A program made the translations under genes and the position numbers. The notes under the pieces were generated by a model. That model was not told where the DNA came from, ran no database searches, and was given only the letters and a program-made list of their open reading frames with translations. A stretch of DNA of 64,000 nucleotides. Source: an uncultured Nitrososphaerota archaeon (GTDB taxonomy: Archaea > Thermoproteota > Nitrososphaeria > Nitrososphaerales > Nitrosopumilaceae). Shown one piece after another: positions 1-64,000 of the stretch (within the stretch, counting starts at the first letter, position 1; every line of letters begins with the position of its first letter). The stretch lies in NCBI GenBank assembly GCA_963824385.1, contig CAWGPD010000003.1:259976-323975 (forward strand), given 5' to 3'.

Positions 1-309
1 GCAATTGTAATATTGGCATTGTTACTTGGAACAAAGCGATTGCCTGATGCAACAAAAAAACTTGCAAAAATTATGGCCCAGTATGATAAAACAAAAAATA
101 TGGTCCAAGAAGAAATTAAAAAAGCCAGAGGGGAAATTAACATCAATATCTCAGGTCCTGTAATGTCGGAGAGACAAAAACTAGAAACACTTGCTAAATC
201 TTTGGGAGTTAACACTGAAGATAAAACAGATGATGAACTACGTAATTTGGTTCATACTAAACTTGGCGGATCTGTAAAACCAGATCAAGATAATGCATCA
301 AAACAGTAA
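1..309 (+). CDS. tatA: TatA/E-family twin-arginine translocase subunit (5' truncated by window)
   Basis: Frame 1 reads AIVILALLLGTKRLPDATKKL: TM helix, hinge Gly and amphipathic helix resembling the TatA LLFGxxKLPE pattern. Confidence 0.7.
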   Translation, partial: AIVILALLLGTKRLPDATKKLAKIMAQYDKTKNMVQEEIKKARGEININISGPVMSERQKLETLAKSLGVNTEDKTDDELRNLVHTKLGGSVKPDQDNASKQ

Positions 310-361
310 GCGATCTTAAACAAATTTAAATACAATATCTAGTCAGACATAACGATAAAGA

Positions 362-1609
362 TTGGCTAAAATCGATCCTTGGCAAAATGCACTCAAGCAA
401 CTTGCAGACGCTGCAAAAATTCTAAAACTTGATGCTGGAGTTCACGAGATGCTTGCAAACCCGAAAAAAATTCTCATAGTTTCATTGCCAGTAAAGATGG
501 ATGATGGCAGAATCAAAATATTCACAGGTTATAGATCACAGCATAATGACTTTAGAGGACCACACAAGGGCGGAATAAGATATCATCCAGATGTTACAAT
601 TGAAGAAGTAAAGGCACTATCAATGTGGATGACTTGGAAATGTGCAATTGTTGATGTTCCATTTGGAGGCGGTAAGGGAGGAATCATCTGTGATCCAAAG
701 AAACTCTCAGCAGGAGAAAAAGAGAGGATGACAAGGAGATATGCATATGCAATATCTGAGATAATTGGACCGGGAAAAGATGTTCCAGCTCCTGATGTCT
801 ATACAACTGGAAAAGAGATGGCACAGATTATGGATGTTTATAGTGTATTACATGGACAAGGAGAACCAGCTGTTATTACAGGAAAACCGCTCTCAGTTGG
901 AGGCTCTCTTGCAAGAAACGTAGCTACAGGCCTTGGTGTTTCTTATTGTGTAAGAGAAGGCGCAAAGAAGATTGGATTAAAACTCAAGGGTGCAAGAATT
1001 GTCATACAAGGTTTTGGTAATGCTGGAACATATGCTGCAGAATATATTGAAAAGTTAGGCGGAAAAATTATCGGAGTAAGCGACTCTAGAGGTTCTATAA
1101 TTAATCTAAAGGGACTTGATCCAAAGAAGGTCTTGGAATACAAAAATAAACACGGAAGCGTTGTTGGATATCCAGGAAGCAAAAAGGTAACAACAGAAGA
1201 ACTTCTTACAACTCCATGTGATGTTCTAGTACCCGCAGCACTTGAGAACCAGATTACTCCTCAAATTGCAAGAAAAATAAAATGTAAAATAATTGCTGAA
1301 GCGGCAAACGGTCCAACTACTCCTGATGCAGATGATATTTTATTCAAAAATAAAATCATGGTTATCCCAGATATCCTGGCAAACTCTGGTGGTGTGTGTA
1401 TTTCATATCTAGAATGGGTACAAAACTTGCAAAGATACTATTGGACATTTGACGAGGTTGCAGGCAAGATGGAAAATCACATAGTTCGTGGTTTTAACGA
1501 TACATATGCACTATCAAAGAAACACAATGTCGACATGAGAAAGGGAAGTATGGTCCTTGCTGTTGGCAGAGTACTAGATGCATTTGAGGCACGAGGCCTC
1601 TGGCCGTAG
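362..1609 (+). CDS. gdhA: Glutamate dehydrogenase (Glu/Leu/Phe/Val dehydrogenase family)
   Basis: GPHKGGIRYHP, PFGGGKGG, DVPAPDVYT, QGFGNAG, EAANGPTT motifs. Confidence 0.95.
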   Translation: MAKIDPWQNALKQLADAAKILKLDAGVHEMLANPKKILIVSLPVKMDDGRIKIFTGYRSQHNDFRGPHKGGIRYHPDVTIEEVKALSMWMTWKCAIVDVPFGGGKGGIICDPKKLSAGEKERMTRRYAYAISEIIGPGKDVPAPDVYTTGKEMAQIMDVYSVLHGQGEPAVITGKPLSVGGSLARNVATGLGVSYCVREGAKKIGLKLKGARIVIQGFGNAGTYAAEYIEKLGGKIIGVSDSRGSIINLKGLDPKKVLEYKNKHGSVVGYPGSKKVTTEELLTTPCDVLVPAALENQITPQIARKIKCKIIAEAANGPTTPDADDILFKNKIMVIPDILANSGGVCISYLEWVQNLQRYYWTFDEVAGKMENHIVRGFNDTYALSKKHNVDMRKGSMVLAVGRVLDAFEARGLWP

Positions 1610-1643
1610 AAATACCTAATACTCAAGTTCACGATATTATTTT

Positions 1644-1871
1644 ATGAACAAAGCATTTATCGCTATTCATTGTGAGACGGGAAAAGAAAATCCAATCATT
1701 AGAAAACTAATGGAGATCAAAGGTGTTTCAGAAGTTACAGGAACCTTGGGGCTGTACGATATTATAGCCAAAGTTGAGGCGCAAGATTCAAAGGAACTTG
1801 AAAGTATCATAACGACAAAAATACGTAGGATTCCAAATGTTCTGACTACGATGACATTGATGGTAATCTGA
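1644..1871 (+). CDS. Stand-alone Lrp/AsnC ligand-binding (RAM) domain protein
   Basis: 75 aa, GLYDIIAKVEA and IRRIPNVLTTMT; no HTH. Confidence 0.85.
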   Translation: MNKAFIAIHCETGKENPIIRKLMEIKGVSEVTGTLGLYDIIAKVEAQDSKELESIITTKIRRIPNVLTTMTLMVI

Positions 1872-2013
1872 TTTTTATTCGCTGTCAACAAAAGACACTC
1901 ACCATTTATGTGCCTCAAAAGTTGGTTATGACTAGAATTATGATGTTAGAATTGTTGGAAATTCTATGAATTAGTCTTATGTTTAAAAGGCAAGGCTAAT
2001 TTCATTAGATTAC

Positions 2014-2037
2014 TAATCATTAGTGTCCTAATGATTA
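2014..2037. promoter_or_regulatory. Palindromic operator TAATCATTAG-N4-CTAATGATTA abutting a TATA box
   Basis: Perfect 10-bp inverted arms; identical arms recur at 57024-57047. Confidence 0.75.
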
Positions 2038-2063
2038 TATATCTCTGGTCCGTTAGTATATGT

Positions 2064-2267
2064 ATGAAATTGTTTCGCTTGGGACCAATAACTCATGTAT
2101 CCGTTATCTTGAATAGATTCATCGAGAGACGATCTGCTATGATGCCTACTCTAATCTCTATTCCTAGTGTTAGTTTTGTTATTTCAACTGTAATTATTCT
2201 AACTCTAGTAAATGTTTACAACATTGCACAGGGACGCCAGCAATACCGACTAATACCCATCAACTAG
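2064..2267 (+). CDS. Small hypothetical membrane protein (about 67 aa)
   Basis: ATG about 25 bp downstream of TTATATAT box; one hydrophobic segment (SFVISTVIILTLV). Confidence 0.4.
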   Translation: MKLFRLGPITHVSVILNRFIERRSAMMPTLISIPSVSFVISTVIILTLVNVYNIAQGRQQYRLIPIN

Positions 2268-2350
2268 TGTAAAAATTCTTCAAGATAATTTTAGAATCTT
2301 TTACCTTGATAGAAAATCCATAACCCTTGAGGAATTTTACGTTGTAATGA

Positions 2351-2905
2351 TTATGCTGATCTTTTAATGTCATGTAAATTTCGTAGTCCAGAAAATCGCA
2401 TATTATATTTTTCTTGTTGTTCAATTATTGTTCCATGATTAGTTTCTTTATCATATATGGCATGTTCATCTTCAACTTGTTCATTAATTTCTACAAAATA
2501 GTTTTGAATTATCTTACTTGTCGAATCAATTGGATCTATGGTGATCTTTTTATGAAAAACAAATGTTTTCTTTCGGAATTCATTCTTGAGCTTTCGGTCA
2601 AACTTACGTGAAAATTTTTCAGCCATGTCAAAATGACCCTGTTCATGTTTCAAAAGCTCTGGCAGATGAATTCCACCTGTAACTTCTAACTTCAACCATG
2701 ATTGAGATGGAAAAAAATAGGCACGTGTCCAAATGTCTTCCACCTTTACCTTGAATCTTTTTTTATCTTCATCTAATGTATGGCTAAAAAAATATTGAAT
2801 TCCAGTACGGCTTTTGGCATGATATGGATCATTGTTATCAGATATACCCAGAAAATGTTCTACTGTTAACATAAAATCTGGAGTCCATTCAATTTCCTCA
2901 GGCAA
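2351..2905 (-). CDS. DUF922-like Zn-dependent metalloprotease
   Basis: LLKHEQGHFDMAE (HExxH) plus YDKETNHG C-terminal motif typical of DUF922. Confidence 0.75.
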   Translation of the reverse strand: MPEEIEWTPDFMLTVEHFLGISDNNDPYHAKSRTGIQYFFSHTLDEDKKRFKVKVEDIWTRAYFFPSQSWLKLEVTGGIHLPELLKHEQGHFDMAEKFSRKFDRKLKNEFRKKTFVFHKKITIDPIDSTSKIIQNYFVEINEQVEDEHAIYDKETNHGTIIEQQEKYNMRFSGLRNLHDIKRSA

Positions 2906-3125
2906 TATCTGTTCTATACTGATTCAGTATTTTACCACTTTCCAACAAATCACACTGACGTTATTACTCTAGTTATGGCGAAAAATTTACGCACAGGTGG
3001 GGGGGATTCCATTTTTACTTGCTGTCAACATACTCATCTGGTGGAATTATAATTTCTGTTTAACACTATGATTGTTTATAGTCGAGACTGGGGATATTAT
3101 TTAAAAATTAAAGAAATTTCGGAAT

Positions 3126-3476
3126 CTAAGATGTGTTAAATGAATGGCCACAGGAGCAAGACTTGGTTACGTTTGGATTGTTGATTTTAAATCCAGCACC
3201 CATTAGACTCTCGATATAGTCAATGTTTGCACCTTTTAGATAGTCCGCACTGTAACTGTCAATTAGCATCTTTACACCATTTTCTTCGATTACAAGATCA
3301 TCTTCTTCGGCTGCTTTTTCAAATCCCATTCCGTAGGATAATCCAGAGCATCCTCCACCTTGTACGTAGACTCTGAGAAATTGTGGCTTTTCGGCTTCTT
3401 CTGCCATAAAAGCAGTTACTTTTTCTGCAGCTTTTGGTGTAATTGTGACCAATTTAGTGGTCTGTGTGTTGCTCAT
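3126..3476 (-). CDS. erpA: A-type Fe-S cluster carrier (HesB/IscA/ErpA)
   Basis: GGGCSGLSY and NPN...CSCGHSF motifs. Confidence 0.93.
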   Translation of the reverse strand: MSNTQTTKLVTITPKAAEKVTAFMAEEAEKPQFLRVYVQGGGCSGLSYGMGFEKAAEEDDLVIEENGVKMLIDSYSADYLKGANIDYIESLMGAGFKINNPNVTKSCSCGHSFNTS

Positions 3477-3552
3477 TAAACCTAATTCGTGCTTTAAATT
3501 ATAATAATCTTTTCCTACCGGTCATAATAGGAATTAAAGATTAGTCCAAGAC

Positions 3553-4314
3553 TTACTTTTTTGACTTGTTAACAAATGCAGTCATTCGTTCAGTTCTGTC
3601 TGGATGTGTAAAGCACAGACCCCATGTGTATAGCTCTAATGCAAGACCTGTGTCAATGTCAGAGTTTCTTCCCTTGTTGATTGCAATCTTTGACATTCTT
3701 ACTGCCATTGCAGAATTCTGTGCAATCATCTTTGCAATGTTCATTGTCTCTTCCATTAATTTTGCAAGTTCTACTACTTTGTTTACAAGGCCCATCTCTT
3801 TTGCTTCATCTGATTTTACCATTCTTCCAGTAAAGATCAAATCTTTTGCCTGAGAGATTCCAATTATTCTCTGCAATCTTTGAGTTCCACCCCAACCTGG
3901 ACATACTCCAATTGTTACTTCGGGCTGTCCAATTCTTGCAGTATCTGCAGCTACTCTAATATCACAAGCAAGTGCAAGCTCACATCCTCCACCCAATGCA
4001 AATCCATTGATTGCTGCAATTGTTGGCTTGCTACAATTTTCAACTGTTGTTGTTAAAAGATGACCAAGTTTTGCATAGGTCTCAGATTCTATTGGCGTAA
4101 TTGTTGACATGTATGCAATGTCTGCACCTGCAGAAAATGCCTTGTCACCCTCTCCTGTTAAAACTACCGCCTTGACAGAATCATCTGTTTCGATTTCTTT
4201 GAATACTTTGATGATATCATTTGCAACATCCATGTTCATGGCATTGAGCTTGTCTGGTCTATTTACTTTGATTGTACAGATTCCATCTGCTTTTGAAACT
4301 AGAACTAGGGACAT
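3553..4314 (-). CDS. Crotonase-family 3-hydroxypropionyl-CoA dehydratase / crotonyl-CoA hydratase (3HP/4HB cycle)
   Basis: [31 protein letters not shown]; start moved to MSLVLV at 4314; adjacent to ADP-forming acyl-CoA synthetase as in other AOA. Confidence 0.88.
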
Positions 4315-4315
4315 C

Positions 4316-6440
4316 TCAAGACTCCTTTGGTCTATGCTTTCCCCACTGGTATAAAGCAGATGCTGCTGCAACCCAGTCTCTCAAGTCATCATAGACTGGA
4401 ACATTGTGTTTTTCAATTAATCCAGCTACTTTGGCTGTATAAGGACCGCCATTTCCACCTACAAGTAATGGTTTCTTGCCTTGCTTTGAGAACTCTCCAA
4501 GATAATCAATGATTGTTTCTTCAAGAGGATCGTCTTGGAAGACAAACCATGGCATAACAATGTCGATGTTAGGATCGTCCATGAACTTTTGTATGGAATA
4601 TCTATAGTCGTCTGCATTTGCACCTCCAGTTACGTCTGCTGGGTTGCCATTTCCAATCACATATGTCGGAGGATAGTGTGCCTTCATTTCTTTGAGCGTT
4701 GCTTCTGTTACTTTGCCAAGTTCTAGTCCGTACTTTTCAAATTGGTCTATTGCACCAATCATTGGACCTGCACCGTTACTGACAAGACCAACTCTTGGAC
4801 CTTTAGCTGCTGGTTGCCATGCTAATGCTTTGGCATTTGCAGCAAGTTCTTGGTAACTTTCTACTGAAACTATACCTGCTTGTTTGAATGCTCCCTGGAT
4901 GATTGCGTTAGAGCCTCCAAGTGAACCTGTATGTGAAGCTGCTTGTTTTGCACCAAGTGTACTTCTCCCACTCTTCCAGATTAGAACTGGTTTGTGTTTT
5001 TCCTTCATTACTCGTTTTGCTGTCTCGATGAACTTTCTTCCATCGCCAAAACCTTCTACATATAATGCAATTACTTTGGTTTGAGGATCATTTGCCAAGT
5101 ACCAGATCATGTCTGCTTCATCAACATCTGATCTGTTGCCATAGCTTACCATTTTTGATAATCCAAACGAGTCTGCAGTCTCAAGGAAGCTGATTCCCAT
5201 TGTTCCACTTTGTGATAATAATGCAACCGGTCCAAGCTTTGCACGGACCATTCTTTCTTGTCCTTGGAATGCACAGTCTAGTCTGTTTGCAGCATTGAAC
5301 ATGCCTATGCAGTTTGGACCAATAATTCTGATCTTGTGCTTTTCTGAGAGGCTCTTAATTTGAGATTCAAAGTCTGCTCTTTCTCCTCCAAGTTCCTTTC
5401 CACCGCCTGATACTATGACGACATTGTGGATTCCTTTCTTGGCACATGCTTCTAGAACTGGTGGAGTAATTGACAAGTCAACACATACTACAACCAGATC
5501 AACTTTGTCTGGTATTGCTTCAATTGATGGATAACATTTTAGTCCCAAAATCTCTTCTGCTTTAGGATTGATTGGGTATACTTTGCCCTTGTAATCATGC
5601 TTTCCAATACTGTCAAGTACAGAGTTTCCTACTTTACCTGGAGTTGAAGATGCACCAACAAGTGCAACAGATTCTGGTGTAAAGAATGTCTCCATAAATT
5701 CGATGTTTGGTTTTGCAGTAGAGATTGCATCCTTTTTGATCTCTTTTCTTAGAATTATTTTTGCGTCAACAACATAGTATGATTTTGGATATACTACAAT
5801 TGGATTGAAATCAATGCTGTCAAAGTAATTTGCATTGTCCACACCAATTTTTCCAATCTGGACAATTGCTTTTGCAAGCATGGTCAAGTCAATTGGTTTT
5901 GCACCTCTAAATCCTGACAAAATCTTGGAGCCCTTTAGCCTCTGTAAGCATTGATTTTGCATCATCCAATGTAATTGGTAGCATTCTAAATGCAACGTCT
6001 TTGAATATCTCAGTCAAGACACCGCCTAGTCCTACCATTATTACTGGACCAAACTGTGGGTCATTTTGGAGTCCTATGATAAGCTCTACTCCTTGAGGTA
6101 CCATCTTCTCAAGTAAGATTCCTTTAACTTGGACTCCTTTTTTCTTTGAGAGTCTTGGATACATTTCAAGAAATGTTTTCTTGACATCTTTTTCATTTTG
6201 CAGTCCTACCTTTACTCCTCCAACATCACTTTTGTGAAGTATTTGTGGTGAGACTATTTTCATTACTAGTGGAAATCCTAATTTCTTGGCAGCTTTTGCA
6301 GCATCATTTGCGCTTTTAACAAGTGCATAGCCTGGAACTTTGATACCGTATTTCTTTAGTACAGATTTTGATAGATCTTCGGTAATTACCTTATGATCTG
6401 TTGCAAATGTTTCTTCAAAAATTTTGACTACTGGATTCAA
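4316..6440 (-). CDS. ADP-forming 3-hydroxypropionyl-CoA synthetase (ATP-grasp plus CoA-binding domains); single +1 frameshift near 5939
   Basis: [11 protein letters not shown]-grasp N-part (5907-6440) joins [19 protein letters not shown] part (4316-5995) if one G is removed (ACA GAG CTA AAG GGC TCC). Confidence 0.85.
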
Positions 6441-6659
6441 AAGGATCTCTCCTCTTTATTTTCCGATCGCAATGATGAGATCTGGACTATTTTTTGTATC
6501 ATGACTGGATCGAAAAGCCTATGTGTTTTATATTAAACTTTTGACAGAAATTATGCTATTTTTGGCATATGCCAAATTTCTAGTTAGTAAAACTTTCACT
6601 AGTAGTTAGGCGTGATAACCCTAAGATCTATTATTTTATTTTGTCAGTCTAGAGTATGC

Positions 6660-7349
6660 TCAAAGATTAAACTCTGACTTGAAATTTTTATAAAATATCG
6701 CTAGATTGTTCTTGACTGTCTCAATATACTGGGGTATTTGTTTTTCAATCAGGGCTGGGTCTATGTACGGAGTATCATCAAATTCTTTTCTTGATTTTTC
6801 TATCCATAATTTGACTGTGGACTCGTCAACTTCGAGATGAAACTGTACTCCAACCGCACTTCCAATCTTTATTGCCTGATTCTGATAATTCTTTGAATGT
6901 GCTAATCTAATGGCATTTTCTGGCAGATCAAAAGTGTCTCCATGCCAATGAAATACTGTTGCAGGGCTGTTTATCCCGCTGAATAACTTGGACTTTGTAG
7001 TATTATCAAATTCAATGTCATTGTAAAACCCAATCTCTTTTCTTGGTCCCTTGTATACTCTGGCACCAAATGCTTTTGCAATTAACTGAGACCCAAGACA
7101 GATGCCTAAGACTGGAATGTTCTTTTCCACTGATTTACGTATAAGTTCCAATTCTTTTTTCAGATATGGCAGATCATCATTTGCACTCTCTGGCGCTCCA
7201 AGAATTATTATTACATCAGGTTTGATGTCTGGAATCTCTTCGCTTTTTGCAAATACTGTTTTTATATATACTCCATCTTTTCTTAGCAGTTCCCCTAGTA
7301 TTCCAATGCCTTCGTTCTTTGTATTTTGAATCACTAGAAATTTTGTCAT
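6660..7349 (-). CDS. Class I glutamine amidotransferase (GMP-synthase-like)
   Basis: PVLGICLGSQL nucleophile motif, QFHLE. Confidence 0.9.
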   Translation of the reverse strand: MTKFLVIQNTKNEGIGILGELLRKDGVYIKTVFAKSEEIPDIKPDVIIILGAPESANDDLPYLKKELELIRKSVEKNIPVLGICLGSQLIAKAFGARVYKGPRKEIGFYNDIEFDNTTKSKLFSGINSPATVFHWHGDTFDLPENAIRLAHSKNYQNQAIKIGSAVGVQFHLEVDESTVKLWIEKSRKEFDDTPYIDPALIEKQIPQYIETVKNNLAIFYKNFKSEFNL

Positions 7350-7392
7350 ATAATCTGAAAATTGCTTAATACTCTAGCTTGTAAATAAGTTT

Positions 7393-7768
7393 GTGAAAAT
7401 TGAGGCGCAGGATGTATTCAAAGTCAAAGACTTTGTCAAGTCTCTGAATTTAGCACATGATAGTATCATAGTTGTTGAAGGAAAACGTGATGAGGATGCC
7501 TTGAAAAAATTAGGATATTGTGGAAAGATTTGTCAGTTTCACAGACTTCAAGGGATTAGTAAAATTTGCAGACAGTATGCCCAAGTACAAGAATTTGATA
7601 TTATTACTAGATTCTGACAGAAAAGGAAGATATCTTACAAAGAGAATAATTGCTCAACTTCAACACAGAATGTCAATAGATCTTTCATATAGAAAAGAGC
7701 TTACCATTGTCACCAAAGGAAGGATCAAGAATGTAGAGGATCTATCCATGTATGCCATAGAGGTATGA
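7393..7768 (+). CDS. Small Toprim-domain protein; frameshift near 7545
   Basis: IVVEGKRD in first ORF and LLDSDRKG in overlapping second ORF. Confidence 0.8.
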
Positions 7769-7845
7769 TTCCCGGTAAAAACGAATAAGCACTTATATCG
7801 AACCATTAAGAAAAATAATTGATCAAAAATTAAGAGGATAATGAA

Positions 7846-8991
7846 TTGGTATACACAGGAATTGTCAAGTATCACGTTAAGCTCAGCTTCGAAGTCGACG
7901 GACTCGTTGAAAAGGCAGATATTATAGGTGCAATTTTTGGCCAGACAGAAGGTCTGCTTGGCCCAGAGATGAACCTAAACGAACTCCAGAAAATGTCGAA
8001 GGTAGGACGAATAGAAGTCAATACTACGGCATCGTCTACTCAAACAAAGGGAGATGCTTTGATTCCTATGAGTACTGATATCAACACTGCCGCACTAATT
8101 GCAGCTGCTATTGAGAGTATAGATAAAGTCGGTCCATTTCAAGCTCATTTCAAATTAGATGCTATTGATGATGTTAGAACTGCCAAGAAAAAAGAGATAG
8201 TAGATAGAGCAAAGGATATCGTCCAAAAGTGGTCTACAAAGACAATAAGCGAAGGTGAAGAGATGCTCAAGGACGTGTCTGATATTGGTTCTGCTGGAAA
8301 GATTGCTGCATTTGGAAAAGAAAAACTTGCATGCGGTTCTGGAGTATTTGATTCACCATGGATAATTCTCGTAGAGGGTAGAGCAGATGTGATAAATCTA
8401 CTAAGAGCTGGTTTTGATAACGCACTTGCAATAGAGGGCGCAAAAATTGACGAATCAATAAAATCCCTTTGTGATTCTAAATCCAAAGTAGTTGCATTCC
8501 TTGATGGAGATAGAGCAGGCGGTTTCATACTAAAAGAACTAAAATCTCTTGTCAATGTAGATGTAGTACATAGAGCACCAGAAGGTGTAGAAGTTGAAGA
8601 ACTAACTCCAATACAGATTGCAGAAATTCTAAAAGAGACTGCAGAAGACATGAAAAAGGAGACAGCCAAACCTGCACTCAAGGATGTAAAAGATGCACCT
8701 ATTGCTGATGTAGTAAAGAAGGTATATTCTGAACTTAATGAATCATTAGAAGCAATTGCACTTGATGATGGTACAAACCAAGTCTTCAAGGTGCCAGTAA
8801 GTGAGGTTGTAGGAAAACTTGCTGCAGGTTCTGGAATAAAATATCTAATACTTGATGGAATTATTACACAAAGACTAGTAGACTCTGCAAAACAAGCTGG
8901 AATTGGGTATCTAATTGGCCATAGAATGGCTAATCTAAAATCCACTGATGGATTGACACTCAAAACATTTACAGAGCTTGGTGTTGCATAA
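7846..8991 (+). CDS. dnaG: Archaeal DnaG (exosome-associated Toprim protein)
   Basis: GAIFGQTEGLLG, LVEGRADVINLL, AFLDGDRAG. Confidence 0.95.
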   Translation: MVYTGIVKYHVKLSFEVDGLVEKADIIGAIFGQTEGLLGPEMNLNELQKMSKVGRIEVNTTASSTQTKGDALIPMSTDINTAALIAAAIESIDKVGPFQAHFKLDAIDDVRTAKKKEIVDRAKDIVQKWSTKTISEGEEMLKDVSDIGSAGKIAAFGKEKLACGSGVFDSPWIILVEGRADVINLLRAGFDNALAIEGAKIDESIKSLCDSKSKVVAFLDGDRAGGFILKELKSLVNVDVVHRAPEGVEVEELTPIQIAEILKETAEDMKKETAKPALKDVKDAPIADVVKKVYSELNESLEAIALDDGTNQVFKVPVSEVVGKLAAGSGIKYLILDGIITQRLVDSAKQAGIGYLIGHRMANLKSTDGLTLKTFTELGVA

Positions 8992-8996
8992 AATTA

Positions 8997-9692
8997 ATGT
9001 CAGAACTAAAGATTCAACACATTCTAACTCTTGCAGAACTTTTTACCAAAGGTGCACGATATAATTTTGTCCCAATAACTACATCTTCTTTGGGAAAAAG
9101 TATTCATAAATCACAGCAAGCTGCATCAAAACATCTCATGGATCTTGAGGCAAATGGCTATGTGGAAAGATTGCGTAGTGGACAAAAGGTATCTGTTAGG
9201 ATAACAACCAAAGGTCATGCCGAGATGATAAAAATATTCTCTGTACTAAAATCAAGCCTTGAATCAATTCCTGCCTATTTAGAATTCAAGGGGACAATTA
9301 GTTCTGGAATGGGTGAGGGGGCATATTACATGTCAATGAAAGGATATACAAAACAATTCAAGACAAAGCTTGGATATGTTCCATTTCCTGGGACATTGAA
9401 TGTAAAACTAAAAGACAAGGAATCAATCGAGGCTAAGCGTTCTCTTGATGCGTATGATGCCATAATGGTTGATGGTTTCTCAGATGGAAAGAGAACTTAT
9501 GGCTGGGTAAAATGCTATCCTGCCAAAGTTAACAACATTGATGCCGCACTGATTCTATTAGAGCGCACACACCATGATGATTCTATAATTGAATTAATCT
9601 CAAAAGAGAATATCAAAAAGGTAACAAAACTTTCTACTGGTTCTAAAACATCAATACGAGTTCCAGTGCGTTTGAAATCTATTCGAGATTAA
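8997..9692 (+). CDS. ribK: CTP-dependent riboflavin kinase with N-terminal wHTH
   Basis: SQQAASKHL HTH; SGMGEGAYY, PFPGTLN, ERTHH. Confidence 0.93.
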   Translation: MSELKIQHILTLAELFTKGARYNFVPITTSSLGKSIHKSQQAASKHLMDLEANGYVERLRSGQKVSVRITTKGHAEMIKIFSVLKSSLESIPAYLEFKGTISSGMGEGAYYMSMKGYTKQFKTKLGYVPFPGTLNVKLKDKESIEAKRSLDAYDAIMVDGFSDGKRTYGWVKCYPAKVNNIDAALILLERTHHDDSIIELISKENIKKVTKLSTGSKTSIRVPVRLKSIRD

Positions 9693-10312
9693 ATCCCATA
9701 AATTGACTTGCCATAGTCATTTTCTATTTTAGAGCTTTTGATGTCTGGTATTGGTGACTGTAATCTTGCAATGGATACATTGATTCCTATTTTTTTGCAA
9801 CCATCCACGATAAACTTTTCCTGATGCACTTGGTCATATCCTAGTGCAATAATATCTGGCTTGATTGTTTCAACTGACTTGAAGATATCTCCTTCGTATC
9901 CAACTACGGCATAGTCTACCATTGCAAGTGATCTAACCAAATCTCTGCGAAGCTCCATGTTGTGTAGTGGAATCCTATTCTTCATTTTTTGTGCTGTCTG
10001 ATCTGTTGCAATAACAACAACTAGTACATTGCCAAGATCTTTTGCTGCCTTGAGAGTGTGAATATGTCCCGGATGTATAATGTCAAAAACTCCTCCTGCT
10101 AGAACAACTCGTAATGCATTTCTTCCAAGGTCTGTGAGGTCTTTATTATTTTCAATAAACCCCTTCTCAGTAAGATCCTTTATTCTCTCTTTGATATATT
10201 CTGGATTGAGAGCAAGTTTTTTTCGTATGATTTCAATAGCAGTCTCACCTGAAAGTGCTGCTACAAAAAAAGCTGCGATTATTTCTTTATCGAATGCATC
10301 CAAATCTATCAC
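9689..10312 (-). CDS. ribL: FAD synthase (cytidylyltransferase family)
   Basis: GGVFDIIHPGHIH, PDIIALGYDQ; next to ribK. Confidence 0.85.
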   Translation of the reverse strand: MIDLDAFDKEIIAAFFVAALSGETAIEIIRKKLALNPEYIKERIKDLTEKGFIENNKDLTDLGRNALRVVLAGGVFDIIHPGHIHTLKAAKDLGNVLVVVIATDQTAQKMKNRIPLHNMELRRDLVRSLAMVDYAVVGYEGDIFKSVETIKPDIIALGYDQVHQEKFIVDGCKKIGINVSIARLQSPIPDIKSSKIENDYGKSIYGI

Positions 10313-10350
10313 TAAAGCGAAACTATTACAATTTGATTTATCTATAAACT

Positions 10351-11388
10351 CTATGCCCAGGGATCTATTCCTTTTGAGAGGCGTAGGGCATCCATTAGGC
10401 CCTCAGCATATCCAATACTTAGCACTGCAAGTTCCTCTTTTCCTTCCTTTTGGAATTTTTCAGCGTCATCAATGTATAATTGGGCATTTTCAATAACTGG
10501 TTTGAGACTCTTGTCGTCTTTGAACATCCTTACAACTTGTTCAAGTGCCTTTCTTGCTTTTGGGATATATTTTGATAACATCTGGTCTGATATTTTTTGA
10601 ATCTTTGATGAATTATCAAATGGCTCATCCAGACACTTTGAAAATATCTTGATTGCATCTTGTTCTGTAAAGTGTAGTCTTCCAGGAATTATGATGGTAT
10701 GTGGAGGTTTATCAAAATCTGTCTTCAAAAGTGTAGATAATTTTCCTGATATTATTTCCTGATTCTTTGCACCAATTCTTGACGCAACTATGGCAAATGT
10801 GGATTCATCAATTACATTTCGTCTCTCGCCGTTTTCTGTCTTGAGTAGACTAGTTAACGCATCTTTTGGATCTAAAAAGAAATTTGAACTGTTATCGTAT
10901 TCTAATATCAATAAACTATGACTTCCCTTGACCAAGTTCTCGTAAATTGTATAGTATACAGTACTCAGTGAGGGTAATTCTCTCATTATAGTCACAGGCC
11001 TTCCAACCTTGTAATGGTGCAGTCCACATTCTCCTATTAGAGATGTAATTGCAGATGCTCCGTGAATTGTCTTTGTCTTGATCTTTTCAGTCTCTGCCCT
11101 TGTTCTCAACTCTAGATGAGTTGTCGCCACGTATGGATCCCCATAAGCAAGTAATACGACATTTTTCTTTTTAGCAAGCAACAAAATGGCTTTGCCATCT
11201 TCAACCATCCATCTTGGAGCTATTGTTAATTTTCCTTTAACTAGTTTTTTTATTTTTAATACCTCTGATTTTCCTATTGGACTTGTAAAAATTTCAAAGT
11301 ATGTCATGTCTGCTTTTTTTAAAACCTGTATGGCATTTGCGCTAATGCCATCTAATCCTGAAATGCCTAGTCCTACAAACCATAACAT
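10351..11388 (-). CDS. dph5: Diphthine synthase fused to C-terminal DUF357
   Basis: MLWFVGLG start, GDPYVATTH, PPHTIIIPG; C-terminal YIDDAEKF...SIGYAEGLMDAL. Confidence 0.92.
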   Translation of the reverse strand: MLWFVGLGISGLDGISANAIQVLKKADMTYFEIFTSPIGKSEVLKIKKLVKGKLTIAPRWMVEDGKAILLLAKKKNVVLLAYGDPYVATTHLELRTRAETEKIKTKTIHGASAITSLIGECGLHHYKVGRPVTIMRELPSLSTVYYTIYENLVKGSHSLLILEYDNSSNFFLDPKDALTSLLKTENGERRNVIDESTFAIVASRIGAKNQEIISGKLSTLLKTDFDKPPHTIIIPGRLHFTEQDAIKIFSKCLDEPFDNSSKIQKISDQMLSKYIPKARKALEQVVRMFKDDKSLKPVIENAQLYIDDAEKFQKEGKEELAVLSIGYAEGLMDALRLSKGIDPWA

Positions 11389-11428
11389 GAAACAAAACTC
11401 CATTCGCTCTATATTTTGAGACTTCGTT

Positions 11429-12571
11429 TTAGGATTTTGCAGGAGTGCTTTTGAATTCATGTAGTCTCTTTAGATGAGATAACATCCTCTTGAAGACCTC
11501 TACACTTCTTAGAAATTCATCAGTTGATACTCTTTCATCAATTGTATGTGATGCATGAGGATCTCCTGGACCATATGTAACAACTGGAATGTTTAGGGAA
11601 TTTCCTATAATATTCATGTCTCCTGTGCCTGTCTTTCGAATTAATTGTGGTCTTGCTTTTTCTACATCCATTATTCCAAGTGTTAGTGCCCTGACAAGTG
11701 GAGAATTATGTGGCGCCTCAAATGGCTCAGTTTCATCTATTACAGAATAAAATGCATTGACTCCTTGTTTTTTTGCTATATCCTGAACTGTAGTTGCAAT
11801 TCTTTCTCCAACAATTTTACAATTCATGTTTACAGGAATTCTGATATCCATTATTGCATCGCATTCTAATGGTGTTACATTGTGACTAGTACCTCCTTTA
11901 ATTTCAGTCAGTGACGACGTAAGCATCATGCTCTTTGCCATGCCTTCTTGGTTCTCTTCTAATGATTTTTTTAGTGCTGCTGTAAAGATATACGACTCTT
12001 CAATTGCGTTTTTTGCAAGCCATGGTGCACTGGCATGTGCACTGTCTCCTACATTTACTCTCAAGTTTATTGCAATTCTTCCCTTGTATGCAATTGTGAT
12101 ATTTTTAATTCCACTTGGCTCTCCAAATACTGCATAATCTATTGCTGGTTTTTGTTTTACTAGGCTCTTGATTCCAGTTGCATTTCCTTCTTCGTCTACT
12201 ACTGCTGCAAATGTTATTGTTCCATTGTTCTCAGGTTGAACGGAAGATGTTGCAAGAAGCATTGCAATTAACGGTGCCTTGGCATCCGATGCACCTCTTC
12301 CATAAATGAATCCATTTTCACTTCTTACTTTTATTTTTCCTGGGACCGTATCCATGTGTCCGCATAACATTATTCTTGGATAACCCGAACCTTTGGTGGC
12401 AATTAGATTTCCTACGTCATCTATGCGAACATCTTCAAACCCAAAATCATCACACTTGTCTGCCAAAAACTCTGCAAGCGGTTTTTCTGCAAGAGATGGT
12501 GTATAAAGCCTTAGAGCCTTTTCTAGTGTCTTTACTGCGTACCTTGGGGTGTTTATAATCGAAGAGTCCAA
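11429..12571 (-). CDS. lysK: [LysW]-lysine/[LysW]-ornithine hydrolase (M20)
   Basis: GHMDTVPG, GRGASDAKA, DEE, GEPS, TGTGDMN, YGPGD. Confidence 0.9.
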   Translation of the reverse strand: MDSSIINTPRYAVKTLEKALRLYTPSLAEKPLAEFLADKCDDFGFEDVRIDDVGNLIATKGSGYPRIMLCGHMDTVPGKIKVRSENGFIYGRGASDAKAPLIAMLLATSSVQPENNGTITFAAVVDEEGNATGIKSLVKQKPAIDYAVFGEPSGIKNITIAYKGRIAINLRVNVGDSAHASAPWLAKNAIEESYIFTAALKKSLEENQEGMAKSMMLTSSLTEIKGGTSHNVTPLECDAIMDIRIPVNMNCKIVGERIATTVQDIAKKQGVNAFYSVIDETEPFEAPHNSPLVRALTLGIMDVEKARPQLIRKTGTGDMNIIGNSLNIPVVTYGPGDPHASHTIDERVSTDEFLRSVEVFKRMLSHLKRLHEFKSTPAKS

Positions 12572-12574
12572 TTT

Positions 12575-13423
12575 CTATTTTCTCAACTGCATTGCGTAAT
12601 CAATCATCATTGCTGGTATATTTACGCCAGTAACTCTGACAGTATTTTTGTATTCCGTTGTATTGTTAACTTCATGAACAACAAGGCCATTTTCCTTACT
12701 TTCCATCAGATCTACTCCTACAATCTGTCCGTGAACTGCCTCTTTTGCCTTGACGCAAATATCTTCTAGTTCTTTTGTAACTTTTAACTCTTCTGCCCTA
12801 CCGCCAAGCGCCATGTTTGTTTTCCACTGGGTTTCTCCAGAATAACGGTAAATTGCAGCAACAACTTTGTCTCCTACAACTATAGCTCTGATATCTCGAG
12901 GAGGTCTGTTGACAAATTCTTCCAAATAATATACTTGGTAAATTGGATACATGGTCTCTCTACTTTCTATAATTGCCTCTGCAGATTCCTTGTCTTTTAG
13001 CATTGCAATCATTCTTCCCCAGCTGCCAACAGTTGGTTTTATGACCATTGGATATCCTTTCTTGTCAAGAAGTTCTAATGCCGCTTCTTGTGAAAATGCT
13101 ACTGCACTAAACGGTGTAGGTATTCCTTTTTTTAGCAAAAGCATGTGAGTAAATAATTTGTTTCCTGCAAATATACTAGTGTTCAAAGAATTAATTACAT
13201 TGACTCCTTTTCCTTCAAGAGCTGCAGTAGAATGGAGACTACGATAGTAACTAACACATCTTTGTATTACAGTTCCATAATCTTCTGGACTTTTATCTAA
13301 ACTAATGGACAGATTCTTACAGTCCACCATCTTTGCATCTATGCCCTTTTCTTTTGCGGCATCAAATAGTGCTTTTTCTTCCCACCTGATGGTATCGTAG
13401 AGAATCGATAAACCTGAGCTCAC
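12575..13423 (-). CDS. lysX: LysX-family ATP-grasp ligase (alpha-aminoadipate-LysW ligase by context)
   Basis: KPTVGSWGR, RDIR, WKTNMALGG, EVNNTTEY; flanked by hcs, lysW and lysK. Confidence 0.9.
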   Translation of the reverse strand: MSSGLSILYDTIRWEEKALFDAAKEKGIDAKMVDCKNLSISLDKSPEDYGTVIQRCVSYYRSLHSTAALEGKGVNVINSLNTSIFAGNKLFTHMLLLKKGIPTPFSAVAFSQEAALELLDKKGYPMVIKPTVGSWGRMIAMLKDKESAEAIIESRETMYPIYQVYYLEEFVNRPPRDIRAIVVGDKVVAAIYRYSGETQWKTNMALGGRAEELKVTKELEDICVKAKEAVHGQIVGVDLMESKENGLVVHEVNNTTEYKNTVRVTGVNIPAMMIDYAMQLRK

Positions 13424-13584
13424 TGGCCCCAGTCCTCACCAACAGTTTGTGCTGGTTTTAGATCTAAGCCGGCAGAACCTTTGACAAGTTCAAAACTTGC
13501 ACCACAGTCTGGACAGGTTACTATCTCTCCTTCCATGGAATCCTTTGGAGGGTTGATGTTTGCATCACATTCTAGACATTTCAT
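13420..13584 (-). CDS. lysW: LysW-type amino-group carrier protein, copy 1 (54 aa, ends EDWGQ)
   Basis: Translated by hand: MKCLECDANINPPKDSMEGEIVTCPDCGASFELVKGSAGLDLKPAQTVGEDWGQ; two CxxC; GTGA overlap with lysX; absent from ORF track. Confidence 0.93.
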   Translation of the reverse strand: MKCLECDANINPPKDSMEGEIVTCPDCGASFELVKGSAGLDLKPAQTVGEDWGQ

Positions 13585-13585
13585 A

Positions 13586-14776
13586 TTATTTTCCTGTTTT
13601 TTCCTTCAGTTCTTTGACATTAATTATCTTTTGTTCGAGTCTATCGTCAAGGGGTATCTCTAGAAGGTCTCCCATTCTTAGATTCTTCAAACCTGCTGCT
13701 ACTGATTTTGCATGTTCTTCGTTTTGTTCAAGACCTAGTAATGACATGAGATATGCAGCGCCATTCTTTCCTGCTAGTTCTCCAAATACAATTCTTCTTC
13801 TGTTTCCTACTACTTTGGGCTCGATTGGCTCATAGGCTGCAGGGTTTCTCAAAATTGCAGCCAAGTGAGTTCCTGCTTTGTGTTTATACGCAGTTGGGCC
13901 TACAATTGGCTTTGAATCGTATGGGACAATGGTGGTATACTGTTCAATCAGTCTTGAGAGGTCCATGAGCATGTCTAGTCTAAAGTTATTTGGAGAATTG
14001 TATAGATATGTCAGTGCAACTGCAGTTTCTGCCAATGCTGGTATTCCAGTTCGCTCTCCAATTCCATCAATTGTTGTATGAATCTGATCTGCACCACCAT
14101 CGCATCCAGCTAATGCATTAGCTAATGCAAGTCCAATGTCGTTGTGACAGTGTACATCAAGTGGAGTCTTTATTTCATCACGAATTGACTTTACAAAATT
14201 ATACATTCCATTTGGTCTCATTATTCCAACAGTATCTGGTAGACTGATTCTGTCAACACCTGCTTCTGATATTGCTTTACACACTTGCATTAGAAATTCT
14301 GGGTCTGCTCTGGAACCGTCCTCTACAGTAAATCTCATCTTCAGGCCATGTGCTTTTGCATATTCTACAGTTTCTACTGATCTTCGCAATGCTTCTTCTC
14401 TTGTAATTCTTAGCTTGTCTTTCATATGAATTTCAGAAATACCAAGATAAGTTGCCATCCATGTTGCATCACAATCAATTGCCACATCGACATCTGTTTT
14501 TAATGCACGAACATGAGCAACAATGTCTGCCTTTAATCCTTGTTTGATGATTGTCTTTGTTGCTTCTTTGTGATCAGGTGATACAACAGGTGAAATTTCA
14601 ATTTGATCAACTCCAAAATAATCAAGCATCCATGCAATTTGGATTCTTTGCTTGTTTGAAAAAGTAACTCCAGGATGTTGCTCTCCTTCTCTTAGAGTAC
14701 TGTCAAGTATTCTGATTTTTTTTGGCTTGACACCAATCTCATTATACTTGTATGCGTAATAGTTTGCGTCGTCCAT
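13586..14776 (-). CDS. Homocitrate synthase (LeuA/DRE-TIM family)
   Basis: LDSTLREGEQ, HCHNDIGLA, GIGERTG; located in lysine cluster. Confidence 0.85.
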   Translation of the reverse strand: MDDANYYAYKYNEIGVKPKKIRILDSTLREGEQHPGVTFSNKQRIQIAWMLDYFGVDQIEISPVVSPDHKEATKTIIKQGLKADIVAHVRALKTDVDVAIDCDATWMATYLGISEIHMKDKLRITREEALRRSVETVEYAKAHGLKMRFTVEDGSRADPEFLMQVCKAISEAGVDRISLPDTVGIMRPNGMYNFVKSIRDEIKTPLDVHCHNDIGLALANALAGCDGGADQIHTTIDGIGERTGIPALAETAVALTYLYNSPNNFRLDMLMDLSRLIEQYTTIVPYDSKPIVGPTAYKHKAGTHLAAILRNPAAYEPIEPKVVGNRRRIVFGELAGKNGAAYLMSLLGLEQNEEHAKSVAAGLKNLRMGDLLEIPLDDRLEQKIINVKELKEKTGK

Positions 14777-14800
14777 TCTCCTTTTTCTTTGAGTTTTGCA

Positions 14801-14890
14801 AATATAAACATATTCGTACAGAATTCGTCTAGTTTTGTTGTTTTTGAAACGATTTTAGGCGGTTTTCGAGACTCTATAACGAAATTCGTT
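14801..14890 (-). promoter_or_regulatory. hcs-lysW-lysX-lysK promoter: TATA box plus three phased Lrp/LysM-like boxes
   Basis: TTTATATT (minus strand, 14801-14808); boxes TACAGAATTCGTC 14817-14829, AACGATTTTAGGC 14848-14860, AACGAAATTCGTT 14878-14890. Confidence 0.65.
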
Positions 14891-15310
14891 TTATGTGACT
14901 GTACGCAATATGATTACAGTATTTGTATCAAATACCCCAGGAACCTTTCGTAATTCATCTATGCATACGTTGATGTCTGTAATTGTCGGTGCTCTAATTA
15001 TAGTAGCAATGTCATACTGACCTGTTATCTCAAACACTGTGTGCACTCCATGTAGTTTAGAAAGTTTTGCAGATACTTTGGATGTATCAGTTGATGAATC
15101 CACTGAGATTAAAATTATTGCACTAGTTGAATTTGCATCGCCTGTCTCGATTGTAAATTTCTTGATAGTTCCACCATCTGTTAAATTTTTAACTCTTCTT
15201 CTTACTGCAGACTCTGATAGTCCTAATTTTTCACCAATTTCTACAAAGGACTGTCTAGAGTCTTTTTTTAGCATCTCAATTATTGTTTCATCTGTCTTGT
15301 CTCTAGACAT
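14891..15310 (-). CDS. lysM: Lrp/AsnC-family regulator LysM
   Basis: DSRQSFVEIG..LGLSESAVRRRV HTH, GQYDI RAM domain; position in lys cluster. Confidence 0.88.
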   Translation of the reverse strand: MSRDKTDETIIEMLKKDSRQSFVEIGEKLGLSESAVRRRVKNLTDGGTIKKFTIETGDANSTSAIILISVDSSTDTSKVSAKLSKLHGVHTVFEITGQYDIATIIRAPTITDINVCIDELRKVPGVFDTNTVIILRTVT

Positions 15311-16479
15311 TTCTTCTCTGTTCCTCTTTTGTTATTATCATATCTAAAGTTTCTAAAGCCTTGTTTATGTCAGATTCTGATATCACTAGAGGTGGCAATA
15401 GTCTTAGAATATTTTTACCAGAATAAAGCAATAGCAGATTATTTGCAATTCCATCAAACAGTATGTCCTTTACTTCAAACTTCATCTCAACACCAATCAT
15501 CAAACCCTTACCTCTTACCTCTCGAATTATCTTGTGTTTTTCCTTCAGTCTTTCTAGCCCATCTCTGAATATCTTTCCATTTCTTGCTGCATTCTCAACT
15601 AGCTTGTCTTCAGTTAGTGCATCAATTGCACCAATTCCAGCTGCACATGATAATGGGTTACCTCCAAATGTTGATGATTGCTCTCCTTTGCTAATTGTAG
15701 CCAAGATGTCTGGTCTTACCAGAGTTGCACCCATTGGAACACCACCTGCAATTCCTTTTGCAAGGCACATGATATCTGGAACAGTATTCCAGTGTTCACT
15801 TGCCCACATCTTTCCAGTTCTTCCAAGGCCTGCCTGAATTTCATCAAATACTAGAACAATTCCTTTTTCGTCACATAATTTTCTGACTTCTTGCAAAAAT
15901 CCATCTGGTGCTACAATGATTCCACTTTCACCTTGGATTGGCTCCAAGATCACCATTGCAGTATCTGCATCCACTGTATTTCGTAACGCTTCGATATCAC
16001 CATAGGATGAAAATTGCACAGTATCAACAAGTGGCTCAAAGGCCTTACGATATTTTTGATTAAATGTAACTGATAGTGCACCTAGTGATTTTCCATGATA
16101 TGATCCGTTCATTGCAACCATTTTCTTCTTTCCTGTGAACTTGCGTGCAAACTTGATTGCAGCTTCTACTGCTTCTGCTCCGCTGTTGTTTAGATATACT
16201 TGACTAAGACTCTTTGGAGAAATCTTTATCAGTTTTTCAAGAAACTCTTCTCTAGTTTTATTGTATAATGAGCTGATGTACTGTAATGATTTTGTCAAGT
16301 TGAGCCTTGATTGCTTTTACTACTCTAGGGTTACAGTGGCCAACTAGTGCAACACCATATCCTCCCATGCAATCAATGTACTCTTTTCCATCTATATCCC
16401 ATACATGAGCTCCTAATCCACGCTCTATTGTTACAGGAAATCTCTGGTAGATATTTCCCATGAATTGATCTTCAGTCAT
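15303..16479 (-). CDS. lysJ: [LysW]-aminoadipate/glutamate semialdehyde transaminase; +1 frameshift near 16274
   Basis: YIDCMGGYGVALVGH N-part; SGAEAVEAAIK, FDEIQAGLGRTG, LAKGIAGG; ATGA overlap with lysZ. Confidence 0.9.
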
Positions 16480-17276
16480 TTTGATATCACCGTACATTTG
16501 TCATGAGCAATTGCTGCTGATATTGGGTTTTCTTTTTTACCATTTGCAATTAATGCCTCTTTGACTCCCATCTCTAATGCCTCTGTTGCAGCAAGTATCT
16601 TTTTTTCCATTCCAAATCCAATCTTTGGCAAGATCTCCTTTGCCTCAGTTAGAGTTAATTTTTCGACCAGCTTCTCATCCATTAGTAATCCATCTACATT
16701 TGTAAGAAATAATATCTTATCTGATTGCATCTTGCCTGCAATGTATGCAGCAGCCCTGTCTCCGTCAACATTGAGAAAATCACACTCTTCGCTAATTGCT
16801 ATTGGTGATATGACTGGAACATATCCTTGGTCTAAAATTGAGCGGATCAATCCTGCATTAACATCCTGTATCTTTCCTGTATATCCACCATCTATTATCA
16901 TCTTGCGACCTTTTTCATTCATGACGATTAATTTCTTTTTTCGTTCTGCTTGGATTATCTTTCCATCTACTCCGGAAAGGCCAACTGCATTAATTCCATG
17001 TTTTTGCAACATCATGACTATCATTTTATTTATCTTTCCAGACATGACCATTGTGAATATCTCTGCAGTCTCTTTATCTGTAAACCTACTTTTGATTCCA
17101 CCTGGGGATACAATGAACTTTTGTTCTTTTCCCAAAGCTTCAGAAATTTTAGTTACTTCTTTTCCTCCACCGTGTACCAAAATTAGTTTCTCTTTTTCTG
17201 AAACTTTTTTCAAGTCTGTTATGGTAGTAGGATGAAGACCATCCACTACACTTCCTCCTATCTTTATTGTAATCAT
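16476..17276 (-). CDS. lysZ: [LysW]-aminoadipate/glutamate kinase
   Basis: IKIGGS, VHGGG, LNVDGDRAA, GMEKK. Confidence 0.92.
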   Translation of the reverse strand: MITIKIGGSVVDGLHPTTITDLKKVSEKEKLILVHGGGKEVTKISEALGKEQKFIVSPGGIKSRFTDKETAEIFTMVMSGKINKMIVMMLQKHGINAVGLSGVDGKIIQAERKKKLIVMNEKGRKMIIDGGYTGKIQDVNAGLIRSILDQGYVPVISPIAISEECDFLNVDGDRAAAYIAGKMQSDKILFLTNVDGLLMDEKLVEKLTLTEAKEILPKIGFGMEKKILAATEALEMGVKEALIANGKKENPISAAIAHDKCTVISK

Positions 17277-17279
17277 TTT

Positions 17280-18332
17280 TTACACAGGAGTTAGTGGAGT
17301 CTGGGCTATTCCTTCAGACTCGTTGAATCCTGCCATGACATTCATGTTTTGAATGGCAGAACCTGCGGCACCCTTCATAAGGTTGTCTGATGCTGATAGA
17401 ACAACAACTCTGTTATTATCTTCGTCAATATCAAATCCAACATCGCAGAAGTTGGAACCTACGACAAACTTTGGATCTGGGAATTTGTAAAATCCTTTCT
17501 TATCACGGATTAGCCTTACGAATCTCTCGTTTTGATATTGTTCACGATATATCTTCCACAAATCCATCTCAGTTAATGGCTGTTTGAGAAATACATGGTT
17601 TGTACACAAAATTCCTCTTACAATATCTACTGCATGAGGACTCATTGATACTTTTATTTTACCACCAGCTGCTTGAGATAATTCTTGTTCAATCTCTCCA
17701 GTGTGTCTGTGCTTTGCTGGTTTGTATGGTCTGATAACACCTGACCTCATGGCATGGTGTGTTCCTGAAAGAGTTCCAGCACCTGCACCTGAAGAACCAA
17801 TCTTTGAATCAACAATAATGTGTTCAGTATCGATAAGATTCTTTTTGATTAAAGGATATAATCCAAGAATTGATGTTACTGCCATACACCCAGGGCATGA
17901 TACTAACTGAGATTTTTTGATCTCTTCTCTGTGTAATTCTGGAACTCCAAAGACTGACTTTTCTAGTAGTTCTGGATGTGGATGTTGCCAACCATACCAT
18001 TTGTCATAATCAGCAGGATTGTGCAATCTGTAATCTGCACTCAAATCAATTACTTTCATTCCTCTGTCGTATAGTGCTTTTACGATATCAACTGCAGTTC
18101 CATGTGGCACTGCAGTAAATACTAGATCACACTTGTCTGTTAATTTATCATAATCAAGTTCTGAAAATGTAAGATCTGTAAATCCTTTCAAACCTGGTTG
18201 AATTCGTGATATGTATTCTCCAGCATATTGTCGTGAAGTCACCATTGAAATTTCTACATGTGGATGACTAACAAGTAATCTGAGAATTTCTCCTCCGACA
18301 TATCCTGATGCTCCAACTACACCTACTTTCAT
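17280..18332 (-). CDS. lysY: [LysW]-aminoadipyl/glutamyl-phosphate reductase
   Basis: GASGYVG, DLSADYR, CPGC, HRHTGEI, DNLMKGAAG. Confidence 0.92.
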   Translation of the reverse strand: MKVGVVGASGYVGGEILRLLVSHPHVEISMVTSRQYAGEYISRIQPGLKGFTDLTFSELDYDKLTDKCDLVFTAVPHGTAVDIVKALYDRGMKVIDLSADYRLHNPADYDKWYGWQHPHPELLEKSVFGVPELHREEIKKSQLVSCPGCMAVTSILGLYPLIKKNLIDTEHIIVDSKIGSSGAGAGTLSGTHHAMRSGVIRPYKPAKHRHTGEIEQELSQAAGGKIKVSMSPHAVDIVRGILCTNHVFLKQPLTEMDLWKIYREQYQNERFVRLIRDKKGFYKFPDPKFVVGSNFCDVGFDIDEDNNRVVVLSASDNLMKGAAGSAIQNMNVMAGFNESEGIAQTPLTPV

Positions 18333-18394
18333 TGATACTCTCCTACCATAACATAGTATAATTTAAACTCTAAAATTTTTTTCAACTGTTGCGA

Positions 18395-19252
18395 TTATCG
18401 CTTGGCATATTTTATTGCATAGTCGATCATTTCTTTTGGGATATTTTTCTTGGCAACTTTTGCCATTCCTTTGAATTCTACTGTATTATTTACTTCATGA
18501 ACTACAAATCCTCGTTTTTCGTCTTCCATGACATCAATACCTAAAATTCCTCCTCCTACAGCCTTTGATGCCTTCATACAAATGTCCTCCAACTCCTTTG
18601 TAATCTCACATGCAATTGGTTCTGCTCCTAGAGCAATGTTTGTCTTAAAACTCCCAGTAGAGGTTCTATACATTGCAGCAATCAACTGGTCACCTACAGA
18701 TATGGCACGGATGTCTCTTGGCGGGCGACTTACCATCTCTTGCAAGTAGTAAATTCTGTCTAATGGCCCATCGTTTAGTTCTCGAACTTCGATAATTGCA
18801 TCTGCAGTCTCTCTATCTCTTAAAGGCACTACGCCTCTTCCCCAGCTACCTATGATTGGTTTTATCACTAGTGGGTATCCTTCCTTATCTAATGTCTCTA
18901 CTGCTGCCTCTGATGAGAATGAAAAGTATGTTTTAGGAGTTGGTACATTGTGTTTCTTTAAGAGAAGTGAAGTAATCATCTTATTTCCACAATTGTTTGC
19001 AACCTCTGTTCTGTTTAATACTGGAATATCTAAAAATTCAAGTGCTGCTGTAAAATGAAGACCACGAAAGTAACTTACACATCTTTCTAAAACGACATCT
19101 CCGAAATCGTAATCGCTTTTTTTACTTTCGGTGGTAAATTGGGTAGTCTTTGCATCAATCATCTTCGTATCGTGTCCAAGCTCGATTGCTTTTTGCTCGA
19201 GCATCTTCTCCTCTAGTCTTACTCTATCAAACACAATTCGAACTTTGGGCAT
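18395..19252 (-). CDS. argX: Second LysX-family ligase (glutamate-LysW ligase, ArgX, by context)
   Basis: KPIIGSWGR, RDIR, FKTNIALG, EVNNTVEF; lies in argG-lysW unit. Confidence 0.8.
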   Translation of the reverse strand: MPKVRIVFDRVRLEEKMLEQKAIELGHDTKMIDAKTTQFTTESKKSDYDFGDVVLERCVSYFRGLHFTAALEFLDIPVLNRTEVANNCGNKMITSLLLKKHNVPTPKTYFSFSSEAAVETLDKEGYPLVIKPIIGSWGRGVVPLRDRETADAIIEVRELNDGPLDRIYYLQEMVSRPPRDIRAISVGDQLIAAMYRTSTGSFKTNIALGAEPIACEITKELEDICMKASKAVGGGILGIDVMEDEKRGFVVHEVNNTVEFKGMAKVAKKNIPKEMIDYAIKYAKR

Positions 19253-19420
19253 TTACTCTCCCCAATCTTCGCCTACTTTTTCTGCATGTTTTAATTCACA
19301 TGCGGCGCCATTTTTGGAAGCAATCTCGAAATCTGCTCCACAATCAGGACACGAGACTATCTCTCCAACACTTGCGTCGTCTGGAATTTTTATTGTTGCA
19401 TCACATTCTGGACAATTCAT
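19253..19420 (-). CDS. lysW: LysW-type carrier protein, copy 2 (55 aa, ends EDWGE)
   Basis: Translated by hand: MNCPECDATIKIPDDASVGEIVSCPDCGADFEIASKNGAACELKHAEKVGEDWGE; absent from ORF track. Confidence 0.95.
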   Translation of the reverse strand: MNCPECDATIKIPDDASVGEIVSCPDCGADFEIASKNGAACELKHAEKVGEDWGE

Positions 19421-19431
19421 ATTTGATCATT

Positions 19432-20619
19432 TCACCTCTTTTTTAGTAATTTATTAGCTTCTGTTGATTGTAGTCCCCATAGCTCAACGAATCCTTTTCC
19501 AAGAGTCTGGTCAAAAGTAGACCTAGCTCCATATGTTGCCAAGTCATGACTATACAACGAATATTCTGATTTTCTTCCAACAACTCTAAGACTTCCTTTG
19601 AACATTTTGAGTCTGACAGATCCGCTAACCCTCTTCTGAGTAGCATTGATAAACATATCTAAATCCGTTTTCAATGGATCTTGCCACAATCCAGAATATG
19701 CTAACCAAGCCCATTCCGCATCAACCATTGCTTTGAATTTTAATTCGTGTTTAGTTAGAACCATTTTTTCAAGATCTGTATGTGCCTCAATTATGCATGC
19801 CGCACCTGGTGTCTCATAGACCTCTCTTGATTTTATTCCTACTACCCTGTCTTCAATATGGTCTACAATTCCTACTCCGTTTGCACCTGCTTTTTTGTTG
19901 ATGTATCTGATTAATTCAATTGGCTTCATGCGTTTTCCATCTGCTGCAACAGGTACTCCATTTTGGAATTTAATTTCCAAGTACTGTGGTTTGTCTGGTA
20001 AATTCTTTGTCTTGACCCAGATGAATGCATCATCTGGCGGTTCAGAAAATGCATCTTCCATATCACCACCTTCAATTGCTCTTCCCCACAAGTTTTGATC
20101 GATACTGAATCTCTTGGCAGCATTATCGATTGGAATCTTGTGTTTTTGTGCATACTTTAGCTCTACATCACGTGTTAGATTCAGATCGCGTATTGGTGCA
20201 ATGATGGGAAGATTAGAGCCAGAACGATATGTGACATCAAATCTTACTTGGTCATTTCCTTTACCTGTACAACCATGAGCTAACGCAGTAGCATTTTCTT
20301 TTTTTGCAACTTCAACTACTTTTTGTGCAATTAATGGTCGTGCAAGAGCAGTTGCAAGACAGTATTTCTTTTGGTAAAGTGCATTTGCTTTAATTGATGG
20401 AAAAATGAAATTATCAACAAATTCTTGACGTGCATCAATGTTGTAATGGTTTACTACTCCTAGACTTTTTGCTTTGGCTGAAATCTTTTTGAGATTATCT
20501 TCTTGACCAACATCAACAGTAACTGTTACAACATCAAGATTATGTTTTTCTTGGAGATATTTTATGACAACCGAAGTATCAAGTCCGCCAGAGAAAGCTA
20601 GAATTGCTTTTCCTTTCAT
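19432..20619 (-). CDS. argG: Argininosuccinate synthase
   Basis: AFSGGLDTS, HGCTGKGNDQVRF, GIKSREVYE. Confidence 0.97.
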   Translation of the reverse strand: MKGKAILAFSGGLDTSVVIKYLQEKHNLDVVTVTVDVGQEDNLKKISAKAKSLGVVNHYNIDARQEFVDNFIFPSIKANALYQKKYCLATALARPLIAQKVVEVAKKENATALAHGCTGKGNDQVRFDVTYRSGSNLPIIAPIRDLNLTRDVELKYAQKHKIPIDNAAKRFSIDQNLWGRAIEGGDMEDAFSEPPDDAFIWVKTKNLPDKPQYLEIKFQNGVPVAADGKRMKPIELIRYINKKAGANGVGIVDHIEDRVVGIKSREVYETPGAACIIEAHTDLEKMVLTKHELKFKAMVDAEWAWLAYSGLWQDPLKTDLDMFINATQKRVSGSVRLKMFKGSLRVVGRKSEYSLYSHDLATYGARSTFDQTLGKGFVELWGLQSTEANKLLKKR

Positions 20620-20858
20620 CGAGGTTTTGTGTGTTCAGAATTTAGCATTTATCTTTTATGATCAGTCAATTGATCGATTTTATTTTCTGTAAAATACGAA
20701 AAATTAATTTTTAATTTATCTCATAAAGCAAATTAGTCCAAGCTAAAATTCGATCACTATTTAACCAATAAATTATAACGCTGTTATATGAAATTCATAC
20801 CCTCTGCGGGCTTCGTAGTAGTTACTATTCGTAATGTTGTAAAAGGAGACTTTGAGAA

Positions 20859-21636
20859 ATGACCAAACTTCAAGCAAAAAATATTGTAAAACACTTTGAT
20901 CATAATGGAAACTCTGTGATTGCTTTAGATGGAATTACTCTAAATGTCGAGGAAGGGGACTTTGTATGTATAGTTGGACCGTCTGGATGTGGAAAATCTA
21001 CTTTTCTAAATATTGTAGTCGGACTTGAAACACCAGACTCTGGAGAAATACTTCTAAATGGAAAACCAATCTCAACTCCTGGACCTGACAGAACTATGGT
21101 ATTCCAAGAAGGTGCACTCTTTCCATGGCTCAAAGTAATTGACAATATAGAATTTGGATTAAAAATAGTGGGTATTCCGCAAGATGAACGCAGAGAGATA
21201 TCTCAGAGATATTTGGATATGATGCAGCTAACAAAATTTGCCGACTCGTATACATATCAGCTTTCAACTGGAATGAAACAAAGAGTTGCAATAGCAAGAG
21301 TCTCTTGCAATGGATCCAGAAATTCTTTTAATGGATGAGCCTTTTGCCGCACTTGATTCTCAAACAAGAGATTTGTTATTAGTTGAATTGCAATTAATTT
21401 GGGAAAGAACAAAAAAGACTATCATATTTGTAACACATAATATTTCAGAATCTGTAATACTTGGGAATAAAGTTGAGATCTTCAAAAATAGACCGTCTAA
21501 AATTAAAAAAGAAGTAATAATTGATTATAGACGGCCAAGACTTGCAGAAGATGAAAATCTACAAAAATATTATCATCAAATTCTTGACGAACTAAAAAGT
21601 GAAGTCATTGCACAAACAAAGGATGAATTACAATGA
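20859..21636 (+). CDS. ABC transporter ATPase (NitT/TauT/SsuB type); +1 frameshift near 21301
   Basis: GPSGCGKST, LSTGMKQRVAIAR, then LLMDEPFAALD in the next frame. Confidence 0.9.
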
Positions 21637-22433
21637 CTAACGACATTCAATTAAAAAAATCTCATCGTAATCTTGATGATGCAGCAAATGCTGCATTGTT
21701 CATAGCTGTATTTACTGGTATTTGGCAAATTGTGTTTATGCTTGGAATATGGCCAATAATTTCTCTTCCTTCACCAGTAATGGTGGCTGAGACATTTGCT
21801 AAAATCATCTTGAATGGTTCACTGCCTCAAAGTATAGGCATAACCATCGGACGATTGCTTGTGGCTTTTACAATTTCCATTACACTTGGAACTCTGATTG
21901 GATTTGTAATGGTAAAATTCAAGGGCTTTGGAAAAACCTTAAACTCATTTTCAGCAGGTCTGCTTTCTTTTCCTAGTATTGCTTGGGTACCATTCTCAAT
22001 TCTACTCATAGGCTTTAATGAATTTGGAATACTGTTTGTTGTAATAATGAGTTCAATTTTTTCTATAATGATTTCAACGTATAGCAGTATTCGAAACATA
22101 CCTACAATCTATCTTGATGCTGCAAGAAATATGGGGGCAAAAGGTTTTTCATTATTTAAGCATGTTACAATTCCTGCCGCTACTCCTTCTCTGATAATTG
22201 GTCTGAGACAAGCATGGTCATTTGCTTGGCATGCTATAATTGGTGCTGAGATATTGATGTCAATTGTAGGTCTTGGACACATTCTCTCTGTTGGAAGAGA
22301 ATTTTTGGATATGAGTCAGGTAATCGCAAGTATGGTTACAATTTTTGTTATTGGTTTGTTGGTTGATAGATTCTTTTTACACAAGATGGAAGAAAGAATC
22401 AGAAGAAAGTGGGGATTAGACCATCATAGGTAA
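21633..22433 (+). CDS. ABC transporter permease (SsuC/TauC type)
   Basis: Multiple TM helices, AARNMGA EAA-like loop, AEIL motif. Confidence 0.9.
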   Translation: MTNDIQLKKSHRNLDDAANAALFIAVFTGIWQIVFMLGIWPIISLPSPVMVAETFAKIILNGSLPQSIGITIGRLLVAFTISITLGTLIGFVMVKFKGFGKTLNSFSAGLLSFPSIAWVPFSILLIGFNEFGILFVVIMSSIFSIMISTYSSIRNIPTIYLDAARNMGAKGFSLFKHVTIPAATPSLIIGLRQAWSFAWHAIIGAEILMSIVGLGHILSVGREFLDMSQVIASMVTIFVIGLLVDRFFLHKMEERIRRKWGLDHHR

Positions 22434-22440
22434 TGATGTA

Positions 22441-23499
22441 ATGATGAATCCAGGATTAAAGTTTGCAATTGCAGGAGGAATCATTATAGCAGTAATAATT
22501 ATTTCATTGACAACACATTATGATATTAGATCAGTAAATTCTGAGAATACTTCATCTGATGTTCTAAGGATTGGATACTTTGCCAACATAAATCACATTC
22601 AAGCCGTAATAGGAATTGGAAATGGAGACTTTCAAAACGGTCTAGGCGATGTTAAGATTCAATCACAAGTATTTGATGCAGGACCATCTGCCATTGAAGC
22701 ACTCGTTGCAAATAGAATTGATGTAGCATATGTAGGACCCAATCCTGCAATCAACGGATATCTCAAAAGTGATGGTCAAGGACTACGAATAATATCTGGT
22801 GTCTCAAGTGGAGGTGCAGTTTTTGTAATTAGAAATGATTCTGGAATTAATGGCATACATGACTTTGCAGACAAAAAATTTGCCTCACCTCAACTTGGTA
22901 ATACCCAAGATGTGGCACTACGAACTTATCTGTTAAAGAATGGCTATGCGACTACGGAAAATGGAGGGAATGTAACAATAATTCCTGCAAAGATTGCTGA
23001 CATAGTTACTATGATGTCAAAAAAAGACATTGATGGTGCATGGGTTCCAGAACCCTGGGGAACAATACTTGCCAAGCAAGCAAACGGCAGGATCTTTCTT
23101 GATGAGAGAGACTTGTGGCCAAATGGGGAATTTGCAACTGCATTAATAGTTGCAAGAACTGATTATCTGAACAGTCATCCTGATGTGATACAGAAGCTTC
23201 TAGAAGCTCATGTAAAAGAAACAATTTGGATTAACAATAACAAAGATGAATCTATGAAAATTTTCAATGATCAAATTCAAAAACTAACTGGAAAAACAAT
23301 TTCAAACGATGTAATTTCTAAGGCCTTGTCTAGAATGGAGATTACCTATAATCCCATGAAATCATCTATTGACAAATCTGCTAACGATGCATACAGTCTG
23401 GGTTTTCTGGGTGATGAGAAACCCGATCTGTCTAACATATTTGATTTGACAATTCTCAATAAAGTATTACAAGAACAAAATCTTCCAACAATTCCCTAA
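22441..23499 (+). CDS. ABC substrate-binding protein (SsuA, aliphatic sulfonate/nitrate type)
   Basis: RIGYFANINH, YVGPNPA, PQLGNTQDVALR, WVPEPW. Confidence 0.88.
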   Translation: MMNPGLKFAIAGGIIIAVIIISLTTHYDIRSVNSENTSSDVLRIGYFANINHIQAVIGIGNGDFQNGLGDVKIQSQVFDAGPSAIEALVANRIDVAYVGPNPAINGYLKSDGQGLRIISGVSSGGAVFVIRNDSGINGIHDFADKKFASPQLGNTQDVALRTYLLKNGYATTENGGNVTIIPAKIADIVTMMSKKDIDGAWVPEPWGTILAKQANGRIFLDERDLWPNGEFATALIVARTDYLNSHPDVIQKLLEAHVKETIWINNNKDESMKIFNDQIQKLTGKTISNDVISKALSRMEITYNPMKSSIDKSANDAYSLGFLGDEKPDLSNIFDLTILNKVLQEQNLPTIP

Positions 23500-24552
23500 T
23501 CTTTCTTCTTTTTCCAGATTATGATGCTGATTGCAACAGCTACAATTGGTATTGTTACTAAAAGAATACCTCTATTATTTACTGGAGATTGTGAAATATT
23601 ACTGACTGTTCCAAAGCCCGAAATTTCTACATTAGACACTGAACTTTCCGGTACATTGAAAAGCTACATGCCAACTACCATTGGAATCTTGACTTTGAAG
23701 AAATTCTATTGGATTGCCATTCACTTTTACTGCAAATTTTTCATCACTTGATTCTTGAGGAAACATGAAATTCACAAATCCTTTTTCTGGGAAGGGCTGA
23801 CGCACTGTTAAACTTAGGGTTTGACTAGAATCATCATATTTTTGATCATCCACTGCTCCAGAAGTTAGAAAACTAAAATAAAATTTACTGCCATTCCTTT
23901 CTACCCATATTGTTTGCGATGGATCATCACCGACTACAAAACAGCTGTAATAGCTTACTTTTGAAGCAAGTTGAGGATCAGGATACATCGAAAATGCAAT
24001 TTTTTGTCCAGGATCCATTTTTTCAATTGTCTCAATGCTTTTACCAGTATCCAGAATCTTTCCGTCTTTGCCATAAATTACTGCATACACTCGTACTCCG
24101 TATGCGGGAGATGTATCATTATTTAAGATAAAACCTGAAGTGTGGCCGTCGGCGTGTTTGATTAAAGTCCTACCGTAGATTACAGCAATGTCTAAAGCAT
24201 CATGACTTGACGTAACAAAACTTACTTGGGGTTTTTCAAGAGTTGCATTATTATCTTCTATTTCTGGTATTTTGATCTTAAATGGAATATCTCTTAGCGA
24301 ATTAACAATTGAAAGGGTATAGTTGTCTGCAATTTCTTTGTCTCCATCTTTGACATTAATTATAATAGAAGGAATTATTGCTACATTCTCTGTATTTTTT
24401 ACCGCGCCTACAACTGTATATGTCCCATTGGAATCATAGTATCCTAGAAACTCGTTATCTGGAATCCATACGTTTGCTGAGGCTGGATGATAAGAAATTA
24501 TTCCTAATCCAATCAGTACTGCAAATATGGAAACTGTAACAAGTAACCTCAT
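23496..24552 (-). CDS. Exported membrane-anchored protein (FxLYD-like domains); +1 frameshift in T-run near 23660
   Basis: Signal peptide; removing one T restores ...VAFNVPESS... to a C-terminal TM (LLVTIPIVAVAISIIIW) and KKKKD stop at 23496. Confidence 0.7.
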
Positions 24553-24632
24553 GTTATAACGCTCTCTTGGATGTCAATCTTTAATTTTAAGTGAGGTATT
24601 GATTTCCATCTCTGTTGCATCTGATATCTAAA

Positions 24633-25388
24633 TTACTTTAATCTGTGTAAAAGATCTAGTGCGCCAGCAAAGTCATTTGGAGAGCTTATCAATACATTGC
24701 CTGCAATCTTGTCTACCTGTTTTACAAATCCTACCAAGTCTTTATTGTATTCTGACCAGTCTAGCTTTAGCATTTGAGCCGATTTGAGATTCTTCTCCGA
24801 TGATATCAACACACAAGGGATTGTTCTAAATCCCTGTGGTTTTAGCTTGTCTACCATTCTTGTAACCTGGTCTATGGAATTTATCACCTGGGTCACAAAT
24901 CCTTTTGGCTGAGCCTCAATTTTTTTATGCATCTTTTCAAAATCGGGATTACTTGAAATGGACAAGTACATGTCAATTCTCTTTGCAAAACCTTGTTCAT
25001 TGAATTGTTTTACAACATCACTTGGAACAAGTCCCGAATCTGTTGGACCTACCGGAGGTGAATCGCCTTTTAGGACTAGAACCCCATTCAAATTTAGTAA
25101 AATTGCATCGCATATGGTCTGCGTAATTGAAGTGAGATTCCTATCTCTCACTCTAATACTTGCAGTTATTCTTATTTTGTTGTTTGAATTTCTTATGAAA
25201 AATCCGGCAGTGATAGGTGATACACGAGGAATTCCAAGTACAGAATCAGTCAGATGAATTCCATCAGATACTTGACCAATCTTAACAGCTCGCTCCTTTA
25301 GTTTTTCAACCGACTCGGCTAGTTGGTCATGAGACAATATGGTATCCTGAATAACCTTTGGAGGGTTGATCTCATAGATTATGGTCAT
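24633..25388 (-). CDS. metF: Methylenetetrahydrofolate reductase-like protein
   Basis: YEINPPK, TDSVLG, RVRDRN, LKGD, VTQ; divergent from metH genes. Confidence 0.8.
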   Translation of the reverse strand: MTIIYEINPPKVIQDTILSHDQLAESVEKLKERAVKIGQVSDGIHLTDSVLGIPRVSPITAGFFIRNSNNKIRITASIRVRDRNLTSITQTICDAILLNLNGVLVLKGDSPPVGPTDSGLVPSDVVKQFNEQGFAKRIDMYLSISSNPDFEKMHKKIEAQPKGFVTQVINSIDQVTRMVDKLKPQGFRTIPCVLISSEKNLKSAQMLKLDWSEYNKDLVGFVKQVDKIAGNVLISSPNDFAGALDLLHRLK

Positions 25389-25482
25389 AATTGACTGTCC
25401 TGTCTACTTGATTATAACCTTTGAAGATAATCGGTATTACAACAAAACAAAACAGAATTAAATCGTTGATAACACATCTTAG

Positions 25483-26451
25483 TTGTATTTGACTGGAAAA
25501 ATTCCTTTAGATCAATTGATGAAACAAAAAGTTGTACTTTTTGATGGTGCGATGGGAACAGAGATTCAAAAACTAAATCCACGACCAGAAGACTTTCCTG
25601 ATGGCAAAGAAGGATTCAATGACGGATTGTCGTTTACCAGACCTGACTGGATTAAGAATATTCACAGATCATATTTACGTGCAGGAGCAGATTGTGTTGA
25701 GACTAATACATTTGGTTCAAACAAGCTAAAGTTAGAAGAATATGGTTATGGTGATCAAACACTAGAATATAACAAAAAGATTGCCGAGCTTGCAGTTGAA
25801 GTTACTAAAGAATTTACAGACAAGCCACGGTATGTCATTGGCTCTATGGGTCCAACTGGCTTTCTTCCAAGCTCAAATGATCCATCACTTGGACAAATAA
25901 AACTCGATGAGATTAGAGAAGCATTTGAGATCCAAGCAGAAGGTCTCATACTTGGAGGAGTTGACGCACTACTAATTGAAACAAGTCAGGATATTTTGGA
26001 AGTAAAACTTGCAATTGAGGCATGTCATAACGCATTTAAAAAAACTGGCAAGAAAGTTCCAATTATTGCAAATGTTACATTGGATAAATACGGCAAGATG
26101 CTTCTTGGCACAAATATACAAGCTGCATATACTACAGTCTCTGAGATGGGAATTGATGCCTTTGGTCTAAACTGTTCCACTGGACCCAATGAAATGATTC
26201 CTAGTGTACAATGGCTCAACGAGCAAAATGAATTACCGCTACTTGTTGTACCGAATGCTGGAATGCCAGAAAACCAAGGGGGAAGGGCAGTATACAAAAT
26301 GGCGCCACCTGAGATGGCCAAAGTAATGACGGATTTTTTATCACAATATCCAAAAGTGAGAATAATTGGAGGATGCTGTGGAACAAACGTGGACCACATC
26401 TCTCTTTTACGTAAAGTAATTGACGAAAAGGCGACAGAAAATAATCGCTAG
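25483..26451 (+). CDS. metH: Methionine synthase, homocysteine-binding module
   Basis: DGAMGT, ETNTF, GLNC, PNAG, GGCCGT. Confidence 0.92.
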   Translation: MYLTGKIPLDQLMKQKVVLFDGAMGTEIQKLNPRPEDFPDGKEGFNDGLSFTRPDWIKNIHRSYLRAGADCVETNTFGSNKLKLEEYGYGDQTLEYNKKIAELAVEVTKEFTDKPRYVIGSMGPTGFLPSSNDPSLGQIKLDEIREAFEIQAEGLILGGVDALLIETSQDILEVKLAIEACHNAFKKTGKKVPIIANVTLDKYGKMLLGTNIQAAYTTVSEMGIDAFGLNCSTGPNEMIPSVQWLNEQNELPLLVVPNAGMPENQGGRAVYKMAPPEMAKVMTDFLSQYPKVRIIGGCCGTNVDHISLLRKVIDEKATENNR

Positions 26452-26468
26452 GTATTTAGAAAAAGTGA

Positions 26469-28985
26469 TTGAGAACAACATTGTTGAAAACTCCTAGAGT
26501 CAGTTCTGCATTAAAGGCAGTAGATCTTAGACAAAATCCTGCTCCATTGATAATTGGAGAGAGGCTAAACGCCCAAGGCTCTAAAAAGGCAAAGGAATGT
26601 GTCCTAAATGACAATTTTGAGGAACTGGTAAAACTTGCAAGAGACCAGGTAGATGACGGAGCACATTGCCTTGATGTCTGTGTAGCAACAACTGAACGCT
26701 CAGACGAACTTGAATTTATGAAAAAACTTGTAAAATTACTAAGCTTGGAAATTGATGCACCACTAGTTATTGATTCAACAGAACCCAAAGTAATTGCAAT
26801 TGCACTTGAACAAATTCCTGGAAAACCTATCATAAACTCAATAAATCTGGAAGGTGATGGAAGCAGGTTTCATTTGCTTGCTCCGCTTATGGTAAAGTAT
26901 GGGGTTCCAGCTGTTGCCATGTGTATTGGGCCAAAGGGGATGGCAAAAACCCCTCAAGAAAAACTAGAGACTGCAGAACTGTTGGTTGAAACTGGAAAAA
27001 AATATGGACTAACTGAAGAGCATTTCATTTTTGATGTCTTGACATTTACCTTGGCCACAGGAGAGGCTGAATTTCTAGATGCTGGAAAAAATACCCTAGA
27101 AGGAATTCGTCTTGTAAAACAAAAATTTCCAAATTCCTTTACAACCCTTGGACTAAGTAACGTTAGTTTTGGTTTAGCACCACGTGCAAGAAAAATTCTT
27201 AATGCCGTATTTTTATTTCATGCAGTAAAAAATGGATTAGATACAGTCATAATTAATCCAAAGGATGTCATACCTTATACTGAAATTGATGAAAAAGAAA
27301 AAAAACTTTCTGAGGATCTAATATTTAACAAACACCCTAATGCACTTGCTGACTTTATCACATATTTTGAAAGTTCAAAAGGTACAACTCAAGCAACAGC
27401 TAAAAAAATAGATGTAGATCCTACATGGCCAGCAGGGAAAAGATCAAACTTTAGAATAGTAAACAGACTAAAGGATGGGATAGAAAATGACGTCGTAAGT
27501 GCAATAGCTGAAAAAATTTCTGTAAAATTTAATCTGGTGGAAAAGGATGGTAAAATTATAATTGATGCTCCTAAAGATGTGACTCACCAAGCTGCTATTT
27601 TGACACTAAACGAAGATCTCCTGCCTGCAATGAAGGAGGTTGGAGACAAGTTTGGCTCTGGAGAATTGATCCTTCCATTTGTACTCAAATCTGCAGAATG
27701 CATGAAGGCATCTGTTGCAGAACTTGAAAAATATCTCTTAAAAGAAGAAGGATCTAGTAAAGGAAAACTGGTTCTTGGAACAGTTTATGGCGACGTGCAT
27801 GATATTGGAAAAAATCTCGTAAAAACCATTTTTGAAAACAATGGATATACTGTATATGATCTCGGAAAACAAGTTCCATTACAAAAATTCTTGGAAAAAA
27901 TAGAAGAGGTAAATGCCGACGCCATTGGACTTTCTGCACTCTTGGTATCAACATCAAAACAAATGCAGTATTTTGTAGAACATGCAAGAAAGAACAACAT
28001 GAACATTCCTGTACTTTGTGGTGGTGCTGCAATTAACACTAATTACATAAATAGGGTGGCAAAGGAGGGTGGAATCTATACGCCGGGCGCCTTTTACTGC
28101 AAGACCATGTTTGATGGATTGAAAATAATGGACAAACTTGTCTCACCTGAAAAACAAAAATTTGTACAAGAGTGGCAAGAGAAAATTATAAAGTGGAAAG
28201 AGCCAGTCTTTGAAAAGCAAGAAGTACAAGAGTTTGCACACAGTGGAATAGTTCCTGTAACATCTCCCATTCCACCCCAGTTCAACACTCCAATTAGACT
28301 TGAACCAAAAGATATAGACTTGAACGAGGTTTGGAAGTATCTTAACAAAAAATCACTTTTTGTATTGTCTTGGGGAGTAAGAGGACAATCTGCAAAAGAA
28401 TCTGAAAGAGAACATGATGTGTTATTTGAAGAATGGAAAAAGAAGATACTTGAAGAAAAATTGTTTGAGCCAAGAGCGGTATACGGTTACTTTAGATGCC
28501 ATAATGAAGATGGTAAACTATCTGTAGACAATCCAAGTGGAGAAAAATTAGTGTTTGATTTTCCACGCTCTTCAAAATCTAAGCATCTCTGTCTTACTGA
28601 TTATTTTGGTAAAGATGATGTAGTTGCATTCCAAGCAGTTACTGTAGGTACTAAAACCTCTGACTTGATAGATAAATGGAATAAGGAAGATAGGTACACT
28701 GATGCCTATTACTTGCACGGTATGGCAGTAGAAACTGCAGAGGCAATGGCTGAATGGATTAATCATAAAATAAGAGACGATCTCAAGATTGGAGATAAAA
28801 GAGGTCTTAGATACAGTTGGGGTTATCCAAGCTGCCCTGATGTATCACAGCACCATATTGTATGGAAATTGTTGGAACCACAAAAATCTGGCATGACATT
28901 AACCGAAGCCGGACAAATAATTCCAGAACAATCAACGGCTGCTATAGTAGTGCATCATCCAGAAGCAGAATATTTTGTTCTCTAG
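26469..28985 (+). CDS. metH: Methionine synthase pterin-, cobalamin-binding and activation modules
   Basis: IIGERLN, INSINLE, GDVHDIGKNLV, RYSWGYPSCPD, PEQST. Confidence 0.93.
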   Translation: MRTTLLKTPRVSSALKAVDLRQNPAPLIIGERLNAQGSKKAKECVLNDNFEELVKLARDQVDDGAHCLDVCVATTERSDELEFMKKLVKLLSLEIDAPLVIDSTEPKVIAIALEQIPGKPIINSINLEGDGSRFHLLAPLMVKYGVPAVAMCIGPKGMAKTPQEKLETAELLVETGKKYGLTEEHFIFDVLTFTLATGEAEFLDAGKNTLEGIRLVKQKFPNSFTTLGLSNVSFGLAPRARKILNAVFLFHAVKNGLDTVIINPKDVIPYTEIDEKEKKLSEDLIFNKHPNALADFITYFESSKGTTQATAKKIDVDPTWPAGKRSNFRIVNRLKDGIENDVVSAIAEKISVKFNLVEKDGKIIIDAPKDVTHQAAILTLNEDLLPAMKEVGDKFGSGELILPFVLKSAECMKASVAELEKYLLKEEGSSKGKLVLGTVYGDVHDIGKNLVKTIFENNGYTVYDLGKQVPLQKFLEKIEEVNADAIGLSALLVSTSKQMQYFVEHARKNNMNIPVLCGGAAINTNYINRVAKEGGIYTPGAFYCKTMFDGLKIMDKLVSPEKQKFVQEWQEKIIKWKEPVFEKQEVQEFAHSGIVPVTSPIPPQFNTPIRLEPKDIDLNEVWKYLNKKSLFVLSWGVRGQSAKESEREHDVLFEEWKKKILEEKLFEPRAVYGYFRCHNEDGKLSVDNPSGEKLVFDFPRSSKSKHLCLTDYFGKDDVVAFQAVTVGTKTSDLIDKWNKEDRYTDAYYLHGMAVETAEAMAEWINHKIRDDLKIGDKRGLRYSWGYPSCPDVSQHHIVWKLLEPQKSGMTLTEAGQIIPEQSTAAIVVHHPEAEYFVL

Positions 28986-29018
28986 TTTTATTATTATCTG
29001 TAAACATAACAGACAATA

Positions 29019-29591
29019 ATGAATTCTGACATTCATAAAATATTGGATGTTGAAAATCTAAAACAGATATTGACAAATTCAATAATATCAGAGGCACCAG
29101 GCGATTCTAAAAGTAAGATTGCTGCAGTTATGATAATTATCTTTGGAAATGAACCAATATTATTGATGACTGAAAGACCTACAACAATGAATCACCATGC
29201 AGGTGAAATTTCATTTCCTGGCGGAATGTGGGAAAAGGAAGATAGAGATCTATTGGGAACTGCAATCAGAGAAACAAGGGAAGAATTGGGTGTGGAAATT
29301 TCTCGGTCTATGGTAATTGGTCAACTAAACCCCGTGACAACTCTGAACTCTGGTTTTACAATAACACCGTTTATTGCAATGCTTGATGAATTACCATCAA
29401 TTGTCCCAAATTCTGAAATTGCATCAGTTCTGAGAATGCCTCTTTTTTCACTTCTTCAAACTATTGAAGATGACAAAGATCCATCCCACACATCTATTCT
29501 AGAAATGCATACTTTCAAATTCCAAAATCATTTGATATGGGGAGCATCGGCAAGAATGCTAAAACAGATGCTTGTCAAGATATCGTCATAG
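29019..29591 (+). CDS. Nudix hydrolase (CoA pyrophosphatase type)
   Basis: HAGEISFPGG, AIRETREELG, IWGASA. Confidence 0.9.
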   Translation: MNSDIHKILDVENLKQILTNSIISEAPGDSKSKIAAVMIIIFGNEPILLMTERPTTMNHHAGEISFPGGMWEKEDRDLLGTAIRETREELGVEISRSMVIGQLNPVTTLNSGFTITPFIAMLDELPSIVPNSEIASVLRMPLFSLLQTIEDDKDPSHTSILEMHTFKFQNHLIWGASARMLKQMLVKISS

Positions 29592-29646
29592 TTTTATCTG
29601 ATATTTCTGAGATTCATTTAAAAAGAGGACAAAATGTCAAATTTTT

Positions 29647-29805
29647 ATGGCTGCCCGTAAGTCAACTCCAAGAAAAAACAGATTGATGAAGAAAGTGAAA
29701 CAGAATGCATCTGTACCAGCTTGGATAATAGTTAGGACAAAGCGAAGAGTAAGAACTAATCCTCAGAAGAGACAATGGCGCAGAACTGATGTGAGTGTGG
29801 GATAG
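29647..29805 (+). CDS. rpl39e: Ribosomal protein L39e
   Basis: Translated by hand: MAARKSTPRKNRLMKKVKQNASVPAWIIVRTKRRVRTNPQKRQWRRT; precedes rpl31e. Confidence 0.95.
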   Translation: MAARKSTPRKNRLMKKVKQNASVPAWIIVRTKRRVRTNPQKRQWRRTDVSVG

Positions 29806-30444
29806 TTGTCTACTGAATCATTAGAAAGAATTTACACTATTAATCTTGGAAAAGTACTCTTGTCTCCAAACAACCAGAGGGCAAAGAGAGCAATCAACAT
29901 GATACGTGAATTTGCAACAAAACATATGAAATCTGAAAATATCAAAATTGAAGAAGAAGTAAGCCATTTGGTTTGGGCACGTGGTATTAGACATCCTCCG
30001 AGAAAGATTAGAGTCAAGATTACAAAAGATGATGGTAACGTTATAGTTTCAAAGTATCAAGAAGAAAAGGCAACAGAAGAGACATCCAAGAAGGAAGATA
30101 AAAAATCTAAAGGTAAATCAAAGAAGGGAGATAAGAAATCTGAAGGCAAGCCAAAGAAAGAGGAAAAGAAAGTAGAAGAAAAAAAGACAGAAGAGAAACC
30201 AAAGAAAGTTGAAGAAAAGAAAGTAGAAGAGACTCCAAAGAAAGTAGAAGAAAAAAAGACAGAAGAGAAACCAAAGAAAGTTGAAGAAAAGAAAGTAGAA
30301 GAGACTCCAAAGAAAGTAGAAGAAAAAAAGACAGAAGAGAAACCAAAGAAAGTTGAAGAAAAGAAAGTAGAAGAGACTCCAAAGAAAGTAGAAGAAAAAA
30401 AGGCTACTGAATCTAAACCAGAAAAGAAATCAAAGAAAGATTAA
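29806..30444 (+). CDS. rpl31e: Ribosomal protein L31e with long K/E-rich C-terminal tail
   Basis: ERIYTINL, RAKRAI, VWARGIRHPPRKIRV. Confidence 0.95.
   Translation: MSTESLERIYTINLGKVLLSPNNQRAKRAINMIREFATKHMKSENIKIEEEVSHLVWARGIRHPPRKIRVKITKDDGNVIVSKYQEEKATEETSKKEDKKSKGKSKKGDKKSEGKPKKEEKKVEEKKTEEKPKKVEEKKVEETPKKVEEKKTEEKPKKVEEKKVEETPKKVEEKKTEEKPKKVEEKKVEETPKKVEEKKATESKPEKKSKKD
30166..30402 (+). repeat. In-frame 72-bp tandem repeat, 3 full copies plus a partial
   Basis: Unit encodes KKVEEKKTEEKPKKVEEKKVEETP; copies start at 30166, 30238 and 30310, partial at 30382. Confidence 0.92.
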
Positions 30445-30499
30445 ACTTTTAAAAAATTAATTTTATTCTATTTATGATAAATTAAAAATAATTTTTAAT

Positions 30500-31453
30500 C
30501 TATTCTATTTGATCTAAGTTAAAATCAATCTTTACACTTGCATCTGGCTCATCCCAATCAAGAACATTGTCTTTTGGTATGAAACCAAGTGGGTCGTATC
30601 TATCAAAGCGTGTTTCACCTTCAATTGAAGTAAGTAGAACAACTTTGGAATTTTCACCTGCAGTGACTGACATACTAACTCTAGTACTATCATTTCCAAA
30701 AATTCCACTAATTGTATTTACCATTGAATTTAGAACTCCTATTGGAACCTTGTTTCCACCTACTACGTACATTAGAGTATTTTTGATGCTGTTTGCTGAT
30801 ACATCTTCGTATAACATCTTGATTGAATCTCTAAGAGATGTCTCTACATCTGAGATGTCTTTGCTGGTTGAAAGTATGCTTGTTTGAAGTGGTAATGATG
30901 AGTTCTTTAGAGTGGATATTACATGTGTTAGAGCCGAATTTGTTATGACATTACATGCATCTGGAGTAAGGTCTGGGTTGCTCTCAAGTAACGCATCATT
31001 GTCTATTATTACAGTGCAATCTGAATTTGCCTTTAGTCTCTTTAGGGAAACTCCTGAGAAGAATATTCTGTCTTTTTCAAACTTGAATGGCATGATTCCA
31101 AATGAAAGTACGCTTTTTCCTAACTCTTTGCCAATCTGAGATACTACTGGAGCCAGAGCGGCACCTGACTTTCCTGCTAAATTGGCAATAATCATTACAG
31201 TGGAATATCCGTTTATCTTGTCCTCTATAGAACCTCTTGCACCAAATGAGACACCTCTTATGAGATATGCAGATGGATTTAGGACTGGACTTGTATTGAT
31301 CAGTATTTTTGAAGCATCGTGATTTAGATCTCTTGCATCATGGCTTACCAGGAGGCACTCATAGCCAAGTTTTTCCTTGATATTAATGGCAAGTTTGCAT
31401 CCTGCTCCGCCTAAACCTACAATTAAAACTGGTTCTTTCATCTGAAATTCCAT
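30500..31453 (-). CDS. ftsZ: Divergent thaumarchaeal FtsZ-like protein
   Basis: VGLGGAG, MPFKFE, IIDND; signature loop degenerate (LAGKSGAA). Confidence 0.8.
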   Translation of the reverse strand: MEFQMKEPVLIVGLGGAGCKLAINIKEKLGYECLLVSHDARDLNHDASKILINTSPVLNPSAYLIRGVSFGARGSIEDKINGYSTVMIIANLAGKSGAALAPVVSQIGKELGKSVLSFGIMPFKFEKDRIFFSGVSLKRLKANSDCTVIIDNDALLESNPDLTPDACNVITNSALTHVISTLKNSSLPLQTSILSTSKDISDVETSLRDSIKMLYEDVSANSIKNTLMYVVGGNKVPIGVLNSMVNTISGIFGNDSTRVSMSVTAGENSKVVLLTSIEGETRFDRYDPLGFIPKDNVLDWDEPDASVKIDFNLDQIE

Positions 31454-31527
31454 GACTCCCTCTTGCTTACAAAATTGATTAAAAAACTTTGTTGCTTAGT
31501 TTTGATCCAAGATCCGATCTAAAATAT

Positions 31528-32796
31528 TTAGCTCACTAAAACGCCTTGAAGACCATTTGGCATAGCTTTTGTAATCTTGACATTGAACTTTTGACCAAGT
31601 TTGACTTTATCATCGGTAATTACTTGCTTGTATGCAAAGTTTCTTCCCTTTATGATCCCGTCTGATATCTCATCAAACAAAACTTCTCCCTTCCACCCAA
31701 TCCATTCTTCATTTCTCTCTTGAGATATCTTTTTTGCAAGGTCAAAGACTATCTTACTTCTGCGTTTGACCTCTGATACCTCAATCTGTTCCATCTGAGA
31801 AGCCTTTGTCCCAGACCTTGCACTGTATCTTGAAAGGTTTACAATATCTGGCCTAGTTTCATTTATCAAATCAACAGTTTTGATAAAGTCATCCTCAATC
31901 TCCGTGGGAAAACCCACTATGATGTCGGTAGCTATGGTAAACCTATCATATTTGTTCCTAAATGTATGATCTACATCCAAAAATATCTTTGAAGTATGTA
32001 GCCTTTTCATGTCTTTGAGGACTTTATCACTGCCACTCTGAACTGGCATGTGCAAAAACTTGAAGATTTTATCGCTTGCAAAACTTTCCAAAAGTTTGTC
32101 CTTGATACGTGGAAGGTACATTGGATTCATCATTCCAACTCTGACCATGAAATCATGCTCTATTTCAGATACTCTTTGTACTAGTTCAGGTAGGCTTGAT
32201 CCTATATCAAAACCATAACATCCATTGTCTGTTGAAGTTAGCCATACTTCTGAGCAACCGTCTTCTATCTCATGCCTTACTTGTCTTACAATGTCTCCCA
32301 GTCTGTAGCTTTGCAAATCTCCTTTGGCTAACTTTGTTTGGCAAAATGTACACTCACTCATACAACCACTTGCTATCTCAATGATTCCAACTGCGGGATT
32401 TAGTCTGACCTTTGGAAGTCCAACCTTGGTAACATCTGTGTCAGTAATCTCTATTCTTCTTGTTCCTTCTAGTGTAGAGTTGATCACATCCAAAGTTTTT
32501 CCCAAAGAATTTGGTCCAAGCAAACTTGCTTTTGGACTAAATTTTTCTACAGTGACTTGCTCTGCTTTTGGAAGACAGCCTGCAATGACAAGCGGTCTTG
32601 ATTTTAAACTCTTTATTCTGTGAACCATTTTATGTGCAGTTACATCTTTGACAGAGCAAGTAACAATGACACTCAGATCGGAATTTTTTTCATTTTCTGC
32701 AAGAGTATGTCCTCCGTTTACAATAAGGCCTGATATCATTTCAGAATCTGCAAAACTTGCAGAGCAGCCATAAGCTTCTACCCAGATCCTTGCCAT
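31528..32796 (-). CDS. mtaB: tRNA t6A37 methylthiotransferase (MtaB/MiaB-like radical SAM)
   Basis: YGCSAS, TCSV, GCMSECTFC, TDIIVGFPTE, C-terminal TRAM. Confidence 0.88.
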   Translation of the reverse strand: MARIWVEAYGCSASFADSEMISGLIVNGGHTLAENEKNSDLSVIVTCSVKDVTAHKMVHRIKSLKSRPLVIAGCLPKAEQVTVEKFSPKASLLGPNSLGKTLDVINSTLEGTRRIEITDTDVTKVGLPKVRLNPAVGIIEIASGCMSECTFCQTKLAKGDLQSYRLGDIVRQVRHEIEDGCSEVWLTSTDNGCYGFDIGSSLPELVQRVSEIEHDFMVRVGMMNPMYLPRIKDKLLESFASDKIFKFLHMPVQSGSDKVLKDMKRLHTSKIFLDVDHTFRNKYDRFTIATDIIVGFPTEIEDDFIKTVDLINETRPDIVNLSRYSARSGTKASQMEQIEVSEVKRRSKIVFDLAKKISQERNEEWIGWKGEVLFDEISDGIIKGRNFAYKQVITDDKVKLGQKFNVKITKAMPNGLQGVLVS

Positions 32797-32799
32797 TGT

Positions 32800-34161
32800 T
32801 TATCCAAGTAACGCCTTTACTTCTTTCTCAGTCAACAATCCTTTTGAGAGGACAAGTTGTCTGATTGTTTTTCCTGTCTTTAGTGATTCTTTGAAGAGGT
32901 CTGCAGATACTTGATATCCAATCTTTGGAGTTAGAAGCGTTACTATGACTGGACTATTTTCTATGTATTGACTAAGTTTTTTCTTGTTTGCAGTCAATCC
33001 ATCTACGAGATTCTTTGAGAATATTGGGACAAAATTTCTTAGCATGTCCATAGAATCTAGAACTGACTTTAACATTACGGGAAGCATTACATTGAGTTCA
33101 AACTGACCTGCCTGTGCAGCAAGTGCCACTGTAGAATCTTTTCCAATAATATCAAAGCATATCATGTTCATGCATTCAGCTAGTGATGGATTGACTTTGC
33201 CTGGCATGATTGAAGAACCAGCATGAACTGCAGGAATTCCAATTTCAGACAGACCGGCAACTGGCCCTGATGCCATTAATCTGATGTCGTTTGAGATTCG
33301 TCCAAGTTCTAGTGCGAGATTTCTAAGAGTAGATGAAACTTTGGCAACTGCAAATCTACTTTCAAGTCCAAATTGCATATCTGGTTCTGGTTTGAGTGGA
33401 AGCTTTGATATTTTTCCAAGTTCTGATATTGCCAAGACCCTGTATCCCTTTGGAGTGTTTGCTCCAGATCCTACAGCTGTTCCTCCTAAAGTAACATGTT
33501 CTAATTCTTTTTTTGCTTCAAATATTGCATCACGTGCTTTTGCAATTGCCGTAGCATATGCAGCAAATTCACTTCCAAGAGTTACAGGAAGTGCATCCAT
33601 CAAATGAGTTCTTCCAATTTTTTGATAACTTGAAAATTCCTTTGCTTTTTTTATCAATGTCTTTACAAGATCATCAATAGCTGGTATGACTTGAATTACA
33701 TCAAATAAAATTGCAACATGCATAGCCGTTGGAAAAGTATCATTGCTAGACTGGGACATGTTTACATGATCATTTGGATGAATAACTTCATAGTTTCCTT
33801 TTTTCTTTCCAATTATTTCTAATGCAATGTTTGCAATAACTTCATTTGTGTTCATGTTAAATGCAGTTCCCGCGCCAGAGTTGATTGCCTCTACAACAAA
33901 TTGATCAAGATGTTTTCCTGCCAAGACTTGATCACAGGCCTTGATGATTGCATTACCTCTTTTTTTGTCTAGTACCTTCACTTTCATATTTGCAATGGCA
34001 GCAGATCTTTTGATCATGACAAATGCCATGATAAGATATGGATGAGATCTCTGTCCAGTTACATGATACTGTTTGATGGCCCTAGCTGTAAAAGCACCAT
34101 AATACGCATCAATTGGGATCTCTACTTTGCCTAAAGAATCAGAATCTGTTCTAAACTTCAC
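32800..34161 (-). CDS. Class II fumarate hydratase / aspartate ammonia-lyase
   Basis: HPNDHVNMSQSSNDTFPTAM, GRTHLMDA, GSSIMPGKVNP; probable GTG start at 34161. Confidence 0.9.
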   Translation of the reverse strand: MKFRTDSDSLGKVEIPIDAYYGAFTARAIKQYHVTGQRSHPYLIMAFVMIKRSAAIANMKVKVLDKKRGNAIIKACDQVLAGKHLDQFVVEAINSGAGTAFNMNTNEVIANIALEIIGKKKGNYEVIHPNDHVNMSQSSNDTFPTAMHVAILFDVIQVIPAIDDLVKTLIKKAKEFSSYQKIGRTHLMDALPVTLGSEFAAYATAIAKARDAIFEAKKELEHVTLGGTAVGSGANTPKGYRVLAISELGKISKLPLKPEPDMQFGLESRFAVAKVSSTLRNLALELGRISNDIRLMASGPVAGLSEIGIPAVHAGSSIMPGKVNPSLAECMNMICFDIIGKDSTVALAAQAGQFELNVMLPVMLKSVLDSMDMLRNFVPIFSKNLVDGLTANKKKLSQYIENSPVIVTLLTPKIGYQVSADLFKESLKTGKTIRQLVLSKGLLTEKEVKALLG

Positions 34162-34296
34162 GCCAAAACTAAAATTTATTTTCCTAATATGCATTCGCAT
34201 TTCGAATATCCGCCGCGAAAAAAATAGTGATAATCTATGAATTTCTGAAGAAAATCCCCAATAAGTTAATATATTTAGATTTAAACATTCGAAACG

Positions 34297-35633
34297 ATGA
34301 ACAGACGATACAGTATGATGTCTATTGCCACAGTAGTGGCAGTAGCAGGATTATTGTTCGCAAGCACATATTCACAGACTCAGATGATTGCATCTAGTCA
34401 GAGTGTTCCTAGTGTATCAACACAGGCCTCTACAAAGGCAATCGAAGACATGGGAGGTATCCAATTACAAATGCCAGATGCATTTGCACAGATACCAGCG
34501 GATCAAGTTGATAGTATGGTCGCACAAGGACGTCACCTAGTAGATGTACAGTAGTTGCTCAAAGCACTACCTTGCCTATTATGGGCGGCGGAACCTATGA
34601 TGCATTGACCTTTAACGGTCAAGTTCCAGGACCTATTGTAAGAGCTACACAAGGCGATATCGTCAGAGTGACTCTTACTGTACCAGCAACTGAACCAACA
34701 GGACACTCCATAGACATGCACGCAGGTCAACTTAGTGCAACAAACTTTGGAGCTGTAAAACCTGGTCACAACGCAACCTATGCATACATAGCTGAGGTGC
34801 CTGGTGCATTCAAGTATCACTGTGAAGGAGTCAATCTAAGCTGCAATGGATCAACATGTGTTGTCCGGCATGTACGGAGTAACAATCGTTGACCCATTGA
34901 ATGGATACAGTCCATTGATAGTAGATCACACTGATGTCCAAAATGGTCAAGTCGTAATCGTACATCAAAGATATGAACCTGCAGCAAAAGAATTTGTGTT
35001 ACAGTACAACCAATTGTACTTGAACGCAGATGGCAGCTTCAATGAGCAAGCAATGTTCCTTCATAATACAACACAAACTGTTGTAAACGGATTGGCATTT
35101 GGTTATACACCCAACGCAGATATTAACAAGCTGATAAAAGGTGATCCAACCAAGAATGTCTTCCCAGTGCAACCTTGGAATGACGATAGTTTGAAACAAT
35201 ATCAAGGACATCCATTATTTGTTGATCTTGATACTCACTACAGAATCTTTGTAGTCAATCAAGGTAACATGCCAGTATTCTTCCACATTGTTGGTAGCAT
35301 GCTACTCGTGTGTCACAAGGAAACCATATCCAGGCTGAAGGAAGTCAGACTTGGTTAATTGGTGGCTCACAGGATGCAATAGTTGATGTTGTCTTTAACA
35401 GTCCAGGCGCATATGTAGCAGTCAATCACGACTATGCAGCAATCTTTACAGGTGCGGCTACCGTATTTGTCGCAGGTGACCCATTCAAATTAGGATATGG
35501 TCCAGGTGACATGCCAAACCCATCTGATGCAGTACCTCCATTAGGTCCAAACTCTATTCCACAAAAGGAAGTTGTTCACTGTGAATGTACTGATGCAAGA
35601 GCTGCAGAACTTGCGACAACAATAAGCGGGTAA
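34297..35633 (+). CDS. nirK: Copper-containing nitrite reductase of AOA type, split by three apparent frameshifts (~34550, ~34838, ~35303)
   Basis: Signal peptide; TFNGQVPGP, HSIDMHA, KYHC, DQHVLSGMYG, FFHIVG, AVNHDYA spread over four consecutive ORF pieces. Confidence 0.88.
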
Positions 35634-35639
35634 ATCCCC

Positions 35640-35662
35640 AATCTTTTCTCTTTTTATTTTTC
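35640..35662 (+). terminator. Oligo-pyrimidine/T tract after nirK (archaeal intrinsic terminator)
   Basis: TCTTTTCTCTTTTTATTTTT directly after stop. Confidence 0.5.
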
Positions 35663-35706
35663 TAATTCACACAATGATTATATTCTGTACTTGATGGCTT
35701 TCTTTC

Positions 35707-36639
35707 ATGTCGATGAATCAATCAGTTTTAATTTGTGATCAAGTGGCACCAATCCTAAATGAAATTCTGCAAAAAAATGGATTAAAAATCACATACGAGC
35801 CAGAAATAACACCTGACCAAATTAAAGAAAAGATTTCTAGTTTTGATGTTGTTGTAGTTAGAAGTCGGACAAAGATTACTAAAGATATGATCGACAACGC
35901 TACCCAATGTAAGATAATTGCACGTGTAGGAGTAGGTCTTGATAATATTGATGTTGATGCGGCAAAGGCAAAAAACATTCGCGTCATAAATGCAGTAGAA
36001 GGGGCAATGAATGCAGTTGCAGAGCTTGTTTTAGGATTGATGCTTTCAATGGCAAGAGAAATTCCAAGAGCTGACAGAGAGATTCGAAACGGCAAGTGGC
36101 TCAAAAAAGAACTCATGGGAATTGAATTGTCTGGAAAATATCTTGGTATAGTTGGTCTTGGAAACATAGGAAAAAGACTTGCAAAACTTGCAAGGGGACT
36201 GAACATGAATATCATTGGCTTTGATGTAATGCCAATTGCAGATGATTTTGCACGCGATGTGGGATTGATAAAAGCAGATATTGACACGCTGCTCTCAAGT
36301 GCCGACTTTGTCTCATTTCATGTTCCACTGACTGATGATACTAATCATCTGGTAAATGCCAAAAGACTTGCTACAATGAAAAAGACTGCATATATCATTA
36401 ACACATCAAGAGGAGAAATTATTGATGAAGATGCGTTATATGACGCACTCAAAGAGGGAAAGATTGCAGGTGCAGCATTGGATGTATTTGAAAAGGAGCC
36501 TGCAACTGGCAACAAACTTGCAACACTTTCAAATGTAGTATGTACGCCACATATTGGTGCACAGACAAAAGAAGCCCAGACACTTGCTGCAAATGTAATT
36601 GGAGAGAAAATAATTATGATTCTTCGCGGCGTTATCTGA
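35707..36639 (+). CDS. serA: D-3-phosphoglycerate dehydrogenase / D-2-hydroxyacid dehydrogenase
   Basis: ARVGVGLDNID, GLGNIG, INTSRG, DVFEKEP, TPHIGA. Confidence 0.85.
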   Translation: MSMNQSVLICDQVAPILNEILQKNGLKITYEPEITPDQIKEKISSFDVVVVRSRTKITKDMIDNATQCKIIARVGVGLDNIDVDAAKAKNIRVINAVEGAMNAVAELVLGLMLSMAREIPRADREIRNGKWLKKELMGIELSGKYLGIVGLGNIGKRLAKLARGLNMNIIGFDVMPIADDFARDVGLIKADIDTLLSSADFVSFHVPLTDDTNHLVNAKRLATMKKTAYIINTSRGEIIDEDALYDALKEGKIAGAALDVFEKEPATGNKLATLSNVVCTPHIGAQTKEAQTLAANVIGEKIIMILRGVI

Positions 36640-37269
36640 TTAAATTATAATAATTCCCTTCTGAATCAAGTATTGCATGCTTGAGCCAAATTCATTATCT
36701 GATATGAGATCCTCCGACCATAAATTTGCAGTATTTTTGAACCATTGTGGTATGTATGCTACCTGATCTGTTTGATTGTTATAGTTTGCAACATTGATTA
36801 TGTTGTCATTGATTAATTCGCGAATCAATCCTGCGTAGTCGTTATCAGTTGGAGATCCTTGTTGCCATGTCTTGACTAAAGTTTTGAATTCGGTTGGTAT
36901 GGCAATTTTACCAGAATCGATCAGGTCAAAGGAAACAGTTGCATTGTCGTCTCCATATTTTGCATCGATATGATAAATTCCTGGACTAAAAGTTGTCTTG
37001 TAAAAAGGAATCGGTGCAATCTGTGTGTAATTCAATGTATTTATCGGTATGTTGATTGGCGAACTTGCTCTGTCAGAACTATCTGATATCTGGATGATGA
37101 TATTACTTCCAGTCAATTCTGAAACTTGAAAATTTATGGAAAGAAAATCACCGTATTCATAAACTGGCTTGCTGGTTGATATCTCAAGAGATGCAGCTGC
37201 AGAACTTTGTAAACTGATGGATAATGCTACAACTATGACTAGTATGAGGATTCTTCTTGACCAATTCAT
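36640..37269 (-). CDS. Exported protein with thaumarchaeal IPxW(F/I)KN C-terminal domain
   Basis: Signal peptide; IPQWFKNTANLWS..ISDNEF...MQYLIQKGII. Confidence 0.7.
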   Translation of the reverse strand: MNWSRRILILVIVVALSISLQSSAAASLEISTSKPVYEYGDFLSINFQVSELTGSNIIIQISDSSDRASSPINIPINTLNYTQIAPIPFYKTTFSPGIYHIDAKYGDDNATVSFDLIDSGKIAIPTEFKTLVKTWQQGSPTDNDYAGLIRELINDNIINVANYNNQTDQVAYIPQWFKNTANLWSEDLISDNEFGSSMQYLIQKGIIII

Positions 37270-37388
37270 GGAAATTAAGAAAAAATCAATTTCATAAATA
37301 GTCTTCCCTGAAACTAGAGCTTAATTTTCTGACTACGCCGCGCCTAATTTTCTAACAGAATATAAAGGGTAAATTTGTAGTGCCGAGT

Positions 37389-37847
37389 ATGCCTAGTATC
37401 CAAGATCAAGTCTGGATAAAAATGTGGAAAGAAAATTCTCCAGAGCTTAGAGCCAAGGCTGTAGAATGGAGAAAACAAAATGCCCTAGTGCGTATTGATA
37501 GACCCAGCAGGATCCAAAGAGCTAGAAGACTAGGATACAAAGCAAAACAAGGTATTGTTGTAGTCAGAATGCGTGTGGGTAAAGGTAACATGCGCAAGAA
37601 AAGACCAGTTGCAGGAAGAAGACCAAAACACCTTGGTGTGCTTAGAATAAAACCCGCACTTAGCATGCAACGAGTTGCAGAACGCAGAGTACTTGAGAGA
37701 TTTCCTAACATGAATTTACTTGGTTCATACTATCTTCATCAAGACGGCTTGTATCTTTGGTATGAAGTAATCCTTGCAGATGTATCGCATCCAAGAATTG
37801 TAAAAGACAAAGAGCTACGTGGTAAACTAGCTGTTTTGAAAAATTGA
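37389..37847 (+). CDS. rpl15e: Ribosomal protein L15e
   Basis: RARRLGYKAKQG, GRRPK, AERRV, WYEVIL. Confidence 0.95.
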   Translation: MPSIQDQVWIKMWKENSPELRAKAVEWRKQNALVRIDRPSRIQRARRLGYKAKQGIVVVRMRVGKGNMRKKRPVAGRRPKHLGVLRIKPALSMQRVAERRVLERFPNMNLLGSYYLHQDGLYLWYEVILADVSHPRIVKDKELRGKLAVLKN

Positions 37848-38377
37848 GAAATCAAATTTTCTTGTCATGTGTATTGTTGATGAGTTTGTTATCGGTGCCA
37901 GCTTTTGCGCAACAACCTTCAACCTCCAATGAAACTCTCGCACAACCACCAAACAACATTAAAAATCTTAACCACCCTGGAATAAAATGGGACTGGCAAA
38001 TTAATGCAGGAAATTATACATTTGATGTAAGTACAGTCTCAAACTATGACATGACCAATGTTACTTTTAATCAAATCAACAAGGAATTGATTTTTACTGG
38101 TAATAGTACTCATGATCAAAGTATTGCTGAAATTGAAATACCGCATAATTTGATTGGAGGAACTCTGACTGTATCTCAAGATGAAAAACCAATTCACGCA
38201 ATAGTAATTTCTGGTACGAACGACTCTACTATAATGCTCAAATTTAATCAGACTGGTTTGACTACAACAAGTGTTGTAGGAACTACATATCTTCCTGAAT
38301 TTTCAAGTATTGCCCCTCTTGTAATGGTACTCTCAATTGTAATAGTTTTATTTACAACAAGACTTGGCAGATTCTAA
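37844..38377 (+). CDS. Surface protein with PEF(G)-CTERM-like sorting signal
   Basis: Signal peptide; C-terminal LPEF + TM + basic tail. Confidence 0.7.
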   Translation: MRNQIFLSCVLLMSLLSVPAFAQQPSTSNETLAQPPNNIKNLNHPGIKWDWQINAGNYTFDVSTVSNYDMTNVTFNQINKELIFTGNSTHDQSIAEIEIPHNLIGGTLTVSQDEKPIHAIVISGTNDSTIMLKFNQTGLTTTSVVGTTYLPEFSSIAPLVMVLSIVIVLFTTRLGRF

Positions 38378-39063
38378 AATCCATTGTTATAGTCTTCCCA
38401 CATGTTTGCTCTAGTGGTAAGCTTGTTCATCTGATAAAATATTCCGCCTACGATGCCTGCCTGATAAAATGCATATAGGTAAACCTGTGAGTGTGTAGGG
38501 TCTGTATGACTAAAAGTTAATGCGAGCATGGAAAAGAAGACGTATGTTCCAACAAATGTAAATAACTTGCTAAATATTCCTTCCATGCCAACTATTCTTT
38601 TTGTTGCAGCAGCCATTATCGTTATGCTTGATATAATTAGAAATGTCAATCCTCCATTTTCTTGAATGAAATCTGTTACCCATGGAATCAAACCATCACT
38701 AAAAATTGATCTGTGTGATGGTTGTGCACCCCCGTGAAGCGCAAAAGAGACTGATGTAAATATTGCACCCATCATAAACAAAAACAAGAATCCTTTGAAG
38801 AATGCACGTTTTAGGGGACTTCGAGATTCGGAAGGTTGCATTACCCTGTCAGTTATTTTAAGACCATACAGAAGGCCTATTCCAAAAGAAGGAGCAAACA
38901 TTAAATCAATAATTAGAGGAGTCTGTTTTGTAATTTTATCAATATCTGGTCCAAATATCAGATACACTACAAGTGCCAATACTGCCGCACCGACAAATAT
39001 TCCAATGTCTATTGGACTCCTGTTCTTTCTAATTTCCAATAGATCTCCTCCCCACTCGTCCAA
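38374..39063 (-). CDS. Hypothetical multi-pass membrane protein
   Basis: 229-aa ORF with about 6 hydrophobic segments. Confidence 0.7.
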   Translation of the reverse strand: MDEWGGDLLEIRKNRSPIDIGIFVGAAVLALVVYLIFGPDIDKITKQTPLIIDLMFAPSFGIGLLYGLKITDRVMQPSESRSPLKRAFFKGFLFLFMMGAIFTSVSFALHGGAQPSHRSIFSDGLIPWVTDFIQENGGLTFLIISSITIMAAATKRIVGMEGIFSKLFTFVGTYVFFSMLALTFSHTDPTHSQVYLYAFYQAGIVGGIFYQMNKLTTRANMWEDYNNGF

Positions 39064-39157
39064 TCTGATATTGTTTCTTAAAAAATAGATTAAAGAAAGA
39101 AATCCAAAGAATCTTGCCTATTTTATCAACTCATTTTGCCTTTTATCTAAGGCTTGA

Positions 39158-39382
39158 ATGTATACCTGTATGAGGATAGGTTTTACAATAATGGGTATTG
39201 GTATAACCACTTTGATTTTTGGTATTATATTCTATTTACAAGGAAATTCTTTAGTTGGCCCTACTTACTCGTTTATGTATTCAAATCCGAAATGGATTGT
39301 TAACGGACAATGGATTGCCGTCAGCGGAGTGTTGATCTTAGCAGCAGGTCTTGGAATCAGCTTACGACGCCCAAGGTCATAG
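39158..39382 (+). CDS. Small two-TM membrane protein
   Basis: FYLQG..VGP..SFMY.NPKW pattern between two TM helices. Confidence 0.65.
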   Translation: MYTCMRIGFTIMGIGITTLIFGIIFYLQGNSLVGPTYSFMYSNPKWIVNGQWIAVSGVLILAAGLGISLRRPRS

Positions 39383-39587
39383 TTGATCTAACCTTGGACA
39401 ATTGACGAATCTTTTTTGTAATCATGTGGTCCATCTGGGCTTCTGTGTCGGTCTCAGCTTCCACTACGATGTCATAATCCCCGTAAACTACTCTTGCATC
39501 CTTTACTTTGTCTATTTTCTTCAATTTCTCAACAATTTCGTTTTCTGCACCAAGCTCGCAACCGATCAAAACGTATGCTTTTTCCAT
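39357..39587 (-). CDS. Stand-alone Lrp/AsnC ligand-binding domain protein
   Basis: AYVLI.CELG, GDYDIVV, IRQLSKVRSTMTL. Confidence 0.85.
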   Translation of the reverse strand: MEKAYVLIGCELGAENEIVEKLKKIDKVKDARVVYGDYDIVVEAETDTEAQMDHMITKKIRQLSKVRSTMTLGVVS

Positions 39588-39717
39588 ATTGTATTAAATT
39601 AAAACAAGCTTAAATCCTTATTCATAGATCCAAGTCATAATTCCTGCTAAATTATGCTACGGGTGCTTTTTTATAATTTTTCTTATATTGTAATTCTAAT
39701 AATGAGCATGGGATTAA

Positions 39718-40005
39718 ATGGCGGCTCTTGGAAATCTCATTATGGGTCTCTTTGGAAAGTCAAAACAAAATAATGCTGAAATTCAACAGATGAGGGCACT
39801 GCTTGATAACTTTCAATTTGCTGATCTTCAATCTTTTTGTACTAATGTCATAGGGGAAAATCCTGCAATGGATGAACAGCATCTATCCAGCATCGAAGTA
39901 CTTGGTTTCATCTGGGAGAAATATCATAAGGGAAAAATACAGTTTTCACAGCTAAAGGAATTTGCACTAAAACATAATATTATAACAGAAAACTTTTTTG
40001 AATAA
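39718..40005 (+). CDS. Hypothetical protein
   Basis: 95-aa ORF filling an otherwise empty gap. Confidence 0.55.
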   Translation: MAALGNLIMGLFGKSKQNNAEIQQMRALLDNFQFADLQSFCTNVIGENPAMDEQHLSSIEVLGFIWEKYHKGKIQFSQLKEFALKHNIITENFFE

Positions 40006-40071
40006 AATACAAAATTCGTATATTGAACATATTTAGAATTTTTAATTATAATGATTGATTTATGCTCAAAC

Positions 40072-41271
40072 CTAGAATCCTGCGGAAACTGGGTCTGATG
40101 GCTTCATTATCTCACGTAACAGAATGGTTGCATATGAGCCTCTTGAAAGCGTAAAATCAACATATGGCTCCTTTATTGCAAAATCATTACACCGCATTGT
40201 AACTTGTCTAAACCCTCCTTCTTCACTTGCTTCTTGCATCTCTTTTACAAAAAAATCTTTTGGGGTTATTTGCTGGTCTGCAAGAATCTGAGATATGAAA
40301 TTGTCAAATCTGTTCTTTTTTGAATATGAATATCCTACCAGAGGTATTGTTAATCTTTGTTGAGGATCATTTTGGTATCTTCCAAGATTGTCATCTTTAT
40401 CAAAACAAACATCTCCTAGTTGTGGTTGTAGTAGTTCTTCACCAAACTTGTATGCCATTGACACTGTTTGGTTAAATACAAATGATTGAAAGGCCTCAAC
40501 AAAAAATCTTCGTAATTGTATTGGTATTGCTCGTAATGCTCTTAATGCATCTCCATGATTTATCATTTCATCTAATACTATTCTTTCAATATCCATCTGT
40601 GGTGGAACCTCATTGAATGTTTTTGAATAATTTGATTTATCCTTGAGCATTTCTCGTATCTTGTTGTTGTGCGGTAAATCATATTCTGAGGTGTATGAAA
40701 GTAATGTCTCTACGGCGTACTCAAAATTTTTCTGTAAGATGGCTTTTCCTATAAGATGTGATACTGGTCTTCTACTTCCAAATCGTTGATATCCAAAAAA
40801 GTTGAGAATCTTGTCTTGTTCGTTGAACTGGGAGATCTTTGTAAAGTCTGCATCTTCTATCTTTATCTTGAAATGATTTCCAATCATGTCTTTTTTTGTC
40901 AGAGGCTTTTGGAGCAGGCCAATTTTTTCAAGCGTATACCTATTTGTAACTAGAGAATTAGTAGACCTTCCAGTTGTCATGTCGCAAACATACTGTTCTG
41001 TTGTGGCATTTGCATCCTTGAGGCCTAGCGCCTTGAGTCTTAATCCATATTTTGTGAAAATATCTGATAATGCATGATTTGTATCAATACCATGTTTCTT
41101 TAGCTTGTATACTGCATAACTTCCTGAGGCAGAAATTTTCTCAAGGGATTTTCCTCGTAATATTTCTGTGACAAAGAACTGTTCTGGAGATGATTTTATC
41201 CTACCCCCAATGCCTTCTGTTTTAGTACTATGTGTAGAAATCCCAATCAGTTTGTCTAGATTGGGAACCAC
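40072..41271 (-). CDS. truD: tRNA pseudouridine(13) synthase
   Basis: GLKDANA, GNHFKI, NFFGYQRFG, LSRGSYATILLRE. Confidence 0.93.
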   Translation of the reverse strand: MVPNLDKLIGISTHSTKTEGIGGRIKSSPEQFFVTEILRGKSLEKISASGSYAVYKLKKHGIDTNHALSDIFTKYGLRLKALGLKDANATTEQYVCDMTTGRSTNSLVTNRYTLEKIGLLQKPLTKKDMIGNHFKIKIEDADFTKISQFNEQDKILNFFGYQRFGSRRPVSHLIGKAILQKNFEYAVETLLSYTSEYDLPHNNKIREMLKDKSNYSKTFNEVPPQMDIERIVLDEMINHGDALRALRAIPIQLRRFFVEAFQSFVFNQTVSMAYKFGEELLQPQLGDVCFDKDDNLGRYQNDPQQRLTIPLVGYSYSKKNRFDNFISQILADQQITPKDFFVKEMQEASEEGGFRQVTMRCNDFAIKEPYVDFTLSRGSYATILLREIMKPSDPVSAGF

Positions 41272-41274
41272 TTC

Positions 41275-42827
41275 TTACTCTATTGTTACGGTGATGTATT
41301 TTGATACTGTAATATCCTGATATCTTGCACCTAGCAAGAGTTGGTAAGTTCCTGCGTTAGCAAAATTATCTGCTGATACTGTCACCTTTTCTGTCTTTGA
41401 CTTGTCAACTGTAAGTTGGGTATTTTGTGGTATGACTGAAATATTTTGTGTTCCAGCTGTATTTGCTGTAATGATTGATACTGGTGATGTCAACTGCTCT
41501 TGTGGTGTAATGTTTAATGAAACTGTTGCATTTTGTCCACGATGTATAGTAATTGAGGTATCAGACGCATTTACTTGAATTGGTAATGGTATACTAGAAT
41601 CCAGAACACCTATGTTATTTTCAACCCATTCTGCAAACCACACCTTGTTGTGGTATACTGTAAAGTCAAGAACTTGGGCTACTCCGCAGTCTTGCAATGT
41701 TCCACAATCAGACCAGTTGGGATTCTTGGAAGGAACTAGATATTCTACAAGAGACTGAGTTGATGAATCATACACTCCTAAAGTATTTGCAACTTGTTCG
41801 TTAAACCATAGTCGTCCTTGGTCATCAAAGTGATTCCAGTATGGTCTTGATATTGGTGTCTTGATGAGTCCTGACGCATTTCCATATGAAGATATTTGTG
41901 GAGGAGAGGTTAGATATTTTGTAAATTGGTTACTACTAGGATCAAAATCAAAAAAGAGACTACTTGCAGTATCCATTATCCACAACTTGCCTGCTGAATC
42001 AATTGCAATTCCATTGGGTGCTTGAATTTCTTGAGGTAAAGTATATTGAGTATAATTGCCAGTTTTTTGGTCATATTTTACAAGATTTCCTCCCTGTTGG
42101 TATTTCCAAACTGTATACCACACATTACCTTCAGGATCAGTTGTCATTGTACTTGTAAAGTTGTAGCTTCCAGGAGATGGAATACTTGTTACATCAAGAC
42201 CTGGACCGATGCTGTCTGTAGTAAATATTCCAATTTTTTTACCAGTAAAGTCATTGACATAGGCATTTTTACCATCTATGAAAAGCATTTGTGGAAAAGA
42301 ACCATTTGTGCCGTTGCTATTAGGGAATACAAATCTTGTATAACTCTTGTCTGTTGGATTAAATTTCCAGATCAAACTGTGCTGAGAATCTGTAAACCAA
42401 ATATTGCCATCTTGAGCAGGACTAATGCCCCACATCATGGATTTTTCTCCCTTCTGCCATTGTACATTGGTAAATTCTTGGAATGTCTTTGAAGATGGAT
42501 CAAACTTACCCAAGTTGCCAGTATTTGATTCTGTAAACCATACATTACCTGCAGGATCTGTAACAATTGCCAGTGGTTGAGTACAAGCTGTTGGTATTTT
42601 GTATTCTGTAATATATGTGCTGGACTGGGCAGGACCTGTTTCACAAAAAGTTGTTCTCTTGTTGTCTGGATAATTGTCTGCAGGTGTTCCAGTAACTGTC
42701 AGACCCTGTGTTCTGATTACTAGGTGTTGCAACTCTTCCCCCTCCAAGAAATGCCGCAGCTTACTGTAGAAACTATAAATATTGCCATAAATGCTATTGC
42801 AAGAAGCCTTTTGGTATTCTTGTTCAC
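41275..42827 (-). CDS. Exported beta-propeller protein (Vgb-lyase-like/NHL repeats); frameshifted N-terminus near 42710-42765
   Basis: Repeated GNVWFTE/GNIWFTD/GRLWFNE blades; signal peptide from GTG 42827 is out of frame with the main ORF. Confidence 0.78.
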
Positions 42828-42893
42828 AAAATCTTGGCTGTTTTTACCTTGTTATATCTTATACGTAAAATGCTGAGAATGAATATGAATGAT

Positions 42894-43442
42894 TTATTGT
42901 TTTCTCTTTATTGATAATGTCTTTTGTACTTCGTTTAAACTACTTAGAAACTTTTGTTTGGCCTCGTACTCATCGGTTACTTTTATGACAATTTCTGATG
43001 CCGAAAACATGACATCTTTTACAAGTATTGGTGGGGAGAGCCCTAATAGCTCGCTTAGTATTGTAAGTATGTTGTTGAAAGTGACATTATTTTTGTAATG
43101 AAAAATTGTATTGCCATCTACAATCTTTGGGTTTGGCTCTAAAGGAATTACTAGTTCATGTGAAGCAAATTCAGTTATGAACGTCGAAATGTCTTCTTTA
43201 ATCTTTGTACTCAAATCTTCTTTTTGTGCACCGAGTTTCTCTTTTGCACTTTCCAAATCTGTTGTTGGATCGTGATAGTCTTGACCTATCATCTTTGCAA
43301 ATGTTGATTCTGTAGGGCTTTTGAGTGGAATTTCATGGATTCTAAAATTTACTGTTGCAAGCTCATCTTCTACCTCCTTTAGATTTGTTCTATTTTCTTT
43401 GATTCGGGTTGCTACCTGTTCTAAGAATGTAAAATCTGACAT
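42894..43442 (-). CDS. Uncharacterised protein coupled to the tubulin gene (N-terminal coiled-coil hairpin)
   Basis: ATG 2 nt after the tubulin stop; heptad-like helices in the first ~90 aa. Confidence 0.8.
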   Translation of the reverse strand: MSDFTFLEQVATRIKENRTNLKEVEDELATVNFRIHEIPLKSPTESTFAKMIGQDYHDPTTDLESAKEKLGAQKEDLSTKIKEDISTFITEFASHELVIPLEPNPKIVDGNTIFHYKNNVTFNNILTILSELLGLSPPILVKDVMFSASEIVIKVTDEYEAKQKFLSSLNEVQKTLSIKRKQ

Positions 43443-43444
43443 GT

Positions 43445-44830
43445 CTAGCTAAACTCATGGACTACGTCCATGAGGCTTGCCTTGAATTCCTCAGTGGTTA
43501 ATCCCCACTTTCCATATTCTTCTTTGAAAGCATCCCATGAAGCTTCTGCTTCACTTGCAATCTCTAAAATCTTTGTTCCAATTGCTTTTGTGTTGACAAG
43601 TATTGTAATATTTGCCTGTTCAGTTTCTAAGATTGGAATCTTGATGAATATCATTCTTGACTCCTCGATGTGGAATCTGTCTTTTATTATGTTCTTTATG
43701 ACGTCTCTTTCCTTTGCTTCAAAATCTCCACTTATTTTGACAAGTATGCAACAAGAGTCTTTAGGTCCACCTTTGTCTCTTATGTCATTTTCATCAATAT
43801 CAAACAATACTGCATCTTCTTTCTTATTGATGTGTTCTATGATTCCCTCCATTGTGTTATGTTTAGTACCGGTCAAATCAGCACCCCATTGTCTTTCTTC
43901 TGGAACCACTGGAATTACCCATGTGACTGCAAATCTTGGTCTTTTTGTTGCAAGCCATGTCCTATAGTTTGACATATCCCACTCTGTTTCTCTTGCAAAG
44001 GATGCAACAAACATTGACATTGCATTTGCCGCAATCAAGTTCATTCCTCTATAATCCTTCCAACCTACCTCGTGTTCCTTTGGAAGATCATCTATAATTG
44101 ATGACATTTTGTCTAATCTTTTCTCATGCTTTTGTGCTAGCTCTCTTAGTCTTTTATTTGAAAATAGAATTGAACAATCGCTGTATTTTATCTGATATTC
44201 TAGATTCATTACAATATTGATGGCAGATGCTTCTAAAATTACTGGATCCCATCCAAACTCTGGCAATAATCCAAATGATGCAATTGTTGCATGCTCCTTT
44301 GTATCTTTTTTAATATATTCCATGAAAGCACTGGCAAATGAGGCACCTGTGCCCCCGCCCATTGCAAATGGAACTGTAAAACCTCTAACTGGTTCTGGAG
44401 AAAGACTGGAAAGTTGCTTTTGCATATCGTATTTTGTACTTACTTCTTTGATGAATCTTGTACGGCCCTCTGCCCAATTTCTTGCAGCACCTCCAGATCC
44501 TGATATTACATGCTTGTCTCTTAGTGCAAAAAGATCTGGATATGACTGTAATATCAAATTGGCAGCTCTTGGGTCTAGATCGATTAATAGTGCTCTTGGA
44601 ATTAATGGAATTTCACTTCCGCCGTATGTATTTGGAAATCGCAAAATAGTACTTCCATATCTCTTGAGGATGCGGGATTCATCTTTTTCACCCTTTAAAG
44701 TTGGTTTTAGGGGATTAGCGCCAATGTCAATTAATAATCTTCTATATGTCTCTGCCCCAAGACCGATTCCGCAATGACCAAAACATGTCATTATAACTGG
44801 TGCGGGTGGTAATGGTGCAAACTTTGACAA
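43445..44830 (-). CDS. Tubulin of eukaryotic type (artubulin-like)
   Basis: GHCGIGLG, PRALLIDLDP, GAARNWAEG, GGGTGAS, and C-terminal AFKEEYGKWGLTTEEF matching tubulin H11-H12. Confidence 0.9.
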   Translation of the reverse strand: MSKFAPLPPAPVIMTCFGHCGIGLGAETYRRLLIDIGANPLKPTLKGEKDESRILKRYGSTILRFPNTYGGSEIPLIPRALLIDLDPRAANLILQSYPDLFALRDKHVISGSGGAARNWAEGRTRFIKEVSTKYDMQKQLSSLSPEPVRGFTVPFAMGGGTGASFASAFMEYIKKDTKEHATIASFGLLPEFGWDPVILEASAINIVMNLEYQIKYSDCSILFSNKRLRELAQKHEKRLDKMSSIIDDLPKEHEVGWKDYRGMNLIAANAMSMFVASFARETEWDMSNYRTWLATKRPRFAVTWVIPVVPEERQWGADLTGTKHNTMEGIIEHINKKEDAVLFDIDENDIRDKGGPKDSCCILVKISGDFEAKERDVIKNIIKDRFHIEESRMIFIKIPILETEQANITILVNTKAIGTKILEIASEAEASWDAFKEEYGKWGLTTEEFKASLMDVVHEFS

Positions 44831-44992
44831 GTCTAATCATTATTCAAAACTGGAACTTGTCTCTTTAACCATATAGTTCAAGATTGTAAAGTCCATACTT
44901 GATAGTTATAGACATGATATTGATTTTATTCCAATTTAGATCCTATACTCAGTTCGTCTTTTTGAATTTAAGATTTAAGGAGAATTTCTTCT

Positions 44993-45292
44993 TTATTCGT
45001 CTTCTGTAATGGCATTCTTGAGTTTTCTAAACTCTTCAACTGTTATCTGACCTTCTGCAAGTCTTACTCGAAGTAGTTCTAATGACTCGTGTCTTTTACT
45101 TGGTTTGATACTTGGAGGTTGCTCCCCCTCCACAACTTTCACAGATTCGGTTAATGATTGGATATATCTATAATCAGACATGACGACAGGTTCTCCTTTT
45201 TTTATAACTTCCATTATTTCTCGTAATCTCTTTGAATCCCCCTTACCAGATGTCAGCAAATTCTTTACGATTTTTAGTATTTCTTCAGACAT
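44993..45292 (-). CDS. SHOCT-domain protein with N-terminal GD..RL module
   Basis: LELLRVRLAEGQITVEEFRKLK (SHOCT). Confidence 0.78.
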   Translation of the reverse strand: MSEEILKIVKNLLTSGKGDSKRLREIMEVIKKGEPVVMSDYRYIQSLTESVKVVEGEQPPSIKPSKRHESLELLRVRLAEGQITVEEFRKLKNAITEDE

Positions 45293-45293
45293 T

Positions 45294-46108
45294 TTATTTC
45301 ACTATAGTCTTGAATTTGGGATTCCCTTTTAGTTTATCGAATGAAGAGTCTTTGACTGCCCATTTCTTTATGGTTTTGCCATACTGAGAGATGGCCTGTG
45401 CAAGAAGAATTAATGCATCGGTATCTTCACCAAGTTGAGCCTTACTTCTTGCTTTTGCATAAATAATGGTGCCATTTTTTGGAAACTCCTTTAGTATTTT
45501 ATCAAATATGGATATTGCATCTTCATGTCTTCCAAGTTCAGATAATTCAGTTGCCTTGTAAAATAACGCTTCATTATTTTCTGGTTCTTTTTCTAGAACT
45601 TTATCAAGAAAGAATATGGAATCCTCATGCTTTCTTTGCTTACCTAGAACCAATCCCTTGTAGTAAATAGATTGTATGTTTTCTGGTTCATTACCTAGTA
45701 CTTTATTGAAGCAGTCAAGAGCCTCATCATATCTTTCAAGTCTAATTGTTGCAATTCCTTTATTGTATAATGCTGGAATGTAATTGGAATTAGTTGCTAA
45801 CGATCTATCATAATATGTGATTGCTTTTTCAAATTGTTGCAATTCCGAATAGTAATTTCCCAAATTATTTAGTGCGTCAACATGATCATGCTTGTATGCA
45901 ATTATTTTCTCAAAGCATGATACTGCGTCCTTGTTTTTCTTTAGTCTCTAACAAAGACATTCCCTTGTTGTAAAGCGCTTCTATGTTTTGAGGATCTTGT
46001 TTTAAACTCTGGTCAAAAAATGAGATCGCATTCTTGTGTTTTCCAAGCTTGGCATAACTAATCCCTTCCTAGGATCATTTTTTGGGTCGGTGTTTTATCT
46101 GAACTCAT
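45294..46108 (-). CDS. TPR-repeat protein; two apparent frameshifts in the 5' part (~45945, ~46068)
   Basis: Tandem TPRs (ALYNKG, SIYYKG, ALFYKA); further TPR codons upstream to ATG 46108 in shifted frames. Confidence 0.8.
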
Positions 46109-46223
46109 TTTACTATATTTGAAAGATTCTAGATGTGATGTTTAATGTTTTATTTTTGCTATAAAAGTAGAAAATTAGATAAATCCAAGATCTTTGCATA
46201 TACAACAAGATGAAAATTAACTC

Positions 46224-46580
46224 TCATGATTTTCTCTGGCGTACAACTCGTTGCCTACCAGAACGGGGGCGAATTGGGTCTTCAATCGTCCTATTATGAA
46301 GTACTAATTGTTCGTGTACATCCTGAAATATTGTCTAGTCAAGGACTTCCAAAGGAATCAGTAGAAAAAAAAACATTTGGTAAGATAGGTATAATTCTAT
46401 TATGGGTTTAGAAAAGCATCTAGGTTAATTGTTCCTGCATATGACAAAGAGAATACGAGGATGATAATTTCACAGATTATTCTTGATGGACTTGAGGATC
46501 TTAATATGACTTATCCACATATGGGCAAAAAACGCCAAGAAGAATTGCACTCATTTAGAAAATTATTGGAAAAGAAATAA
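46224..46580 (+). pseudogene. ppk2: Polyphosphate kinase 2 (class III-like) remnant
   Basis: HDFLWRTTRCLPERGRIG / FNR.YYE.VLIVRVHPEIL fragments, then the C-terminal VPAYDKENTRMIISQIILDGL..L..TYP; N-terminus and middle missing. Confidence 0.85.
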
Positions 46581-46664
46581 TTCTAATATTGTATTCTTAA
46601 ATTATTTGTAATTATTAATTTTGAAAATTAAATGAACTAATTTGTTAATCTAGTAGTTATTTAT

Positions 46665-47945
46665 CTAATTCTTTGTATCTTGTATTGTATCGGGAAATAC
46701 CTTTTTGATATATCTTGAAAGAACTGGATATTGAATTATCAAAGAAGATAGGACCACTCCAAACGTAATTGTCTTTAGTATTTCTTTGAATTCACTCTCA
46801 GGAAGAGTTGCTACAAGTGCAACAGAAAGTGCTCCTCTCATACCTCCTATCATGACTACGTTTCTCCACACTCCTGATGTTTTTTCCTTTGTAAATCGAT
46901 TGGTTGCTGCAAGTATTGGATATGTAGATGCAGCTCTTGCTGCTAATACTATGATCACTGCAAGTGCAATTAGAGGTAGATTCTGACCTATTCGAACAAT
47001 ATCCATACTCAATCCTAGATACAGAAATGCAACAGAGTTTGCAAAGAATGCAATCATCTCCCAAAAGTTTGATGTGTATGCTCTTACCTTTTCACTTATA
47101 ATGTGTGGCTTTCGCATAATCACTCCAAACCATAATCCTGCAGCAGCTGCTGCAACAAGGCCTGAGAGACCAAGTGAGTTTGCAATTACAACTGAGCCAA
47201 AAAGCACTGCTACTGAAAGTGCGGTCTCAGAAAATGGCTCTTCTAATAATCTATGTAAAAACTGTGAACCTATGGCAAGCCCAATTCCTATTCCAATTCC
47301 TCCAAAAAATACAATAGCAAATTGTCCAATTGTTTTTAAAATGTCGACATTGATTGCAGATGAGGTACTTGGTGAAAGTAATGATCCTTGTGCTACTGAT
47401 AATGCTATGATTGAAGAAAATATGATTGCACCAGCAGCATCATTAAAACTAGCTTCTGATTCCATCAGTTGAGCAAGTTGAATTGGAACTTTGACTCTCT
47501 TAAAAACTTCAATTACAATTGCAGCATCAGTGGGAGCAATTAATGCAGCAAAGGCAAATGCAACAATTGTTGGAAGTCCTGCAAGATATGATAGTAATAG
47601 TCCGCCTACTATAGTTGCTACTCCAACTCCGACTGTGGATAACAATAACGATGATATTCTAATTGTCTTGAATTGTTCTCGATCTATTCTCATCATAGCT
47701 TCGAAAATCAGGGGTGGAATGACAAAGTATAGTATCAATTTTGGGTCTACCTTGAATCCTGAAATATTTGGAATACCATGACCTGTAAAATCTATAACTG
47801 AAATTACAATTCCAATACCTACCAAAATCATGGTATATGGAATCTTTACTTTTGTTGCAATCAGAGTGGCAAGAAATATTGTTACAAGAAAGACTGGAAT
47901 GATATACTCATTTGATAAAAGATGACCCAGACTTAATTCCGACAT
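46665..47945 (-). CDS. CPA1 Na+(K+)/H+ antiporter (NhaP type)
   Basis: PPLIFEA, IAPTDAA, ESEASFNDA, GGMRGALS. Confidence 0.92.
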   Translation of the reverse strand: MSELSLGHLLSNEYIIPVFLVTIFLATLIATKVKIPYTMILVGIGIVISVIDFTGHGIPNISGFKVDPKLILYFVIPPLIFEAMMRIDREQFKTIRISSLLLSTVGVGVATIVGGLLLSYLAGLPTIVAFAFAALIAPTDAAIVIEVFKRVKVPIQLAQLMESEASFNDAAGAIIFSSIIALSVAQGSLLSPSTSSAINVDILKTIGQFAIVFFGGIGIGIGLAIGSQFLHRLLEEPFSETALSVAVLFGSVVIANSLGLSGLVAAAAAGLWFGVIMRKPHIISEKVRAYTSNFWEMIAFFANSVAFLYLGLSMDIVRIGQNLPLIALAVIIVLAARAASTYPILAATNRFTKEKTSGVWRNVVMIGGMRGALSVALVATLPESEFKEILKTITFGVVLSSLIIQYPVLSRYIKKVFPDTIQDTKN

Positions 47946-48043
47946 CTTTAGACTCTAGTATCCAAATTATAAAAATCGTTCCTAGATAATGATGATTTCT
48001 TGATTATTTTTTTGATTTATCTTCATTCTTAAAATCTGTAATC

Positions 48044-50534
48044 TCAGGAAAACTCCTTTCTTACGCTTTGGATAAATCTTGCATGAATTCTTATTCTTTC
48101 CAAGGTCTGTGCAAGTTTCATCTCAGTACCAGGAACGTGATGTTTAGTAAAAAATTTCTTGATTCTCTCTTTCTTTTCCCAAATCTGCTTCAACTGAAAC
48201 ACTACCAATTATTCTATTAAGAAGTGGATTTCCGACCCCAAATCTTGACACAATACTCTTCCAGTTTTGCTTTATCCATGGCCAGACAAGTTCTTTTCCT
48301 TGTGGGTTTGTTACCATTCTTGCAATTGGTTGAAATAAATTCTGAGTTCTGACCTCTTTTGAGAGTGTAAATGAAAGTGTTTTTGTTAGTAACTTTTTAT
48401 CCTGAAAGTTTGCAAGCGAACTTAATAATCTGACCATCTCCTCCTGTGTCGGTGCTTTACGATACAAACCAAGCATTTTTTGATATGTAGAAGCATCTCC
48501 ACTCCATGCTATTGTAGAATAAATTGGACTTCGTAGATCCGGGTTTAACTGACCGTTTTTTAACAGATTAGAAAATCTTGATTTTGCTTCTAAGATTATT
48601 TCTTTATCTTCTAGTCTTCCAAGTGAACTGATTATTTGTCCACGAAGAAGTGAGGTTGTTGGCTTTTCACCTTTAACTGCATCCCATCCTAACTTTGAAA
48701 ACACCTTGTTAAAGAAATCCAAATTGAATTCTTTAATCTCTTGCCAAAATTCTTCTTTTGATAATAGTGTATAGAAAAAGTTCAAACTGCCTATGATATC
48801 TGACAAAACCACATAATCATCTTCATCTTCGTAATGTCTTACAAATTCCAAATAATTTTTGAATGATATTTGGTTTGAAACACACAATGCAAATAGATCA
48901 TGGTGAATACTCCATCGATCAACATTTGACATGGATTTTTCTTCAATTCTACTTCCAAGTACCTCTAGAGCAGTTTCATCATATTTTACTCGATAAAATC
49001 CCTTTTGACCGTCGTTTACCTTGAACCCCTCTGATGCCTTGTAAGGGATTATCACTGATCCTTTCATCAGTTTATTGACTACTCTGTCTCCAATTCTAAC
49101 AGAGAGCGGAATTATCCAATTTCCTTGCTTTGTCTTTCCGTTAGTTTCTAAGAGAAATCTTCTTTGGGATAATCTTAATTTTGAATCTTTCACATGTGCA
49201 TCAATAACTGGATATCCTATCTGTCTTACCCATGTATCCATCATCTGTCTTACTGGTTGTCTTGATATGGAACCCAATGAATTCCAAAGATCCTCAGTTG
49301 TAGCATTAGCATATTCATGTTTTTTGAGATATTGATGCAATCCTTTTTGGAAATTATCTTCTCCAATAAATTTTTCAAGCATCATTAATACACAACCTCC
49401 CTTGTTGTAACTAATTTCATCAAATATCTGTCTGACATCTGCGGGACTTTTTACTGGAACATCAATTGGATGTGATGATTTTAAAGAATCAAGACTTAGC
49501 CCGCCTGTCATCTCTGATATGAGAAACTGATCCCAAAAGTCCCACTCTGGATATAATGCATCAACTGCCTTGGTTGCCATAAATGTGGCAAAACTTTCAT
49601 TGAGCCATAGATCATTCCACCATTTCATTGTGACCAAATTGCCAAACCACTGATGTGCTATCTCGTGTGCAATGACTTCTGCGATATGTTGTTTAGTTTC
49701 AGTCGATGATGTCCTTGGATCATACAGTAATATCGTCTCTCTAAATGTAATTGCTCCCCAATTTTCCATTGCTCCTGATGCAAAGTCTGGTATTGCAATC
49801 ATGTCAAGCTTGGGTAACGGATATCTAATTTTGAAATATTTTTCAAAATATGAAAGGAATTGTTTTGTAAATTCTAACGATAGTTTTCCTTGATGTTTCT
49901 TTCCATGTGTTGTGATAACTCGTATCAATGTCTTACCGGACTTGGCTGAAATGTATTCGAATTCTCCTACTGCCAGATAAAGAAGATATGTGGACATTAT
50001 TGGAGTGGTATCAAATCTGTATAGTGTTTTTAGACCCTTCTTTTTCTTTGATATTACTGGCATGTTTGAAATTGCGGTATGATTGTTATCAACTAGAAGA
50101 GAGACATCAAATGTTGCCTTGGCCTCAGGTTCATCCCAGCAAGGAAATGCTCTTCGGGCATCTGCTGCCTCAAATTGGGTAGTTGCAAGATATTTTTCTG
50201 TTCCTTTGTACTTGTACTTGCTTCTATAGAATCCAACTAGTTTATCATTTAATTGTCCTATGAAATCGATTGAGAGAACTGCAGTACCTGATATTTTCTT
50301 AGGTAATACGATGGTTAATTCCTCTGTTTTTACATCAAGCTGTGTCTTTGGGTTTATCTCTATCCCATTATATGATATTTGACATTTTTTTATTTCTAGT
50401 TCAGCAGCATGTAAAACTATTTTACTTGTTGAATTAGATACTTGAATTGAAATTTTTTCTTTTCCTTTGAAAATAAATTTCTTAAAGTCTGGTTCGAACT
50501 CTATATCATAGTGAATGGGAAAGACGTTCTTCAC
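48044..50534 (-). CDS. pepN: M1 aminopeptidase (PepN / tricorn-interacting factor type); +1 frameshift near 48165
   Basis: GAMENWG, HEIAHQWFG..WLNE, ERAP1-like C-terminus continuing LAQTLERIRIH to TGA at 48044. Confidence 0.92.
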
Positions 50535-50569
50535 AAGATTTTGGTTCTAATATACACGTAATATACTTT

Positions 50570-51067
50570 CTAATGTAGAGATCTAACTAACCAATGTATG
50601 AAATGAACCCCAAAAAATACGATTGCAACAGATTTTACTGTTTTACCTGTTGTCATTGCAACAGTATATTTTACAATATTGTATCTTTTTGTCCCAGCTA
50701 TAATCGATACAACATCACCAATTATGGGAATCCACGGAGAGAAGAAAATTATTGTAGCCCAACCATATTTTGTCATTATGTTGATACTTTTTTGTTCATA
50801 TTTTTTTTCTGGTGTCTTTCTGAGTTTTCGTAATAGTCTTCCATTGTACCCAAGATAATATGCAATGTATCCACCAATTATGGAACTAATTGTTAATACA
50901 AGAAATACATCTAGCGGTTTTATTCTTCCTAATAGTAATGCCGAGACAGTTAACTCGGTAGGAATTGGAATAAAACTTGAAAACATTCCATTGAAAAAGA
51001 GACCCCAAAGTCCATATTTTATAAATATGGCATCACGTAGTACGGAATTTATAAACTCATGAAGCAT
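50570..51067 (-). CDS. DedA/VTT (YqaA-like) membrane protein
   Basis: SSFIPIPTE, GGYIAYYLG, PIIGD. Confidence 0.85.
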   Translation of the reverse strand: MLHEFINSVLRDAIFIKYGLWGLFFNGMFSSFIPIPTELTVSALLLGRIKPLDVFLVLTISSIIGGYIAYYLGYNGRLLRKLRKTPEKKYEQKSINIMTKYGWATIIFFSPWIPIIGDVVSIIAGTKRYNIVKYTVAMTTGKTVKSVAIVFFGVHFIHWLVRSLH

Positions 51068-51315
51068 TGTCTAAAATCTCTTTTACTCATTTTAAATGAA
51101 TTGCCATACTTTACATCATGATCATATATTGCATTTCCAATTTTCTTAAGTAATTTAGCTTTTGACTTTTGTACTTTTTTATCAGGACCATAATCTTTTT
51201 TCTCTATCAAATCATGTAGTCTCTCAAGCTCCTCCCTTGATAGTCCATTGACTCCTTTTGTAAATACAATGTCTAAAAGTTGGAGTCTTTCAAGATCGTC
51301 ACTATTGTTTTCCAT
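51049..51315 (-). CDS. Hypothetical protein
   Basis: 88-aa ORF overlapping the dedA start. Confidence 0.6.
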   Translation of the reverse strand: MENNSDDLERLQLLDIVFTKGVNGLSREELERLHDLIEKKDYGPDKKVQKSKAKLLKKIGNAIYDHDVKYGNSFKMSKRDFRQCFMSL

Positions 51316-51342
51316 GAATATCTATTGCTCTATCTTTAATAT

Positions 51343-51576
51343 TTGTCTTCACGAAAATATATTGTGCTTTACAAGGTATCTGTATCGTTTCACAAGAACC
51401 ACATTGAAATCATAGGCGATCACATTGAGATTGGTATTATGGTAAACCCTGTAAAAGGAGAAGCTAATCTTGAGATAATAAAAAAAATCGCAAAACATCT
51501 AGGCATGCCTAAATCCAATGTAAAAATTGTGGCGGGGAAAAAATCTAGAGACAAGATAGTCGAAGTAACACAATAA
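51343..51576 (+). CDS. DUF167/YggU-family protein
   Basis: PVKGEANLEII..IAKHLG.PKS.V.IVAG.KSRDK. Confidence 0.85.
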   Translation: MSSRKYIVLYKVSVSFHKNHIEIIGDHIEIGIMVNPVKGEANLEIIKKIAKHLGMPKSNVKIVAGKKSRDKIVEVTQ

Positions 51577-51616
51577 TCTGCCAAACCCTAAAAAATGAGA
51601 GTGTTCAATTCTTATT

Positions 51617-52012
51617 GTGAACAAAACTGTTGTTGTATTACTTTTTAGCATAATCATGGTATTTTCTGTTATTCCTTCTGGATATTCTCAAACTACATCT
51701 AGTGCTACGCTTGAAAATGGTATGTGGAACACAAAGGTTGGAAAACAAGTCCAGATAGCAACCGATGTTACCAGCGGTCTAGATAGGTCTCAGCCCTTTG
51801 CGTATATAGTCCAAGTACAAAACCAAGACGGCGTAGTGTATTCTTTATCATGGATTACAGGAATGCTTGATGCAGGACAATCACTTAGTCCATCTCAGTC
51901 ATGGATGCCTACCGCTCCTGGCACATATACTGCACAGATCTATGTCTGGACAAGTGTGAATAACCCCGATGCACTGTCTCCCCCACTTACAATGAAGATT
52001 ATAGTATCGTAA
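51617..52012 (+). CDS. Secreted single Ig-like domain resembling the thaumarchaeal S-layer protein C-terminus
   Basis: Signal peptide; QPFAYIVQVQ..DG...LSWITG.L..GQS.SP..SW.P..PGTYTA..YVW....P.ALSP. Confidence 0.7.
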   Translation: MNKTVVVLLFSIIMVFSVIPSGYSQTTSSATLENGMWNTKVGKQVQIATDVTSGLDRSQPFAYIVQVQNQDGVVYSLSWITGMLDAGQSLSPSQSWMPTAPGTYTAQIYVWTSVNNPDALSPPLTMKIIVS

Positions 52013-52052
52013 ATTAGCATCAGTTATAATTTAGAAATTTTGAAGTATGTTT

Positions 52053-52386
52053 ATGGACAAGGCAAGAAAGATCTCAACTTATCTTATAATAGTAATGGCA
52101 TTTGGTTTTAGCGTATACTTTTTTGCTTCACCTTTTCTTGGTTCACAAGATCAAAGACTCAATGCCGGGTTTAAACCAGAGTCCTGATTCTGTTTCTACG
52201 TTAACCAGTGATGTAGATGCATGCGTTACAAATCCAACTTCTGATTGCGATCAAGAAATGTTACAGATAGTAAACTTCTGTAAAGACAATAAAGATCAAC
52301 ACATTCCAGTCTGTTCTGATGCAAGGGTGCCACAATATGTTGACCAGCGTGGCCTTGAACGTCCAACTATTAACACTGGCAGATAA
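52053..52386 (+). CDS. Small exported Cys-containing hypothetical protein; frameshift near 52155
   Basis: ATG 52053 signal-like N-terminus joins the 52102-frame ORF if one A is removed. Confidence 0.55.
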
Positions 52387-52388
52387 TT

Positions 52389-52799
52389 TTATTTCTGAGC
52401 TTCTTGCATGAATCTTTCCATGTTCTGTTTTACGATGGGAATTATCTTCTTTGTAATTATTTGATGAAAATCGTCTGCATCAGGATCAAATGACAGCAAC
52501 AAAACATGTGCAAGTCTTCTATTTTCATCTGCTATTGGTATTGTGGCTCTAATGATATTTGCATAGTGAGAACTTGCATAGGATATTCTTCCAAGTAAAT
52601 ATTCCCATCTTAGTCTAGTGTATTGCCTTGTGGCTGCAGTTATTGCATATTGTGCTCTCTCCTCTGGTTTCATAATGGGCGTCAAACCGACCCTTTCGGA
52701 TACTCCTTCAAGTGTTCCATCACCATCTGCAATTCCTGCAAATCTTATCTTTTGGTCTAGTGCAACTACGCTTTTACAGAAATCATCAAAAAATGCCAT
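52389..52799 (-). CDS. Roadblock/DUF6659-like thaumarchaeal protein
   Basis: C..V.ALDQKIRFAGIAD..G, LGRISY pattern. Confidence 0.7.
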   Translation of the reverse strand: MAFFDDFCKSVVALDQKIRFAGIADGDGTLEGVSERVGLTPIMKPEERAQYAITAATRQYTRLRWEYLLGRISYASSHYANIIRATIPIADENRRLAHVLLLSFDPDADDFHQIITKKIIPIVKQNMERFMQEAQK

Positions 52800-52852
52800 T
52801 CATTAGAGGGATATCAGTTAAGCTATATTTGCTTTCTGGGGAATTTTTCATT

Positions 52853-53065
52853 TTATATTGTATCTTGTTTTATGCTTGACGGCCTTGCTTTTTGAAAGAT
52901 GAAATTACAAAGTAGCATAAATCCAATCCATAATCCAAGCATAAGAACAGGTGTGTACTGGCCTATGCATTGCTGACAGACAAACTTATTCACAAGGAAT
53001 ACTATGAATCCTCCTCCTAAAGCTCCTACCGAATAATCTAACAACCTCCACCAAAAATATTTCAT
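52853..53065 (-). CDS. Small two-TM membrane protein
   Basis: Two hydrophobic helices separated by CQQC. Confidence 0.5.
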   Translation of the reverse strand: MKYFWWRLLDYSVGALGGGFIVFLVNKFVCQQCIGQYTPVLMLGLWIGFMLLCNFIFQKARPSSIKQDTI

Positions 53066-53112
53066 TTGATATTTTTCTTGATTATTCTGAAATATAAGAT
53101 TGATTTTTTACC

Positions 53113-53502
53113 TTATGAAAAGTATTTTTTGATGTTTTCTACTTCTATCTTTATCCATTCGCAAAAGATCTTCCAAATGGTATTAGATGTTGACGCATAT
53201 TGAAAGAAAGTAAACATTACTGCAGTAGAATCCCCGGAAATAGAAATTGTCCTAAGATATGCAGGTGTCATATTATCTTCAGTAGGGCCAGCATAGATGT
53301 CAATAAGACCAGCTTTTTCGTTTGTGTCTAATCGTATGAATACTTCACCAATTGGTGTTACTGCCTTGTATTTACCATCCACTAAGATTATCTTTTGAAC
53401 AAACTTTGTACTCCATTTTGGAAGGTTTTCAATGTTTGATAAAAATGCAAATACTTTATTTTTTGGTGCAGTCACTACACAAGTCTCCGTAATAGAATTC
53501 AA
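53113..53502 (-). CDS. SRPBCC/START-fold protein
   Basis: APKNKVFAFLSNIENLPKW N-terminal signature; C-terminal EVENIKKY helix. Confidence 0.78.
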   Translation of the reverse strand: MNSITETCVVTAPKNKVFAFLSNIENLPKWSTKFVQKIILVDGKYKAVTPIGEVFIRLDTNEKAGLIDIYAGPTEDNMTPAYLRTISISGDSTAVMFTFFQYASTSNTIWKIFCEWIKIEVENIKKYFS

Positions 53503-53595
53503 TGTTTTTTCTCACGATATCGATTACTTAAACGGTGTTCTAAGAATGATACAAGGACAAACTCATAAATTAATCAGTTGTTTGATTTCAATATT

Positions 53596-54072
53596 ATGTC
53601 ACTAAAACCAAAGAGTGGTGAAGAGTCAAAAGCGGAGATGACTGTAAGGATGTTTCCTTCTGACGCAAATCCTGCAGGTAATGTCTTTGGTGGAGAAATT
53701 CTAAAACAAATAGACTTGATAGCTGGACTTGTCGCCCAAAGACACTGTAAGAAAAATGCAGTAACTGCATCAATTGATAGGGTAAACTTTCTCAAACCTG
53801 TTATGGTTGGAAACGCACTCATACTCAATGCTAGACTAAATTATGTATCTCATTCATCGATGGAGATTGAAGTTAAAGTTGAAGCAGAAAATCTGATGAC
53901 CGGAAATAGAATTCTTACAAATACTGCTTTTGTTACTTGTGTTGCATTAGACGACTTTGGAAAACCATCTCAAGTTCCTACACTTTTGCTTGTCACAGAG
54001 GACGACAAGAAAAGATTTGCGGAAGGTGAACAGAGGATGTTGCAGAGAAAAAGAGAAAGAAAGAAAGACTAA
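53596..54072 (+). CDS. Hotdog-fold acyl-CoA thioesterase (YciA type)
   Basis: DANPAGNVFGG, VTASID, SSMEI, VALD..GKP. Confidence 0.92.
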   Translation: MSLKPKSGEESKAEMTVRMFPSDANPAGNVFGGEILKQIDLIAGLVAQRHCKKNAVTASIDRVNFLKPVMVGNALILNARLNYVSHSSMEIEVKVEAENLMTGNRILTNTAFVTCVALDDFGKPSQVPTLLLVTEDDKKRFAEGEQRMLQRKRERKKD

Positions 54073-54307
54073 TCGGCGTTTTTTTAGATATTTGTAATGT
54101 GATGACTCCAACACATGTTATTGTAATATTTTGTTTAATTTTCAGAACCCCCTACTAGTTTATTCAAAATGAAAACGCACGTACATATGAAGTACTTTCA
54201 CGTATGATGTTTAATCAACTTGAAAGGGGACTCAAATCTTTAATCGTGGTCTGACAGACCCCTTTTAATTTAGAGAAAATAATGTTATGATGATTCTAAA
54301 AACTTGT

Positions 54308-54460
54308 CTAGTCTTCAGACTCATTAAATTTTTCATCTTGTTCATAGCCAATTGCTAATTCTGCTTGATGTAGTTCTTCTTTTGCTTGTTCATGTTCCAT
54401 CTGTTTTATCTCTTCTTCGGTCTTCCCTTCGATTTTTATTTTCTTTTTCTTTGATATCAT
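54308..54460 (-). CDS. Putative 50-aa charged small protein
   Basis: Translated by hand: MISKKKKIKIEGKTEEEIKQMEHEQAKEELHQAELAIGYEQDEKFNESED. Confidence 0.45.
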   Translation of the reverse strand: MISKKKKIKIEGKTEEEIKQMEHEQAKEELHQAELAIGYEQDEKFNESED

Positions 54461-54617
54461 CTAAATCATTATTGTATCAGATTAATATTAAAATGATGCA
54501 GATTATCAATTTTGAGAAGTGTTCCAAGTCTTCTGGATTTACATATTTTTGTTAAAAAATGATTTTTGATAACTAATACCCATTTACCTAAAAATGTATT
54601 TTCTGAAATTTGTAATT

Positions 54618-55409
54618 CTAATACATGCAGTCAAATGTACCAGGAGGTGGATTCTTTATTCTATTTTGGAATTCCTCTGCTGGGTATTTCTTATCCACTG
54701 TATATGGTATGAATCCAAAGATTGGGGCATCTATTGAAGTTGTTATTGTAGCTTTGTTTGGGTCAAACGTAGAATTTTCGCTTCCGATTTTTGTTACTGC
54801 TTCTTTGTTTATGGCAAATATTCCATCTAATATGGCTGCTGATTTTGGCGATAATGTAGAACCTACAATTGTAACTTTTTCAATCTCATCCGTATTATAG
54901 AATGCAGTTATTTCATACTTGGTAAATGTAGCTGGAAAATATGCGGGATTGCATACATCTGATTTTATTGTGAGCTGGGTATCCGAAATTACTGTCTGTT
55001 GACCATGATGAGGACGAAATTGTAAGTTGTTGACTGCATATACATCTAGTCCAATATATGCGACAAGTATTATTGCAACTACTATGCCGACTGATGCATA
55101 TTTTTTGATTGGAGCTCTCTTTACATCTTCTCTCTCGGAGACTTCTGGACTGGGAATTTCTGAATTTGATTCAGGAATGATGTTATCTACAGTATCTGCT
55201 GGCTTCACCGTATTGTCGTTAATGTTATCAGAATTTGAAACTGGATTGGGTGGAGATTGACTCTGTAAAAGGCTCTCTACGTATTGATGATCCTCAAAAG
55301 AAACTGATTCGCCATTTTTAATTATAGTCAGAATATCTTGTAGTCTTCCAACATCTCCCCGTTCAGATTTTATTAGTTCTTCAATTGAACGGATTAAATC
55401 TTCCGACAT
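54618..55409 (-). CDS. Single-pass membrane protein: GD..RL module, low-complexity linker, TM, LEA_2-like extracellular domain
   Basis: N-terminal 47 aa similar to 44993-45292 protein; TM VGIVVAIILVAYIGL; CNPAYFP. Confidence 0.7.
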   Translation of the reverse strand: MSEDLIRSIEELIKSERGDVGRLQDILTIIKNGESVSFEDHQYVESLLQSQSPPNPVSNSDNINDNTVKPADTVDNIIPESNSEIPSPEVSEREDVKRAPIKKYASVGIVVAIILVAYIGLDVYAVNNLQFRPHHGQQTVISDTQLTIKSDVCNPAYFPATFTKYEITAFYNTDEIEKVTIVGSTLSPKSAAILDGIFAINKEAVTKIGSENSTFDPNKATITTSIDAPIFGFIPYTVDKKYPAEEFQNRIKNPPPGTFDCMY

Positions 55410-55723
55410 TCTTTGTTAGGAATTTATTCTTAATTTAAAGCAAGTGGATTCTAAATCATCTTTCTTACTGTTATGTTTGTAACTGATACACAACAACATT
55501 ATCATACCTTCTAATGCGTGTAATTTGTACCAAGTTGATACAACTGAATGTCTTGGTTAGAAATCGTGATGACGCCAGATCTAGCATAATCGAAAAAACA
55601 TTTGAGATGAAAATTTATCAGTCCTGATAAAATTGCTTTATTCTATAGTCTTGGAATGAGAAATTAGCTATAGCTACTGCTGAATAACCCTAGTATTTGT
55701 TGCAAATTCCTAATTAATCTAAT

Positions 55724-56662
55724 TTGACATATTGTACCCAATTGCAAGATGAGATTTTTGACAAATGCAAATTAGATGTCTGTACTAGAGGGCCTCTTGT
55801 AACAGACAATGAAATGGGTGAAATTCTCTGTTCAAGTTGCGGTCAAGTTTTGATGGAAAAACTAGACGGTGTGGGCCCTGAATCACGCTCATTTGATCTT
55901 GAACAATTTAACGATAAGAGTAGAACAGGATCTAAATCAAGTCTTGCTATACACGATATGGGTCTTGCAACATCTATAGGAAATCAAGACAAAGATGCCT
56001 CTGGTAATTCACTATCTGGGTACATGAAAAATACATTTAACAGACTTAGAATCTGGGATAGTAGAAGTAAATCAAAAGGAAACGATTCTAATCTAAGGCA
56101 AGCATTTGTGTTACTTGATACCATGAAATCACAACTCTCACTTCCAGATAATGTAGTTGAAGAAACTGCATATATTTACAGAAAGGCAGCTGCTCTAAAA
56201 CTTACTCGCGGAAGGGGAATATCCTCAATACTTTATGCGGCATTATATGCGGCCTGTCGAAAGACTGCCACTCCTAGGACTTTGCGAGATATTGCAAAAG
56301 CTGGGAATATTAGAAAAGGTGATCTTGCCACTGCGTATAGAACGATAGTGAAAAGTCTGGATCTAAAGTTGGAGCCTTATGATCCTGTGGAATTTGTAAC
56401 TAAAATTTGTAGCATGATTAATGTCAGTGAGAGTACTCGAAGAAATGCTTTGAATTTATTGTCAAAATCTGAGGATGCTGGCTTTTCGATAGGGAAAAAT
56501 CCCATGTCTTTAGTTGCAGCGGCAGTTTACTTGGCCACATGCATTACTGATGAAAAAAAAACACAAGTAGAGATCGCAAAGGTTTGTGGTGTAAGCAACG
56601 TTTCTGTAAGAAATCTAACTAAACTCTTTAAAGCAAAATTACGTCTTGTAATAAAAGAATAA
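55724..56662 (+). CDS. tfb: Transcription initiation factor IIB paralogue
   Basis: Zn ribbon (GEILCSSCG), HDMGLAT, cyclin repeats, GKNPMSLVAAAVY. Confidence 0.92.
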   Translation: MTYCTQLQDEIFDKCKLDVCTRGPLVTDNEMGEILCSSCGQVLMEKLDGVGPESRSFDLEQFNDKSRTGSKSSLAIHDMGLATSIGNQDKDASGNSLSGYMKNTFNRLRIWDSRSKSKGNDSNLRQAFVLLDTMKSQLSLPDNVVEETAYIYRKAAALKLTRGRGISSILYAALYAACRKTATPRTLRDIAKAGNIRKGDLATAYRTIVKSLDLKLEPYDPVEFVTKICSMINVSESTRRNALNLLSKSEDAGFSIGKNPMSLVAAAVYLATCITDEKKTQVEIAKVCGVSNVSVRNLTKLFKAKLRLVIKE

Positions 56663-56672
56663 TCTGCTTACT

Positions 56673-56969
56673 CTAACATCTTATGTTGATTTCCTGAGCA
56701 ATTTCTAGAAATTTTTGCATCTGGCGATAGAATTGAATTCCTTTCTCTGTAATAACAAAAGAACGACTTTTCTTGTCTATTTTGGATTCCATCAGTCCAA
56801 AATCAAGTAACTTTTGACATTTCTCCATGGCGGTATAATGTGATAAATTTGCTCTTCTTGCAATTGAAGATATTATTGCACCCTGCATCCCACAATCCAT
56901 TGTTACCTCTAATATTTCTGAGATTATTCCTAATTCCGAACGGTATTGTTGTTTCATACTAACTGCCAT
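56673..56969 (-). CDS. Winged helix-turn-helix regulator (HTH_45/DUF4364-like)
   Basis: YRSELGII.EIL, ARRANLS, FVITEKG. Confidence 0.82.
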   Translation of the reverse strand: MAVSMKQQYRSELGIISEILEVTMDCGMQGAIISSIARRANLSHYTAMEKCQKLLDFGLMESKIDKKSRSFVITEKGIQFYRQMQKFLEIAQEINIRC

Positions 56970-57023
56970 TTCTTTTTTCTCCCAGAGTTGTTCTCACATC
57001 TATAGTATAGAACAAGGTCTATA

Positions 57024-57047
57024 TAATCATTAGCTTCCTAATGATTA
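57024..57047. promoter_or_regulatory. Palindromic operator TAATCATTAG-N4-CTAATGATTA overlapping the marR start and the wHTH-gene TATA box
   Basis: Perfect 10-bp arms between divergent regulators; same arms as 2014-2037. Confidence 0.8.
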
Positions 57048-57535
57048 GGGAACAAATGAAAAAGTATGATTATGAAAATAGTATAGGCTTTGTAGTGTAC
57101 TCTGCATCCAAAATATTTCAAAAGGTATTTGATCTTGAATTACGCAATAAAATAGGAATAACACTCACTCAATCTAAAGTCATATTTGCACTCTATCTAC
57201 ATTCTGGTCTTACTCAAAGAGAACTTGCTGATAAAATTGGTATTGAAAGTCCTACACTTGTACCAATGATTGACAAAATGGAAGAAGATGGATATCTGAA
57301 AAGAAAATTCGATCCTCACGATAGGAGAATAAAAAGAGTCTATACTACCTCCAAGACAGACTTACTATGGGATTCCATGATGGAATGTGCTTTGCAGATT
57401 AGAAAAGTTTCAACAAAAGAGGTTTCAGAACAAGAAATGAAATTAGCGCTTGGAATTGTAAAAAAGATAACAGAAAACTTAACAACATACATTGAAGATT
57501 CTGAAGTTACAGAACTCAAAAAGACAATGAATTGA
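57041..57535 (+). CDS. MarR-family transcriptional regulator
   Basis: TQRELADKIGIESPTL..MIDKMEEDGY..R..DPHDRR. Confidence 0.92.
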   Translation: MIREQMKKYDYENSIGFVVYSASKIFQKVFDLELRNKIGITLTQSKVIFALYLHSGLTQRELADKIGIESPTLVPMIDKMEEDGYLKRKFDPHDRRIKRVYTTSKTDLLWDSMMECALQIRKVSTKEVSEQEMKLALGIVKKITENLTTYIEDSEVTELKKTMN

Positions 57536-57592
57536 GACTACGTTAACACTCTATGGGTAACCCTATTTACTTGCAAATCTAATTGTAAAGAG

Positions 57593-57766
57593 ATGGCAAT
57601 ACTCAAATCAATTGGGCGAGTTTTTGTCCTCATTGTTAGTGGAATTGCAATAGTAGTAGTTGGGGGGTTTATGATGGGTGCAGTAGCCAAGTTGTATCTG
57701 CCTGGACGTAAAAAGGATAGACGAGAACCTCCGGAGAAATTTTATGAGCATAAAAAAACAGATTAA
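57593..57766 (+). CDS. Putative 57-aa single-TM protein
   Basis: Translated by hand: MAILKSIGRVFVLIVSGIAIVVVGGFMMGAVAKLYLPGRKKDRREPPEKFYEHKKTD. Confidence 0.55.
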   Translation: MAILKSIGRVFVLIVSGIAIVVVGGFMMGAVAKLYLPGRKKDRREPPEKFYEHKKTD

Positions 57767-57935
57767 TATAAAACTGATAAGTTTTGAATTCTGAAAGTGT
57801 CTCAAACTGATTCAACTAATTCGCAAATTTCAAAGTTACAATCTATTGCATATTTTACTCCTACACGTTCTATTGTAGAAGACTAACTCAATCTTATCAA
57901 AGGTAGAGGAAATTGTTGAAAAATACACTAAATCC

Positions 57936-58454
57936 TTGATGCGTTGGAAAAAAGAAAATGATACTATCCAGCATGCATCTGACTCACTATGGGATTTGGC
58001 ACGAGTTGAGGCAATGAAATCCAACTGTATAAACACTTGGGATTCTGCATGGAATTATGCTTGGAGAGAAGCAAGCCTATCTGCCAGAGATAATTATGGT
58101 TGGTATGGTAGTGAATTTCTCTCTGGTGAAACTGTAAGAGATGTAGCAAGAGATGCGGCAAAATATGCTGCAAGATATGCAGCATTTGAATCAGTTAAGG
58201 AAAAACTTGGCGGAATTAATCCTTTTGAATATGTTATTGAATTATACACAATGGGTCTTCGACCAACATACTTTAGAAAAATAAATGATCAAGAAAAATT
58301 TGTAGTGGACTTTCCACTTAAAGCAGATGGTAAAAATGTAGTCGGATGTTATTTACATGGTGACAAGGAGATTTCATTTACGCACCAATGGATTGATTAT
58401 TGCACAAATCTTAAATCGACTAGTAATCCTGAATCCAAAAGATCCTTTGCATAA
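57936..58454 (+). CDS. Hypothetical protein (5' end unclear, possibly disrupted)
   Basis: 172-aa ORF with AW/ARDAA-rich helices. Confidence 0.6.
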   Translation: MMRWKKENDTIQHASDSLWDLARVEAMKSNCINTWDSAWNYAWREASLSARDNYGWYGSEFLSGETVRDVARDAAKYAARYAAFESVKEKLGGINPFEYVIELYTMGLRPTYFRKINDQEKFVVDFPLKADGKNVVGCYLHGDKEISFTHQWIDYCTNLKSTSNPESKRSFA

Positions 58455-58499
58455 AAGATACGCATCTTTTAAGTATCATACTTTTTTATTAAAATAATC

Positions 58500-58613
58500 A
58501 TGTGTGAAATGATTGACGAAATAGAAATTGAACATCTCAGATTAGTGCTAGCCAGAGCAAGAAAAGAGATGCAAGAACCAGTTAAAGGCGAATCACTGGT
58601 TGCGGTTGCTTAA
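58500..58613 (+). CDS. Putative 37-aa small protein
   Basis: MCEMIDEIEIEHLRLVLARARKEMQEPVKGESLVAVA; TTTAAGTA box upstream; stop overlaps convergent gene stop. Confidence 0.45.
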   Translation: MCEMIDEIEIEHLRLVLARARKEMQEPVKGESLVAVA

Positions 58614-58861
58614 TAATTCCATTCGTTTGAAATGCCGTTCCAAAGAGAACGATAAGGTTTAGCATCTTCTGAAATCTCTTCTTTGATTCTCTGTTCTATT
58701 GAAAAATACATGTTTTCAAGTGCGTCGATCCCACCATCTGCAAATAACTCTTGGCCTATCTCCTTAATTCTATCTTCTTTGACGGAATAATCCGAGGCAC
58801 TAGAGTTTTGAATACAGTATGTAATGAGATCGTATAACTCCTCTTCAAGATATGCATCCAA
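58610..58861 (-). CDS. Hypothetical protein
   Basis: IKEIGQELFADGG..L, LWNGI...W pattern. Confidence 0.65.
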   Translation of the reverse strand: MDAYLEEELYDLITYCIQNSSASDYSVKEDRIKEIGQELFADGGIDALENMYFSIEQRIKEEISEDAKPYRSLWNGISNEWNY

Positions 58862-59016
58862 TTCGATCTTGAAATTATGTTTATGGTATAAAAGTTCTCA
58901 ATTATTTTGAATACTTGGATTTTACTACTTTTTGTTCCTTGTCAGATCGGGAAAAAACATGTAATATGTATCAAAGATTCCAAAGGTATAACAAGACATA
59001 CCTTCCATGTATACAT

Positions 59017-61216
59017 ATAGCCCAAAATTCTATTCAATTAAAAATATTGGAAGCGTATACTCGTGACGTAGGTAGAGGTGTAACACGTATTGATTATGAA
59101 TCAATGGATGCCCTAGGTGCATCAACTGGTGATATTTTAGAAATTACTGGAAAACGAAGATCTGTTGCTAGATGTCTTCCATTATATCCATCTGATGAAG
59201 GGAAAGGAATTATCCGAGTTGATGGTCTTGGAAGGAATAACACTGGTATTGGAATTGGTGATACTGTAACTGTACGGAAAATAAAAACCGTTCCTGCAGA
59301 AAAAGTCATAGTTGCACCGCTTGATTCTATACCGCCAATTGACGAAAGGTATCTTACTGACTCTTTAGAAAATATCCCGCTTGTAAAAGGTGATAATATA
59401 ATGGTCCCATATTTTGGTGGTAGACTGACATTTCAGGTAATAGGAATTACTCCAGCCACTGACGCAGTACTTGTTACACCAAAGACAGAGTTTCACATTG
59501 CCGAAAAAGGTGAGAGTCTGCGTGGAGTACCACAAGTATCTTATGAAGACATTGGTGGAATGTCTGACGAAATAAGAAAAGTAAGAGAGATGATTGAACT
59601 TCCAATGCGACATCCTGAAATATTTGAAAAACTAGGGGTTGAAGCTCCAAAGGGCGTCTTACTATATGGTGTACCAGGAACTGGCAAGACACTGTTAGCA
59701 AAAGCAGTTGCAAATGAGACTAATGCACATTTTATCAGCATATCGGGTCCTGAAATAATGAGCAAATTTTATGGTGAAAGTGAGGCAAGACTGCGTGAGA
59801 TATTCAAGGAGGCAAAAGAAAAAGCACCTTCAATAATTTTCATAGATGAAATTGATTCTATTGCACCAAAACGAGAAGAAGTTACAGGAGAAGTTGAGAG
59901 AAGAGTAGTGTCACAAATGTTATCACTTATGGATGGTCTTGAAGGAAGAGGTAAAGTAATTGTTATCGCTGCAACAAATAGGCCAAATGCATTAGATCCA
60001 GCTCTGAGAAGACCTGGAAGATTTGATAGAGAAATTGAGATCAAAGTACCGGATAAAAAAGGAAGATTAGAGATTTTATTAATTCATACAAGAAACATGC
60101 CGCTTACTGAAGACGTAAACTTGGAAAAAATTTCGGGCTCTAGTCATGGATATGTGGGAGCTCGATTTGGAATATTTATGCAAAGAAGCTGCAATGAAAT
60201 GCCTACGACGATTATTACCAGAAATCAATTTATCTGATGATAAAATCCCTCCAGAAACTCTTGATAAATTAATTGTAAATGCTGATGATTATCAGCTTGC
60301 ATTCAGGGATGTAACTCCTGCTGGAATGCGTGAGGTGTATATTGAAACTCCTGATGTACAGTGGAGCCAAATCGGTGGACTGGAGAATGTTAAACGAGAA
60401 CTCCAAGAAGCAGTAGAATGGCCTATGAAATATCCTAATCTTTATTCTCAGCTTGGATATAGGATGCCACGAGGTATTTTATTGCATGGGCCAAGTGGAA
60501 CTGGTAAGACACTTTTGGCAAAAGCAGTAGCAACAGAAAGTGAGGCAAATTTCATCTCAGTAAAAGGTCCTGAATTACTATCCAAATGGATAGGTGAATC
60601 AGAGCGTGGAATTCGAGAAATATTTAGAAGAGCAAGACAGTCTTCACCATGTGTCATATTCTTTGATGAGGTTGATTCTATTGCTCCAATTAGAGGAATG
60701 GGAGAGAGTGCAACTACTGAAAAAGTAGTCAGTCAACTACTGACAGAGATGGATGGAATCACTTCTTTGAATGGAGTAGTGGTAATAGCTGCAACAAATA
60801 GAGCTGATATGATTGATCCTGCATTAATACGACCTGGTAGATTTGATAAAATTATTGTAGTTCCAATTCCAGACAAGGAAGGAAGACTCAAAATATTGGA
60901 GATTAGTTCACGTGATATCCCAATTGAAAAAGAGATGGGAACTCCATCTGGACTAAACCCTGATTATGTTGATTTGATAAAGATTGCAGAGATGACTGAT
61001 GGTATGAGCGGAGCAGATGTTGCAGCAATTGCAAATACTGCTGCCTCTATTGTATTACATAACTTTGTTGAAAAATATCCTGATCCAAAAGAGGCTGAAA
61101 AACAAGTTGAAATGGCAAAGGTAAAGATGAAAGATTTTGAGGAAGCAGTAAAGAAGGTCAAGATTCAAAAAGATCTTAAAGTTGGACAAAAGGTAGCTAT
61201 ATCACACTTTAGATAA
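59017..61216 (+). CDS. cdc48: CDC48/VCP-family AAA ATPase; +1 frameshift near 60163; start codon uncertain
   Basis: TRDVGRG N-domain, two Walker A motifs ([16 protein letters not shown]), ALRRPGRFD and ALIRPGRFD. Confidence 0.93.
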
Positions 61217-61226
61217 TTTTTAAGAA

Positions 61227-61547
61227 TTATAATTTCTCGACGTTTGTTGTACCCATTGATGTCACCTTGCAATTTATGGTTCCATCAAGATTTCTATCAT
61301 TGTTCTTAGAATGTACTGGGTATAGGTTTGTTATGTCATCTGAATTCAAGTCTCGATTTATCTTGTCTATATGCCATCCAAATGAGGAGTTGACATTTTC
61401 ATATTCTGTTCTCTCAATCCATGCACCACAATTGTCTTTTCTGAAATTATTTGGAATATTGTATTCATCAATCTGACCTTTTTGCCACACCTTTAGGATT
61501 ACATCATCAGCATATGATACCTTGTTAATTTTATGGATGGATGACAA
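61227..61547 (-). CDS. HNH-family-like small protein, catalytic His apparently lost
   Basis: VWQKG, RKDNCGAWI, FGWHIDKI, DDITNLYPVHSKNN. Confidence 0.7.
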   Translation of the reverse strand: MSSIHKINKVSYADDVILKVWQKGQIDEYNIPNNFRKDNCGAWIERTEYENVNSSFGWHIDKINRDLNSDDITNLYPVHSKNNDRNLDGTINCKVTSMGTTNVEKL

Positions 61548-61565
61548 TTTTTTTAAAATAACCTT

Positions 61566-62534
61566 TCACGCCAATTCTGACCTTGTTTTTTTATCAGGAA
61601 CTTGAATGTCTAAGAGCTCTCGTAATCCTTTGTACCTGTTTCGTATAGTTACTTCTGTTACTCCTGCTGCAATTGCAATTACCTTTTGAGTCGTACTGTC
61701 TCCATGTATTGCACAAGACAAATACAGTGCTGCAGCAGCAAGGCCCATTGGATCCTTTCCTGCTGAGATCTCTTTCTCATTTGCTTGTTCTAGAATCTTG
61801 AGTGCTTCTCGTTTTACTTTCTCGCTAAGACCTGACTCACTTGCAATTCTTGACATGCATTTTATTGGATCTAATACTGGCATAGTCATGTCAAGCTCTT
61901 GTAATAATAATCTGTAACATCTTGAGACATCTTTCTTTTTCACATTGATTCTCCTTGCTACCTCGTTTAATGTTCTAGGAGTGCCAGTTTCTCTACATGA
62001 TAAATATAATGCAGCTGCAATTAATCCGGGAATTGATCTGCCTTTTGCTAATCCTTTTTCTAAGGCTTTTCTGTAAATGTATGCAGTCTTTTCAACTACT
62101 GCATCTGATAAAGCAAGTTTGTCTTTTAGTCTGCTAAGCTCACTAAATGCCTGTCTGCAATTTCTTTCAGTTGCCTCATGAACTTGGCTTCTACTATCCC
62201 ATGTTCTAAGACGAGTGATTGTATTTTTCATTGATGCTGATAATGGTTTTCCAGTGGAATCCTTATTTGCCTGTCCAATTACTGTTGCAAGACCCATATC
62301 GTGCATTGCAAGGGATGTTGGAACACCAGTTCTTGCCCTGTCCTCAAATTGTTCTTTTGAAAATGATTGTCTCTCCGGACCCAAATCATTTACAATCTCA
62401 TTTACTACGAATCCACATCCTCCACAAAATCGCTCACCTGTAGTTCCATCTGTTAACATCTTGGCCTTTCCACATCTACCACATCGTGCGTCCATTTCAG
62501 AGCCTTGTACTACCATAAATAACACACCTATCAA
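61566..62534 (-). CDS. tfb: Transcription initiation factor IIB paralogue
   Basis: CGRC..CGGC Zn ribbon, HDMGLAT, GKDPMGLAAAALY, GVTEVTIRNRY. Confidence 0.95.
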   Translation of the reverse strand: MIGVLFMVVQGSEMDARCGRCGKAKMLTDGTTGERFCGGCGFVVNEIVNDLGPERQSFSKEQFEDRARTGVPTSLAMHDMGLATVIGQANKDSTGKPLSASMKNTITRLRTWDSRSQVHEATERNCRQAFSELSRLKDKLALSDAVVEKTAYIYRKALEKGLAKGRSIPGLIAAALYLSCRETGTPRTLNEVARRINVKKKDVSRCYRLLLQELDMTMPVLDPIKCMSRIASESGLSEKVKREALKILEQANEKEISAGKDPMGLAAAALYLSCAIHGDSTTQKVIAIAAGVTEVTIRNRYKGLRELLDIQVPDKKTRSELA

Positions 62535-62616
62535 GTCGTTATCCCATAATAACCCAACTATTTTTACAATAAATTCCTGAAAATCCTTCTATTTGTCCTG
62601 AAAGTTTGAATTGTGA

Positions 62617-63192
62617 CTAGGCGTAAAGAAATTCTGATGGGACTATCCATGTCTCTTGAAAGTCTAGGTTCTTATCCACTAGAAGTATCCCAAGTTTGTA
62701 TTTTTTTGCCATGTCTATAATAAAATCTGAAAGTGTACCTTTTTGTAAAATGGACGGTAATTCCAAAATATCTGTAGCCAGGAGCACTCGCGTACTGGGC
62801 ATCTCTTTTTTTACACTAAAAACGTCTTTTTGAATTTCTAATATTGATTGTCTGGTAATTTCAGGCTGAATAAGAACAACAATGACTCTTTTTTCTTTTC
62901 TTGCCACTAAATCAAATCTATACTGAGGATCAAAATCTGAGTATGCTGTATCATATTTTACATGCCATTGCATGTCCATCAAATAATCTGCTACTATGTC
63001 CTGTATCATGCCAAGTTCAAGTAAATCTCTAGTTAATTCTACTCTTTTGTGTGCCCTTAGTAATGATTTGAAATAGTTATCAATTACTTGTTTGGAATAT
63101 TTTGATATTTTTTCTTTCATGAAAATTGAATTGAGAAGAGTCTTGATCTCCGAATATTTACTAAATGGATCTGGCTCTCTATCTTCCAACAA
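62617..63192 (-). CDS. Hypothetical protein, possible degenerate PD-(D/E)xK fold
   Basis: RFDLVARK...IVVLIQ and closing LAKKYKLGILLV-like strand pattern. Confidence 0.5.
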   Translation of the reverse strand: MLEDREPDPFSKYSEIKTLLNSIFMKEKISKYSKQVIDNYFKSLLRAHKRVELTRDLLELGMIQDIVADYLMDMQWHVKYDTAYSDFDPQYRFDLVARKEKRVIVVLIQPEITRQSILEIQKDVFSVKKEMPSTRVLLATDILELPSILQKGTLSDFIIDMAKKYKLGILLVDKNLDFQETWIVPSEFLYA

Positions 63193-63304
63193 GATCCCTG
63201 CGAATATCTAGTAAATAATCGCTCGTAACCAATTCTGCTTCTATTTTGGGCAAAAAGATAGAACGAGTAGTTTGAGAGATAAGGTATTAATCATAAAAGA
63301 CAAT

Positions 63305-64000
63305 ATGATTAGTGTGGATTTTATACAAAAAAGCGAGCCTGATGTTTCAAAACCTCTCTTAATTGCAGCCATGCAAGATATGGGTGATGTCGGGAGTATT
63401 GTTGTTGATTTTATTAATTCAAATCTAAACACATCGATATTTCGTGAAGTACAACCATCGTATCCTGCATATGTAATTGATAATGGAGGATACATTGACA
63501 TTCCAGAAGAAAAATGGGATTATAGATATGCAAAAGACATCATTGTATTTGGAGGAGGTTCTGGCCAACCGTCTTCTACAGAAGAGCTTAATGTATTATG
63601 TCAAGATGTCATAAATGTGGCAAAAAAATATTCTACAAGATTAATCTATACATTGGGTGGTTTTCATACTCAAAAACCAATTGATGGAGAGCCCAAAACA
63701 TTTGTCACTACGACATCTAAAGATTTGACAGATCAAGTGCGAAAACTTGGAATACTGACGACTCCCGAGGCTTCTATTATTACGGGATTTAATGGATTAA
63801 TACTTGGATTTGCAAAGATGAATGGAATACAAGGAATTGGTTTGTATGCTGAATTAAATGAACCAAAACTTCCCCAGTATCGTTCTGCAAAGAGTATACT
63901 TAAGACACTTGAAAAGATGACTTATCGAAAGTTTGGTGATACCTCTGATCTTGACTCTATGGCTCAAGATGTAGAGTCACGTACTCGTGGAAAACGCTTT
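63305..64000 (+). CDS. PAC2-family (proteasome assembly chaperone-like) protein, 3' truncated by window
   Basis: Translated by hand: KPLLIAAMQDMGDVGSIV, GGGSGQP, IYTLGGF, ITGFNGLILG, GIGLYAE; open to the window end. Confidence 0.88.
   Translation, partial: MISVDFIQKSEPDVSKPLLIAAMQDMGDVGSIVVDFINSNLNTSIFREVQPSYPAYVIDNGGYIDIPEEKWDYRYAKDIIVFGGGSGQPSSTEELNVLCQDVINVAKKYSTRLIYTLGGFHTQKPIDGEPKTFVTTTSKDLTDQVRKLGILTTPEASIITGFNGLILGFAKMNGIQGIGLYAELNEPKLPQYRSAKSILKTLEKMTYRKFGDTSDLDSMAQDVESRTRGKRF

Follow-up and report, generated by a model that had tools for sequence, protein, structure and literature searches.

Whether artubulin is an archaeal relative of eukaryotic tubulin has been debated since 2012. 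The closest described cases of a small gene accompanying a tubulin-family gene come from two systems. In the btubAB operon of Prosthecobacter the third gene encodes BtubC (Bklc), a TPR-repeat protein that binds and stabilises microtubules, and in the TubZRC partition systems of plasmids and phages the small adaptor or modulator genes TubR and TubY share an operon with a tubulin-superfamily GTPase, TubY combining a coiled coil with a DNA-binding domain. Gene 'C' of the btub operon is also given as TPR in a figure legend of the artubulin report of Yutin and Koonin (PMC3349469).

The function and localisation of artubulin have been described as untested (PMC3835317). A Snf7 gene was reported as its neighbour by Yutin and Koonin (PMC3349469), as an earlier note on this DNA correctly stated, and was placed 'upstream' of it by Santana-Molina et al. 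(PMC9871819); the Nitrosotenuis artubulin is described as not near Snf7 (PMC3835317). The contexts of archaeal tubulin-like genes are also said to hold unknown coiled-coil genes (Santana-Molina et al., PMC9871819). In the portions of the artubulin literature consulted (parts of PMC3349469, PMC3835317, PMC9871819, PMC13394414 and PMC4202323), no conserved gene downstream of artubulin and no artubulin interactor is named. A '12, conserved hypothetical protein' listed in Figure 2B of PMC3349469 could be the gene described here, and Figure 6 of PMC9871819 may also show it unnamed.

That gene lies directly behind artubulin in the window, by which we mean the whole stretch of 64,000 nucleotides that was analysed. 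Its product, hereafter the partner, is the founding member of a protein family that we did not find described in those same portions of the literature. Always present with artubulin in the genomes searched, it provides a concrete second component and the best available lead to the role of artubulin. As the conserved clue from genomic context it takes the place of the often repeated 'Snf7 neighbour', which is specific to one genus.

The partner gene in the window

The partner gene occupies 42894..43442 on the minus strand and consists of 182 codons and a TAA stop (42894-42896). It is preceded by the artubulin gene, the first of the pair (43445..44830, minus strand), which encodes 461 aa from a TTG start as called; its product matches the Pfam Tubulin/FtsZ family (PF00091, E 4.3e-16) and is 75-97% identical to orthologues in the window's own family. 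The earlier note had placed the partner ATG 2 nt past the tubulin stop on the same strand. The list of open reading frames and the sequence itself confirm this: the artubulin TAG (43447-43445) and the partner ATG (43442-43440) are separated by the two bases AC (43443..43444, minus strand), and both peptides quoted in that note are present in the partner translation. An AT-rich intergenic region of 162 nt (44831..44992, minus strand) lies 5' of artubulin and likely contains the promoter of the pair. The unit likely ends within the 146 nt (42748..42893, minus strand) that extend 3' of the partner up to the next called reading frame.

The partner is a real gene under purifying selection and no chance reading frame, because its median pairwise dN/dS is 0.058 (0.031 for artubulin over the same 72 pairs, dS unsaturated), its AlphaFold2 model has a pLDDT of 93, and of the 375 candidates from a word-indexed protein search, 295 are homologues at E ≤ 0.01. 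Almost all of these homologues are 181-183 aa long, and those with names are annotated 'hypothetical protein' and come from Nitrosotalea or Thaumarchaeota MAGs. An exhaustive search of 1.84 billion cluster representatives returned 30 relatives at E ≤ 0.001; three long repetitive proteins (P0148-P0150, E 2e-4 to 8.5e-4) were judged to be false positives and kept out of every alignment. Searched against Pfam and NCBIfam, the partner has no match above noise.

RNA libraries provide a weak hint of expression. Small parts of the stretch are contained in three metatranscriptome runs (word shares 0.05-0.09), and nothing follows from the parts without coverage. The junction between the two genes is spanned by three RNA-library contigs from two studies (X1 records 2 and 3; X3 record 7), which extend at least 38 bases to either side and reach 38-50 bases into the partner, and one further contig of 346 nt lies inside the partner gene; such contigs can derive from DNA, and a two-gene contig is no proof of a single transcript.

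Linkage of the partner to artubulin across genomes

We searched a class sample of 301 genomes for artubulin (E ≤ 1e-10) and for the partner (profile A1, E ≤ 1e-3), and found artubulin in 70 genomes and the partner family in 100. The partner is present in all 70 artubulin-bearing genomes. At 70 of the 71 artubulin places the partner match lies directly 3' of artubulin on the same strand, with 5-27 nt between match ends, stop codon included. The exception is G288, where both genes are cut at contig ends and lie on separate contigs. These counts take in three unpublished genomes (G132, G231 and G283), each with an adjacent pair, without which the figure is 67 of 298. Co-occurrence and adjacency with artubulin, which the earlier note had put forward as a check on its proposal, are thus almost perfect inside artubulin-bearing lineages.

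The same arrangement is seen in named species-representative genomes, for which we compared the best 80 of 194 artubulin loci, titled Nitrosotalea (including Candidatus Nitrosotalea devanaterra, LN890280.1), Nitrosotenuis and Nitrosopumilaceae MAGs. At the 78 loci whose contig leaves room 3' of artubulin, the partner without exception begins 2-16 nt past the artubulin stop; at the remaining two the contig edge falls 45 nt past, or before, the artubulin end. A metagenome scan with a divergent partner sub-clade yielded 16 loci. Artubulin (44-59% identity) stands immediately before the partner (29-36% identity) at all 12 of these with more than 100 nt upstream, and the other four have at most 72 nt upstream. 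The pairing is also kept in G262, a genome of family f4. The window protein has all the features by which we delimit the artubulin-partner family, namely a length of about 181-186 aa, a hairpin followed by an alpha/beta domain, and a start within 16 nt of the artubulin stop.

When 21 loci were compared, the artubulin-partner pair was the sole constant element, with neighbours on both sides varying by genus. The upstream neighbour is a SHOCT-domain gene in seven loci (genera g1, g9 and g16), an Nre gene in three (g2), a Snf7 gene in three (g5) and an opposite-strand zinc-ribbon gene in three, and is unique in five. The Snf7 gene, which encodes a 206-aa protein (PF03357, E 2.1e-9 for the copy in L052), is directly 5' of artubulin in all three g5 loci (L052-L054) and nowhere else among the compared loci, and there is none on the window's contig.

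In the window, artubulin is directly preceded on the same strand by two genes, one for a 99-aa SHOCT-domain protein and one for a 189-aa TPR protein (44993-45863, minus strand). The SHOCT gene is conserved upstream in g1, g9 and g16 and the TPR gene (45294-45863 here) in g1 and g9 only. Standing two genes 5' of the partner's artubulin, the TPR gene recalls BtubC, and it is outside the constant pair.

Three further contigs deserve mention. Contig L149, deposited under Gammaproteobacteria bacterium BBSC-SA02 (BMAH01000059.1), encodes an artubulin of 79% identity and, 14 nt behind it, a partner of 54% identity, and is probably a mis-binned or mislabelled archaeal contig. At L087:4780-4800 the partner differs from the window by one base in length, which disrupts its frame near codon 133, and the DNA beyond is still alike; the cause is either a recent frameshift or an assembly error. 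On the metagenomic contig L067 (4647-5980) artubulin is split over two frames (residues 5-179 and 182-461), with an intact partner behind it.

Joint loss of the two genes

Artubulin is missing from 116 of the 180 genomes sampled in the window's family, and none of these 116 has an intact partner. Relics of the partner, about 40 residues with stop codons, are present in G146, G183 and G104. Alignment of G146, a species of the window's genus, to the window reveals that the SHOCT gene, artubulin and roughly the first 141 codons of the partner went together, in a single deletion that spans about 2.25 kb (window 43019-45271). The last 37 or so codons remain (L042:5869-6006, corresponding to window 42907-45272). 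As one deletion removed artubulin and most of the partner, the pair was dispensable in the G146 lineage.

The spacing of 2-16 nt, retained in lineages whose partners have diverged to about 30% identity, the lack of any other constant neighbour and the joint loss point to a partner that functions with artubulin. The reading that we prefer, and consider probable, is that artubulin and the partner form a two-gene operon, with the partner gene in second place, and that the partner is an accessory subunit that would work directly with the polymer; the co-transcription, binding and filament effects that this entails are what we infer. Both proteins would probably be made from one mRNA, given how closely the partner start follows the artubulin stop in every lineage examined. 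The partner most likely binds the artubulin polymer, where it would either regulate assembly or couple the polymer to something else.

The gene arrangement resembles that of BtubC, with which the partner had been compared in the earlier note. In both cases a small non-tubulin gene is co-oriented with, and directly follows, a tubulin-family gene, and by analogy this arrangement suggests an accessory subunit. The comparison holds for role only: the partner has no TPR repeats by Pfam, NCBIfam or its AlphaFold2 model, and there is no sequence or fold relation between the two proteins.

Homologues without artubulin

Of the proposal in the earlier note, a 'dedicated tubulin-binding factor' in a two-gene module, the tight, conserved two-gene unit is supported. 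The word 'dedicated' needs qualifying: 27 of the 231 artubulin-less genomes of the class sample hold an intact partner homologue, full-length in five (family f2) and short in 22 (family f3). The presence of homologues in genomes lacking artubulin, which that note had named as counting against its proposal, is thus partly borne out: intact ones occur in the class sample but in none of the artubulin-less genomes of the window's family.

The full-length homologue of f2 is present in five of nine genomes, which are all five of genus g23, and is 33-37% identical to the partner; tblastn of two of the loci found no artubulin. In all five loci (L034:7391-9781; L035, L180-L182) the gene sits behind a radical-SAM gene and before genes for a 93-110-aa protein and an acyl-CoA synthetase-like protein. 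It is back-to-back with an archaellin cluster comprising two Arch_flagellin genes and a gene for a 412-aa coiled-coil protein. The family of the roughly 100-aa neighbour protein also occurs a few genes 3' of the pair in f5, and this common downstream family argues that the f2 orphan locus and the f5 pair locus are orthologous.

The short form of f3 (about 123-158 aa) is present in 22 of 39 genomes. It keeps the alpha/beta domain and has only a short N-terminal helix, the hairpin being missing. Its gene is directly behind a dual-specificity phosphatase gene in nine of 18 loci, near Rpr2, S19e and Nep1 in eight, and in a different setting in one.

Two single genomes add to this picture. In G174 the partner occurs a second time (L040:5485-6141), with no artubulin and next to a trypsin-like peptidase gene, which it follows. 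In this copy the canonical ATG is now ATC and a GTG at codon 2 would have to be the start; the genes downstream match the pair locus of G266. In G209 (L041:3810-4883) all that is left of artubulin is an open C-terminal fragment of 171 aa (residues 295-461), and the partner that follows it directly is intact (182 aa). The f2 and f3 orphans, the second copy of G174 and the G209 locus show that the partner can persist without a working artubulin. Intact homologues without artubulin in two sister families also mean that the partner family is older or wider than the artubulin pairing.

A phylum-wide profile search matched 22 of 401 genomes. Three matches, at E about 4e-4, are outside the order, and were rejected as coiled-coil noise in which the hairpin region aligns inside ORFs of 519-1160 aa.

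Phylogeny and distant relatives

A maximum-likelihood tree of 42 sequences, rooted at the midpoint only, groups artubulin-linked clade A (f1 and f5) with the f2 orphans and the f3 short forms; the fork has support of 86/71 and is drawn open. Standing apart are artubulin-linked clade D, which holds G262 and metagenomic sequences, clade E as its sister, and three long-branch forms. Clade E has ten members, all metagenomic proteins, and for four of them (P0135, P0138, P0140 and P0141) we found no locus among genome or viral contigs. The long-branch forms have a winged-helix-like added C-terminus. Distant metagenomic relatives with a C-terminal extension are P0136 (292 aa), P0146 (308 aa) and P0147 (239 aa). 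The extension of P0136 matches the Pfam winged-helix family TFIIE_alpha (E 8.2e-4) and P0146 aligns over the same extension; neither protein has a match in viral contigs. The pattern of the tree fits either early pairing, after which f2 and f3 lost artubulin, or recruitment of a protein older than the pairing. We regard the artubulin-linked members as a specialised branch of a protein family of ammonia-oxidising archaea.

These orphans bear on a different explanation, in which the partner would be a housekeeping or regulatory protein of ammonia-oxidising archaea that has its own artubulin-independent job and, in some lineages, shares an operon with artubulin, with no physical interaction. Each orphan group has a stable gene context that differs from that of the other, and in the midpoint-rooted tree, with its open fork, the orphan clades fall between the two artubulin-linked clades, as this explanation would have it. 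It accounts poorly for the fact that the pair is never separated across very different neighbourhoods, for the absence of intact partners from artubulin-less genomes of the window's family and for the removal of both genes from G146 at once, and the retention of the short spacing over 29-36% identity is hard to ascribe to chance linkage. We regard this explanation as rather unlikely and continue to favour an accessory subunit of artubulin.

Predicted structure and fold comparisons

The partner is predicted to be soluble and acidic, with a long hairpin of helices and a small alpha/beta domain. The AlphaFold2 model, based on a 32-row alignment, has a mean pLDDT of 93.2 and a pTM of 0.80. Its helices 4-51 and 60-92 pack as a long antiparallel hairpin with an 8-residue connecting loop (codons 4-92; 43167..43433, minus strand), and residues 1-92 carry a net charge of -7. 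Residues 93-182 (codons 93-182; 42897..43166, minus strand) are modelled as a compact domain with six strands in the order strand-strand-helix-strand-strand-strand-helix, with strands at 106-108, 111-116, 139-141, 144-146 and 150-153 and helices at 123-133 and 158-181; modelled alone, this domain has a pLDDT of 90.7. The most conserved motifs of the family, around P100 and P138 in alignment A1, are both in the alpha/beta domain. The model matches the two long N-terminal helices and compact alpha/beta-like domain that had been read from the sequence by eye.

Fold searches produced no convincing match. The full model has no match at E ≤ 0.001 in the PDB or among BFVD viral models (Foldseek), and VIA-align returns generic helical hairpins only (Z about 9), a comparison that by the tool's own warning is uninformative for helical models. 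These hairpins include, side by side, those of Smc, CT398, seryl-tRNA synthetase, IpaB, CHMP4B/Shrub, prefoldin and tubulin cofactor A. A sequence-profile search of the PDB produced coiled-coil and designed-protein noise only, topped by a repeat in DC-SIGNR, and the best score in the ESM Atlas (0.75) is under the useful range. The fold searches of the partner gave no hint of a known filament-binding module. SepF, an FtsZ anchor with an alpha/beta dimer fold and a membrane-binding helix at its N-terminus, is absent among the listed structural matches of the C-terminal domain, an absence that does not exclude SepF. A search for fused or longer partner forms (540-2000 aa) found none, which is weak evidence.

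Another reading is that the partner is a divergent Snf7/ESCRT-III (CdvB) protein, and a Snf7 gene has been reported to adjoin artubulin (PMC3349469). The partner and Snf7 share an alpha1-alpha2 hairpin of similar length, and that of the partner superposes on CHMP4B (4abm_A, Z 9.1, 78 aligned) and Shrub (5j45_A, Z 8.6). They differ in C-terminal architecture, which is alpha/beta in the partner and not the helices alpha3-alpha5, and there is no profile similarity: none of the 32 members of A1, the window protein included, matches Pfam Snf7 (PF03357) at E ≤ 1, and hhalign against the genome's own three CdvB-like proteins, encoded on other contigs, gives a probability of 0.29%. The true Snf7 neighbour is, moreover, a separate upstream gene. 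The earlier note could not confirm Snf7 motifs and judged the C-terminal half unlike CdvB, and these results agree with it. Snf7 identity is refuted at the level of sequence and domain architecture, and we consider this origin extremely improbable.

Superposition of the hairpin on prefoldin beta (2zdi_A, Z 9.0; 1fxk_A, Z 8.9) and on cofactor A (1h7c_A, Z 8.7), together with contacts of two of 32 family members to Pfam Prefoldin_2 (best E 0.0022), could point to an artubulin assembly chaperone, a functional analogue of prefoldin or tubulin cofactor A that serves folding and not filament function. Dozens of unrelated hairpins reach the same Z, however, among them those of Smc, seryl-tRNA synthetase, IpaB and CHMP4B, so that the superposition has no discriminating power. 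Prefoldin has beta-hairpins between its two helices, whereas here an alpha/beta domain comes after helix 2; the window protein does not match the prefoldin profiles (PF01920/PF02996), and the orphan forms have no tubulin client. Such a chaperone is in our view very unlikely.

Among the fold leads for the C-terminal domain, the TBP repeat alone is consistent. The domain's top VIA-align matches are TBP chains (1pcz_A, Z 6.1, rmsd 3.5, 75 aligned; 2z8u_P, Z 5.8; 1mp9_B, Z 5.5), and the TBP matches overall are weak (Z 5.5-6.1, rmsd 2.9-3.8, 67-78 aligned), a Z of about 6 being below the level that unrelated models typically reach in this tool. RpoL/Rpb11 matches follow after TBP at Z about 4, and Rpo11/Rpb11 is the best match to the domain in the PDB by Foldseek (E 0.04-0.1). 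These are the best structural likenesses of the domain, and no sequence-profile relation to TBP accompanies them, hhalign of the partner family against the genome's own four TBP repeats giving a probability of 0.1%. We treat the TBP likeness as a lead only.

This lead, the winged-helix-like C-terminal region of the distant relatives P0136 and P0146, and one published phylogeny that places artubulins with TubZ (PMC4202323) are consistent with a cargo or DNA adaptor similar in role to TubR and TubY, with the hairpin on the polymer and the alpha/beta domain, perhaps as a dimer, on nucleic acid or a DNA-bound protein. The partner resembles TubR and TubY as a small gene in a probable operon with a tubulin-superfamily GTPase, and some of its distant relatives, but only these, do so in the winged-helix-like extension. 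The window protein itself lacks a helix-turn-helix and any sequence similarity to TubR or TubY, and a repeat search of 42600-45400 found no iterated centromere-like repeats near the genes, with short two-copy matches only. TubZRC belongs to plasmids and phages, whereas the partner locus is chromosomal and vertically conserved. We find an adaptor of this kind doubtful and give it only a small chance.

Proposed role of the two partner domains

If the partner is, as we favour, an accessory subunit of artubulin, its two parts may do different things. The hairpin would be a natural candidate surface for the filament or for self-association, since it is missing from the f3 forms, which live without artubulin; this assignment is weak, as the f2 orphans keep the hairpin. 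The alpha/beta domain, which is retained more widely, appears to be the ancestral module and may have contacts elsewhere. The orphan homologues offer a natural comparison for telling filament-linked parts of the protein from the rest. Complex prediction for artubulin and the partner from separate alignments gave a score of 0.00 and a mark of 0.32, values that speak neither for nor against binding.

A bolder model, to which we attach a low probability, would make the partner and artubulin a two-component cytomotive machine, with the hairpin on the polymer and the TBP-like domain, joined in distant relatives by the fused winged helix, on nucleic acid. If this were true, the partner would be an adaptor coupling the filament to DNA or cargo and an archaeal chromosomal counterpart of TubZ-TubR-type segregation, and the orphans of the sister families would represent the ancestral adaptor domain working without a filament.

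FtsZ has a conserved C-terminal docking peptide. In artubulin, the last 20 or so residues (window 43445-43510) are invariant or nearly so in 18 orthologues down to 53% overall identity, and by analogy with the FtsZ peptide this tail suggests a possible binding site for the partner.
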